From: Lama glama
Taxonomy: Eukaryota
Direction: 5' to 3'
DNA length: 64,000 bases
Assembly: GCA_028534125.1 (NCBI GenBank)
Contig: CM052816.1
Coordinates: forward strand, 29,700,001-29,764,000
A program made the translations under genes and the position numbers. Shown piece after piece: positions 1 through 64,000 of the stretch (its first letter is position 1; each line of letters begins with the position of its first letter). Below the pieces are notes generated by a model. It was not told the DNA's origin. It did not search any database and saw only the letters and a program-made list of their open reading frames with translations.

Positions 1-139
1 AAATTAGACTTGACTGATAACTTTTACATATATTTTATGTACCTTTCTTATGAAAGATTAGAAATAGTTTCACACACTTTCCCATAGATAGATAGTTATT
101 ATCATCTAAGATGATGACAATGCCTGGTATGGACAGTGT

Positions 140-485
140 TTAAACTTTTAGCCATTTTAGTAGCTGCGTAGGAATATCTCATGTGGCTTTAATTTGCATT
201 TACCTAATGATTAATGATGCTGAGCATCTTTTCATGTGCTTAATTGCCATCCATATATCTTCTTTGGTTAAGTATACATCAAATGTTTTGCCCATTTTTA
301 TGTTTGCCTCTTTGTTTTCTTATTGATGAGTCTGAGAATTCTTTTTACATTCTGAATACAGGCCCTTTCAAATCACTTGTGTGGTTTGCAAATGTTTTCT
401 CCTAGTCTATTGCTTGCCTTTTATTCCTATCAGCAGTTTTTTTGAAAGTGCTGAATTTCTTAATTTTGATGAAGTCCAATTAATC
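140..485 (-). mobile_element. Old L1 fragment (ORF2 3' region)
   Basis: Antisense L1 motifs ttaatttgcatttacctaatgattaatgatgctgagcatcttttcatgtgct and ttttgatgaagtccaat. Confidence 0.8.
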
Positions 486-1387
486 CAATTTTAAATTAAT
501 ACACACAGATTTTAAGATAAACTATCTACCAGATAAGTCAACTTATTTTACTTTCATGCATGAAGGTGGAAAGAAATAAAGTTTCAAAGTTTTTATGGTT
601 AACAAAACTATATTTCAAGTATTTATATCTTAAGAATACAAACAGAAGTTACAAGATTCTTCCCAGGGCATTCACTTGTCAAACAAGACAACCAATTAAA
701 AAACCAGGTTTTTTAGATACAGGTTAGAGTCACAGGAAATACAAAGCTCCTTTGAAACTACATGACTTGAGAGACTCCTTTGTTACAAGTAAACATTTTT
801 AAGGATGGTTTTATCATAGACAGTAGAACAGGCTGATTACAGTTGTAACTTCACACACAGCCTCTATGCTAGACTTTTGTTCTGTATGTTACCAGGACAG
901 ACCCTCTGACTCAGAATGTTCTGCCATCTGCAGCTGTAGGAGAAAGAGCCTGAGCATCTCTTATTTTTCTGAGATTCCTTTCACTAGCAGTTGCTAATTA
1001 GGAGGGCCTGTCTTCTCAAAGAAGGAATCCCATTAGTTACTAGCTTCTTGGAGAAAACTGCAAGGCCGAGAAACTTAAAATTTACAAAGTGAAATAAGAA
1101 AGAGAAAATTTATTTTAATAAATATGGGTAATGAATGTTTTGTTTTTAAAAGATACTGATATAAATGTGTATATACATAAATACATAACACGTATCTGTA
1201 CACTCAGGTATAAATAACATACACTTACATATATATATATAGTGCAGTTGTTAACAGAGGTTGCTTTTTTTAAAAAACGTTAAATACAGTTGTTTCACTT
1301 TCCTTATCAAATACACTGTGGAAATTTTGTGCAAAAAATGTTAGAGAAACTTCTTGTTCTGAGTTCTTACTCTGCTGTACTATTTTT

Positions 1388-1590
1388 TGCTTCTTCCAGT
1401 TTTATCGAGATATAGTTGACATGTCGCACTGTATAAGTTTAAGGTGTACGGCATAATAATTTGATTTACATACATAATGAAATGATTACCACACTGAGTT
1501 CAGTGAGCATCTGTCATCTTGTATAGACACAAAATAAAAGAAATAGAAAATAAATTTTATTTTATTTTCTCTCATAACAATTTTAAAACA
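1388..1590 (-). mobile_element. L1 3' end fragment (L1MA-like)
   Basis: gagatatagttgacat...gtataagtttaaggtgtac...aatgattaccaca is a typical antisense L1 3' terminus. Confidence 0.7.
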
Positions 1591-1593
1591 TTT

Positions 1594-1953
1594 AAATGGC
1601 CTCAGCATAGTGTTGAAGTGCCATCTAGTGTTCCTAAGCACAAGAAGGCTGTGGTGTGCTTTATGGAGAAAATATGTGCACTAGGTAAGCTTCATTTAGG
1701 CCTGGGTTACATAGTGCTGTTTGCCAAAGAGTCAGTGTTAATGAATCAATAATATATATTAAATAAGGTATCTGTAAACAAAAACACACATAAAACAAGG
1801 TTATGTGCTGATTGACCAAACCAAAAATGTTGTGACCAGGGCTGAAGGGAACCAGATCTTGTATTTCCTCAAGGGCAATAGCTCAATATTTGCTAATTCC
1901 ATTTTTACAGCAACCTTATAAAACCTAACTATTACAAATAACAAGAATCAATT
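1594..1953. mobile_element. Tigger4/MER46-like DNA transposon fragment
   Basis: tctagtgttcctaagcacaagaaggctgtggtgtgctttatggagaaaata and terminal aactattacaaataacaagaatcaattg resemble Tigger4. Confidence 0.7.
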
Positions 1954-1959
1954 GCATAT

Positions 1960-2378
1960 AAACTTCTCACTGAAGTTTAAGTTATATAGAAGTTGGTCCA
2001 AATCGTAAGTGTCCAACTCTGTGAATCTTCACAAAGTGAACATACCTGTAGCCAGTACCCAGATCAAGAAAGAGAATATAAGCAGAATACAGAAACCTCC
2101 CATTTCCCTTTCCTGTCATTATGCCCTCCCATCCCCACAAAAGAAACTAACCTTTATCTTGATTCTAAAAGCATAGTTTTGCCAGTTTTAAGCTTTATAT
2201 AAATGGAATCATATTTGTACTTTTTTATGTCTGGCTTCTTTCATCAACATTAAGTGTACGAAGTTCATTCATGTTGTTGCTTGTACTTTAGTTTTTATCA
2301 TTGTAGAGCATTCCATTGAATATACCACAATTAATTCATTCTATTGTTGATAAGAATTGAAAGTATTATAAATAGTGT
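1960..2378 (-). mobile_element. Old L1 3' UTR fragment, interrupted by the LTR
   Basis: ttatataaatggaatcata...tctggcttctttca...cattcatgttgttgc; continues after the LTR as taatatgaacaatctt. Confidence 0.7.
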
Positions 2379-2814
2379 TGTGAAGGAAAAGCCAGGATGG
2401 GCTAACAAGCTAACTCACAAATCTAAGTGTAACAAGTGTCGGATTACTGATCTGAGTTCTGCTGGGCTAACTCATAAATCTAAGTTAGTTAGTGCCGTGT
2501 TGGTTTGCTGATTCCCTGTTCATGTTTTTTTGCTAGCCAGCTGAATTTTCAAAGAGACGTATCTGGCCTTGAAATGTTGTTTTGCTGCCTCCCTGCCTCT
2601 ACTTTTGTGATAATGATGCTGCTAAAGCTGTTCAATGCCTATTGACCAAATAACCCAAGCTTGTAATTAACCCTATGAAATCTCATGCACACGTCTTGGA
2701 GGTGCTCAGAGCTACGGAGCAGAAGCCCCTCTGAGCCCACCGGCGTAATACATCTAAGTACTCCAACCCTCCGAGTGGTGCTTGTTTCTTGGCTGGCCTG
2801 TCATTTCCATAACA
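2379..2814 (+). mobile_element. Solo ERV LTR, copy 1 (ERV1-like, 4 bp TSD)
   Basis: TG...CA termini, TSD GTGT at 2375-2378 and 2815-2818; clearly homologous to 40535-41003. Confidence 0.9.
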
Positions 2815-4339
2815 GTGTTAATATGAACAATCTTATACTTGTCAGCGTAGTGTTTTTATTTTTAAAAACATTTCCACTTAAATTACATGAAATGCAAATA
2901 TGGAAAGTTACTTATTGTCATATGAACATCTCTAAATCAATAACTGTAAGCTAAAAATGTTGTGAAACTTTTTTTAAGTTTAGCATACAAGGTATTACTT
3001 GTGAAGATAATGAGGGCAAAGTTGTGCCGATGAACTGATTAAAGGATAGCTTTGTTTGCACAGAAGAAAAACTTTTATCCATCCAGAAACTGCAATCATA
3101 ATCCTGACACATAAATAAGATTAAGTATTTTGTTTTAAGTTGGACTGGGTAAAAGAGTTAATAGAGTAAATAAAAGCCAATGATGGAAGTTCATTTCCTG
3201 CTGTAATTACTAACGGAGGGTTCTCAAAATCATTATTACTACCCAAGTATTCATGTGTTCACATATATTTTACATTCTCTGAGGATATATCTTTATTATA
3301 GAATACCATATGCAAATATAATGAGATTTATAATTACTTATAATAAAGATTGTTAAAACTTCTAGTAATAATCATTTATATTTCTTTATAAATTGCCTGT
3401 AAGATATATATTGTCTAGGATACTTTGCCTATAATTTTTGGTAGCCACAATATAATCAATACCATATGATATCCCTTTAAATTACAAAATTCAAAACATT
3501 GGGAAAAAAGGGAGAGGATTCCAAATGCATGTAAGTGCGTATGCTACATCATAAGTATGCTTGACAATCTGACATTGTCAAATGTTAAATTATGTTAAAA
3601 AACATAATAAAAGTAAAGAAGCGGCATTAAAACAATAAAATTTGGGGAAGACCAGACACTATAGTTTCATGATCCTGATCAGTTCCGTTTTTAGCAATTT
3701 AATTCTTACTGAGAATCAAATTAAAATAGAGACTTGATTGCCTCTGATGATCCCTTCTCTAAAGTTTACTGTCTTACCTAGGTCATACCTTTCATGTAAG
3801 TGAAGAAAATGCTATATATAGGTATACAGTATATTGAGCTATACCATGTGAGTTTAAAGAAAGGAGATACGTAGTTTCTAGTTAAATATTACAGTGGGCT
3901 GCAGGTTGTGTCTGAGACTTGTGAGCATAAACTAGAGAAGTTCTTTCAGTGTGTCATTATTATCCATAAAGTAGATTATGAACTTGGATCAAGAGATCAA
4001 AATGACTTGTTTAGGGATATTTGTTTTAAACCCAAGCTAAACACAAAATTAAATCAGATGGTTCACTATAATCTTAAGTTCTTCTTAATGAATCATACTT
4101 AGTTCTGTTTTATCTATACTTTGGGTAATTTACCATTAAATATTCTAATAATGTGTCTATATGATCACATAACAATTCCTTTCCCACCTTATGCCATGTA
4201 GATATAGACATCAATGTATCTAAGAAACAAAATAACTTATGAAAATACAATTATTTAAGTTGATAAAGTATGGAATAGTGGAGAGCTGCAAATACGCTAC
4301 TTGAAATATCATTTATTGAATGTTCAAAGACAAAAAGGA

Positions 4340-5105
4340 AAAAACTGTATCCTTTGCCACAAATAACAAATATTGGCAAGGATGTGGAGAAAAGGGAACC
4401 CTTGTACTCTCTTTGTGGGAATGTAAATTGGTGCAACTACTGTGGAAAAAAGTATGGAGGTTCTTCAAAAAAACTAGAAGTAGAACTACCATATGATCTA
4501 GCAGTTCTACTCCTGGATGTACATCTGAAGAAAACAAAAACACTAATTTGAAAAGATGCACGCACCCCAGTGTTTGTAGCAGCAATATTTACAATAGCCA
4601 AGTTATGGAAGCAAACTAAGTGTCCATCAAGAGGTGAATGGATAAGGAAGATGTGTGTGTGTGTATATATATATGCAGCGAAATTCTACTTAGCCATAAA
4701 AAAGAATGAAATTCTGTCTGGAGGATCTGGAGGGTATTATACTTAGTGAAATAAGTCAGAGAGAGAAAGACAAATAATGTATGTTATCACTTATATGTGA
4801 AATCTAAAAAATAAAATAGTGAATATAACAGAAAAGAAACAGACTCACAGATAAAGAGAACAAGCTAGTGGTTACCACGGGGAGAAGGAAGCAGGGAGCA
4901 ACAAGATAGGCATAGGGGATTAAGAGGTCCAAACTACTGTGTATAAAATTGAAAGCTATAAGGATATACTGTACAGCACAGGGAATATGGCCAGTATTTT
5001 ATAATAACTACAAATGGAGTATAATCTTTAAAAATGGTGAGTCACTATGTTGTACACCAGAAACTTATATAGTATTTTAAGTCAACTGTACCTCAATAAA
5101 CTTTT
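4340..5105 (+). mobile_element. L1 ORF2 end and 3' UTR
   Basis: Peptide remnant [19 protein letters not shown]...ELPYDLA; ends tacctcaataaa. Confidence 0.9.
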
Positions 5106-5496
5106 TAAGAATGTCCTTTCTGTTGAATAGTACTTAAAGCATAGCAGAGACTCAATAAATATTTATAGGATGAATGAAATATAAAGTATATCTGTGGGAA
5201 TATATAACTACACTTACAAAGCATGTGAATATATGACAACTATAATCCATACTTTAAAATACATTGTAAACTGGTAAAAGTACCCAGATTTCTGTAAACC
5301 AAAGAATTACATTTTCAGGTGGGACTCAGTATTTACAGTTAACTTTATGGTTATGTCTGAACACTTGGAACTTTTCTTCAATGTAATTATCTCTGTGGAT
5401 CTTATTCATACTTAGCAAATCTGTTTTTAAAGTGTTTCTAATCAATACAGAGGATAAAAACAAGAATTAAATTTTTTCCAATCACAATCATCTCTA

Positions 5497-5713
5497 CAGA
5501 TACTAACTACTATATATAAAACAGATAAACAACAAGGTCCTACTGTACAGAATAGGGAACTATATTCATTACCTTGTAACAACCTGTTATGAGAAAGAAT
5601 ATGAAAATATGTTTATAGGTATAACTGAATCACTATGCTGTACGCCAGAAATTAACATAATGTTATAAAAATGATTATACTTCAGTTTTTAAAAAAGGAG
5701 CGGAAAAAGCCCT
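5497..5713 (+). mobile_element. 5'-truncated L1 3' end with TSD
   Basis: TSD aatcatctcta at 5486-5496 and 5714-5724; similar to the L1 3' end at about 61540-61735. Confidence 0.85.
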
Positions 5714-6899
5714 AATCATCTCTATAAACATCTATTTGGAATAAGTATGCCTGTTACTTTATATGATCCACATATTATTCACAGTAGACTTAATACTTAC
5801 TGAAACTCATAAGTCTATAATAATTTTTGATATGTCTTTGTTTTTAACTTGGTCATTAAAATTATCTTAAGTATTATTATAGTGAAAACAATACATCCTG
5901 AAAATCTACTTTTTTCACCAAAAATTTTGTTACTAATGTTCACTATCCTAAATGATACCAACTTAAGTCAGTATTCTACTAACACAGTGATGATAATATT
6001 GCCTAAAAACTTTTTCTGGGAAACAAATGAGATAAATTTTAAATAGCTTTGAGAACTATAAACTGCCACATGGTTAGTAAGAACTGTCAGTGTGTTTTCA
6101 TAAATATGAAGAATGTCAATAGTATTTCTTCTTTTAAAAAGAAAAAGACAGAAATTATGAGAGAAATGGACATCGTACACCATATTAAATAAGAAGAAAT
6201 AAGCACCCTCTTTCATAGAGTTCTGCTTGTTTTGCTTGAATTTTTAAAAACACTAGTTATAAACTATGATCTAGTGGGAATGCTGACCAATGTTAAAGGA
6301 TTTCAGTTCCACAAAGTAAAAACTCAGTAATACTTGAGACTGACTTCAGAATACTTTGAGAATGCAAGTATGATCTGGTTCTCTGAAGACTATGATAATT
6401 TCAGTGAGGGGAGTGTTTTAGGACCTCCACTCCAGCTCTCTAGCATTCTAAGGCAGGTTCCTATCACCCCTCTACATTCTTTAAAAGTTGAATATTATAA
6501 ATACTATGTAAGTCATTATGAAGATGAAATCCCATTAAAAAAAATTGAATTCCCCAGAAATATAAAAAAGTTATCATGTACCGAAAAAAAGAAAAGAACA
6601 AAAATCTCTACCATCTTTATCATCACCATACTCTTGTTTATTAATATATATTTGAAATTCAATCAAATAAAATGGAAGAATTAAGGATAAATAATATTTT
6701 GCCTAAAATATAACATTTTATTACATAATTTTACCTGAATATTAGTATGAAATTATGTCACAAAGAATAAATAATAAAAATCTCTATATGTCCTCATTTA
6801 GAATTATAACCAGTAGTTTCAGTGCACATCATTAGTGTCTATATTAAATTTATACTTTTAGCAAGACAAGGTGATTAAATTAAAACAATATATGAAACT

Positions 6900-7200
6900 A
6901 ATCAGATACCAGTTTACACCATCACATTGGCAAAAATTAAAATAATAATGCAATATCCAGGATTGTTGAGTGTATGGGATCACAGATGCTTTCATAGACT
7001 GTTAGTGGAGACTGATCTGGCAGTGTCTTTCAAGATATAAAATGTACATACCTTTTGACCCGAAGTTCACTTCTAGGAATCTAATAAAAATTTTCCCAAG
7101 TTCAAAGATATCCACTAAAATATAGTAATGACACCCTAAATGTCCAGTGAAAGGGATGGTTAAAAGAATTATAATACTTATGCACTGTACTGACATAGAA
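6900..7200 (+). mobile_element. Degraded old L1 fragment
   Basis: agataccagtttacacc...tggcaaaaatt...ccttttgacccgaagttcacttctaggaat. Confidence 0.6.
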
Positions 7201-7699
7201 ACGGATCCACAAAAAAGAAAAAAGAGGAAAAAAAATCAAGTTCCAGAGTAATTCAGTCAGCTGACATTAAGGGTTCTGCCTGTTTTTAGAACAAATCCCT
7301 TAGACATAACGGGGTACATAAAGAGACAGTGAATGAAAGACGTACCTAAATCTCTCCTGAATTTGGTAGTAGTAGCTAGTTGAGGGACAAAAGCCAAGAA
7401 AATAGGGGACAACAGAAGAAACGCAAAAAGAGAGAGAATATGGCAAAAGACAAGACCTGGGAGCATGTGAAGAAAGAACAGGGTTATTAAAAATTCAATT
7501 TTAAATAGTTCACCTTGTTACAATCCTTCCCCTGCCCCGCGACTTCATCTGCCCAGGCATTCATTAGTCTACTATGTACAGATGAATGCTTTGTGCGAGT
7601 GGTGTCGGATAAATTGTGGGAAAGGGGCAGCATTCCACATCTGGATAGAGAGGAAGCCGAGAAAAAGGAGCATCCACAGGAGGTAAGAGTGCAGCAGAA

Positions 7700-8330
7700 T
7701 TAGGAGGTATGAACTTTCAGCTGCAGGATAAATGAGTCTCAGTTATGAAATGTACAGCATGGGGAATATAGTCAATAATTATGTAATATCTTTGTATGGT
7801 GACATATTGTAATTAGACTTACCATGGTGAGCAGTTTGAAATGTATAGAAAAAAATCACTATGTTGTGTAACAAGAACTAACAGTGTTGTGGTCAGTTAC
7901 ACTACTTCAAAAACAAACATACAAACAAACTCATAGAAAAAGAGGTTAGATTGTGGTTACCAGAGGCGAAGGAGGAGGGGAAGGGGGAGTTGGAGGAAGG
8001 CAGTCTAAAGGTACAAACTTCTAGTTACAAGATAAATAAGTACTAGGAAGGTAATGTACAGCACAATGACTATAGCCAAGGCTATCACTGCTGTATGATA
8101 TATAGGAAGGTTAAGAGAGTAAATAAATCCTAAGCGTTCTTATCACAAGGAGAAAATTCTTTTTGTTCTTTCTTTTCTCCTTTCTTTCCCTTTTATTATA
8201 TCTATATGAGAACATGAATATCAACTGAACCTGTTGTGGTAATTGTTTCACAGTGTATGTAAATCAAATCACGTTGTACACCTTAAACTTATACAGTAAG
8301 GTGTGTCAGTTATTTCTCAATGAAGCTGAG
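7700..8330 (+). mobile_element. L1 3' UTR fragment
   Basis: aatgtacagcatggggaatatagtcaataat, gtggttaccagagg, gttgtacaccttaaacttatacag...tctcaatgaagctg. Confidence 0.85.
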
Positions 8331-8558
8331 AAGTTTATCTTCTGATTCTTTACTGATCAGGAATTGACTGTAGCATTGCACATTAATTTGTTTTTACCCA
8401 GGATCAGCTAACTGTTAAATTACTACTTTTCAAATGGCATAATGTATATTCTTCAGAATAAATTCTTACCGAGGTCAACTTTTAGGAGACTTCACATGTA
8501 CCTGTATAAAAGACTAAGAGTTAATTTTCAAATAATAATTTTACAATGATGCACATTT

Positions 8559-8665
8559 GGGGGGGTTAATTAGGTTTATTTATTAGTTTTTAGAGGAGGT
8601 ACTGGGGATTGAACCCAGGACCTTGTGTATGCTTAGCTCTACCACTTGAGCTATACCCTCCCCCC
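8559..8665 (-). mobile_element. tRNA-Ala-derived SINE (camelid Vic-1-like)
   Basis: Reverse complement has A/B boxes (tagctcaagtggtaga, gggttcaatcccc); TSD aatgatgcacattt at 8545-8558 and 8667-8680. Confidence 0.9.
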
Positions 8666-8844
8666 AAATGATGCACATTTTTAAAAAAGGATTATTTAGT
8701 GCATTTTGTTTTACACATTGATTCTTTTAAACTACTTTTAATTTAGTTTTTTTTCACAGGAACAGAAGCTATGCCATTTTAGGTCTGTCCGGCCATGACT
8801 TGTATAGCCTAATGTATTGTATTTGACAGTAAGGTGTGGCTGCT

Positions 8845-9408
8845 GTTGCAGTTAACTGTTGCTACATATGCAGGGGCAATTAACTTGGCAGGTTAGAGAC
8901 TGCTATCCTTAGAACATTCTTGGGAGAATGGCCAGTGGCATCTGAGAATGTAAATGGTAAACAGTTTCCAACACAGATATGAAACTTTCCCTAAATGATA
9001 AGAGTAGCTCATTGTGCTTAACTGTGCAAACAATGTGATATATAATGAACACCTGCTTTTTTCTGAGTCTGAAATTTGGTATGTACTAGGCAGAGAGTAT
9101 CTGTGACTAACTTCCAATAAAGACCTTGGATACCATGTCTCTGATGAGTTTTCCTAGTAGGCAACACTTCACGCAGGTTGTCACAGTTTAATGCTGGAGG
9201 ATTTAAGTGCATCCTATTTGACCTAACTGGGAGAGGACTTTTGGAAGCTTGAGGCTGATTTCCTCTGGGTGTGTGTCTTTTCCCTTTGGTGATTTTGCTT
9301 TGTACTCTTTCACTGTAATAAATCTTTGTCATACATTCAAGTCAATGCTGAGTTCTGTGAATCCTAGTGAATCACTGGACTTGTGGGTGGTCTTGGGAAC
9401 CCGTGACA
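8845..9408 (+). mobile_element. MER21-like LTR
   Basis: ttccaataaagaccttgga...tctctgatgagttttcctagtagg...gtaataaatc...gtcttgggaacccgtgaca. Confidence 0.7.
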
Positions 9409-9409
9409 A

Positions 9410-9660
9410 ACTGCCTAACAAAATGCGGCAAAACTTAGCATCTTAAAACAACCATATTATTGTATCTCACAACTTTGTTGGTCAATAATTCAGTTTGACT
9501 TGTTGATAGAGGTCACTTAGTGGTGTTCACCTAATAGTTGGTCTGGACTGGAGGATCCAAGAGCTTTATCCTTGTATCTGGCACTTCGGCAGCAATGGAT
9601 GGAAGGCTGTGCTCAGCTGGGACTGTTGACTGGAATGCATCCGTGTGGTGTCTTCTGTAT
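9410..9660 (-). mobile_element. MLT1 (MaLR) LTR fragment
   Basis: aaaacttagcatcttaaaacaacc...ctggactggaggatccaag...gctcagctgggactgttgac. Confidence 0.65.
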
Positions 9661-10422
9661 TAGAGCCCTGAAATGCCAATTAAGAAATTAACCTACCCTG
9701 AATAGACAGATAATTCACTTACTTATCTTATGCTTCTGAAATACTTATATTTTTATTCTTAGCAGAAATAATTGGAGTTCTGAATTCCTTATATTATCAC
9801 ATATTTTGTAATATGTGATTATTAGTTCCTTTTATTTTCCCCAACTGCCTTGCCTTTATACGTTAAGGAATTTCTTTTTGTTTAGCTAAATAATTGTGTT
9901 CGTGTTATCCATACCCTATGTGATTTTATTAATGAGTAACATCTTCTCTTGCCTTGTATTTCTAAGAAGAGAATGTTTTTATTATATCCTCTTTAGAGAG
10001 TGACTATTCTAGTTGTTTTTATCTTAAACATTTCCATATTCACTTTTTCATTTGAAAATGAAAAATATGAACTGTATGCAAATGATAGGCCTAGATGCAT
10101 TGTAATTTTTTTCTCCAGAAGAACTACGGAGGCATGAATTCCCTTTGCAGAAAATATTATCACTTTTTATGACTAGAAATGATTCTTAATATGGAAAAAT
10201 TTTGAACCTGTGATTAGCAATGTTTCTTTACTCACTGGTTTGTAGTTCCTTGACAGCCCTTGGATTCTTTTTTAATGAATATGATGAAGAATTCTTGAAT
10301 CTTCTCAGTGACTTTTATATATTTTAGCTCATAGTTTGATAGCTTCACATTTGAGTTCCATCAGAACTCATGAATGAATGTTATTCAATTCTAATTTATT
10401 TGTATTCAACAATCATGTTTAT

Positions 10423-10459
10423 AAAAACAACACTGTAAACTGACTATACTTCATTAAAA
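10423..10459 (+). mobile_element. Ultra-short L1 3' terminus insertion
   Basis: caacactgtaaactgactatacttcatt plus A tail; TSD aatcatgtttat at 10411-10422 and 10460-10471. Confidence 0.8.
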
Positions 10460-11939
10460 AATCATGTTTATTTTTTGGTATTAACAATAAATGATATCTC
10501 TATTGGATACTATTAAGCATTAGAAAGTAATTTCAGCATGCATTATTTAATTTCATTCTTTGATCAAATTGTAAGATAGTTTGAATAAGTATTATTTTTA
10601 ATTGAATCATAATGTTTTATAGTAGCGGTTAATTTGGCATTCTCTATATGTCAAGGATTATATTTCATATTTGTGAATATTACATGGCTCTCATTTTAAG
10701 AAGCTCTCTCTCTTCATAACTTGCTCCAGTATATATTTACAGTAATATTGTTTCTGTTGTTTAGGTTCAAATAAAAACAGTCTGCTGTAAATTAGAGTAA
10801 TAGACTTAGAAGGGATCTCAAATCTCTGGGTACCAGAGATACAAGAGATTTCTTATTATCCTCCTTGTGCTTATCTGTATTTTGAAATTTTTCTGCTTTG
10901 AGCAGGAAAGAGGAAATAAATTTTTAGGAATTTAGGAATTAGAAGGAAATATTTTCCTTCAAAGAGGAAAATAAAAATTTCCTGATATCTTGTCATCCAT
11001 AAATAATCATAGTTAGCATTTTGGTCATTTTCTTTCTTCTGCATTTTCCTGTGGATTTGAGGAAGTATTATTAAAAGTCCCATGTCACAGATGAGAAACC
11101 TGCGTCTCAGGGTAACTTTAGTTCTATAGTTCTGGAAGAACTTGAATGAGAATAGAGATCTAATCATTCCAAATCCCAGTGCTCATGAGCACCCGCTTGG
11201 TTTTAGGGGCACCATGCTACCATCCATAGTCCTGGTGTTTGGAGTTTTGCATTGCTGTTGTTAATCTTGATCAAGGCAGGCAGGACAACATTATGCACTC
11301 CACTTGTGTCAGGATTGGAAATTTGATGTTCGGAGCTCGATATTTGGGTACTTGAGATGAACCCTGAACACTTGGTCACAGTGAGCCTCCCTTCTGCTTT
11401 GCTGCACTTAGATTGCTCAGATGACTGAATTTCAGCCTTGACTTCTGATTTATCATTCCATTTCCCCCAGTAGAACTGAACTCTGCCTTAAATCCCCATC
11501 TAGGAAGAATTAAAACATTCTTGCTCTTAGAAATTGGACCACAAAAGCCCCATCTGCTGACTGGAATCTTGTTCCAAAGATGGGATCATGATAGTAACAC
11601 CCACCAGACTCTTCTCACCTTATCTCACTCACTAGTTGGAGGGCTTTTAGCTATTTAACTACCATTTCAGTGCCATTAAAGACATGGTAATTTTTACTGT
11701 TGCTCATCCTCTTTGGGCAGCAGTGTAGACATACCCACTTTCTTCCTTTTACTCATCAGCATATATTGAAATTGAAGCTGTAGTAAGGACTTTCAGGGTT
11801 TTTTCCATCAGGGTACACTATTTCCTTAGCATAATCCTAAACTATTAATTAGGTGTTTTCAAGTGTGTCTTCTGTACTATTCCCATTAAAACGAAATTGA
11901 AAATTCAGAATCTCTTTAAAGAAATAATTTCCAATCTGA

Positions 11940-12600
11940 AGTTTATGGGGGGTGGTTAGAGCTTGAAGTATACATATGTGAGTCATTTCCAGTTAAGTGG
12001 CAAGTGAAACCAGGCTGTGGATGATACTATCTCGAATGAGAATATAAAGTAAAAAAGAATATTTAAGATTGGACCTTGAGGAACTTGAATATTTAATGAC
12101 CAGGAGAGAAGATTGAAACCACAAAGGAGACAGAGAATGTGTAACCAGATAAGTAGAAGGAAAACTAAGGGAGTCTGGTGTCTTGGGAACAAAGGAAGAA
12201 GAGTGTTAGAGAGTTGATTGCTCCTGCGAGATCAATTAGGATGAGGACTGAGAAGTATCCATTCGTTTTAGTGACATGATGATCCTTGTTTATTTTAGTA
12301 AGAGTGTTACAGTGGAGTGATGGGATAGAAACCAGGCAGTGAGGCTTAAGGGGCAAGTAGAGGTGAAGAAATTAATCCAGTAAGCATAGAAAATTATCTT
12401 AAGTAGTTTGGGAAGAAAAGAAGTGAGGTAGAAACTGGATGGAATTGTGAGGTTAGTGGAAGGTGTTTTATTTATTATTATATGTTTCAAATAGGAGAGA
12501 CTTAAGTATAATTAAAAACCAGTAGGAATTAGTTGAGAGGGACAGGTCAAGTGTGTCATAGAAAGGATGATTGATAGTATGTTTCTGAGGAAGTAATAAG
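11940..12600 (-). mobile_element. L2 fragment
   Basis: Purine-rich L2-type text (aattaggatgaggactgagaagtatccatt, gtgagggcttaag-like segments). Confidence 0.6.
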
Positions 12601-12689
12601 GCTGAATAAAGCTGTTTTGAACAAACTTTTACAAGGCCTTTTGTGTTGCCTGCTTTCATTTCTCTTCAGTAAATATCTATGAGTTGAAT

Positions 12690-13700
12690 TTCTGTGTCTT
12701 TTGTTTAACTTTATAAGAAGTGGCCAAATAGTTATCCAAAGTGGTTATACCATTTTACTTCCTCATCAATATTGTGTTCCACATTCTTGCCAACACTTTT
12801 TCAGTGTTTTCAGTTTTCAGCTAATCTAAAGGCAGAGTAGTGGTATCTCATTGTGGGTTTGATTTGCATTTTCCTGATAATGATGGTTGAACATGTTTGC
12901 ATGTTTTCATTTGTTGGTCATATTTCTTATTGAGTGAAGTGTCCTTTCCTATTTTGGGGGAGGATTGTTTTATTATTGAGTTGCAGGAGTTTTAAATATA
13001 TTCTGCAGAGTAGTCCTTTCTCAGACATATGTATTGGAAATATTTTGTCCTGATCTCTGTTTTGCCTTTGCATTTCTTAGTGTTGATTTTGAAGAGCAGA
13101 AACTTTTAATTTTAATCAAGTCCAGTTTATCAGTCTTTTTTTAAAAAATGGTTTTTGTTTTTGTGCTTTGTATACTCAGCAATCTTTCTCTACTCATAGG
13201 TCATGAAGTTTTTCTTCTACTTTTTCTTTTAGAAGTTATGTATTTTTATTTGGGTGATATATTTTGAGCTTTTTTATGATTTGAGTTTTGTGTGTGGTGT
13301 GAAGAAAGAGTAACATTTATATTTTCAAAAAATATGGCTGTGTTAGTTGTTTCAGTACCATTTGTGGGTAAGATTTGTCATTCCTTTGTTGAATCATTTC
13401 TCTGATTCATTTTTTGAAAAAATGCCTTGACCACGTATGGGTGAGTCTGTCTCTGTTCCATTTATGTGTGTGTCTATCTTTAACATCAACACCAGACTGC
13501 CTTTATTGTTGTATCTTTGTAATAAGTCTTGAAATCAGGTAGTGTAAGGCATCCAACTCTATTCTTTTCTTTCCTGTTTTATAAAAATTGTTTTGGATTT
13601 CCTTTGCATTTCTGCATACGCTTTGGAATCTATTTTTTATTTTCTAGCAAAAATCTGCTGAGTTTGGACTAGGATTGTATCGAATCCCAAGTGAGAATGG
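12690..13700 (-). mobile_element. Old L1 (ORF2) fragment
   Basis: agtggttataccattttac...tggtatctcattgtgggtttgatttgcattt...gtaataagtcttgaaatcaggtagtgt. Confidence 0.8.
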
Positions 13701-13890
13701 GTAGAAAAATGAAATGGCCTTTTCCAATCAAATTCACATTTGAGAAAGCTCACTCATCTGACAGAGTGCTAGAGTGCATTAAAAGAGAGTAGGATTGGAG
13801 ACTGAACATTTCTAGTCCAGGTGATAAATGATGAAGACTAGAAGAAAGGCACTGGTGGTAGGCTGTAGAGAAGTATATACTTTTGAAACC

Positions 13891-14423
13891 TATATCAGTT
13901 TTCTGTTGCTGCCATAACAAACGACCATGAACTTAGTGGCTTACAACAACACAAATTTATTATTTTACAGTTCTGAAGGTTAGAAATGTGGTACAGTACC
14001 TGGACTAAAGTTACTGATCTACTATGTTTCTTTCTCCTGTGTTGCTTTCTGGAGGACCTTGGGGAGAATCTGTTTCCTGCTTTGGGTTGTTGGAAGGATT
14101 CCATTCCTTGTGCTTGAATGTCTGAGATCCCTGATTCTTTGCTGGCTCTCAGCTGAAGGCTGTCCCTGGCTTCTGGAGGCTGTCCACATTCCTTGATTAT
14201 GGTCTTCTTCATTCATTTTCAGAGCCAGCGATAGTTGAGACTTTCTCATGCATCCTTTTTTTTTTTTCCTTCACTCTTATGTCTCTGACTCAGCTGAGAA
14301 AGCGTCTCTGATTTTAGGGGTTCATGTGATTATATTGGGCCTACTCATAATTCAGGATATATATAATATATTTCAGGATAGTCTTCCCATCTAAGATCTC
14401 AAGAGAACTTAACCACATCTACA
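13891..14423 (-). mobile_element. MLT1C/D-like MaLR LTR
   Basis: tgctgccataacaaacgaccatgaacttagtggcttacaacaacacaaatttattattttacagttctg ... cttaaccacatctacaaa. Confidence 0.85.
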
Positions 14424-14424
14424 A

Positions 14425-16900
14425 AAATTAAAACGATATAAAAAGTATACTCAAAGAAGTCTCACTCTTTTTCATATGTCTTCTTCCTCATTTCTCTATG
14501 GATAATCACTTTGACTAGGCTCTTGTTTATTCTCTCAATATAGCACTTTGCAGGAAGCAAGCAGGTACATACATAAATATATGTCTCATTTCCACTTTTT
14601 ATACACAAAAATATTGTACTAGACATATTCCTTTGCATGTTTTTAAACTTAACACCATTATCCTAGAAATCACTCCGTTATCAGTTCGTAGAGATCTTCC
14701 TTATTCTTTTTTTTATAGTTTCTGTATTCCTAATATCCTTTAAGTAGATGAACTAAAGTTTATTCAACCAGTTTCCATAGAAAGTCATTTGGATTGTTTC
14801 CAGTATTTGTGCTGACAAATAATGCTGCATTAAGTAATGTTGTATATATGTTGTTTCATATTTGTGGAGGTGCTTCTTCAGGGTAAATTCCTCAAAGTGG
14901 GATTGGTAGATCAGAGGATAAATACTTACGTAGTTTCATAAATACTGTCAAATTCCCTTCCATCCATTTTCTGCCATTTTGCATACCTATCAGTCTCAGA
15001 GTGCCTGTTTCCCAACAGCCTTCTCAACAGATGTGTTGTCAAGATTTAGAATTTTTTTTGTCAGTTGGATAGGTGAGAAATGGTATCTGTTTGTAGTTTA
15101 TAAAAATTGACTTTGAGGTATAATTTATATGAAATAAAATGAATTTGTTTAAAATGTACAGTTGATGATTTTTAACAAATACATATTAATGTAACCATCA
15201 CAACAATCAAGGAATAAGACATTTCCATCAGACCTTAAAGGCTTCTTGTCGTTTTTGCACTCACTTTTTCCATCCTTCACCGCAGTCCCAGACAATCACT
15301 GATATGATTCCTGTCACAATAGATTAAATTCCTACCCCCTGTTTTGGAATTTTACATAAATAGAATGATATGGTATGTTCTGTTTTGTGTCTCATGTGTT
15401 TTACTTAGTAAAATGCTCTTTAGAATCATCCATATTAGCATGTGGATAAGTAGTTTATTAATTTTTTTTGCCCAGTGGTACTTCATTGTATGGGTAGTTG
15501 TTTATCTATTTACTTGTCGACAGATATTTGGATTCTTTCCAGTCATAAGTATTATAAATAAAACTCCTGTGAAAATTCTTATACAGATTTTTGTACGAAC
15601 ATATATTTTCATTTCTCTTGGGTAGATACCTGGGAATGAAATTGCTGCTAAGTGTATTGTTTTACATTGTAGGAAATTTTCAAAGTATTTTCTAAATATG
15701 TATCATTTTACATTCCCACCAGTAGTGTAATAGAGATCCAATTGCTTTACATCCTCTGTAACATTTGGTGTAGCCGATCTTTTTCATTTTAGTCACTCTA
15801 ATGGATGACTGATGTCACCTCACTATGGGTTTAGTTTGGCTACTGACCATTTATGTGTCTTCCTCTTATTGGGTTATCTTTTTATTACTGAGTTGTGAAT
15901 ATTCTGGATATGAGTACATTGTCAGATATATGCAGTGTTAATATTCTCTTCCATTTTGTAGTTTACTTTTTCATTTTCTAAATAATATTTTTCACAGCTC
16001 AGAAGTTTATAATTTTGATAAAGTTCAATTTATAATGTTTTTCTTTTATGGTTCATGTTTTGTATACCCTAAGAAGTTGTTACCTACCTCCAAATCACAA
16101 AAAAAATTTTTGTGCTTTCTTCTAGATCGTTTTGCTTTTACGATGGTCAGTTTGAGTTAGTTTTGGTATAAGGGGTTGAGGGTTTTTTATTTTTTTCATG
16201 CGACTATCCACCATCTGTTGAAAAAATTACTATTTTTTTCATTGAATTACTTTAGCATCTTAAAAAATCAATTGAACATGTATGAGTGGGTCAATTTCTG
16301 AATGCAATTTTCAGTTCTGTTGATCTGTGCTTTCCTATCATATTGTACTGAATATTGTACTTTCTTTATAGGTCACTTTGAAGTCTGATATTGTGAGGTC
16401 ATGCTTTGTTCTTCTTAAAAACTGATTTAGCTAATTCTCAGTCATTTGCATTTTTATGTATGTTTTAGAATCCTTTTGTCAGATTCTAACAAAATGCCTG
16501 CTGTCATTTTGATTTGGACTGCATTAAATCTTTATATCAATGTTGAGGGAACTGACATCTTAACAAAATTGAGTCTGCCAGTCTATGAACATGCACAAGG
16601 TATATCTTTCTATTAATTTTTCTTCCTTAATTTGTTTTAGCAAATCTGTGGCTTTCAGTATCTAGGTCTCGTGCATATTTTGTTAAATCTATCTCTAAAT
16701 ATTTCTTCTTTTTTGATGCTATTATAATGATATTGTGCTTCATTGATTTAATTTTCTGTTTGTTGTAATATATTGGAATACAATTTAGTTTTGTGTATTG
16801 ACCTTATTTTCCAGAGACCTTTTTAAATTTACTTATTATTTACAGTAAGTTTTTAATAGTTTTCTAAGGTTTTTAAAAACTTACATGATCACATATAAGT
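14425..16900 (-). mobile_element. Old L1 fragments (at least two nested elements)
   Basis: Two antisense L1 3' UTR-to-ORF2 runs starting near 14425 and 15105 (gaggtataatttatatgaaataaaatg). Confidence 0.75.
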
Positions 16901-18550
16901 CATTGTTAGATAGTGAGATGGTAAAAAAAATGATTATGTTGTGGAAATTGTGTTAGAAAATTATGAGAAAAATACTAAGGAAGATATTTTTTATAAAAAA
17001 TGTAAGATTTTAACTTAAGCCACCATGCAGTTGCTCATAGGATATAAGACCTTTCCCACAGTATCAAAGATCAGTTGATTCAAAATTTGAAAGCTTGCAG
17101 ATAATTTTATTTAGCTTTAGATGAGTCATATGATAAATGAGACAGTCTACTTAATACTTTTGGTAAAAAAATACTTTGGGTAAGTTCAAATGTAGGAAGA
17201 AAGATTGTCCATTTATAGCCTAAAAAAACTGAACTCAGGGCATAGATATATTTTGAATCTTCCCAATCTGTCAAAGAATTTCAGCCATATATGAAAAAAT
17301 TAGTTGTCATATGGATAGCTTATGGATAGTGTACCAGTCATGGTAGGTAAAAAATTCAAATTTATTGGAATTTTCAAGTAAGAAGTGATATTTTCTTTAT
17401 TGTTTCATTTCATCATGTGATATGCATTGAAAACATTTGGTTTTCTGAAGCAATGTCTCTAAAAAGTGTCATGGATACAGTTATTAAAAATAATTCTGTA
17501 TATTTATACAAATGCTATATAAATTATCACTGGCTTGTGGAACTATCGAAAAAAATAGAAGAAAATTAATTTAATCATCTTGTGTTTTCTGCCAGTGCTT
17601 GCGGTTGCATAGTAGAAGAGTTTTACAAGGAATTTTCTGTACTGTTAACTCCAAGTCACTGTGTGTCAAAGTTCAACAGCCAAAAACAAACAAAAGTGGC
17701 ATTGTGATTTGAATTTTTTCCACCAGTGTCATACTTTATATGATATAGGTAAGTTTGAGGCTCAAAGAAAGAAAAACTTTAATTAAAAAATGAAGACTGC
17801 TTTGTTGATTTTGTTAAATTTTAAGTTACTTTTCAATTTATGCAGTACCACTCTGAATTTGACATTAATAAAACAGGGCTGACAAAAGATTTAGTGAATT
17901 TACTCACTAGACAGTCATAATTTTTAAACTGATATGCTTTTGTTTCTGAGTTAAAGCAGTGATTTTTAAAAGCTGAAGCAATGTTGTCAATGTACATGAA
18001 TATACCAAAGGAATGTGTTTATGTGCTACATGAATGTGTTATTGGAAAACTTTGAAGTGTGTTTGGATCAACTTATGTGAACTACTTTTTAAACTATTTG
18101 ATAAAAATCTAAATACAGATGAAAAATTTACAATTAAAATTAGCCTCCTAATTAAGATGTTTTATATATATAAAGTGTACGATAAATTTCAAGGACATGA
18201 TTTTAATAACTTTTATAGCAGTTACATGTTAAAATAATATTTTGGATCTTTTTGGTTAAATAAAATATATTATTAAATAAATTTTACCTTTTTCTTTTTA
18301 CTTTTAAAAATGTGGCTATAAGAAAATTTAATATAGAGAAAAAAATGTGACAATGAGTGTGTATATGTCCATGAATGACTGAAAAATTGTGCTGAACACT
18401 GGAATTTGACACAACACTGTGAAGTGATTATGAATCAATAAACAAATGTAAAAAAAAAATAAATAAAAAACCTTTCATTCAATTAAAAAAAAAGAAAATT
18501 TAATATTACACATGTAGGTTGCAATATATTTTTTTATTAGATAGCACTAA
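16900..18550. mobile_element. hAT/Charlie5 (MER33-like) DNA transposon remnant with degraded internal region
   Basis: MER33-like end aaatgtggctataagaaaattt...attacacatgtaggttgc...ttagatagcact; internal ttagctttagatgagtca is reminiscent of hAT transposase LALDES. Confidence 0.65.
18335..18491 (+). mobile_element. Young L1 3' end inserted into the Charlie element
   Basis: TSD aagaaaatttaatat at 18320-18334 and 18492-18506; highly similar to the copies flanking the gap. Confidence 0.9.
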
Positions 18551-19799
18551 GCTAGATTTTTATTGTCTTGCATAAAATTTTGTGTATGTTTTCTAGATTC
18601 TTGAGGTTGAGACATTTGAGATAAGAGCAGGTTGGTCTTCATTCAGTCACTAGTAATTTCTTCATTATCCTGGTCACTTCACTGACTCTGTTATGAAGTT
18701 TATAATGCATTTTATTTATTAAATATTAATGCCTTGACCCAATGGGTCTTACAAGAGTACTTTAATGTGTGAAAGCATCTACTAATGTGAAATGAATTTG
18801 TGTTCATATGTGTTCTAGTGAGCCATATTATGATACTGATGCTGTTTAAGCCTCTGATTGCTTGCATTGTTTCAGAGGAGTACATTATTTAGAGATGTTT
18901 TGCATAGGCGCAATTTAGGGTAGGCTGTGACTGCCAGTGGATGCACTGTAGACTTTCTTGCAACAGCTGTCACAGTTGGCAAAGGCAATGCTGGAGAAGC
19001 ACTGCATTAAATTGGCCCATTGGAGACAATTAATTCAGAGTAAGAAGAGCTGTTTGCATAGCAGGCATGCTTGGCTTAGTTTGGCATCTGGTATGATTAT
19101 GTGCCTCAATTACAGGCATGGTGGGTAAAACTGTCTCTGTTTAATGGAATGATATGGATCATGTAGTTGTAACAGATGGCCAAAAAATACTTGACCTTCT
19201 AATACCTTGCCACACTAATAATGAAAATAAATTTTTTAAAGAGATCAGGAGAATTTTTTTATAGATTTGGAAAACAGTCTGAATACAAATGGAAAAATTT
19301 AGCCAAATTTAGTTAAAAGAAAGAAGACATATTAAAAAATCTCTTTTATTACATCTAGAGGTTACTAATGAAATCTCATTATTGATAAAATTGTTATATA
19401 AATATGTAAGAACTTCATCCTGCAAAATTTTACATTTATTAGCCCTCCACATATTTTTGTTGTTTTTTCACCCGCTTAATAATGTACTATATACATTTTT
19501 AAAAAACCCTTTCTGCCTATACATTTATTTGATGTCTGAATTAAAGAAATTCATGTAATTGGGGCACAAAACTTGTGAAGTTGGTATTTTGGGATGACTT
19601 GCTGCAATTTATATCCTAAGGTTTGCCTTCTGTCTAGAAAGTAAAGCCCACCAGTTTTCAAAGATACATAGAAATTTAAAGAAATTAATTCAAGATCTAA
19701 GAACTTTAGCATTTATAAAATATGAATTACTTCAGTGTGTGTACAAGACTGTCTGCTTAGAACTTTACAGTACCTAGTGTAATGGAATGTGTAGGACAG

Positions 19800-20030
19800 G
19801 CCTCCTGATGTAGTGTTTATGAGCCCAGGCCCTGATGTCAGACTCCCTGGCTCCACCACTTGCTTGCTGTTTGACATGGCAGGTTACCTCTGCTCTTAGA
19901 TTCTTCATTTGGAAAATAGAAATAATAATAGCATTTACTTAGTATATGGTTATGTCATTTAATGAGATAATATATGTAAAACGTTTAGCATGGCTCTTAG
20001 CTTATAGTGAGTACCTACTAAGTATTATTT
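19800..20030 (+). mobile_element. MIR
   Basis: ctggctccaccacttgcttgctgtttgac...ttcttcatttggaaaatagaaataataatagc. Confidence 0.7.
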
Positions 20031-20371
20031 ATTGATAATGTATATAATGTCATTTAATTACTTTTGTTGGATAACTGGTGATTGTCTACTTCAATTACTT
20101 TTTCTTAGTTAGTAGGTTGTACTTTGTATCATATTACAAAATAGTAACAGAATGCATATATTTCTGAAGTTAGACGGTCTTGAGTTTCGATAGAAAGCTG
20201 ATTAAAGTTCTCGTTCTTTCCTGAAAAGTTGTATTTTTTAAGAGAGACATTTTAGTCTCAGAAAGCAATGACTTAATCAGTTTCTTGCATCTCAATAATT
20301 AAATAATTGTTGAAAAGACTATAGTTATCATTCTTTTCTTGGAATTTAATTTTTTATAAAAGTAATATATT

Positions 20372-20491
20372 GGGGGGAGGATTTTGCTCAGTGATAGAGT
20401 GCATGCTTAGCATGCATGAGGTTCTGGGTTCAATCCCAGTACCTCCATTAAAAAATATATATATATGTATATATTTTTTAAAGAAGAAGAA
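20372..20491 (+). mobile_element. Vic-1-like tRNA SINE
   Basis: gctcagtgatagagtgcatgcttagcatgcatgaggttctgggttcaatccc; TSD aaaagtaatatatt at 20358-20371 and 20492-20505. Confidence 0.9.
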
Positions 20492-21059
20492 AAAAGTAAT
20501 ATATTCACATGGCTAAAAATTCAAAAGATATGAAGGAGTATACAGTAAAAAGTCTTTCTCTTACCTGTATACCTCATGTATCAATTTCCCCTTCCCAGAG
20601 GTAACCAATATATTAATACTCTTGTGTATTTTTCCAGATTATTTTATTTATATGCAATCAGATGTGTACATATATCCCCACTTTCCTAGATATGTGGTAG
20701 CTATCAGCTGCTCTGCTCCTTGCCTTTATTCATTTAGCAGTGTATTTTAGGACCTGTCTGTATCTGTATGTAAAAAGCTTCCTTATTCATTTAGCTTTAT
20801 TCATTTATCCCATGTATGGATGTACTGTAATTTATTGCTTGATGTTAAATTATTCCTCCTTTGTCATTTGTTTTTCCTGTTCATTTTTCTCCTTAATTTT
20901 CTGGAAATAGCTTTATGGATCCTGTCCTGGCTTCCTTTTTTTTTTTTTCCTTTCTTTGTTTACTCATTTTTATTTGAAGCCTGTTAATGGAGAAGGTAAC
21001 TGTGAGAGAAACACCAGAGCCCTGGGAGGAATTTTCCTTGTTATCTTAGGTTTGTCTAA

Positions 21060-22105
21060 GATTTCATCCAAAGTACCATCTATAAAAGAGCAAATTGTCT
21101 TGGACTTTCATCAAAATGAAAAACTTCTGCTCCTCAAAAGCCACTCTTAAGAGAATGAAAAGCCACAGACTGAGAGAAAATATTTGCTAAGAATAAATTG
21201 GAGAAAAGTCTTGTATTCAGGATATATAAAGAACTTTCAAAACTCAATAAGAAAACAAACATCGTATTGAAAAATGAGCTAAAGCTTTGGACACTTTACC
21301 AAGAATAGATGAATGGCAGATATGCACATGACAGATGCTTAACATAGTTAGTTATTAGAAAAATGCAAATAAAACCATAGTGAGATACTATTACACACCT
21401 ATTAGAATGGCTAAAATTAAAAATACTGTTCACACCATGTATTGACAAAACTATAGAGTAACCGAAACAATCATACACTCCTAGTGGCAATGTAAAGCGA
21501 TACAGTCACTCTAGACAATAGTTTGTCAGTTTCTTAAAAAAATTAAACATATGCCTAACATATGATCTAGCCATCCCACTCCTGAGTATTTACCCGAGAG
21601 AAATGAACATGTCCATAGAAAAACTTCTGCATGAATGTTCATAGCTCTATTCGTAATAGCTCCAAGCTAGGAACAGCCCAAATGTCTATCCACAGGTACA
21701 TGAATAAGCAAAGTATGGTTCCATATAATGGAACAGTAAAAAGCAGTGAGCTACTGATAACATACTGTAACACAGATGAATCTGAAATATGCTGAGTGAA
21801 AGAAGCCAGATAAATATGAGTACATACTGTGAGATTCCACTTATATAAAATTCTTGGAAATTCACATTAATGTATACTATCATAAAGGAGATCATTGCTT
21901 GGCTGGTTGGGACGGGGTGGAGGGAGAGGGAGGGATGAGAAGAGATTACAGAGGCTCTCAATGGTGATGGTTATGTTCATTATCTTGGTTGTGATGATTG
22001 TTTCACGGGATATATAACTATATACATACATATGTCAAAGCTTATCATATTGCATATTTTAAATATGTGCAATTTATTATGTTAATTTTACCTTAATAAA
22101 GTACT
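21060..22105 (+). mobile_element. Old L1 (L1MC/MD-like) ORF2 end and 3' UTR
   Basis: aaatgcaaataaaaccatagtgagatac...catatgatctagccatcccactcctg...ccttaataaag. Confidence 0.85.
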
Positions 22106-23014
22106 CAAACAATAATTAAGTGAGACAGACAAAAGTTAACATATCTAAAGTGACCAGCGGGTACAGTCTGAGACCTCACAGTTCTTGCCAGGGTATGTAC
22201 TAGCTGCAGATGATAATGTCAAATGAGTAAGAGTCTCATTAAAATGTTTAGAAGTTCAGCCATCCCCCTTTGGGCCCAATCTTTTATATGCAGAAGGCTA
22301 GAGCAGTGTATTAATCTGGATATGTGCAGGGAACCATTTCTTGTGGGTGTGTGTACTCCATCTGTCTCATCGTTAAACAGTATTTACTGTGATAGTACAG
22401 ATCTGTATACTTGGATGTGAACACAGTCTTAATTGATCCCCCTTACCCTTCCCAGACAACCGAAACCTGGTCCAAGCACATGATTGAATTTAGTGCCAGT
22501 TATCCAGAACAAGAGTTAAATTATTTAGAAATCTTTGTGAATCATTCTAATAGGTCCTTGAATCAACTTTTTTAAGGTCCATCCCTGTATTTCATTCTCA
22601 GAGAAACTTTTAGAAAATTCAATGTTGTTATCACAAAATTTAAGTCAAAAGACAGCCTAGGAGTTAAGTAAGGGGCAAATCTAAGATCTGAAACTGAATC
22701 TAAGACTTCATTCTTGTACCATCCCATCAGGCCACGCAAACCAGAGAAATGTTTGCTGATAACAGCAATTTCAAATAGGTTTCCCTGATTTCTTCCTTTT
22801 GGAAGACCATCTGGAATAGATCAACACTTTTAAAAAACAGATAAGCCCTATATTTTTCCTATTGTTAGTTTGGATTTTTAAATTAATATTAATTTCTTAC
22901 CTAAATTTCCCACTGGAAATCAAAGGATTATATTTTCTTATTGATATTATGCTCAAAAAGTCAATTCTAATCTTCTATTTAAAAAATCCTTACCTAGCTT
23001 TTAAAAATTAAACC

Positions 23015-24570
23015 TTTCTTAAAAATGAAGTTTGGTTGATTTATAATATTAATTTCAGGTATACAATGTAATGATTCAATATTTTTATAGATTATACTCC
23101 ATTTAAAGTTATTATAGGCCCCCTCTCTCTCTTCCTCTTCGGAGACAGCCCACATTATGTCTATGGAATGTGTACCTACTTTTAATCTGAGCACCCAATC
23201 CCCACAACTTATAGCCTTTCTCTTGCCTTTAATGTATCTCTCTGAATAAATCTACCTTTACTAAAAAAAAAATAAATAAATAAAGTTATTATAAAACAAT
23301 GGCTAAATCTCCCTGTGCTCTGCTGTACAACATATCCTTGTTGCTTATCTATTTTATACACAGTAGTTTATATCTCTTAATGTCATACTCTGTCTTACCT
23401 CCCCACCACTGGGATCCAGTTTGTTCTCTCTGTGAGCCTGTTTCTTTTTTGTTATATCCATTCATTTTTATTTTTATATACCACATATAAGTGATATCAT
23501 ACAGTATTTGTCTTTCTCTGTGTGACTTGTTTCACTAAGCATAATACCCTCTAGGTCCATCCATATTGTTGCAAATGGCAGAATTTCATTCTTTTTAATG
23601 GCTGAGTAATAGTCCATTGCATGTATATACCATATCTTCTTTATCTATTCATCTGTTGATGGACACTTAGGTTGCTTCCATGTCTTGGCTATTGTAAATA
23701 ATGCTGCTATATGAACATTGGGGTGCATGTATCTTTTTGAATTAATGTTTTTATTTTCTTTGTTATATACTCAGGAATGGAATTACTGGATCATATTATA
23801 GTTCTATTTTTAGTTTTTTGAGGAATCTCCATACTGTTTTCCACAGTGGCTGCACCAGCTAACCTTCCCACCAAGAGTGTACAGAGGTTCCCTTTTCTCT
23901 ACATCCTCTCCAACATTTGTTATTTGTAGACTTTTTAATGATAGCCATCCTGAAAAGTGTAAAGTGATGTCTCACTGTGGTTTTTATTTACATTTCTCTA
24001 ATGATTAGCAGTGTTGAGCAGTTTTTCATGTGCTTGTTAGCCATCTATATATCTTCTTTGGAAAAATGTCTGCTCAGGTCTTCTGCCCACTTTTTAATCA
24101 GGTTGTCTTTTTGTTTGTTTGTTTGTTTTGATACTGAGTTGTATGAGCTATTTATTTTTGGCTATGAAGCCCTTCTCTGTCATATCATTTGCAAATGTTT
24201 TCTACCATTCAGTAGGTTGTCTTTTCATTTTGTTGATGGTTTCCTTTGCATAAAAGCGTTTAAGTTTAATTTTGTCCCCTTCTTAAAATTATTTTTGCTT
24301 TTGTTTCCTTTACCTTAGGAGACAGATCCAAAAAAAAATTACTATGATTTATGTCAAAGAATGTTCTGCCTGTGTTTTCTTCTAGAATTTTTATGGTTTG
24401 CGATGTTAAATTTAGGTCTTTAATCCTTTTTGAGTGTATTTTTGTATATGGTATGAGGAAGTGTTCTAATCTCATTTTTTAACATGTAGCTTATTGAAGA
24501 GACTGTCTTTTCTCCATTGTGTATTCTTGCCTCCTTTGTCCTAGATTAATTGACCATAGGTAAGTGGGTT
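23015..24570 (-). mobile_element. L1 3' UTR and ORF2 end, interrupted at 23117-23280
   Basis: Antisense L1; ORF 24266..24475 gives LEHFLIPYTKIHSKRIKDLNL. Confidence 0.9.
23117..23280 (+). mobile_element. Polyadenylated retrocopy resembling an ERV LTR R region
   Basis: AATAAA at 23245-23250, A tail from 23263, TSD taaagttattata at 23104-23116 and 23281-23293. Confidence 0.75.
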
Positions 24571-24769
24571 AAATTAAACCTTTTATTTTGGAATAATTGT
24601 ACATTCATGCAGTTGTAAGAAATACTATAGAGAAACATTTAGCTTTTTAAATAAGCCTTATAATTTCAATATAATTAGCTGAAATAATATTGGATAGATA
24701 CAGAACTCGTAGTATATGGCATCATCTCTCTCCAGTAGCCCTCTGAATTCTGTGTCCACTAAAAATAGA

Positions 24770-25110
24770 TTATTTGTGGTTCCCAGCATGAATTCTCTCA
24801 CCTCTTGATTTTACATGACGTTTCCTGTGTCTAGAAGCCCCATCCCACATACGTTCCTCTAATTAACTTACATAGTTGGTCCTGTAGGTCCAACTTTCAA
24901 CTTTCTTTCCTCTAATTGCCTTCCTTGAGATGCTTCTACAAGGCTAGGCTTTTCTTCCAGGTATTTGCACAGCACCCACAACCTACTCCTGTCACAGGGA
25001 CTTACTACATGCTATAATCATTGCCTGTTTACTTGCCTGTGTTTCTATAGACTATATGATAATTAAGAAAGAGACTGTCTCTTGTTCATCCTTGTATCCC
25101 TAGTGACTGT
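24770..25110 (+). mobile_element. L2 3' fragment
   Basis: tgcctgtttacttgcctgtg...gagactgtctcttgttcatccttgtatccctagtg. Confidence 0.6.
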
Positions 25111-26458
25111 TAACTATTTGAAGAGAAGTATTCTACTTATTTTCTCTCGTGTCCAGAGCAGTGCTTGTTGCGTAAGGAGCTCAGTAAAGGTTAGAGGACG
25201 GATGAGAAATTATGGGGGAGAGATGAATAGACAATGATGTTTTAGTTGAATAATAATTCCACAGTCTATAAGAAAGTAAAACAGGAACCAGACTGTATAG
25301 TGGTTGCTGTGTGATTATGGCTTATTAGGAAAGCCTTAGTTTTTAAAAAGTTATTTTAACTGCCCAGAGAAATGTGTTAGAGGATATTTGAAGAGATACT
25401 TTTTGTAAAAGGAAAAAACTATGCATATGGTTTTTTGAAAGTTTCAGTTGGCTGGAGTAGAGTTTGGTGGTGAAATATTTTCAGAAAACAAGTTCTTTTG
25501 GTTGGGTAAAGTAACAGAGTGCCTATACTAAAATAAATTTAAATATGTATTTGGTGAACTTTTTATATAAGTATACTAATAACTTAGTTCAACTTTAGTT
25601 ACACCAAGCTCATGTGAATACAAACTGTTTTCTATTGTCATTAATTTCTGAAGATAGGTAGGAGATTAATAATATGGTGCATAATTAACATCTCTAGATG
25701 TCATATTAAGTAAAACAGCATAATATTTTATTTTATTTCTTGAAATAGCCAAAAAGGATGAAGAATTTAATATTCTCCAGGTTCTGTGGGTGACTTTTTG
25801 AAAGGCATACAAAAAGAACCTCATGTAATCTATGTATATAAATGCACAAATTTGTTAGTAAGGTGAGAACTGTACATTTCTCTAAAATGTCAGTGCTTCT
25901 GGAAAAATTTTATTAAGAATATTCTAGATATGGTTAAACTGAGATGGGAAATGTTCATCATACTCTCCATGTTTCTCTTTGCCTATTCCTTTTTCATTTG
26001 GTAGCTGCCAAGTTGTATCTACAGAAGAAGGGCCTGTATAAATTTACCAAAATCTGATGTTTAATCTAGAACTGTACTGTTCTGTCTCTTCTACTCATTA
26101 GGTACAAAACTATAAATATTTGCCACACTCATAGCACCACCATTTTCAAGTGTCATTTTTGTCAGCTGTTTATTTTCTGTTTCTTTCCTATGAAAAGATT
26201 GTAAAGTAATTTTATCCTCTAAGATCAGTAGTGTTTGATTTTCCTTCATACTTTGAAAGAAATATTGAGGTTCTAGAAAAATGCGAGTTTCAAATAATTC
26301 TGGTAGTCATTAGAAGGAAATGGTGTTTTTAATTGTTAATACTTTGATAGACCATGCTATTTCTTAGGTATATGAACTTTTAAATCTCATTTTTTCAAAT
26401 GAGCAAGAATATATTAGATTATGGTATTTAGAGTCATAGGAATCTATGTTGATGTTTA

Positions 26459-26547
26459 GGGGAGGTTAATAGCTCTGTGGTATAGCCGTGCTTAGCATGC
26501 AGAAGGTCCTGGTTTCAATCCCCAGTACCTCCGTTTAAAAAAAAAAA
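26459..26547 (+). mobile_element. Vic-1-like tRNA SINE
   Basis: atagctctgtggtatagccgtgcttagcatgcagaaggtcctggtttcaatccccagtacctcc plus A tail. Confidence 0.85.
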
Positions 26548-27462
26548 TTGGTATTTAGACCTTCACTGTTTACTTTTTCTGTATGAATCTAAACATATGC
26601 GAAATACAAGGTAGTGTTCTTTTTAAATGCTTTGTTGAAGAAATAGGTGTATATTTTCCAAAATAGATATATATTAGAATGCATTCAAAATATATGTAAC
26701 GTTAAAACTGAGATTAATTCTGTTGCACCACTGTTTTCTAAAAAAGTTACTAGTCAGTTAATATGATCAAATCATTTACATGTAATGTTTTGCTGATAGC
26801 ATCAGAGCTCTAAGGTGATTGAAATGATTTTCAACACACTTCAGTAAGCCATATGAAAATCCTAAGGAGCAAACTTGTCTTAGTTGTTGAGGAAAATCCC
26901 GAAGCAGAATATGTACTTAAATTAGAGAGTTTAAGGTCTTGATGCATACAAAGTTTGAAGGCACTTTGGTACTTGATATTTGCGAGTAGTGTGAGTTTGT
27001 AGAGGTTCAAAGCCTAACAGATATATGAAGATTGAGATAATATGGGAATGGAAAAAAACTATTTTTAAAAAGGAAATGAAGAAAAATAATAACAGTTTAG
27101 TTGTATCCAGAACCTAATGGAAAAACCCATTCCACTTGAAAATTAAGCAGTTTAATTAAGAGATTTTGAAACATTCCAAAGAAAATCCTATTACCACTTG
27201 ACTATGTTGAGTGTTTTTGAGTTTATTAATCTTTAAAACAGATTGTTTCTGAAGTTTGGGAATCTCAAATTCTGTTTATTGTAAGATATTCTAATTTTAG
27301 AGATGTTGAGATATGGGAAGACAATGTGTGTCTAAGAATCAGTGAAATACAAAGTTATTGTTTACAAGCAGAAAAAGATAAAAGAACTAGTCTAAAGTTG
27401 TAAAAATTGGTTTATGGTCTAGATATGAATTGAGTTCTAGTCTGGCTTCAGAATTCTTTCTC

Positions 27463-28804
27463 CTTTTAAGAGAACTCTGGGGCAACATGAAGTGCACTAA
27501 TATTCGCACTATAGGGGTCCCAGAAAGAGAAGAGAGAGAGAAGGAACCGGAGAAAATTTTTGAAGAGATTATGATAAAAACTTCCCCAACTTGGGAAAGG
27601 AAACAGTCACCCAAGTCCAGGAAGTGCAGAGAGTACCACACAGAATCAACCCAAAAAGGAGCACACCGAGGCACATAGTCATCAAATTGACAACAATTAA
27701 GGGTAAGGAGAAAATATTAAAATTAGTAAGAGAAAAGCAACAAATAATGTACAGGGGAACTCCCATAAGGGATTTTTCAGCAGAAATTCTACAGGCCAGA
27801 AGGGAGTGGGGAGATATATTTAAAGTGATGAAAGGGAAAAACCTACAACCTATCCAGCAATACTCTCATTCAGATTTGATGTAGAAATCAAAAGCTTCAC
27901 AGATAAACAAAAGCTAGAAGAATTCAGCACCACAAAACCAGCTTTACAACAGATGTTAAAGGAAGTTCTTTAGTCATCAAACCATAAGAAAAGAGAACAA
28001 AAAGAAGAAAGAGCAAAAAAAAAAAAAAAAAAGACCTACAAAAGATTACTTTGGCAGTTTGGGGTCTTTTATGGTTCCATATAAATTTTGGAATTGTTTG
28101 TTCTAGTTCTGTGAAAAATACTGAGTACTTTGACAGGAGTTGCATGGATCTGTAGATTGCTTTTGGTAGTACAGCTATTTTGATAATGTTGACTCTTCCA
28201 ATCCAAGAGCACAATGTTGAGTCTTCCGATCTTTCCGTTTCTTTGTATCATCTTCAGTTTCCTTCATCAGTGTTTTACAGTTTTTAGGGTATAAGTAACC
28301 TCCTTGGTTAAGTTTATTTCTAGGTATTTTGTTGTTTTTGATGCAATGGAAATGTTTATGCCAGTCATAAATTTCTCATTTTTGAAGTGGGGGAAAAAAA
28401 GTGAATGAAGGGCTGCAAAAGGCAAAATATCCTTCTCTCTTATGGGTGGATTGTATTCCATTACATATATATGCTGCATCTTCTTTATCCATTCATCTAT
28501 TGATGTGCACTTATGATGCTTCTATATCTTGGCAGTTTTAGATAGGGTTGCTGTTAATAGTGAGGTGTATGTATCTTTTTAAATTAATTCTTATTTTGTG
28601 GTTGACTTTATTCCTTTGATAACTATGTGGGTTTAAAAAGCTAAAGCTCTAAATGTTCTTGGAAACAATGAACAGTACATATGTGTAAGTTTAAAAAATA
28701 TGTGCAGTATATTGTGTGTATGTATTTACACGCAATACATCGTATATGTGCAGTCAAATTGTAACAATCCTACCTAATAAAACTGAAAAAGAAGAAATAA
28801 AAAA
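27463..28804 (+). mobile_element. Composite L1-derived retroelement (ORF1 sense, inverted ORF2/3' pieces, distinct tail, A-rich end)
   Basis: TSD agaattctttctc at 27450-27462 and 28805-28817; ORF1 peptides NIRTIGVPE and QRVPHRINPKRSTPRHIVIK. Confidence 0.75.
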
Positions 28805-29139
28805 AGAATTCTTTCTCTTAACCACTAAAATGTAATGTCTCACCTACAGATGTCTTTGTATGTCAGTACATAAGATATACACCGCCCCCCCAACCCCCAA
28901 AATCCTCATGACATTCCATTCAATAGATGTGTTGTAGTTTAACTTTTTCCCTGTTGCTGTATATTTAGTTTGTATCCAACTCTTTGCTATTATATAAATA
29001 GTGCTACATTCAACATCCTAATAGGTATGTATACGTGTGTGTTTATCTCTGGTGGATAACTGGAAATAAAATGGCTGAGTCGAGGAGTATTCATGTTTTA
29101 AATTTGATAGAAACTATAAAGTTGCCATATCAGCTTTGA

Positions 29140-29780
29140 CCATTGTGAGCTCGTTCACATTGATTCCTGTGTCCTTCCAACATGCCTTAGCCTTTTTCCC
29201 CACCCACCTCTCTAAGTACGTCCTTACCCTGTGTCACTCCAAGGTACTCCAGGCTCATCTTCTGTTTTCCCTGCCTCAGTCATAAAATTTTCCAGCTCAG
29301 CCATTTTCGAAGAATCCCTGGTTCCTTTTGTTGACAAATTGTATTTAGAAACCAAGGTATGCTTGCTGCTACTGGGATGTCACTTTTATGGGCCCTCTCA
29401 GTTGACAGCCCTAGAAAATGTACACACATCTCTATTTCTGTGTCTAGCTATTTTGTATCTGCATTTATATTAAAGCAGATGAGTTTATATTGATGTCTCC
29501 AACTCTGATCCAATACCACAGGGTTCATTCTAGACTTTCTGCATTGCTTATTTGTAAATTCTTTCTCTGACCTTGAGGAACCTGACTTCCATTATCTGCA
29601 TTTTATCTATTCAACCTGAGTATGCATGTAAACTAGTTTCAGAATTTTTAACTTCTGTCCACATAAGAGACACTTACCAACTAGACTAATCTGTTTATGT
29701 ACATTTCTTTTTGTCTTTATCCTAACAGAATCAAGTTAAAACACCATTTTCCAAAGTTACCTAGATCAGCTCTATTTTTC
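29140..29780 (-). mobile_element. Old L1 3' UTR fragment (L1MC/MD-like)
   Basis: ctccaggctcatctt...gaatccctggttccttt...gtatttagaaaccaag. Confidence 0.6.
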
Positions 29781-31109
29781 TCTCATCGACAGAGAGATTA
29801 TTTTATATCACTTTTAATCACTGATTTAAAGTCTAGGGCTGCATAAAATAATGATATATTGCATGATAACCTGAAATACTGGCAGAAAAATATATAAGGA
29901 ATTTTTTGTAGCTTTTATTTCAGATAATATTTTAACAAAGATCATGATAAAAAGATTTCCAGGGAATATGGATATTTATTTTGTTTTTCCAAGTAGTCAT
30001 CTTGAAAATGGAATTTTATCATACTTACCATCTTTAATTCATTTAAAAGTCCTGGTAAAACCAATTAGTCTGAAAGATATTATCAATTGTAATAATTATT
30101 TTTTCTAAAATAGGAAAACAGTGTTATTAAATAAAATTATTATTTCCTAGATTTATAGAACTTTAAGGATGAAGGAATCTGTTCTGTTTGTTTATTTACT
30201 TACTCATTTCACTTTGTTTAATCTTAGCTCGCCTATCACAAATGAAGGACTATTATTGCTAAAGACTAAGGATAAGGAAAATGACTTAGGAGAATAATGA
30301 AGAAAAACAATGTTCTGTTTGTATATATTTTTACTTAATGGCAATCATTTCATAATCCAGCTTGGGAATTTTGTTTAGCTTCTTGTTCTATAGTTTTGAA
30401 CATCTAGTTCTGCTAAAGGTTTATTAAAAAGTGAGTCAAATGTAAATGAGTCACAGTAGTTATTTCACCAATCTCTTAACCAAAATCAAACTAATTTTTT
30501 TTACTTTATATATTTCTGTTCATGCAAAGTGGTCTTTTCAACAGCAAATAAACATTTGCACATGAAATATAAACCCTGGTATATCATTGAATATCAGTGT
30601 GGGAAGCAGGTCTACCTTTTACTTGTTTAGCACTTTTACTTAAAAATTCTATTACTGTCATGTTAAATTGGTTTTAAGCAAATCTCCTTGCTCAAGTTCA
30701 GCTTAATATTTACTAAATGGTTGTTCAGGAGCCAGATTCCTTGTCCTTTTCTTATTTTTAATAGAATCTCCCGTAATAGAGACAGGAAACATTTGGAGCC
30801 GAGCAGTATTTCATGATTGAAAGCACTTCAGGAGAACTGGGCTATTGTATAAAAATTTTCTTCACATAACTATCACTAAGTATCTGAGTACAGAAACTGT
30901 GTCTCTATTTGCTGTCCTCTTCATAAATCTTAGGCACTTTTCTGTCAATTATTGAGATCCTATTCCAGGGTACCTTGCTTAGTGGTGAGGAAAAAGAAAT
31001 AGAAGGATTTAGAAGGTAAAGCTCCTGCCTGCCCTGGGAGGGGAGTGTGTGACTGGTTAATTTGTCTGCTTGTTTGCTTGCATATGATTTATAAAGCAGA
31101 ATTTTCTTC

Positions 31110-31560
31110 ATCATCTTTTATGTGCCAGGCCCTTTATTAGGCACCGTAAATACAAAGATGAGGAAAAAGCAAAGATTCTTTTCTCTAGTTGCTCAGTTGC
31201 ATTGGAGGAGACAAATGCATACATATAATTACAGTACAGTGCTCCAAGAACACAATAGTAGGTATTTTGGGAGAAGAGAAATACCATGTGTCCTGGCAGG
31301 GGAAATTACGAAATGTTTTCCGTAAGAGAGATGTTACCCACCTTAGAGTTTGTTGAGAGTCACTCAGAAAGAGCCTCAAAGAGAAGAAGGGACACTTCTA
31401 TCATGGGGAAGGTGGGAGCTGAGTCTCAGAGAAGAGAAAAAAACATCATGTATGTAAAGAACTATAGGAAGATCACAGTCCTTAGAAAATAGGATGCAAC
31501 TAGTAAAATGGCAAGAAAAGACACAAGAGAGTAAGTTAGGGCCTAGATTGGGGAATGCTG
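31110..31560 (-). mobile_element. L2 fragment
   Basis: tatgtgccaggccctttattaggcac...aaatacaaagatgagg...ggaggagacaaatg. Confidence 0.55.
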
Positions 31561-31654
31561 TCCTTAGCATTAATGCCTGGCATTGTATAATGGAAAGATC
31601 CTTTCCATTTTTTAATTGTGTTAAGTTTCATGACATAATGTTTATCACTAGCCA

Positions 31655-31707
31655 TTTTTTTGTTAATTGGAGTATAGTGATTCAGTTGTATATACATCTA
31701 TCTATCT

Positions 31708-31760
<53 letters not shown>

Positions 31761-34160
31761 CTTTTTCAAATTCTTTTCTATTACAGGTTATTACAAGATA
31801 TCAAATACAGTTCCCTATGCTGTACAGAAGATCCTTGTTTATCTGTTTAGTTTACAGTAGCATGTGTCTGTTAATCCCAAATTCCTAATTTATCTCTCTC
31901 CACCTTTCCCTTTTGGTAACCATAAGTTTGTTTTCTATGTCTGTGAGTCTATTTCTGTTTTGTAAATAAGTTCATCTCTGCTACTTTATTAAATTCCACA
32001 TATAAGTAATACCATACAATATTTGTCTTTCTCTGACCTAATTCACTTATTATGATAATCTCTAGGTCTATCCATGTTGCTACAAATGGCGTTATTTAGT
32101 TCTTTGTTAATGGCTGAGTCATGTTCCATTGTATAAATATACCACATCTTCTTTATCCATTCATCTGTGAATGGACATTTAGGTTGCTTCCATGTTTTGA
32201 CTATTGTAAATAGTGCTACTATGAACATTGCGGTGAATGTATCTTTTTGAATTGGAGTTTTCTTTGGATATATGTCCAGGAGTAGGATTGCTGGATCATA
32301 TGGTAAGTCTATTTCTAGCTTTTTAAAGAACTTCCATACTGTTTTCCATAGTTTTACATTCCCACCAAGAGTGTATAAGGTTCCCTTTTTCCATACCCTC
32401 TCCAGCATTTATTATTTGTAGACTTTTTGATGATGACCATTCTTACTAGTGGGAGGTGATGCTTTATTGTAATTTTGATTTGTATTTCTCTAATAACTAG
32501 TGATGTGGAGCATCTTTTCGTGTGCTTGTTGGCCATCATCAGTATGTCTTCTTTGGAAAGATGTTTATTTAAGTCTTCTGCCCATTTTTTGATTGGGTTG
32601 TTTGTTTTGTTTTTTTTTTTGATATTGAGCTGAATGAGCTGTTCATATATTTTAGAAATTAATTCCTTGTTGGTTGTATCATTTGCAAATATTTTCTCCC
32701 ATTTAGTAGGTTGTCTTTTCATTGTTTCCTTTGATGTGCAAAAGCTTTTAAGTTGCCTTTGCTATGCAAAAGCTTTTAAGTTAGGTCCTATTTGTTTATT
32801 TTTGCTTTTGTTTCCATTACTTTAGGAGACGGACTCCCAAAAATATTGCTGTGATTTATGTCACAGAATGTCCTGTATGTGTTTTCCTGTAGGAGTTTTA
32901 TAGAACCCAGTCATAACACTTAGGTCTTTAAACCATTTTGAGTTTATTTTTATATATGGTGTTAGAGACTGTTCTAATTTCATTCTTTTACATGTAGCTG
33001 TCCAGTTTTTCCAGCAGTGTATATTGAAGAGACTGTCTTTTCTCGATTGTATATTCTTGCCTCCTTTGTAGTAGATTTATTGACCATAAGTGTGTGGGTT
33101 TATTTCTGGGCTGGACTCTCTATCTTGTTTCATTGATCTTTGTGTCTGTTTTTGTGCCAGTACCATACTTTATGGATTGCTGTAGCTTTGTAGTATAGTT
33201 TGAAGTCAGGGAGCATAATTCCTCCAGCTTTCCTTTCCTAAGATTGTTTTGAATATTCAGGGTCTTTTGTGTTTCCATACAACTTTAAAATTTTTATTCC
33301 AGTTCTGTGAAAAAATGTCATTGGTAATTTGATAGGGATTGTATTGAATCTGTATATTGCCTTGGGTAGTATGGTCATTTTTAAAGGATTGATCCTTCTA
33401 ATCCAAGAATATGGTATATCTTTCCATCTGTTGATATTGTTTTCACCTTCTTTCATCAGTATCTTACAGTTTTCATAGTGCAGGTCTTTGCCTCCTTAGG
33501 TAGGCTTATTCCTAGGTATACTATTCTTTTTGATGTGATTATACATGGGATTGCTTCCTTAATTTCTCTTTATGATATTTTGTTGTTAGTGTATAGACAT
33601 GCAGCACATTTCTGTACATTAAATTTTGTATCCTACAACTTCACTGAATTCGCTGATGAACTCTAGTAGTTTTCTGGTGGTACCTTTAGGATTTTCTCTG
33701 TGTAGTATCATAACTACAAACAGTAACCGTTTTTCTTCTTTCTTTCCAGATTGTATTTCTTTTATTTCCTTTTCTTTGATTGCTGTGGCTAAGGCTTCCA
33801 AAACTATGTAGAACTGAAGTGGTGAGAGTCAGCATCCTTGTCTTGTCCCTGATGTTAGAGGGAAAGCTTTCAGGTTTTCACTGTTGAGTATGATGTTAGC
33901 TGTGGGTTTGTCACATGTGGTCTTTATTATGTTGAGGTATGTTCTTTTTCTGTACCTGCTTTCTGGAGAGTTGTTTTTTTTTTTATCATAAATGGATGTT
34001 GAATTTTATCAAAAGCTTTTTCTGCATCTATTGAGGTGATCATAAGGTTTTTATTCTTGAATTTGTTAATGTAGTATATCACATTGATTGATTTGCAGAT
34101 TTTTAAAAATTTTTGCACCACTGGAGTAAATCTCACTCGATCATGGTATATGAACTTTTG
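31655..34160 (-). mobile_element. L1, about 2.5 kb of ORF2 3' part plus 3' UTR, frameshifted
   Basis: Minus-strand ORF2 remnants: [64 protein letters not shown]. Confidence 0.95.
31696..31760. repeat. (TCTA)n / (GATA)n tetranucleotide microsatellite
   Basis: Direct tandem tcta array inside the L1 3' UTR. Confidence 0.95.
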
Positions 34161-34195
34161 GAGGGATTGTTAAATTCTACCACTGTAACCATTTT

Positions 34196-34292
34196 TAAAT
34201 AATTTTTTTAATGGAGATACTAGTGATTGAACCCAGGACCTTGTGCATGCCAAACATACGCTCTGTCACTGAGGTATACCCACCCCCCCACC
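34196..34292 (-). mobile_element. Vic-1-like tRNA SINE (diverged)
   Basis: gattgaacccaggaccttgtgcatgccaaacatacgctctgtcactgaggtataccc; flanking taaccattt repeats. Confidence 0.85.
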
Positions 34293-34434
34293 CATTATAA
34301 CCATTTAAAACTGTATATTTTTCAAGTGTTCAAGCATCTTATTTTAGATGGCAGACGATCTCGTTTTGAAATATACAAAGCTGTGTGATTGCCTTAAGAC
34401 CAAAAATCCTTTTTGCCATATGAAGGTTTATACA

Positions 34435-34745
34435 GTGTATCAGTTATGCATAGCCACAATAATTCTCTGTAACAACCAACCCCAATAATCTTAGTAGCAC
34501 ATAATCTTAGTAGTAGTAAAAGTTTATTGCTCACAACGTCAGCTGGGTATTGGCTCTGCTGTTCTTGGCAGGGCTTACTCTTACAACTGGCTTAGACAGG
34601 CTCTTGGATAGGTCATTGACATGATTCAGCTCTATTTTGCTTCTGATTCTCCTGTAGACTATCCCAGGCATATTCTCATGATGATGGCAGATATGTAGGA
34701 AGAAGCAAGCAAGGATAATTGTACAAACACTTTTCAAGTACTTCA
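34435..34745 (-). mobile_element. Old MLT1-like LTR fragment
   Basis: tgtatcagtta...tgtaacaaccaaccccaataatcttagt...ttggcagggcttact...cattctcatgatgatggcaga. Confidence 0.55.
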
Positions 34746-36118
34746 TCTAGAGCTGCTTATTCCCTACTATAGAGAAAAGACCCTTCTGTGTACTGTGCTC
34801 AGTACCCTGTGAGTCATGAGGTTTTCCTGTCTGGCTGGTAGGAACAGGCCCATACTTAGCTCTGTGTGTCTGCCAGGTACCATTATCACTGTTCTTTTTA
34901 GGTAAGTTTGGTGTCTAGGCATTCCTTAAACACAGTATGAAAAGCAGTAATGGTTAAGTAAAAGGTTGATAAATTATACTTCATTAAAATTAAAAACTTC
35001 TAGTCATTAAAAGATATTAGGATAGTGAAAATGCAATTTAAAGCTAGAAGATATTTGCAATACATAATATAAAAATAGTATAAATCAATAAAAAAGAGGC
35101 AGAGAGCCCAGTGTTATAAAAATGGGGGTACACATATACACATAGGTTATACTTAAGTTAAAAAAAAGCTTATGCACACATGAGTAGGAAAAGTCATTCA
35201 CCTAGTTAGTGACAGTGTGGACACTACTGTTGAGGTCTCTTAAATTTTAAAAAACTTTTATTTTACTTGCAGCTTTAGTCATCTTTCTGGCTTTTAAAAT
35301 TATAAGTTGCACAACTTAGATGTGCAAGTTTGAACATTATCAGCATTGATAATATTATTAACTCTACATTTGTAAAACATTTTAGTTTAGAGTGATTTAC
35401 CATACTCATATTTATTTGGTCTTTCTCATAACACTACCAAAGCACAGCAAATATTATAGAAAACTGAGGCTTACAGAAGTTATGTGGCTTGGCCAGAATC
35501 ATAAAAATGTCTTTGGTGAACCTAGGATTAGAATTTTTATCTTCTCATGCTCAGTCTAATGCTTTTTGCACTTTACATGGATGTCTTTCCAAAAACATTC
35601 ATAAACCTCTTATGTTCAAGATCATGTCAGATTCTTAGGACTCTAAGAGATACAAGTCAACCAACTTTCAATGATGTAACAGGTGAGTAGTAAACCAGCA
35701 GTAGAATGTACTTAACGAGGATTCCTTCAGTGTCCTAGGCTGAGGTCCAGAATGCGGTCACACACAGTAATGATCACTTTGTTTCACTCGTTCCTGCTCC
35801 TGCCTAATAGAGTCTGACCATGGTCACCAGCAGATCTTACGCCATTGCTGATTGTTGAAAATCCTCAAATGGTGTCCACCATGAGCTCCACAAACACTCT
35901 CATCAGCTTTCCAGAATTATTTCCTCCTTACAGCTCTGAAGTTCTGTTTTTGGACCAAGCTGGTGCCTGTTTTCTTTCCTTTTGGATAGATTATTTTTTT
36001 CCTTCAGAGATGTCTAAGCTTCTTATATACATATATTTCTGTTGGGACCTTTAAAGATAGCCCATTTAAGATCCACATTTAAGATGTGCGTACACATTTC
36101 TTCTTTTGTAAAACGGGT

Positions 36119-36354
36119 TCAACATACACAAATCAATCAATGTGATTCATCACATCAACAAGAGAAAGGACAAAAACCACATGATCATCTCAATAGATGG
36201 CAGAAAAGCATTTGATAAAATTCAACACCCATTATGATAAAAACTCTCACCAAAGTGGGTATAGAGGGAACATATCTCAACATCATAAAAGCTATATATG
36301 ACAAACCTACGGCCAGCATAGTATTCAACGGTGAAAAACTCAAAAGCTTCCTGC
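36119..36354 (+). mobile_element. Internal L1 ORF2 (RT-region) fragment without poly(A)
   Basis: Encodes [27 protein letters not shown]...[10 protein letters not shown]; flanked by tgtaaaacgggt and tgtgaaacgggt. Confidence 0.85.
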
Positions 36355-36439
36355 TGTGAAACGGGTAATAAAAATCTCTCCTCATCCTCATTGGAATGAA
36401 GATGGAGGATCTAGGAAAGCTCTTTAAACTGATGAATTA

Positions 36440-36980
36440 AGTAGATGAAAGGAAAAATATAAAATATCCACAATGAGAAACCATTTTATATCCACCAAAT
36501 AGGTGAACATTTAGGAAGTCTGATGATATCAAATGTTGAAGATGAAATGAAACAAATGGAACTATTATTCACTGCCGAAGAGTGTATAAAATATAACTAC
36601 TTTGGAACACAATTTGCCATTATTTCATGAGGAAAGCATAACCCAGACTTTGATATCAGTTTTACTCCTAGGTATATACTCTGATGAAACTGCTGTACTT
36701 CTATATTAGGACACAGGAGTTTTTATTAGTTTATTTATAATAGCACATAACTCTAAACAACTCAAATGTTTCCATGAATACATACATTGTGGCAAATTCA
36801 CATACAGGAATACTGTAAGACAGAAATGAAAATGAATGAAGGAATAAATATGGTTGGATGAGTCCCTCAAATAAAATGTTCTTAAAAAGACATCATAGAA
36901 TATATACCTTTTTTATAAAGTTCATATAGGCAAAATTGAGCAATGTCTGAAAGTAAGAGGATTATAAAAAATTAGTGATT
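36440..36980 (+). mobile_element. Old L1 3' fragment
   Basis: acaatgagaaaccattttatatccacc...ttactcctaggtatatactc. Confidence 0.7.
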
Positions 36981-37038
36981 ATCTTAGAAGAGGTCAAATT
37001 TATCAGGAGAGCTCTACTATTTTACTAGGGACATTCTT

Positions 37039-37742
37039 TTCTTTCTTTTTAGTTGCATTATAGTTGATTTACAATATTATGTAAATTTTAGGTGTACATC
37101 ATAGTGGTTCACAATTTTTAAAGGTCATATTCCATTTGTAGTTATCATAAAATATTGGCTCTATTCCCTGTGCTTTATTTGTTTATATATCCTTGTAGCT
37201 TATTTATTTTATGCGTAATAGTTTGTACTTCTTGATCCCAACCCGTTTCTTGCCCATCTTTCTTTCCCTCTCCCAACTGATAACCTCTAGTTTGTTCTCT
37301 TTATCTGTAAGTCTGTTTCTTTTCTTTCTTTTTTTGCTATATTCACGATTTTGTTTCACTTTGTAGATTCCACATATAAATGATATCCTATGTTATTTGT
37401 CTCCCTCTGTCTGATTTATTTCACTAAGCATAATACCCTCTGAGTCCATCCATGTTGCAAATGACAAAATTTCATTCTTTTCTGTGGCTAACTGGTATTC
37501 TGTTGTATATATATACCACATCTTCTTTATCCATTCATCTGTTGATATACCCTTAGTTTACTTCTGTATCTTGACCTTTGTAAATAATGCTACTATGAAC
37601 ATTGGAGTACATGTATCTTTTCAAATTAGTGTTTTTATTTTCTTTGGATATATACCCAGGACTGGAATTGCTGGGTCATATGATATTTCTATTTTTAGTT
37701 TTATGGGGGAACCTCCATACTGTTTTCCACAATGTCTGCAAA
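37039..37742 (-). mobile_element. 5'-truncated L1 with TSD
   Basis: TSD ggacattctt at 37029-37038 and 37743-37752; antisense L1 3' UTR. Confidence 0.9.
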
Positions 37743-37770
37743 GGACATTCTTAAGTGAGATTAGATGTAT

Positions 37771-37862
37771 GGGTCAGTAGGAGGGTAGTAGCTCAGAGCA
37801 CATGTTTAGCATGCACAAGGTCCTAGGTTCATTCCCAGTACCTTCATTAAAAAAAAAGAGAG
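37771..37862 (+). mobile_element. Vic-1-like tRNA SINE
   Basis: gtagctcagagcacatgtttagcatgcacaaggtcctaggttcattcccagtacc plus A tail; agatgtat flanks. Confidence 0.8.
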
Positions 37863-37968
37863 AGATGTATTAGTGAATCTACCTATCTATCTAAATTTCT
37901 CTGAGTGTGTGGAGCATATTGGGAGGGGTATCATAAGAGTGTTAATCATTTTGGTTAAATTGTATTTC

Positions 37969-38103
37969 TTTTTTTTTTTTTACATTTTTTATTGATTCAT
38001 AATCATTTTACAGTGTTGTGTCAAATTCCAGTGTTCAGCACAATTTTTCAGTCATTCATGGACATATACACACTCATTGTCACTTTTTTTCTCTGTGATT
38101 TAT
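37969..38103 (-). mobile_element. Young L1 3' end (runs into the gap)
   Basis: Poly(T) followed by the reverse complement of the same L1 3' end as 18335-18470. Confidence 0.9.
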
Positions 38104-38603
38104 NNNNNNNNNNNNNNNNNNNNNNNNNNNNNNNNNNNNNNNNNNNNNNNNNNNNNNNNNNNNNNNNNNNNNNNNNNNNNNNNNNNNNNNNNNNNNNNNN
38201 NNNNNNNNNNNNNNNNNNNNNNNNNNNNNNNNNNNNNNNNNNNNNNNNNNNNNNNNNNNNNNNNNNNNNNNNNNNNNNNNNNNNNNNNNNNNNNNNNNNN
38301 NNNNNNNNNNNNNNNNNNNNNNNNNNNNNNNNNNNNNNNNNNNNNNNNNNNNNNNNNNNNNNNNNNNNNNNNNNNNNNNNNNNNNNNNNNNNNNNNNNNN
38401 NNNNNNNNNNNNNNNNNNNNNNNNNNNNNNNNNNNNNNNNNNNNNNNNNNNNNNNNNNNNNNNNNNNNNNNNNNNNNNNNNNNNNNNNNNNNNNNNNNNN
38501 NNNNNNNNNNNNNNNNNNNNNNNNNNNNNNNNNNNNNNNNNNNNNNNNNNNNNNNNNNNNNNNNNNNNNNNNNNNNNNNNNNNNNNNNNNNNNNNNNNNN
38601 NNN
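38104..38603. other. Assembly gap (500 N)
   Basis: Run of N. Confidence 1.
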
Positions 38604-38753
38604 ACACAAAATGTTATGATAACTCACAGAGGAAAAAATGTGACAATGAGTGTGTATATGTCTATGAATGACTGAAAAATTGTGCTGAACACTGGAATTT
38701 GACACAACATTGTGAAATGATTATAAATCAATAAAAAATGTTAAAAAAAAAAA
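38604..38753 (+). mobile_element. Young L1 3' end (emerges from the gap)
   Basis: aatgtgacaatgagtgtgtatatgtctatgaatgactgaaaaattgtgctgaacactgg...aataaaaaatgtt plus A tail. Confidence 0.9.
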
Positions 38754-38779
38754 GACTTTAGAAATTGACTTATCTGCTT

Positions 38780-38960
38780 TACCATGATTGATTTTGGAAC
38801 CTTGAGTAAGTTACTTCACCCCTCTGTACTTTGTCTTCCTCATTTGTAAAACAGAGATAACAACAGTACCTACTCTGCAGGGTCTTTGTGAGAATTAGAT
38901 GAGATAATACATGTACATTTTCTAGAATAGCGCTTAGTATCCAATAAGTACATGAAACTT
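38780..38960 (+). mobile_element. MIR
   Basis: ccttgagtaagttacttcacccctctgtactttgtcttcctcatttgtaaaacagagataa. Confidence 0.8.
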
Positions 38961-40368
38961 TGTATGTAAGTGGCCAAGTGTTTGTTAGAAATGGCAACTG
39001 TCTGATTGATGTCAAAGCTGGACTCTTACCACTGTTAGATAATAGTGTTGAACTAAACTGAGGAAATGGAAGGAGTGAAGTGGATTGAGGGATTGGGGCT
39101 AGAAGAAGAGGTTTAGTACCTCTATTTAGTATCTCAAGGACAGTTTATAAGCTCAGATAATCAGTCTTGCTTATGAAAGATCATAGAAGAAAGACTGCTT
39201 CAGAAAGAGGGTTTTTATGTGTGTCCTCCATTGGTCAGGACTTCAGGATGTTAGTAAAAAGTTTATTTCAGCCTGTTCCAAACTAGGGTTGTTTCAGAAA
39301 GCCTGCAGAATAGATTGATTTTCCTGGATACCTTTAAGGAAGCTGATCAAGTGATTAGAAAATCTTGTGACTTTCTAATACTAATACTATGCTAATAATA
39401 TGGTAGATCTTAGTTATATGTTCTCTTTTAATATATCCAGTTAGTGGATAATTTTCAGAGAGACAATTTGTGAAGGATATTTTAGTCTTTTAACAGACAA
39501 TAAATTTCAAATTCTGTTTTCATACAGCGATGTGAACCATAGTAAGAAATAAAAAACTCCCCTCCCCTGAAATAACAAATTTCTTTTAAAAATCAAATTA
39601 ATTCCAGTAAACAAAATCCATTGTGAATTTTGCATGTTTCCTCAAGATTTTGTTTTAATCAGATGCCTGATATAAATTCCTCCAGTGATAACTTGGAATT
39701 GAATATTGAAAGCAGTAGTTGACTGTACTTTGTTATACTAGTTGACCTGATGATACATCAAAGCTGTTAGTAATTATAGTTAATCAACATTATGAATTAT
39801 TCTTACAGTTATTTAATCATAGGCTTTCTTTTATGATTATACATGTTTCTCAACCATCTTCTTCCACTGCTTTCCCTCCCTGCATCTATTTTTTACTTTT
39901 TCCATTGGTAGAAATGCAGAGTAATTTTAATATGATCATATCTACAACATTATTAGTCAAATATACTTTAAAAATGTATTCCAAAATCACATACATTCTA
40001 TAGTGAATCTTTTATGATGCCCACTTTGCTTTCCTTCCTCTCTTCCTCCTCTTCATCCCCTCATCTCTTTGAGAAAAGAAAGGAAATAAGTTGCAGAGGA
40101 GAATTCTTTGAACAAAAAGCAATCAGAGTAAAAGAACTATATTTCTCATAATACATCCTTAAATGTGATTTCTGATCAGAGTATGGGTTAGGAATATGGC
40201 TTTATGAATGTAAGATTACTTGAGTTTCATTTAATTAAAGTAGGAAGCAAAGGGCAAAAATGCTGACATTCAATTTTCTGTTGCCTTTCTCATGTCTCAC
40301 TGTCTCAGCTGAAATATCTCAATGGAAAAAAGTATCTGTAATATGCTACTTTTTAATCTAAAAGAGGA

Positions 40369-40389
40369 TATATATATCTATATATATAC

Positions 40390-40421
<32 letters not shown>

Positions 40422-40456
40422 GTGTGTGTGTGTGTGTGTGTGTGTTTGTATGTGTA
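40369..40456. repeat. Compound (TA)n(CA)n(TG)n microsatellite with a perfect central palindrome
   Basis: a(ca)10c|g(tg)10t at 40400-40443. Confidence 0.95.
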
Positions 40457-40534
40457 TCTCTGTGTTAGTATACTCTCACACCCACACGGACACACACTTT
40501 TCAGTTTATAATAAGAAATAATAGAGGAATAAAC

Positions 40535-41003
40535 TGTAAAGGAAAAGCTGGGCTGGTCTAACAAGATAACTCACAGGTCTAGGAATGTGAAGGAGAGGCT
40601 GGGCTGGGCTAACAAGATAACTCACAAGTCTAAGTATTGGAATACTGATATGAGTTCTGCTAGACTAACTTGTAAATCTATATAGGATAATTAGTGTTGG
40701 TTTGCTGTCCATGTTTTTTTGCTAGCCAGCTGGGTTTTCAAAGATATATATCTGGCTTTGGAATGTTGGTTTGCTGCCTCCCCACCTCCACTTTTGTGAT
40801 GATAATGCTGCTTAAGCTGTTCCATGCCTATGGGCCTAATACCCCAAGCTTGTACTTTACCCTATAAAACCTCACGCGCACGTCTTGGAGGTTCTCAGAG
40901 CTTCGGAGCAGAAGCCCCTCTGAGCCCGCCTGCGTAATACATCAGAGTACTCCAACCCTCCGAGTGGTGCTTGTTTCTTGACTGGCCTGTCGTTTCCGTA
41001 ACA
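40535..41003 (+). mobile_element. Solo ERV LTR, copy 2 (ERV1-like, 4 bp TSD)
   Basis: TG...CA termini, TSD AAAC at 40531-40534 and 41004-41007, TATAAAA near 40864, several retained CpGs. Confidence 0.9.
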
Positions 41004-41029
41004 AAACCATAAAATAAAAACCCCTATAG

Positions 41030-41370
41030 TCAATTCTCCGAAGTGAATTAATCACTTCGCTCCCACTCGAATTTATGAGACTTTCGTTTGCTCCATATCC
41101 TCCCCATTTGGTGGTGTTAGTCTTTTTTATTTTAATTGTTCTGATGAGTGAGGTGTTTTCACAGTGTGATTTTAATTTGCATTAACTCACGTTGGGTCCT
41201 GTTACATGCACCTATTTGCTATTTGTATATCCTCTTTTATGAAGCGTCTATTCACTCTTTGCCCACTGGGAGGGGGTTACTAGTCTTTTTATTTCTTTTT
41301 GGTAGGAATTCATACGTATGTTGAATGTATTTTCTTAGTCAGATACGTGTGTGACTATCTTCTTGCTTCT
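41030..41370 (-). mobile_element. Old L1 fragment
   Basis: gtgtgattttaatttgcatt...ctatttgtatatcctcttttatgaagcgtctattc. Confidence 0.6.
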
Positions 41371-41533
41371 ATTTAACAAAATAGTAACGAAAAGATATGT
41401 GTAGTAGATATTGATACATTTAATATTTATAAACTGGCAATTTGGGAAGGAAGTTATAGTAATTACTGTTTAAAACAGACCTTATAGTTTTAAACTTCAA
41501 AATTATATTCTATTATTCTGTTTTTGCTTTCAG

Positions 41534-41662
41534 GTGCAGTTAAAAACTAGCATTTCTAGTCAGTATGTAATTCGGACACAACCAACTAATAGGTGCCTTT
41601 CTACCCTGGAGTGTGCAGCTGTTGCTCTTTCTATCTTGGAGAAAAATAATTACATACAAGAG
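41534..41662 (+). CDS. DTWD2: DTWD2 (DTW domain tRNA-uridine aminocarboxypropyltransferase 2), penultimate coding exon
   Basis: Acceptor ttttgctttcag|GTG, donor GAG|gtatgt, 129 bp, phase 0. Translates to [43 protein letters not shown], containing the DTW-domain LSTLE motif; recognised as mammalian DTWD2. Confidence 0.95.
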
Positions 41663-42464
41663 GTATGTCTTTGGAAAGCTATGTAGTTTTTGAAAGTAGG
41701 AGTTTAGTTAGATTTTATCTAGAAAACTTAAAAATACAAGACTTGTTAAATTTGTAGCTCAAGTGACAAGTAGACTATATCTGTGATAGAAATTTGTTGT
41801 ACTTTTATAACCTTCCTTTCCCCTCTGGTGTTTTTCTATTAGTTTAGCATTCCAGATTGCATTATTTAAATATTCATTCTAAGCTGCGCAAACAACATTT
41901 GTAATATGCTAAATTGTTTTTAAGTAGCACATTAAATACAGTGTTTTTGGCTAGATTTTTCTTTCAATATTCTGTATTTTTGTTTCAGTATTTGTGTTCT
42001 CTTGTACTTGAATTTTTTCTTTTTAATTAAAAGAACATTTTAAAGCAACTTTTTTCCCCCCATTGGTGCTTTTATTTGAGGAGGTATACCAACTTCCTGT
42101 TTATCTTATTAACCGTGCTTAAAGTATAAAAAGATATAATTCTTTTGAGAAAAAAACCTGCAGAATATGAAAAGGTTGTAACCTGCAATCATCATTTTAT
42201 TTAATTTCCATGAAAGCCTGATGATTTCATATATAATTCATAATCATTAGTAAATAATAGTGTTTCGGTGAACTTACTAACATCTCAATCTTTTGGAACA
42301 TATAAGAAACTTTACACTTACGGCAGGAGAAAAAATAGCAAAATAAAACTTACATTGTTAGCCTTTTTTAATCACTGAAAAATTTTGATGAATGCAATTC
42401 AAGAAGAAAAGTCAGAGGATAATGAGCATAATTAAATGGAGTCTTATAGTTTCCTCCTCTAAAA

Positions 42465-42496
42465 CACGCACATACACACACACACACACACACACA
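42465..42496. repeat. (CA)n microsatellite
   Basis: Direct observation. Confidence 0.9.
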
Positions 42497-44869
42497 GAGG
42501 AGGTACTCTTTCCTGCCTTCTTTCTCTCTCTCTCATTTTACACCGTGGTTTCTACTATAAAAGTGTGCCAGATAAAAGCTCGGGTCAAGTAACTGGGTTA
42601 GTTACCAAGAAAATGAACAAAAGACCTCCAGAGCACGGAGAGTTAAAGAATGCCAGAAGCAGCACTGAATTGCCTTCTTCCTCTCTCCTCCCCTGAACCA
42701 TGGAATGTGTCAGAGTTGGAGACTTTCTGCTTTTGAAAGAAGGAGGCTTTCATGAGTAGGCTTTTTTTCATTGTTTATTTTGAGTATCTGTATGAATAGA
42801 CTTTGTTTTGGGTCTAGGCAATTTCTCTTTCTCTATTCTCTCTCCCTTGGGCGAAAAAAAAATTCTTGAGGGATTCTAAATCCCTCCTCCAGATGACCAG
42901 GGAGTGTTCTTACCTACTCCTATGGACCGTACCATCAACACAGCACTTAACACACCCCAATACTTGTCTTTCTGTTTTGTTTATTCACCATCATCTTTGT
43001 GTGCTGTTGAGCAGAAAACACTATTTTTAGGCGTCTTAAAGGAAAGATGAAACCCAGTGCTATTGCTTAAGCTTGCTTTCTGTATAGTCTCTGTATTTTC
43101 CTTTCTGTTGTAAAACTCTAGGATCAGCTAACATCAGACATAGGACCCATTGAAAGTTCAAATCTTAAGGGAAAAATATAATTTTATTTGGCTATAGAGT
43201 TAAATTTTCTCTCCTCCTTTTGGGTTATGAAAAGAATCTCCTATGTACTTATATTTCTTATTCCCACAATTGGAGTTGGGTCTTTACTGCAGTCCTAAAC
43301 AGAAGCGTTAGTGTTGCTAATGGTGGTGCTTTAATAGTAGTAGTTGTAGTATATTAGGGCTAGGGTTCGGGATAGGATTTTTACCACTATTACGAATGCT
43401 GCTACTGCTCCCCTCTTTCCAGTTTTATAAGATATATTATTCTGGTATTAATGTACTGTCACAGCAGGAAACTTAGCTTATGTGTTTAGTATAATACCTA
43501 ACAACAGGCAAAATTTAAGGTACAGAAGGGTGTCAGGACCTACCATTTCTTCAGCTTTTGTTATTATTTTCTGTAGATCAAGTTGAACATAAAATCCCAA
43601 AGCAATAGTGAGGTCCTAGAATTCTCATTCTGGTTTTCATTGGTCACCAGGAGTAGTCATAGTATAATGGCCAGCAGTAGAAAAAGGATGTTTTACAATC
43701 AAATGTGTGATTCGGGGGGTGCTGATAAGATGATCAGCAGAAGCATGGGCATTAGAAAAGCATTTAATGAAATATCCCAAGTTGCTGATGATTACACCTG
43801 GCAAACAATTAGCTTTCTTAGTGGGGGAACCCCAAGTCCCGCCTATTTAAATCTAGCTACAATAAAAAAAATTAGTATATTCCTCTGAGAAACACAATTA
43901 GCATCTGCTCTGAAGTAGGTGTTTTCTCTCTTTCCTGGGGAGGGGAGCTTTGACATGCCTTTTTTCCACCGAGAACCTTTCATTGGGAGCATCTTAATGA
44001 AGCCTTATGTTGGTAGGGGATGATGGTGGTAGATAGTAGTAATATTTCAGCTGGCTTCATCCTGTAGAGGTAGGGCTCCTCAAAATAAGGAACTTGTCAT
44101 AGAATAGCCTTCTTAGTCTGTTGATTCTTTCTTATCTTTTATTCTTGAATAGTTTTTCAAACACTTGGAAATAGCTTGATACAAGCTTTGAAGCAGGTTT
44201 GAATTAAAATTTCATCACTTATCATCATCAGTTTTTGCCAGTGGGCAATTCTTGTAATCTCTTTGTGTTTGTTTTCTTATCTGTAAAACCAAAAAAGTAG
44301 TCACCTCGTAATATTGTTGTGAGACTCGAATGGGATAATGTGTTTAGTTGCCTGACACAAGGCACTCAGGAAGGTTTCATCCCTCTGCCCTTCCTTGCCT
44401 CTCTGATTCTTGCCTATAGAATGACAGAAAATTGAACTGAAAGTTGGTGATTTTCATTCTGCTATTATAATATTTACCAGAGTTTTTCATACCTTAGAAG
44501 CCTTGAGCTTGGAATCTTTTTTTTTTAATTATTATAGAACCTTTTCCACTTACGAAGGTTTGCCTTATGAACTTTTATAATTAGATGTGGCAAAGCTCTA
44601 TGCCATAATCTAAATGCCTTAGCTCTACTCATCACTACTGGTTGGTAATAACTGTCTTTTGAAACTATCACTTTGCACTTGCAGACAAAAGTATTTACAG
44701 AACACTGATTTTCCCCCAAATAAACTTTTAGAAACTAACTTATTTTTCAAGTAGACCATTTTCTTTGTTCTTCTGAATCAGTACACCTTTGATATAGCTT
44801 CACATTGCCTCAGATATGCTTTATTAATGTATAGAGAAACATTATCATTTATTATCAATCAACTGATGT

Positions 44870-45430
44870 GCTGAACGCTTTAAGTGTATCATCTTAGTGC
44901 ACCATAATAATAACTTTATATAGTAGACATTGTATTCCTCATTTTACAGATGAAGAAAATGAGGCAGATTGAGGTTATATAACTTATCTGGAAACACATA
45001 GCTAGTAAGTGATTGCATTAGTCACTTAAAACTCCAAAATCAGAGTGGCATAAGCCAACAGAGGTTTATTCCTCTTTCACAATGTCTGTCCACTGGGGTT
45101 ACCAGGGGGAAGCTCTGCTAATTATATTCACTTAGGGATCCAGGCTCGTGAACATACCATCTAGGTACATCATTCTATTTTTTATCAAGGAAAGAATAAG
45201 GGGACGTGATGAATCATACACCAGAGGTGACACACATTATTCATGCTCACATTTCATTAACCAAGTCAAGTTATATGGCCATACCTAACTTCAGAGAGGG
45301 CTAGAAAATGCAGTCTGATCATGTACCATGAAAGAGGACTGGTGTATCTGTAAACAACCCTAGTGACTACCATAGAGATGGAGTGGGGATCTAATCCAGG
45401 TCTGTTTCTAAAATTCATCCTCTTGCTTCC
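44870..45430 (-). mobile_element. MIR interrupted by an MLT1-like LTR (about 45012-45370)
   Basis: cattttacagatgaagaaaatgaggc...acacatagctagtaagtg, then the LTR, then gagtggggatctaatccaggtctg. Confidence 0.65.
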
Positions 45431-45777
45431 AAAAATTGACAGAATCTTATCTTCAGGAGGTGAAAGTTGGAGGTCTATAACCATAGGAAGACTTATATTC
45501 TTCTATCTATGAAGAATCTAATTAATGTCATAAAATAGCAATAGAACCTTTAATTGTCTCAATCTGTATATGGTCCTAGGTAAGTTTCCTAGCTATGATG
45601 TTTCAGAATCCAATCACTTCCCTATGTTAACCCTTTAAAGTAACATATAGTCATTTTTATATTTCTTCTCTTGCTTGAAGAATTGAAGGTACTGAAAGAA
45701 AGTATGAGAACACACCTAAGGGACTTTCTACAACACTGTCAGAGCCTTTCCAAGATGTTTGTCTCTTTCTTATTGGT

Positions 45778-46262
45778 GTGTATCAGTTAGGAGTTACAAT
45801 GGGTTGCAGAGCCCTTACTGCAGTGATTGAACCATATAGGGTTTCTTTTTTCTGCAAATAAGAAATGCTGAAGTGAGCAGTCTGAAGCTAGGGATGCAGC
45901 TGAACAGGACATCAGGGACCCAGATTTCTTCTGTCTTTCTGTCCATCATTGTATGCATTTGGCTTTAATCTACATGTTTATTGCCCTGTAGTCACATAAT
46001 GGTTGTCTTACGTCTAACAATCACGTTCCAGGCAAAGAAGAAAAGGCAAAAGCCTGTACCTGCTAGGTCTGTTTGCTTTAAAGAATGTCTGTGGAAGCCC
46101 GACCCAAGGACTTCCGCTTACATCTTGTTGGATAAACTGTGTCTGTCGTTAATCAGTGTAATATTATTAGCTGGACACATTGCCACCTTAAATAAAATTT
46201 TGGTTTTTTTAATAAGGAAGAAAAGAATGGATATGGGGAAGTAGTTATTAGTGATGGCCACA
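45778..46262 (-). mobile_element. Old MLT1-like LTR
   Basis: tgtatcagttagg...catcagggacccagatttcttctgtctttct...ggacttccgcttacatc...gctggacacattgccacc. Confidence 0.6.
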
Positions 46263-47177
46263 ATTTTTGTAAGAGTTCATTATTCATTTACCCTGCTAAG
46301 CCATTTGGTACCACTTCTTTGGTGTATGTGAGAGAATACATTTTCACCTTGACATTGTCAAATTTTTGTAGTTAAATCTATCTTTTTCCTTTTATTATTT
46401 TTTTAAATCTGCATAATCAAGTTTTTGCTGCTGTTATTTAAAAGATTAAGATCAGTGGCCTTAGGCCCAAGGAAAGAATCTGACTCAAATATGTTTAAAA
46501 CACTGGCTTAGTGGGTTTTTCCCCTGAATTTTTGAATTTGATTAACTTTGGGAAGGACATATGCTCCAGTTGTCTTACTGCCTCTACCATTTTCTGTTAT
46601 CTTATGGGCCCACATGTTCATGTTATATGTTTGGCCCTATGATATTTGAATTTAGGCAGGTATGTATTAGTTAGAATTATTTCAAATGCACCAAAACCGA
46701 TATCTAAGTTGTATGTAGGCCAGGGACTAGTGTGAGAGAATTAGTAAACTGACTCATTGCTGCCATCATCTAATTGTTACCAAGCAGCGGGAAGCTTATA
46801 TTAGTCTACCACTAAAACGAACTAATCTATACCTAAACGTCTCTTTTATTCTGCTTGTTACAGATTGGTTATTACAATGGCAACAATTTTTGTAGTATTT
46901 GAATATATCAGTGTATAAAACTAAATTTAGACTGCCACCTATATGGAAAACTATTATTTGTGTCTTCTTACTGGAATTCTTTAGTGATGTGTATGGTATG
47001 AATTTAAAAAAATTATTCATTTAGAAGTTACCATGTATTTATTAGAGTATTTATTGCTTTTCATAGTTGAAAGCTAATGATAATAAAACATTATAATTCC
47101 TATTTCTGAAGGAAAAATTTAGATAGAATATCATGATTTGTCACAATTTTTTTAGTATCTTTTTTTTATTTTAACAG

Positions 47178-47348
47178 ACTTTGCTTCGCCCTCTTCAAGC
47201 TTTATGCTCTTTCCAGCTTCAGCATGGTGCCCAAATTCGCCTCAGCAAGGAACACCTTCTGAAAAATGGATTGTATCCTAAGCCAATGCCAAAGAACAAG
47301 CGCAAACTCAGGAAAATGGAACTGTTAATGAATAGTGTTAAAATCTAA
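47178..47348 (+). CDS. DTWD2: DTWD2 last coding exon, including the TAA stop
   Basis: Acceptor ttttattttaacag|ACT, in frame with the previous exon. Translates to [56 protein letters not shown]. Confidence 0.95.
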
Positions 47349-47456
47349 TACAATTGTTCTCATGGTGCTGGTTATGAAGTTTAAGCTGAAAATATCAAGT
47401 AAACTTTTTATACAGTTTAAGTCTGTGGGTTTTTGTCTAAAGGACGGGAGTTACAT

Positions 47457-47462
47457 AATAAA
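47457..47462 (+). promoter_or_regulatory. Candidate proximal polyadenylation signal (AATAAA) of DTWD2
   Basis: First AATAAA after the stop codon; actual use cannot be shown from sequence. Confidence 0.25.
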
Positions 47463-47917
47463 CTTACCCAGAAGAAAGAAGTAATCCAAATAGCCATAAA
47501 AGCAAACAAACAAAATTCCCTGACTTGGTAAATAGCGAGATTTCATACTGTATTTGTTTTTAAAATGTGCCTCTAATACATTTTTTTCAAATCAGTAACT
47601 TGAAATGTTACTAGTTGTTGAGCTGAGTTAGAAGTTCTTGTTTATATAATGAAATGGAAGGAAGTTGGTTTGCCTGATGGGGACAGTAATGTTCCCATTA
47701 ATGTTTATAAATAATTAGACCTATACTAGAGGATATCCACATCAGGTTGCAATCTTGTACATGAACTTTATAGTTTGAAATAAGTAACAAAAGAAAGTAA
47801 TAATCAAGTAATTTAGATTGAATATGTTTATTTCATAAGTATTCTTTAGGGAGTAAACTTGAACTCAACTAAAGTGATTTAAGTGTGTTATTAATATTAA
47901 TTGCCCTAATTTTTAAA

Positions 47918-49680
47918 ATTAAAGTATAATTGACATTATTTTCAAGTGTGCAACATAATGATTTGATATTTATATACATTGGAAAATGATCACTATAGTA
48001 AGTCTAGTTAACATCTGTCACAATACATAGTCACAACAATTTGTGTGTGTGATGAGAACTTTTGAGATTTATTCCCTTAACAACTTTAAAATATGCAGTA
48101 TAGTATTGCTAACTATAGTCACCATACTATACATTACATCTCCATGACTTACTTATTTTAAAACTAGAACCTTTTGACCCTCTTCACCCATTTCACTCCC
48201 ACCCTCACTTCCACCCTTGCCTCTGGCAAACATCAGTCTGTTCTCCTTATCTAAAAGCTTGCCTATAAGTTTGGTTTTTTTTCCCTTTTCCAGATTCCAC
48301 ATATACATGACATCATATGATATTTGTCTTTCTCTGTCTGACTTATTTCACTTAGCATAATACCCTCAAGATCCATCCATATTGTTGCAAATGGCAAAAT
48401 TTCATTATTTTCATGGCTGAATAATATTCCTTTATGTGTGTGTTTATGTATGTGTGTCACATTTTCTTTACCCATTCATTCATTGATGGACACTTGATTG
48501 TTTCCGTATCTTGGCTGTTGTAAATAATGCTGCAGAGAACATGGAGGTGCAGGTATCTTTTCGAGTTACTGTTTTCTTTGGATAAATACCCAGAAGTGGA
48601 ATCACAGGATCATATGGTAGTTCTATTTTAATTTTTGAGAAGCCTCCTTACTGTTTTCCATAGTGGCTGCCCAATTTATGTCCCCACCAAAAGCGCACAA
48701 GTGTTCTGTTTTCCTACATCCTCACTAGAACTTATTTGTTGTCTTTTTGACAGCCATTCTGACAGGTGTGAGGTGGTAACTCATTGTAGTTTTAACTGCA
48801 CTTCTCTGATGATTAGTGATGTTGAGCATCTTCTCATGTACGTGTTGGCCATCTATGTTTTCTCTGGAAAAATGTTAGATTCTCTGCCCATTTTTAAATT
48901 GGACTGTTTATTTATTTATTTATTTTTTTAATGTTTAATTGCAATAATACTTTATATATTTTGGATATAAATCACTTATTAGATATATGATTTGCAGATA
49001 TTTTCTCCCATTAAATAATATGCTTTTTCATTTTATTAATGGTTTCTTTTGCTGTGCAGAAGCTCTTCAGCTTGACGTAGTCCCACTTGTTTATTTTTAC
49101 TTTCATTGCCTGCCTTTGGTTTTGGTGTCACATTCACAAAATCGTCACCAGGAACTGTGTCATGGAGCTTATTGCCTATGTTTTCTTCTAGGAGTTTTAT
49201 GGTTTCAGGTATTACATTTTAAGTCTTTAATCCATTTTGAGTTGATTTTTGTGTATGGTGTAAGACAGTGTTCCAGTTTCCTTCTTTTGCGTGTGGCTTT
49301 ATGTGGTGCTTAGTTTTCCCAACATCATTTATAGAAGAGACTGTCTTTTCACCATTGAATATTTCTGCTTCCTTTGATAGATTAATTGACCATATAAATG
49401 TTGTTTTATTTCTAGACTCTCTATTTTGTTTTGTTGATCTATGTGTCTGTTTTTGTGCCACTGCCACACTGTTTTTAATTACTATAGTTTTGTAATATAG
49501 TTTGAAACCACAGGGCAGGATACCTCCAGCTTTGTTCTTCTTTCTCAAGATTGCATTGGCTATTCAGGGTCTCTTTTGGTTTCATACACATTTTAGGATT
49601 TTTTGTTGTTCTTCTGTGAAAAATGCCATTGGAATTTTGGTAGGTATGACATTGAATCTGTAGGTTGCCTTGGATAGAGT
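47918..49680 (-). mobile_element. 5'-truncated L1 (about 1.76 kb) downstream of the DTWD2 stop
   Basis: Flanking direct repeat cctaatttttaaa at 47905-47917 and 49681-49693; ORF2 remnant RKKNKAGGILPCGFKLYYK. Confidence 0.9.
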
Positions 49681-50566
49681 CCTAATTTTTAAAGAGGTGC
49701 ATGTAATTTTGAAATAGCACACATTTTTATTTGTACTTAGGTTGGATAAATTTAGACTTTTTAGTATTCATTGAACAAGTTTGACTGTGATAAACTAGTT
49801 ATACTGAAGTCTTCATATGGAAATAACTGTAGAATATAAGATAATTGTAATTTCAAGAACATATTTAAATCTTTTTAGTGGGCAAAAACTTTCAATTTGA
49901 GAGAATAAATTTTTTCCTACCCTCTTGGGAAAATATTTATGGAGATTTTATATAGAATAAGAGGCATATATGTAGTATATATTTATAGCTAACTCAAATC
50001 TACCGCAGTTATGTACACATTTTGGCAAGAAGAAAAGACTTTGTTTTTTTCTATATTTATGACTTCTAGAGTTTCCCATATCTAGTCTTAAGTTGTAAGG
50101 AAAAACTACATATTTGATTTAGAAGAAATATATATATGTGTGTGTGTGATATGTGAGCATACACCAATAGCTATTCCTGATCATTTTCTTCCTTATTTAT
50201 TTATTGTCAGCATGGATTAGATCCTTGTTAAAAGCTTTAATGCTAGTCATAATTAGAATGCAAATCAGTGGTTTGGGGAAGCGATGCAGAAAATATTTTA
50301 AAATATTGAAAGTTAGACTTCTATTGTTTACTCTTTTGGGGATTTAAAAACAAGTTAGCTTACTTGTGGTCTGAAACATCTAATATCAAATGATTAAGTA
50401 TAATAGAAAAGAAATAGTATACAATAATGTGTAATGTTTCTTAACAAATGGGTTAAATAATGTTGCAGTAAATTTTTTCCTTGTTAGAATTAAATTTCAC
50501 AAGTTTCCTTTATTTATTGTTAGTGCTTTTTTTTTGAAAAAGAAAATTCCTACATAAGACACCATT

Positions 50567-50618
50567 TCTTTTTTCTTTTTTCTTTTTCTTATTTAGTTAT
50601 AGTCGTTTTATAATGTTG
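50567..50618 (-). mobile_element. Ultra-short L1 3' terminus insertion
   Basis: T-rich tail plus tatttagttatagtcgttttataatgttg; TSD cataagacaccatt at 50553-50566 and 50619-50632. Confidence 0.85.
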
Positions 50619-51999
50619 CATAAGACACCATTGAAGTTTTCAAATTTTACTTCAATGTTTGTGTTTTTTTTAAGAATAGTTGCTACTATATTTTAAATAC
50701 ATCATTTGGGGGTATTTTTTGAATCCTTAAGAAAGCTTAAAATTTAGTGTTTTTGGAAATGTATAACATTTTTTTAAAGAAAGTGTATTGTAGTTTTCCG
50801 AATTACTTTATTGACCTCTTAAATTATTTTACTAATTAAAAAAATTTTTACTGACATTGTAACAAGATGGTTCCATTTAATTTTTTCTAGTAAATGGAGG
50901 TTTTTTAGTCACTTGCTCTCATTAAGCAGTTTTAAATTCATTTTAAAAACAATTATTATTAATATTTTTAGTTACTAAAATTTTTCAAAGTGTGTAGTAT
51001 TATGTGAGGATTTAACTTAATCTGGCTTTTAAAAGTTGTTACTTTTTTTTATTATATTAGTGGGCTTTTAAACTCAGGTGCTTTGTATTTGGTTGATTTG
51101 CCTGGACTAATTCCAGGTTTTATGGATTTGTAGCTGGTACTAGGCTTTACATGTATACTGTACAGTTTGAAGTGGGGTGGATTGTTTTGTGAATTGCTAT
51201 TCAAACCATGTAACTCAGAGGGAAGTGTTCCTTTGTACACAAAGTGACCGTGTGTTTAGTCGGCCTAATTGTGGTGGGTTAAAAATGACTGTGTAATGAA
51301 TGAGGTTATTTTGAGAGTCTTGTGCACATGTGAGTATAAAGGGTTGAGAACTACAGTATATGAACCAAGTCATAGCAGTTTTCACCAGCTTAGACTGCAA
51401 GATTTCTTAGGTGGGACATGAGAGTTATGCTAAGAAAAGTTATTTTCTCCCACTTTAAGACCCCAAACCCAGTTTTCCGTAGCTGTGACCATCACAATGT
51501 TAGGGTCTTTCCCACAAAATTTTGGAAAAGCAAGCTCCTCACCACCACCATTGTTAGTGAATTATGTGGAAAGCCCTTCTGTGTAGCTTCCTCAGTTTCT
51601 CCATCACATATTCCCATTTACTGCCTTAAATTGGCTGTTCAAAAATGTGGCCGTGTTATTAGAGAATCCTTTCCATTGAATGATGCTAAATTTGGGGGAG
51701 GTAAATTGTTGATCTTGGATACAACTTCATTGGTATGGAAGTAAATGTTACTGATGCTCTAACTAAAAAATTAGTTTTGACTTAATGAACTCAAAGTTTT
51801 ATACAATTGGACTTTTACTATGTAGATTTATTCCTTAAAAATAGGCATGAGTGGATATTTTTAGAGGTAACTAATAACTGTTTTAGTTACAGCGAGACTA
51901 TGCATCTGTGTTCCAAAACATAGCATAAATCACTACCTCTTAATTTGTTCAATCTAAATGTTATGTACTGCATTTGCTAGTGTATTCTCCCTCTTTTCT

Positions 52000-52230
52000 C
52001 TTTTTCCAGCTTTACTGAGGTATCTTACAATTGTAAGATATTTGAAGTGTAAAACATGATGATTTGATCTACATATACATTGTGAAGGGTTTGTTTCTTC
52101 CCCATCAAGTTAATTAACACATCCATCACTTCACAGATTTACCTTTTTTTTGGTGATAAAATTAAAGTTCTACCCTCTTAGCAAATTTCAGTTATACAGT
52201 TCAATGTGAATAAGCTGCAGTCACCATGCT
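52000..52230 (-). mobile_element. L1MA-like 3' end
   Basis: ccagctttactgaggtat...caagttaattaacacatccatcac...cttagcaaatttca. Confidence 0.75.
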
Positions 52231-53470
52231 CTTCCTCCATTCTTTTCACATTTCATTCTTCTTCCTAGGCTCCTGCTCTCCCTCTTTTATCACCCTCACT
52301 GTCCACTTTCCTCTTCTACTATCCTTATCCTGTGTACTGGTTTTTAAAAAACTTTTTACACATTATTTGCGTATTCTTGCATATTTTTCTTTATAAAAGA
52401 TCCTGTAGTGGTCTTAGTAGATTATAATTTTATGTTTAAAATTTGTGCAAGAAATCAGACAACACTCCATGACTTACCGTATGCTGATGACTTGGCTCCC
52501 TTAGTCTATTAAAAAAGACCTATTAAAGAAACAAGCAATTGTTGTTAGTCTTTAATAACTATTCATTTGAACTAACAATGTAAGAATTATATTTTTAAAG
52601 AAACTTTTTAGTGTAAGGAGTTAAAACTGAAGTAGTTATCTTTTGAGTAAGAAATTATGATTTACTGTTCTTGTTATTTAAAAGTATATTAAGGAATTAA
52701 AACTTTTTAAAAGTACATCTGCCTCAGAATTACTTTCATCACAGTTGTACTCTTCACTGATTTTGCATACTAAAAGCATTTACCCATTTCTGTCTCCAAA
52801 TATGCTGTTTATAAGGTGAAAAATCTCTTACTACATTTTTTGTATATATATGTAATTCTATGGAAAACATAGTTTATATGAAAAAGGCAATAATTTATAA
52901 TATGAAAGAATCATCATTTTACAAATATAATTATATTTTGGGGGCTTCATTAAAAGTTTTATTTCTAAAATTGCTTCTTTCTTCATAGAATCAATGAAGA
53001 AATATTTTTAAAAGTACATGAAAAACCTTGATTCTGGATCTAAAATGTAAGCTTGCCTTTTTACATCTCTGAATTATCTACAATTATAGAAATGAAACCA
53101 ATGTTTTAACATCATATTTTAATACTTACTTTTTAGTAATTCTCAGAACTCTTGCAAATTCAAATTCTGTATGGTAGACAATGACATATATTTTCACCAA
53201 TGACATATATAGTCTTCTATAAAAGAAAAATGTTCGTTTAGTGAATAAGGTAAACGTAAAAATTAGTAGAGAAAATACATATCTTTCAGGCAAAATACAT
53301 GAACAAATTGGCTATTCTCTTAATTTATAAAGTGTTCACTCAGTAGGTTAAAGTTGGAAAAATAGATTATGATGTCACTTTGATTTTTAATTTGTGCTAA
53401 TTGATTTCATTACTTTTAAGAGTACTGGTCTTCATTTTAGCTTACAGTTTGTTATAGTAATAGTTTTTAA

Positions 53471-53590
53471 GGGAGAGGGTGTAGCTCAAGTGGTAGAGCA
53501 CATGCTTAGCATGCAGGAGGTCCTGGGTTCAATCCCCAGTACCTCCTCCAAAAAATAAATAAACCTAACTATTTCCCCCCTCAAAAAAAA
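53471..53590 (+). mobile_element. Young Vic-1-like tRNA-Ala SINE
   Basis: ggtgtagctcaagtggtagagcacatgcttagcatgcaggaggtcctgggttcaatccccagtacctcc, then aaataaataaacctaactatttccccc and A tail; perfect 25 bp TSD. Confidence 0.95.
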
Positions 53591-54049
53591 AGTTTGTTAT
53601 AGTAATAGTTTTTAATTAGAACTAACCATTGGTCATTTATAATACCTAATATTCAGTAAATTATTAATACAATGTTAAACAGTTTCCATTTTAAAAGGCA
53701 ATTAAATTATTAATGACTTATTAGTTATTCTGTATAATGCTTTTACTATTTTTTGTTGATAGGTTATTTGGATTATTTTGTTTTATTTTGTGGTGATTCT
53801 CAATAACATTATTAAAGTATCATGAATACTTAACTTGAAATATATGAACTATTGCTAGTATTTATCATCAGAGAACAAAGTCTGTTAGGTAATATATTTC
53901 TACACACATTTACCATTATTTTGGATAATTGGACATAATGATGTTAGTAAAGTGAAATAGGCTTAGGTTTTAGTGTATAGTAAAAGTATCTGTAAGATAT
54001 GTCTTTCATGTCTTATTAGTGGATAGATCTTGGTTTACTTAGTGTTTCT

Positions 54050-55500
54050 CATTAATCAGTCCAATAAAAATTTATTTAGTAGATATTTTTATTTTGCTTT
54101 TAGTGTATGTCACTATTTTAGGTACTAGAGAATCCCTGTGCCACGAAGTTGAAGTTCTGGTGGCTGGAGACAGAAGTAATAAAATAATTTCAGGTGTTGA
54201 TAAGTGCTATGGAAAAGGGTCCTATAGTGGAGTATGATGAGACTTCAGTCACAGTATTTGGGAAAGGCCTTGCTGGAAGAGGTGACTTTTCAGTTCTGTG
54301 CTGAAATAATGAGAAGGATGCAACACATAGATAATCTTAAGGGATTTCCCAGAAAAAATAGTAGTTCAGAGTGATCAAAGGACAGGATTTTTTTTTTTAG
54401 AGAAAGATGATATGAAGGATAGGTACCTGGATAGATTGGTAGACTTGATTGAAGAAGAAATATGAAATACTTTTTATCTGGTTGCATTTTTCAGTGAAGA
54501 AAGTGGTACAGTTATCAACTGAGTATGAAGGGGGATATTGAGATGTGTATATGGAGAGAGAGGACTTGAAGTATTTATTTGGAGAGAGGATTGACCGGAG
54601 GAGGGAGTAGGATTGTTTGGCATTGCTGTGTGTCTCTTTCAGATATATGAGTATAGATTTGAAGTAGATCTGGTCAGCATGGTTACATGAACTGTGTATG
54701 TGTGTGTGCTCCACATTCTGTTGTGGTACATAGTCTTAGAGTAACCAGATGATTGGATTGGGATGTTGTTAGATGAGCACAAGAGGAGAGAGGGTAAGGG
54801 AGTTGGGGGTACTGTGTTACAATGCTAGACATAGAATCTAGGCTGGATAAGGAGAGGAGAAGGACAGCCAGACCATGAAGAGTGAAAAATTGGTATGGTC
54901 ATTGATTGAAGATCTTAATGAGGTCAGAGAATTATTGGAATGGGTATTCTAAATAAATAAGCTGGAAGGTGAGGGTCAGAGAATAGGAAGTTTGAAATTG
55001 AGATTTCAGAGATGGTACATTTATTACTGACAACAATTTCCAGAGTGTGACCTTAGAAATGATGCTAATGTTTGGTAGAGGACTAGATGTTTAGAGCTAG
55101 GTAAAGAATCAAGAGGCTGTGGAATTGGATGGATAACTTTTGGGATGTGGAAGTCCCCAAGTATAATAAAAGTAGTGGTGGAAAGTAGGTGGTGAATTCA
55201 TCCATGAGTGATGGGAAGTGACTGGAAGGTAATAGATAATGTCAACAAGGAGGATAAGGGGTAATAAAGTCTGGTAAAGCACCTCAAAGGTGCTAGAGGT
55301 TTATAATGAAGAAGGAGGGGAGAGCAAGTGAGTTTAATAGAAAGCGACAAAGGCCATCAAAGAGAACTACTCTGTCTCCTGACTTTGAGATATGAAGAGT
55401 GTGAGAGGAGACGCCTGCCCTTGAGAGGGCCACAGGGGAAGCAATGTCCCCTGGGAACAGCAAATTGCAGTTATGGTAAGGGAAACATTCAGAGTATAGG
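54050..55500 (-). mobile_element. L2 fragments
   Basis: cactattttaggtactagagaa...gataagtgctatggaaaa...gggaaaggccttgctgga; long purine-rich L2-type stretch. Confidence 0.55.
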
Positions 55501-55677
55501 AGAGCTTACTGATAATTAGGTTGAGCATCTTATTTATTATATAAATAAGGACACTTTAATCTATTAGATGTGATACTGGAAGAGCAGTAAAGTGATACAG
55601 TAATGTGCAAATGGTAATACACCCTATTGATGACTGACCATGAATTTTAAAAGTTGCCGTGGAAAGATTTGTACATT

Positions 55678-56315
55678 GTGGGTGTTTCTTCCACACCACA
55701 AGCAATTAACTCAGTTCTCTGAAGACACTGACCTAGTGTCCCACAGATTTAACTCAATTCTAATACTACCTGGGGATAGCAGCAGATCTCACAGGTTATA
55801 GGCTTGGTCTTACAAGACATTCCCCTCCACTTCACATGCAAGTCTCAAGTCCAGGTTGTCACCCGTGCCTTCTGACCAACTAGATAGATGTAGATTAGTA
55901 GTTCCAATGACCCTCTCCTTGTAATTGATTAATTTGCTAGAGAGACTCATAGAACTTGGAGAAATATTTTACTTACTAGAGTACCACTTTATTGTAAAAG
56001 AATATAAGAACAGCCAGATGGAAGAGATACATAGGGCAAGATATGTGGGAAGAGGCTTGAAACTTCCATGCCCTTTCTTGGCTCGTCGCTCTCCCTGAAT
56101 CACCTTGTATTCACCAGACTGGAAGCTCTCTGAAGCCTGTCCTTTTGGATTTTTATAGAGGCTTAAGTACATAGGTATGATTGATTAAATCAATGTCCAC
56201 TGGCTGTTGATTAAGCCTCCTGCCCCTCTTCTCTTCATGGAGTTGTGACCTCCAGAATCATCCATGTTTTGCAAATGGCAGAACTTCCTTCTTCATTGTG
56301 ACTGAATAATGTTCC

Positions 56316-56349
<34 letters not shown>

Positions 56350-56681
56350 CATTTTCTTTATCCGTTCATCCATTGAAGGACATTTAGGTTATTTCCATAT
56401 GTTAGCTTTTGTGAATAATCCTGCAGTAACATGGGGGGACTGAAACTTCCAACCCTCTAATCATGTGGTTGGTTCTTCTGCCACCAGCCCCCATCCTAGG
56501 TGTTTTCGAAAAGTCACCTCATTAACATTACTACAGGTGTGGTTGAAAGGGATTTTTTATGAAAGTCAAGACATCTTTATTGTTCTTACCACTTAGGAAA
56601 TTCCAAGGGTTTTAGGAGCTCTGTGCCAGAAATGGGGAAGAAGACAAAATATGTATTTTTTGTTATAAATCACAATATCAC
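55678..56681 (-). mobile_element. MER21B-like LTR, interrupted by an L1 piece
   Basis: cttccacaccacaagcaatt...ttaactcaattct...aacagccagatggaagagatacatagggcaag...ataaatcacaatatcaca. Confidence 0.8.
56245..56432 (-). mobile_element. Internal L1 fragment with (CA)n, nested in MER21
   Basis: catccatgttttgcaaatggcag...tatccgttcatccattgaaggacatttagg; no tail seen. Confidence 0.75.
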
Positions 56682-56869
56682 AAATTGTAAGTATGGGAAG
56701 AGTAGAAAATGGAATGTATTGGAGAAGCCTAGTCGTGAGTCTATAGGATGGTAGATAATCTAGGAAGTTTGCATTTCTGATGGAGTTGAGTTGACTGGAC
56801 ATGTAAGGTATGATGGGATTCATCCTGAAGTCAAGACATGCAGTCAATCTTTAAATCCTAAGGATGACC

Positions 56870-57892
56870 TTTTAACTTTATAGAGGATTAATTGACAAAT
56901 ATAATTGTTTATGTTTGAAGTGCACAATGTGATGATGTGATACATATATACATTGTAAAATGATTACCAAGATTAAGATAATTAACATATCCATCACCTC
57001 ACATAGCTAACATAGGTGACTTTTGTGTGTGTGTATAGGGTGAGAATGCTTAAGATCTAATATACAATATATGACTTGATATTTGTGTTTACTGCAAAAC
57101 AATCACAACAATAAGTCTAGTTAACATGTCACCATACATAGTTATAATTTTTTTGCTTGTTATGAGAATTTTTAAAATTTACTTTCTTAGCAACTTTCAA
57201 ATATACAAGTATTACTAACTATAGTCACTGTGCTATATATTAGATCCTCAGAACTTATTCTTATAACTGAAAATTTGTGTCCATAGCCCACCATTCTATT
57301 CTGTTTCAATTAAATCAGCTTTTTTTTTTTTTTTTTAGATTCCATGTGTAAGTGCTACCATTTAGTATTTGTGTTTCTCCTTCTGGCTTATTTTACTTAG
57401 CATAATACCCTCTAGATACAGCCACATTGTTGCAAATAGCAGGATTTCCTTTTTATTTTTTTAATGGCTGAATAATACTCAATTGTGTATGTATGTGTAT
57501 GTGTATATATATATTATATTTTATCTATTCATCCACTGAAGGGCATTTAGGTTGATTTCATATCTTGGCTATTGTGAATAATGCTGCAGCAACATGGGGC
57601 TGATTTTTCTTAAAGATTCTGGTTTCAATTCCTTCAAATACATACTCAGAAGAGGGATTGCTGGATCCTATGGTAGTTCTATTTTTTTATGTTTTTGAAG
57701 AAGCACCATACTGTTTTCCATAGTGGCTGTACCATTTTACATTCCCACCTGCAGTGTATAAGGGTTTTCTTTTCTCAACATTCTTGACAACGTTTGTTGT
57801 CTCTTGTCTTCTTGGTAATAGCTATTCTAACGTATGGGGTGATATCTCACTGTGATTTGACTTTAATTTCCCTGATGACAAGTGGTGATTAG
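56870..57892 (-). mobile_element. L1MA-like 3' UTR and ORF2 end
   Basis: taattgacaaatataattg...catactgttttccatagtggctgtaccattttacattcccacc. Confidence 0.85.
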
Positions 57893-60379
57893 TGAAGTAA
57901 GATCCAACTGTACATTTTAAAGAAGCACCAGAAACTTTAAATATAAAGACAAGGTTAAACATGAAAGGATGGAAAGAAATATACTATGCAGACCTTGACT
58001 TTTTTTCATTTTCTAATCCTTTTTATTTATTATTCATTCAACATATATGTTTAACACCAGTAGGTGTCAGGCACTGTCTTAAGTATGATGATGTATGTAA
58101 AAATCTAGCTATTAAGATTTTCCATTATTTTGAAGTTTAGATAGGAAAATTTGAAAGTAGTAAGACATTTTCACATAAATGTTTGTTCCTAAAAAAATCT
58201 TGTTCTTAAAAGAAAACAGACAACTTGCCCAACCTGGCTGTCTAGTTAATTATCTTTTTGTAGTTATTGAAGGTCTAAAGAAAAAAATAGTACTTTTGAT
58301 CACAGTGGTAGGCATCAGTAGTCTAAAGTAAATCCTTTAATCCTGTCTGGATCTTTATAAGGAAGGATATAGCAACAGTCATACTTTATGTATACTTGTT
58401 TGGTTAAAATATTCGTCTCAATCCTCGTGATCTAGTCATTAATTCTGTAATTTATTACTTACAAAACCATGTCACATCTACTTCCTTTTTGAATGGGGAA
58501 CAGAATCTGATTTTTCCCCTTGAACCCAGGATGTTATTCTCAACATGTGGTGAATCAATGTCAGAAATGAATAAAAGCTTCATTAGATGTTTTTTATAAA
58601 GAAAATTAATTTTCTTTTCTTAACCTACTTCACTTTATTATCATCAGAACATAGTTCAGAAAGAGGATTTTAATATATGTTGACAGGGCCTTCCTGCAGA
58701 GAGGTTGTTCCAGTTGACTTGCTGATTTCTACAGGAAAATGCCTTGCCTCGTGCATAATTCAGGTAAGACAGCAGTAAGGGATTGGACTGGCCAACGATT
58801 TCAGTGAGGAAATCATGTTGAAACCAAAATATTCCATGTAAAATGTATGATATTCTTAATGCTCCTAGTTAATATTTAATAAATACAGTCCTGAAGGATA
58901 GTCTTTGAAATGCAAGTTCAGCTACCTGACTGGTATTTCTGTATGCCACAATTAGAGCTGTCAAAACAATCTCTTTTAAAATAGATCCAGAAAGAGCTTG
59001 AGTGCTTGCTGTCTGGAGTTGTACCAGCATTACTTGATGTGAATACAGAGTTTCCCCAAAAGGTGAGGCTGGAAAAATACTTTATGTTTATAAGTACAGC
59101 ACTACCCATAACATACACCAAAGGCTAATGGTGAAATCTTTTTCTTTAATTACTTAGGCATTTCTGAATAAGCAGGCATAGCCAAACAAACAAAAAATCA
59201 GTGAAGAAACATGTAGGTAAACATTTCTGAAATTAACTATGGAACAAAGAGGTCTCAAATATATTATTATAATATGGAAAAGAAAAATAGGGCGATGTAT
59301 GAAGGATCCTAAAATAATTGTTTGTTAATGACATCTATGTCTTATCATAGATCTGCTTTTATTTTACCGTCTCAGGACTGCATAGGGTACATGAAATAAG
59401 GTAAGAAGTGGCTTATCAATCTTTTATCCTTTATCTCTTTGTTTCTACAAAACATTTTTGATCAAAATCTGAAAATCTGAGTCTCCTAATTCACAAATAA
59501 AACTCTCATTATACATACATTGCCAGGTATCCACCAGTCAGCCATTCAGAACTGCATTATTTCACAAGATACTGTTCTTGCACTGACTTTTTGCTCCTGT
59601 TTCAACTTATTAGCCCAGATGTTAAAAAAATAATATGGAAAAGTTGTCTCTCTTTTTATTCTTAGAGTGACTTACACTGATGTTATCGTAAGTCTGTTTC
59701 CTGGTTGTCAGGTTTTAAAATTCTGATAGAAATTCTACAACAGATTCTGTGGCAGCATCTCAAATGTGACATCATTGGTGGATCTTCCCACTCCTTTTTT
59801 AAGTAGAAAATGAATGGGCTTAAAGTCTATATCATAATATCAAGTATTCCGCCCTGAAATTGTCTGATTTGCTTTAAAGTCAGGAAAAGCAAAGAGAAAC
59901 ATTGATCCCTATAATATGTGGAATTTAAAAACGTTTCTGCTGCCTTTTGAAGGAAAGGCTCAATTTGTTGTTTAAGGGTTTTATGCTTAAAGCATTACTG
60001 GTCACTCCCCAATATCCCCCCCTTAACTTTGCACTGTGACTATCACCAGCTGAGTGCTGAAGATGAGCCAGCTGTGGTTGGTTATGGCATTAGAGTGTGG
60101 AGAGTCAACTGGACCCAAGGAGAACTGGTAGAGAGAAACTGTCAGGACTAGCTGAAGAAGAGCCCTTAAGGGCACTTGGCAGTCACCTTAACAGTTACAC
60201 CACACGGAGGAGACTTTGTGGAGACTTGAACAGGCTGGCTCATGATGACCTTCGCTGTGCAGAAAGAGTGCTCTGGATCATGTAGATGCTACCCAAGATC
60301 CCTGACATCCTGTGATATGTATCAGGCTTGTCTTTGTAAATGTGGGGTTTTCTTTACTGTATCTCTGGAGCTCCTGACT

Positions 60380-61748
60380 AAAAACAATCTCTTCAGCAAA
60401 TGGTGTTGGGAAAGCTGGACAGCTGCACGTAAATCAATGAACTTAGAATACTCCTTCACACCATACACACGAAAAAACTCAAAATGACTTAAAGACTTAA
60501 ACATAAGACAAGATACCATAAACCTCTTAGAATAAAACATGGACAAAACATTATCTGACATAAATCTAAACAATGTCCTACTAGGTCAGTTTACCCAGGC
60601 AATAGAAATAAAAGCAAAAATAAATAATTAAACCTATTTAAAAAAACAACTAAACCTGGAAACTAATTAAACGTATAAGCTTTTGCACAGCAAAGGAAAC
60701 CATAAAGAAAACAAAATAATGACTTACGGAATGGGAGAAAATATTTGCAAAAGATGAGACTGACAAGGGCTTAATTTCCAGAATATACAAACAGCTCATA
60801 CAACTTAATAAGAAAAAAGCAAACAGCCCAATCCAAAAATGGGCAGAAGACCTAAACAAGCAATTCTCCAATGAAGACATACAACTGGCCAATAAGCACA
60901 TGAAAAAATGCTCAATACCATTATCAAAGAAATGCAAATCAAAACTACAATGAGGTATCACCTCACGTTAGTCAGAATGGCCATCATTCAAAAGTCTACA
61001 AACGATATATTCCGGAGAGGGTGTGAAGCAAAGGGAACCCTCCTATACTCTTGGTGGGAATGAAGTTTATGCAGCCATAAAAGAGTATGGAGATTCCTCA
61101 AAAAACTAAAAGTAGACTTACCATATGATCCAGTAATCCCACTCCTGGGTGTATATCCATATATTCAGAAAGACACATGCACTTCAATGTTCATAACAAC
61201 ACTATTTACAGTGGCCGAGACATGGAAACAACCTAAATGTCTGTTGACAGATAACTGGATAAAGAAGTTGTGGCATATTTATACAATGGAATACTACTCA
61301 GCCATAAAAAAGAAGAGAATGCCATTTTCAGCAACATGGATGAACCTGGAGATTATCATTCTAAGTATAGTAAGCTGGAAAGAAAAATACCATATGATAT
61401 CACTTATATGTGAAATATAAAAAAAAAAGACAAATGAGCTTATTTACAAAACAGAAATAGACTCACAGACATAGAAAACAAACTTATGGTTACTGGAGGG
61501 GAAGAAGGTGGCGAAGGATAAATTAGGAGTTCAAGATTTGCAGATACTAACTAATATATATAAAATAAACAAGTTTATACTGTATAGCACAGGGAACTGT
61601 ATTCAATATCTTATAGTAACCTATAATGAAAAAGAATAAAAAAACGAATATATGTATGTATATTTATGACTTAACTATTATGCTGTGCACCAGAAATTGA
61701 TACAACATTGTAAACTGACTATTCTTCAATAAAAACAAACAAAAATAA
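60380..61748 (+). mobile_element. 5'-truncated, fairly young L1 (ORF2 end, 3' UTR, A-rich tail)
   Basis: Peptides [13 protein letters not shown] and TWKQPKCLLTDNWIKKLWHIYTMEYYSAIKK; ends ttcaataaaaacaaacaaaaa. Confidence 0.92.
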
Positions 61749-64000
61749 ACAGATGTGTTCTCCCAAAGGGCCAAACTCACATGACTAAGAAAGAAAAAAC
61801 AGATGTTCACTGGTCTACCAAGAACCTCTTATACTGGAGGTAGCAGAAAGAGATGAGGGGCATAAAGGTAGTTCAGTGGAGGAAGAGTTCAAGCTCCCTA
61901 AATGCTGCAGCAGTAGCATCAGTTCTGAGAATATTAAGCCCCTCCCTGGGTCACATAGATTCTTTATGAAATATTCATGGTAGAAGAATTACTAAAGTAA
62001 TTTATTTAAAAATATACCTGCCTGTATACATCCCAAGGAGCACTGTTCCCATCAGAATAGTCAGGTCAGGGTGTTACACACATATTCCACAATATTTTAG
62101 AAATCTTTCTGGGACTGCATCCAGAACACAGATTAATTTTCTTTCATATTCTTAAAGGTAAGAAAATTATCTCTTGATTGTTGATTAGATTTTTAAAGTA
62201 TTCAAATATTTTAGCTCAGAATAGGAAAGTGGAAATCAACCAAGTTTTAGTGTGAAAATATGGTGAAGAAATTATTGTTTGTTTCTTTTGAGTTGAAAAG
62301 AAAACCCAAATGCTTCACCATTTCTAAACATCAAGCCTAATTGCCTGTGTAGCATGAAGTCTTCATAAAGGATTCCATTGATTTGAAAGAAAAAGTCAAC
62401 ATTTACATTACTTTTGAATCAGGCACTTAGACATTGCAAGGCTGCAGAATATTGGGGATTTCTTCTGATTTGTTTAATTGCTGACTATTTCCTGTAGTAT
62501 TAAATTTTTTTAGTCAAAATTCATCTTTTTTTTTGCTTGAAGTCTACAACAATATAATTGCTAAATTGTTTTCATGTTAATATTATTTCACAATTATCTT
62601 TCCTTTCATCTAAAATTGACTCCTCAATAATCCAATCTATCTTAATGTCCTGAGTCTTACCTTTTCAACATTTTCATGTTGAAAGTTTCATGGATCTTAT
62701 ACGTAATTAGACAACTTACCACTTCATGTGTAATTGTGGGTATCTTTTCTTCTTACTTTAAAACTTCTGAAGGGCCCAAACAGCTGTACCTTAACAAGAC
62801 TTCATCTTATAAACTTTAAACAGATCAAAAAATCTTACAAGAAAAACTTATGTTTTGATCATTATTATCACCAGTCCCCTTTATGCTGAACCTGAATACA
62901 GCAGGAACATCTAAGAGCAGTATCAAGCCTTTACTAACTGAACTTGGCTGATCTTGAAGATGTAGCTACAAGTTGTAATGCTGCAGCATTCTCTGCTTTG
63001 ATCAGTCTTCTTTTCTATGACAAAAACAATTAACTTCCCATTGTTGGTTGTGAATTCCAGCTTGCTTTTTCTCTCTGGACCCTGTTCTGTTACTGATTAC
63101 TGAAAGTTCTGACCAAGGGGAGTTGCTAGTAAATGCTTTTGTGGCTGAATTTCTGTCCTGTCTAACCCCCCCCCCCACCCGCTGCCCCGTTTTTACTTTC
63201 AACCCCAAGGAGTTGGGCTTGACCATATTTAAACCTCAGAGACTCTCCTTTCAGCCTTCTCGCCTAAAACCTAGACCTGGCTTTCTCCCTAAAACCTCAT
63301 CTAGGTCCACTTAAAGGCCTGGAAAGAGTGGAAGAGTGGACAGCACACTCTGGCCTGTAAGAGCATCTACTAGAGAAAACCTAGAGTGAGGAGAAGCCGC
63401 AGGCAAATTGAATTCCTCATTGCCCTTCGCCGTCTGGAGCAGAGCACAGAAATATGACAGCACTGAATGGGGGTTCTGGGCAAGGGGCCCAGCCCATGGA
63501 ATGTAAGACTTCGAAGATGAATTATTGGGAGATGTATCAGCCCTTCCCCTGGCATAATCAGGAGCTGGGATGCAAGCCCTCGACTTACAGCTGTATAACA
63601 TGGTAGAATCTTGACCTCCGGCATTACACTATCCCCTCAGTATTTTATACAGATTTTTGCTTAATCTTCTCTTTGTGGAAGACTAATCACCTTTCTGTGG
63701 AGCCTCCCTCCATTCTCAGTCTAGTTCACCTTTACCTCTCACACACTGAGGTGAAGAGAGCAGAGGTGGCCTTTGTCCACTTCTAATCATGACTTCGTGT
63801 TCCTCTTACCAAAGTGCCCAGTCATTAATCCTAAGAAGGTGATCAGTGGGGTGTTGTTCTGCAGTGCTGGTGTCTATTTTGTCACAGACTCGTTCAGGAG
63901 AGTTGCTCCCTGATGGTAGTGTTGGAGAGGCTGTGATGACGAACAGTTTATTTTAGACATACAAATATGACAGACTGGTGGCCCATGAACTAACGTGTTT

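What the first reader, a model, noticed from the sequence alone, without database searches (positions are those of the whole stretch)
27450..28817. Half-L1-like composite retroelement inserted as one unit: ORF1, inverted ORF2 remnants and a distinct polyadenylated tail
Seen: a 13 bp direct repeat (agaattctttctc) brackets 1342 bp. Removing the insert restores tctggcttcagaattctttctcttaaccact, which reads like a MIR terminus, so this looks like one insertion event. Inside are the C-terminal half of L1 ORF1 plus the inter-ORF spacer in sense (about 27466-28040), antisense ORF2 (about 28042-28355), a short linker, an antisense ORF2-end/3' UTR piece (about 28414-28590), then about 200 bp unlike the other L1 3' ends here, ending in AATAAA and an A-rich tail. 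Known: twin priming inverts the 5' part and leaves the 3' part sense, which is not this layout. HAL1 (half-L1) elements are ORF1-only non-autonomous L1 derivatives that arose independently in several mammals. Inference: a 5'-truncated copy of a camelid or artiodactyl HAL1-like family, or a one-off retrocopy of a chimeric transcript.
Basis: partly seen in the sequence, partly recalled or inferred. Interest (0 to 1): 0.7.

Follow-up and report, generated by a model that had tools for sequence, protein, structure and literature searches.

The report
Half-L1-like composite with a sister copy
This 1.3-kb insert is an old, shortened, dead copy of a jumping element built from the front half of a LINE-1 plus two backward-facing scraps of its second gene, and a second, diverged copy with the same joints exists elsewhere, so it is probably one member of a repeated family.

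Summary
The insert is real. It lies sense to a DTWD2-like exon. One database protein, P0267 (1 of 130 hits), reads through both internal junctions in the same order, shares 17 derived residues with this copy and is about 10% diverged from it at DNA level. The junctions are therefore not unique to this locus, and nested insertion is refuted. Best reading: a 5'-truncated copy of a dispersed, ORF1-only (HAL1-like) L1 derivative mobilised in trans. Copy number was not measured beyond two. The organism of P0267, an intact ORF1, a 5' UTR and absence from Repbase/Dfam are all untested. An orthologue or source-locus origin for P0267 is not excluded. Probably a new member of a known kind; moderate interest.

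The parts
27450..27462 (+). 5' target-site duplication; the bottom strand at its left edge reads TTCT/GA, an L1 endonuclease-type site
   Evidence: consensus in PMC4859970
27466..27973 (+). C-terminal half of L1 ORF1 (RRM-like and C-terminal domains), 5'-truncated, with at least two frameshifts and one in-frame deletion; stop TAG at 27971-27973
   Evidence: 111 of 133 residues in three in-frame pieces equal the majority of database ORF1 hits
27971..28043 (+). Distal ~70 nt of an artiodactyl-type L1 intergenic region, joined to the ORF1 stop at a shared TAG, with an expanded A run; it stops ~23 nt before the place of the ORF2 start codon
   Evidence: by-eye comparison with pig L1 consensus text (PMC6501411 supplement 1); P0267 residues 130-147 match its minus strand
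28042..28380 (-). Piece A: antisense L1 ORF2 remnant, aa ~750-860; 2-nt overlap (AA) with the spacer; private 19-nt local duplication (28185/28213)
28381..28413 (.). Linker of unknown origin, shared with P0267 (minus-strand frame LHSLFF)
   Evidence: no window match above shuffles
28414..28604 (-). Piece B: antisense L1 ORF2 remnant, aa ~1183-1244; ends inside the coding region, no 3' UTR
28605..28775 (+). Tail of unplaced origin; only weak, gappy likeness to sense L1 3' ends
   Evidence: (3 of 40 tests at p 0.007, all under loose scoring, none under tight scoring)
28776..28804 (+). AATAAA (28776-28781), 4 nt, then a decayed A-rich tail
28805..28817 (+). 3' target-site duplication
41534..41662 (+). 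Context: DTW-domain exon (AG/GT bounded) on the same strand as the insert; the name DTWD2 is recalled
   Evidence: Pfam PF03942 at 38.9 bits, cut-off 33.7

Best explanation
A 5'-truncated, dead copy of a dispersed non-autonomous L1 derivative that works like a HAL1. Shown: one L1-type insertion event; the internal composite also exists at a second, diverged place. Inferred: a master locus had an L1 promoter and ORF1 but lost ORF2, so transcription ran from the spacer into two antisense ORF2 remnants and a tail with its own poly(A) signal. The polyadenylated RNA, probably coated in cis by its own ORF1p, took ORF2p from autonomous L1s and was copied to many sites by target-primed reverse transcription. 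This copy stopped inside ORF1 and has since decayed by about 5%.
For: TSD, endonuclease site and A-tail. P0267 (149 aa; NCBI source, one 1,027-nt contig) runs B-end, linker, A, spacer in the order of the window's minus strand; 112 of 142 aligned residues are identical over seven frame blocks (7 residues at block joints left out), which a simulation puts at ~10% DNA divergence, range 7-14%. The two share 6 of 17 (B) and 11 of 65 (A) residues that differ from the majority of ordinary ORF2 hits; none of 117 hits carries more than 4 of the 6 and none of 131 more than 5 of the 11. Each copy has private indels, so neither is a plain duplicate of the other. The P0267 stop falls on the same codon as in the window frame, the reverse complement of the ORF1 stop, which hints that ORF1 adjoins there too. 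The window's own frame was not among the 53 hits, so the library samples this DNA thinly, and a chance catch favours a many-copy family over one locus (inference).
Against: Only two copies are known. No read-depth or genome count exists (searches gave no data). P0267 does not cover ORF1, the tail or flanks, and its organism is unknown (could not be made; searches found no contig). The junction was not seen again: 0 of 53 hits, 0 of the 119 other listed hits of 1,274, one chance bacterial match in metagenomes, 0. ORF1 is not clearly better kept than piece A: rare residues 19 of 133 against 14 of 84, p 0.70, with an 11-residue piece of A dropped for lack of hits. So selection on ORF1 is not shown.
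Confidence: 0.62

Rival explanations
1. A dispersed composite family that does not depend on its ORF1: the master was a dead, rearranged L1 locus with a working promoter, and its RNA was copied repeatedly like a processed pseudogene.
For: Same evidence for a second copy. ORF1 is about as decayed as piece A.
Against: With ~5% private decay expected, 111 of 133 identity to ordinary ORF1 leaves little room for decay in the master; B is further from ordinary L1 than ORF1 is (23 of 58 against 19 of 133 rare residues, p 0.0002, but ordinary hits are also twice as variable there).
Confidence: 0.17
2. A rare retrocopy or 3'-transduction-like event: P0267 comes from the source locus or from one of a handful of siblings.
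For: Only one other copy was found in all searches. Read-through transductions with shared downstream sequence are known (PMC13756887, passage).
Against: Catching one particular locus in a library that does not hold this window's own frame is unlikely (inference).
Confidence: 0.12
3. A one-off insertion, with P0267 the orthologous copy in another camelid.
For: 20 of 24 listed runs, 5 organism labels and 8 studies, hold 0.59-0.63 of the words of 26900-29300, more than the 0.44 that flanks could give, so the insert or near-identical sequence is shared across labels. The rate used in PMC8605555 (2.5e-8 per 5-year generation) with a recalled ~16-million-year camel-llama split would allow more than 10% divergence.
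Against: My recalled genome-wide camel-alpaca divergence is 3-4%; at 5% or less no simulation of 1,000 fell to the observed identity. Six frame or length differences lie in ~480 nt. The thin-sampling argument applies here too.
Confidence: 0.07
4. Independent nested insertions or later deletions built the block in place.
For: Antisense L1 fragments are common in this intron.
Against: A and B have no poly(A) end or duplication of their own, one TSD pair brackets everything, and the same junctions occur in a diverged second sequence.
Confidence: 0.02

Closest known systems
HAL1 (half-L1) elements of mammals (Bao and Jurka 2010, not held; described in passages of PMC5753468, PMC5786205, PMC13756887, PMC4859970)
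   Same: L1 ORF1 in sense, no sense ORF2, poly(A) end, target-site duplication; dependent on L1 ORF2p in trans; more than one copy.
   Different: The region after ORF1 is made of two non-collinear antisense ORF2 remnants plus an unplaced tail. Intact ORF1 and 5' UTR are not shown. No camelid HAL1 name turned up: the 6 of 6 HAL1 places in the camelid casein-cluster Repbase table are tree-shrew or bat families, but that covers one locus only.
HAL1_SSc of pig (Repbase; PMC6501411)
   Same: ORF1-only L1 derivative in another artiodactyl; listed as 3,016 bp with a 906-bp ORF1.
   Different: The part of the sequence under that label that I read (supplement 1, part 4 of 56) has a sense ORF2 and no antisense part; four junction or tail motifs of the window were absent from both supplement files. 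The true Repbase consensus was not seen.
L1 3' transduction and processed pseudogenes (PMC13756887, PMC4859970, passages)
   Same: Read-through RNA with a downstream poly(A) signal, copied by L1 with TSD and 5' truncation.
   Different: No L1 3' end or first poly(A) tract precedes the captured sequence; the switch happens in the spacer, before ORF2.
Twin-primed 5' inversions of L1 (PMC4859970, passage)
   Same: Sense and antisense L1 sequence within one TSD pair.
   Different: Here the 5' part is sense and two later parts are antisense and out of order.

Membership tests
HAL1 | Derived from L1 and carries ORF1 sequence in sense | tested here: met
HAL1 | No ORF2 coding capacity | tested here: met
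   only antisense remnants of aa ~750-860 and ~1183-1244 between spacer and tail
HAL1 | Inserted by L1 machinery (TSD, endonuclease site, poly(A)) | tested here: met
HAL1 | Dispersed multi-copy family | tested here: inconclusive
   a second diverged sequence with the same junctions (P0267); its flanks and the copy number are unknown
HAL1 | Intact, constrained ORF1 in the family master | tested here: inconclusive
   this copy is broken; ORF1 is no better kept than piece A (p 0.70) and better than piece B (p 0.0002)
HAL1 | L1-type 5' UTR with internal promoter | not testable with these tools
   the copy is 5'-truncated inside ORF1; no genome held
HAL1 | Match to a catalogued Repbase or Dfam consensus | not testable with these tools
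   no repeat library available; only indirect looks
Twin-primed L1 | Inverted 5' part followed by a sense 3' part that ends in the L1 3' UTR | tested here: not met
   order is sense ORF1, antisense A, antisense B
L1 3' transduction | L1 3' end and first poly(A) tract ahead of the transduced flank | tested here: not met
   no sense L1 3' end precedes A; the A run at 28015-28032 is part of the spacer
Spliced L1 retrocopy (SpIRE-type) | Junctions at splice donor and acceptor sites of the parent L1 | tested here: inconclusive
   by eye against pig L1 text: no GT follows either join and no pyrimidine tract precedes the spacer AG; the camelid parent was not available

The most novel reading that the evidence does not exclude
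An uncatalogued camelid HAL1 family, arisen independently, whose ~520 nt of antisense ORF2 sequence is functional: its RNA pairs with autonomous L1 mRNA, either docking beside newly made ORF2p to capture it or feeding small-RNA silencing of L1. That would be a parasite that finds or controls its helper by base pairing.
Probability: 0.07. Interest if true: 0.78.

Novelty: new member of a known kind. Interest (0 to 1): 0.42.

Why it matters
HAL1-type elements arose several times in mammals, and how they form and why they keep ORF1 is still open. A camelid family with clear junctions and about 5% decay per copy would give one more independent origin whose master, source fragments and selection on ORF1 can be read from existing assemblies. 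Its copies could also serve as insertion markers for camelid phylogeny, and repeat annotation would now split each copy into several unrelated L1 fragments. This single copy is dead and probably has no function.

Tried and rejected
No whole genome is held, and the read-laying run gave no table, so copy number, empty sites and polymorphism stay open. A junction 20-mer in metagenome contigs gave 1 match, L001, a bacterial coding region matched by chance. A 24-mer gave 0 matches in viral and in prokaryote contigs. The contig of P0267 was not found: the cluster look-up could not be made, and none of 89 and none of 9 pattern matches encoded a relative. The spacer|A frame as query gave 53 hits of 87 candidates, all ordinary ORF2. 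P0278 and P0238 join late ORF2 to mid ORF2 in the same order as B and A but at other points and without the linker, so they were rejected as family copies; P0298 is a low-complexity chance hit. The tail and the linker matched nothing in the window above shuffles. The tail as a decayed sense L1 3' UTR: 3 of 40 tests at p 0.007 under loose scoring, in different registers, none under tight scoring; unresolved. The RNA of 27960-28804 folds no better than shuffles (z -1.0, 3 of 20 as good). Rfam found only two tRNA-like matches elsewhere. The intact TSD says nothing on age (chance 0.26 at 5% decay). Earlier notes of this scan held no look-alike. Paper searches showed no description of a camelid HAL1 or of this layout; Bao and Jurka 2010, the supplements of PMC8605555, Repbase and Dfam could not be seen and may hold it.

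Full report
Observation. The 13-bp repeat is exact at 27450-27462 and 28805-28817 and encloses 1,342 bp. Exact 13-mers are common here, with 33 pairs within 7 kb of each other, so the case rests on position. The right copy follows AATAAA (28776) and an A-rich run, the left copy lies 3 nt before ORF1 homology, and the bottom strand reads TTCT/GA, within the YYYY/RR consensus given in PMC4859970 (passage). The MIR reading of the empty site fits my recall but found no support in the window (80.0 against a shuffle maximum of 84.5). A DTW-domain exon lies at 41534-41662 on the + strand, so the insert is sense to the host gene.

Anatomy. 27466-27973 is the C-terminal half of ORF1, broken by frameshifts. 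27971-28043 matches by eye the last ~70 nt of the long pig L1 intergenic region and is joined to the ORF1 stop at a shared TAG (PMC6501411 supplement 1). Whether that short spacer came from a camelid parent L1 is unknown; two pig subfamilies have 67-68-bp spacers (passage). Piece A (28042-~28380) is antisense ORF2 aa ~860-750 and piece B (28414-~28604) is antisense aa ~1244-1183. B holds no 3' UTR. Neither piece has a poly(A) end or TSD of its own. The linker and the tail match nothing in the window above shuffles; a loose likeness of the tail to L1 3' ends was seen in 3 of 40 tests only.

A second copy. No genome is held and the read-laying run gave no data, so I searched with frames that cross the junctions. 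The B-linker-A frame against 1.84 billion representatives gave 130 hits. One, P0267, reads from the end of B through the linker and A into the antisense spacer. Over seven frame blocks 112 of 142 residues are identical; 7 residues at block joints were left out, and one search corrects a misframed block. Simulation puts this at about 10% DNA divergence (7-14%). The two sequences share 17 residues that differ from the majority of ordinary ORF2 hits (6 of 17 in B, 11 of 65 in A). Some of these are common variants, but none of 117 and none of 131 ordinary hits carries more than 4 of 6 or 5 of 11. P0267 lacks this copy's 19-nt duplication and has its own deletion. It comes from one 1,027-nt NCBI contig whose organism and flanks I could not get. 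No third copy appeared: 0 of 53, 0 of 119 other listed hits of 1,274, one chance bacterial match, 0.

What that means. Shown: the composite existed before this insertion and exists at a second, diverged place, which rules out assembly in place unless P0267 is the orthologue. Inferred: the library did not return this window's own frame, so it samples this DNA thinly, and catching a sister is far likelier for a family of many copies than for one source locus or one orthologue. The orthologue reading needs 7-14% divergence. My recalled camel-alpaca figure is 3-4%, which the simulation rejects, but the rate used in PMC8605555 (passage) would allow it, so it stays at low odds.

Mechanism. Most likely a master locus kept an L1 promoter and ORF1, lost ORF2 at the spacer, and read on through two antisense ORF2 remnants to a new poly(A) signal. 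Its RNA was copied in trans by L1 ORF2p, and this copy was cut short inside ORF1. Only the insertion hallmarks and the shared junctions are shown; promoter, open ORF1 and cis use of ORF1p are inferred from HAL1 biology (passages of PMC5753468, PMC5786205, PMC4859970). Tests for a better-kept ORF1 were mixed: 19 of 133 rare residues in ORF1, 14 of 84 in A (p 0.70; an 11-residue piece dropped for lack of hits) and 23 of 58 in B (p 0.0002, against a baseline twice as high). B is also among the most diverged of 8 homologous pieces in the window (mean identity 0.715, range 0.70-0.80). A may thus be an inverted part of the same L1 as ORF1 and B an older fossil, but this is not settled.

Known or new. 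It works like a HAL1. Membership is met on three features, inconclusive on two and untestable on two. Nine paper searches showed no camelid HAL1 and no such layout. I saw search listings, passages of PMC4161310, PMC5753468, PMC6726744, PMC8605555, PMC5786205, PMC13756887, PMC6501411, PMC4859970 and PMC3342881, part 1 of 6 and term searches of Table 4 of PMC6726744, and part 4 of 56 and term searches of supplement 1 of PMC6501411. Bao and Jurka 2010, the supplements of PMC8605555, Repbase and Dfam were not seen, and I put the odds that some library already holds a model of this family near one half. Earlier AI notes on this genome report another half-L1 family carrying a cTAGE-like gene and spliced mini-L1 families; I did not check them and use them only as context.

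Verdict. A real single insertion, probably a member of a dispersed HAL1-like family with an unusual antisense 3' half. New member of a known kind; interest 0.42.

Noticed in passing
window ~23117-23283: A ~170-bp insert with a T run at one end interrupts an antisense L1 3' UTR and is bracketed by a 13-bp repeat (TATAATAACTTTA on the minus strand, printout). On the + strand it ends in AATAAA and an A run; it looks to me like the end of an LTR-driven transcript copied by L1 (recalled likeness).
   Followed up: no
window 18335-18467, 37965-38103, 38619-38753: Three short L1 3' ends that are 94-95% alike. Two of them face each other across the 500-N gap at 38104-38603, so the gap may hide an inverted young L1 or an assembly artefact.
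   Followed up: no
window 20377-20447, 53475-53547, 26460-26550, 8559-8688, 34203-34315, 37794-37857: Copies of a tRNA-derived SINE; two pass the Rfam tRNA threshold. Two have 13-bp flanking repeats (53448/53593, 8545/8667).
   Followed up: no
P0278, P0238: Database proteins that join late ORF2 (aa ~1200-1255) to mid ORF2 (aa ~745-800), the same order as B and A here but at other break points; such joins seem to arise independently.
   Followed up: partly
PMC6501411 supplement 1, part 4: The entry labelled L1A6/HAL1_SSc runs through a sense ORF2 to an L1 3' end, although supplement 2 lists it as 3,016 bp with ORF1 only; label and sequence may not match.
   Followed up: no
L001 525-544: A chance 20-base match to the junction inside a bacterial coding region.
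   Followed up: yes
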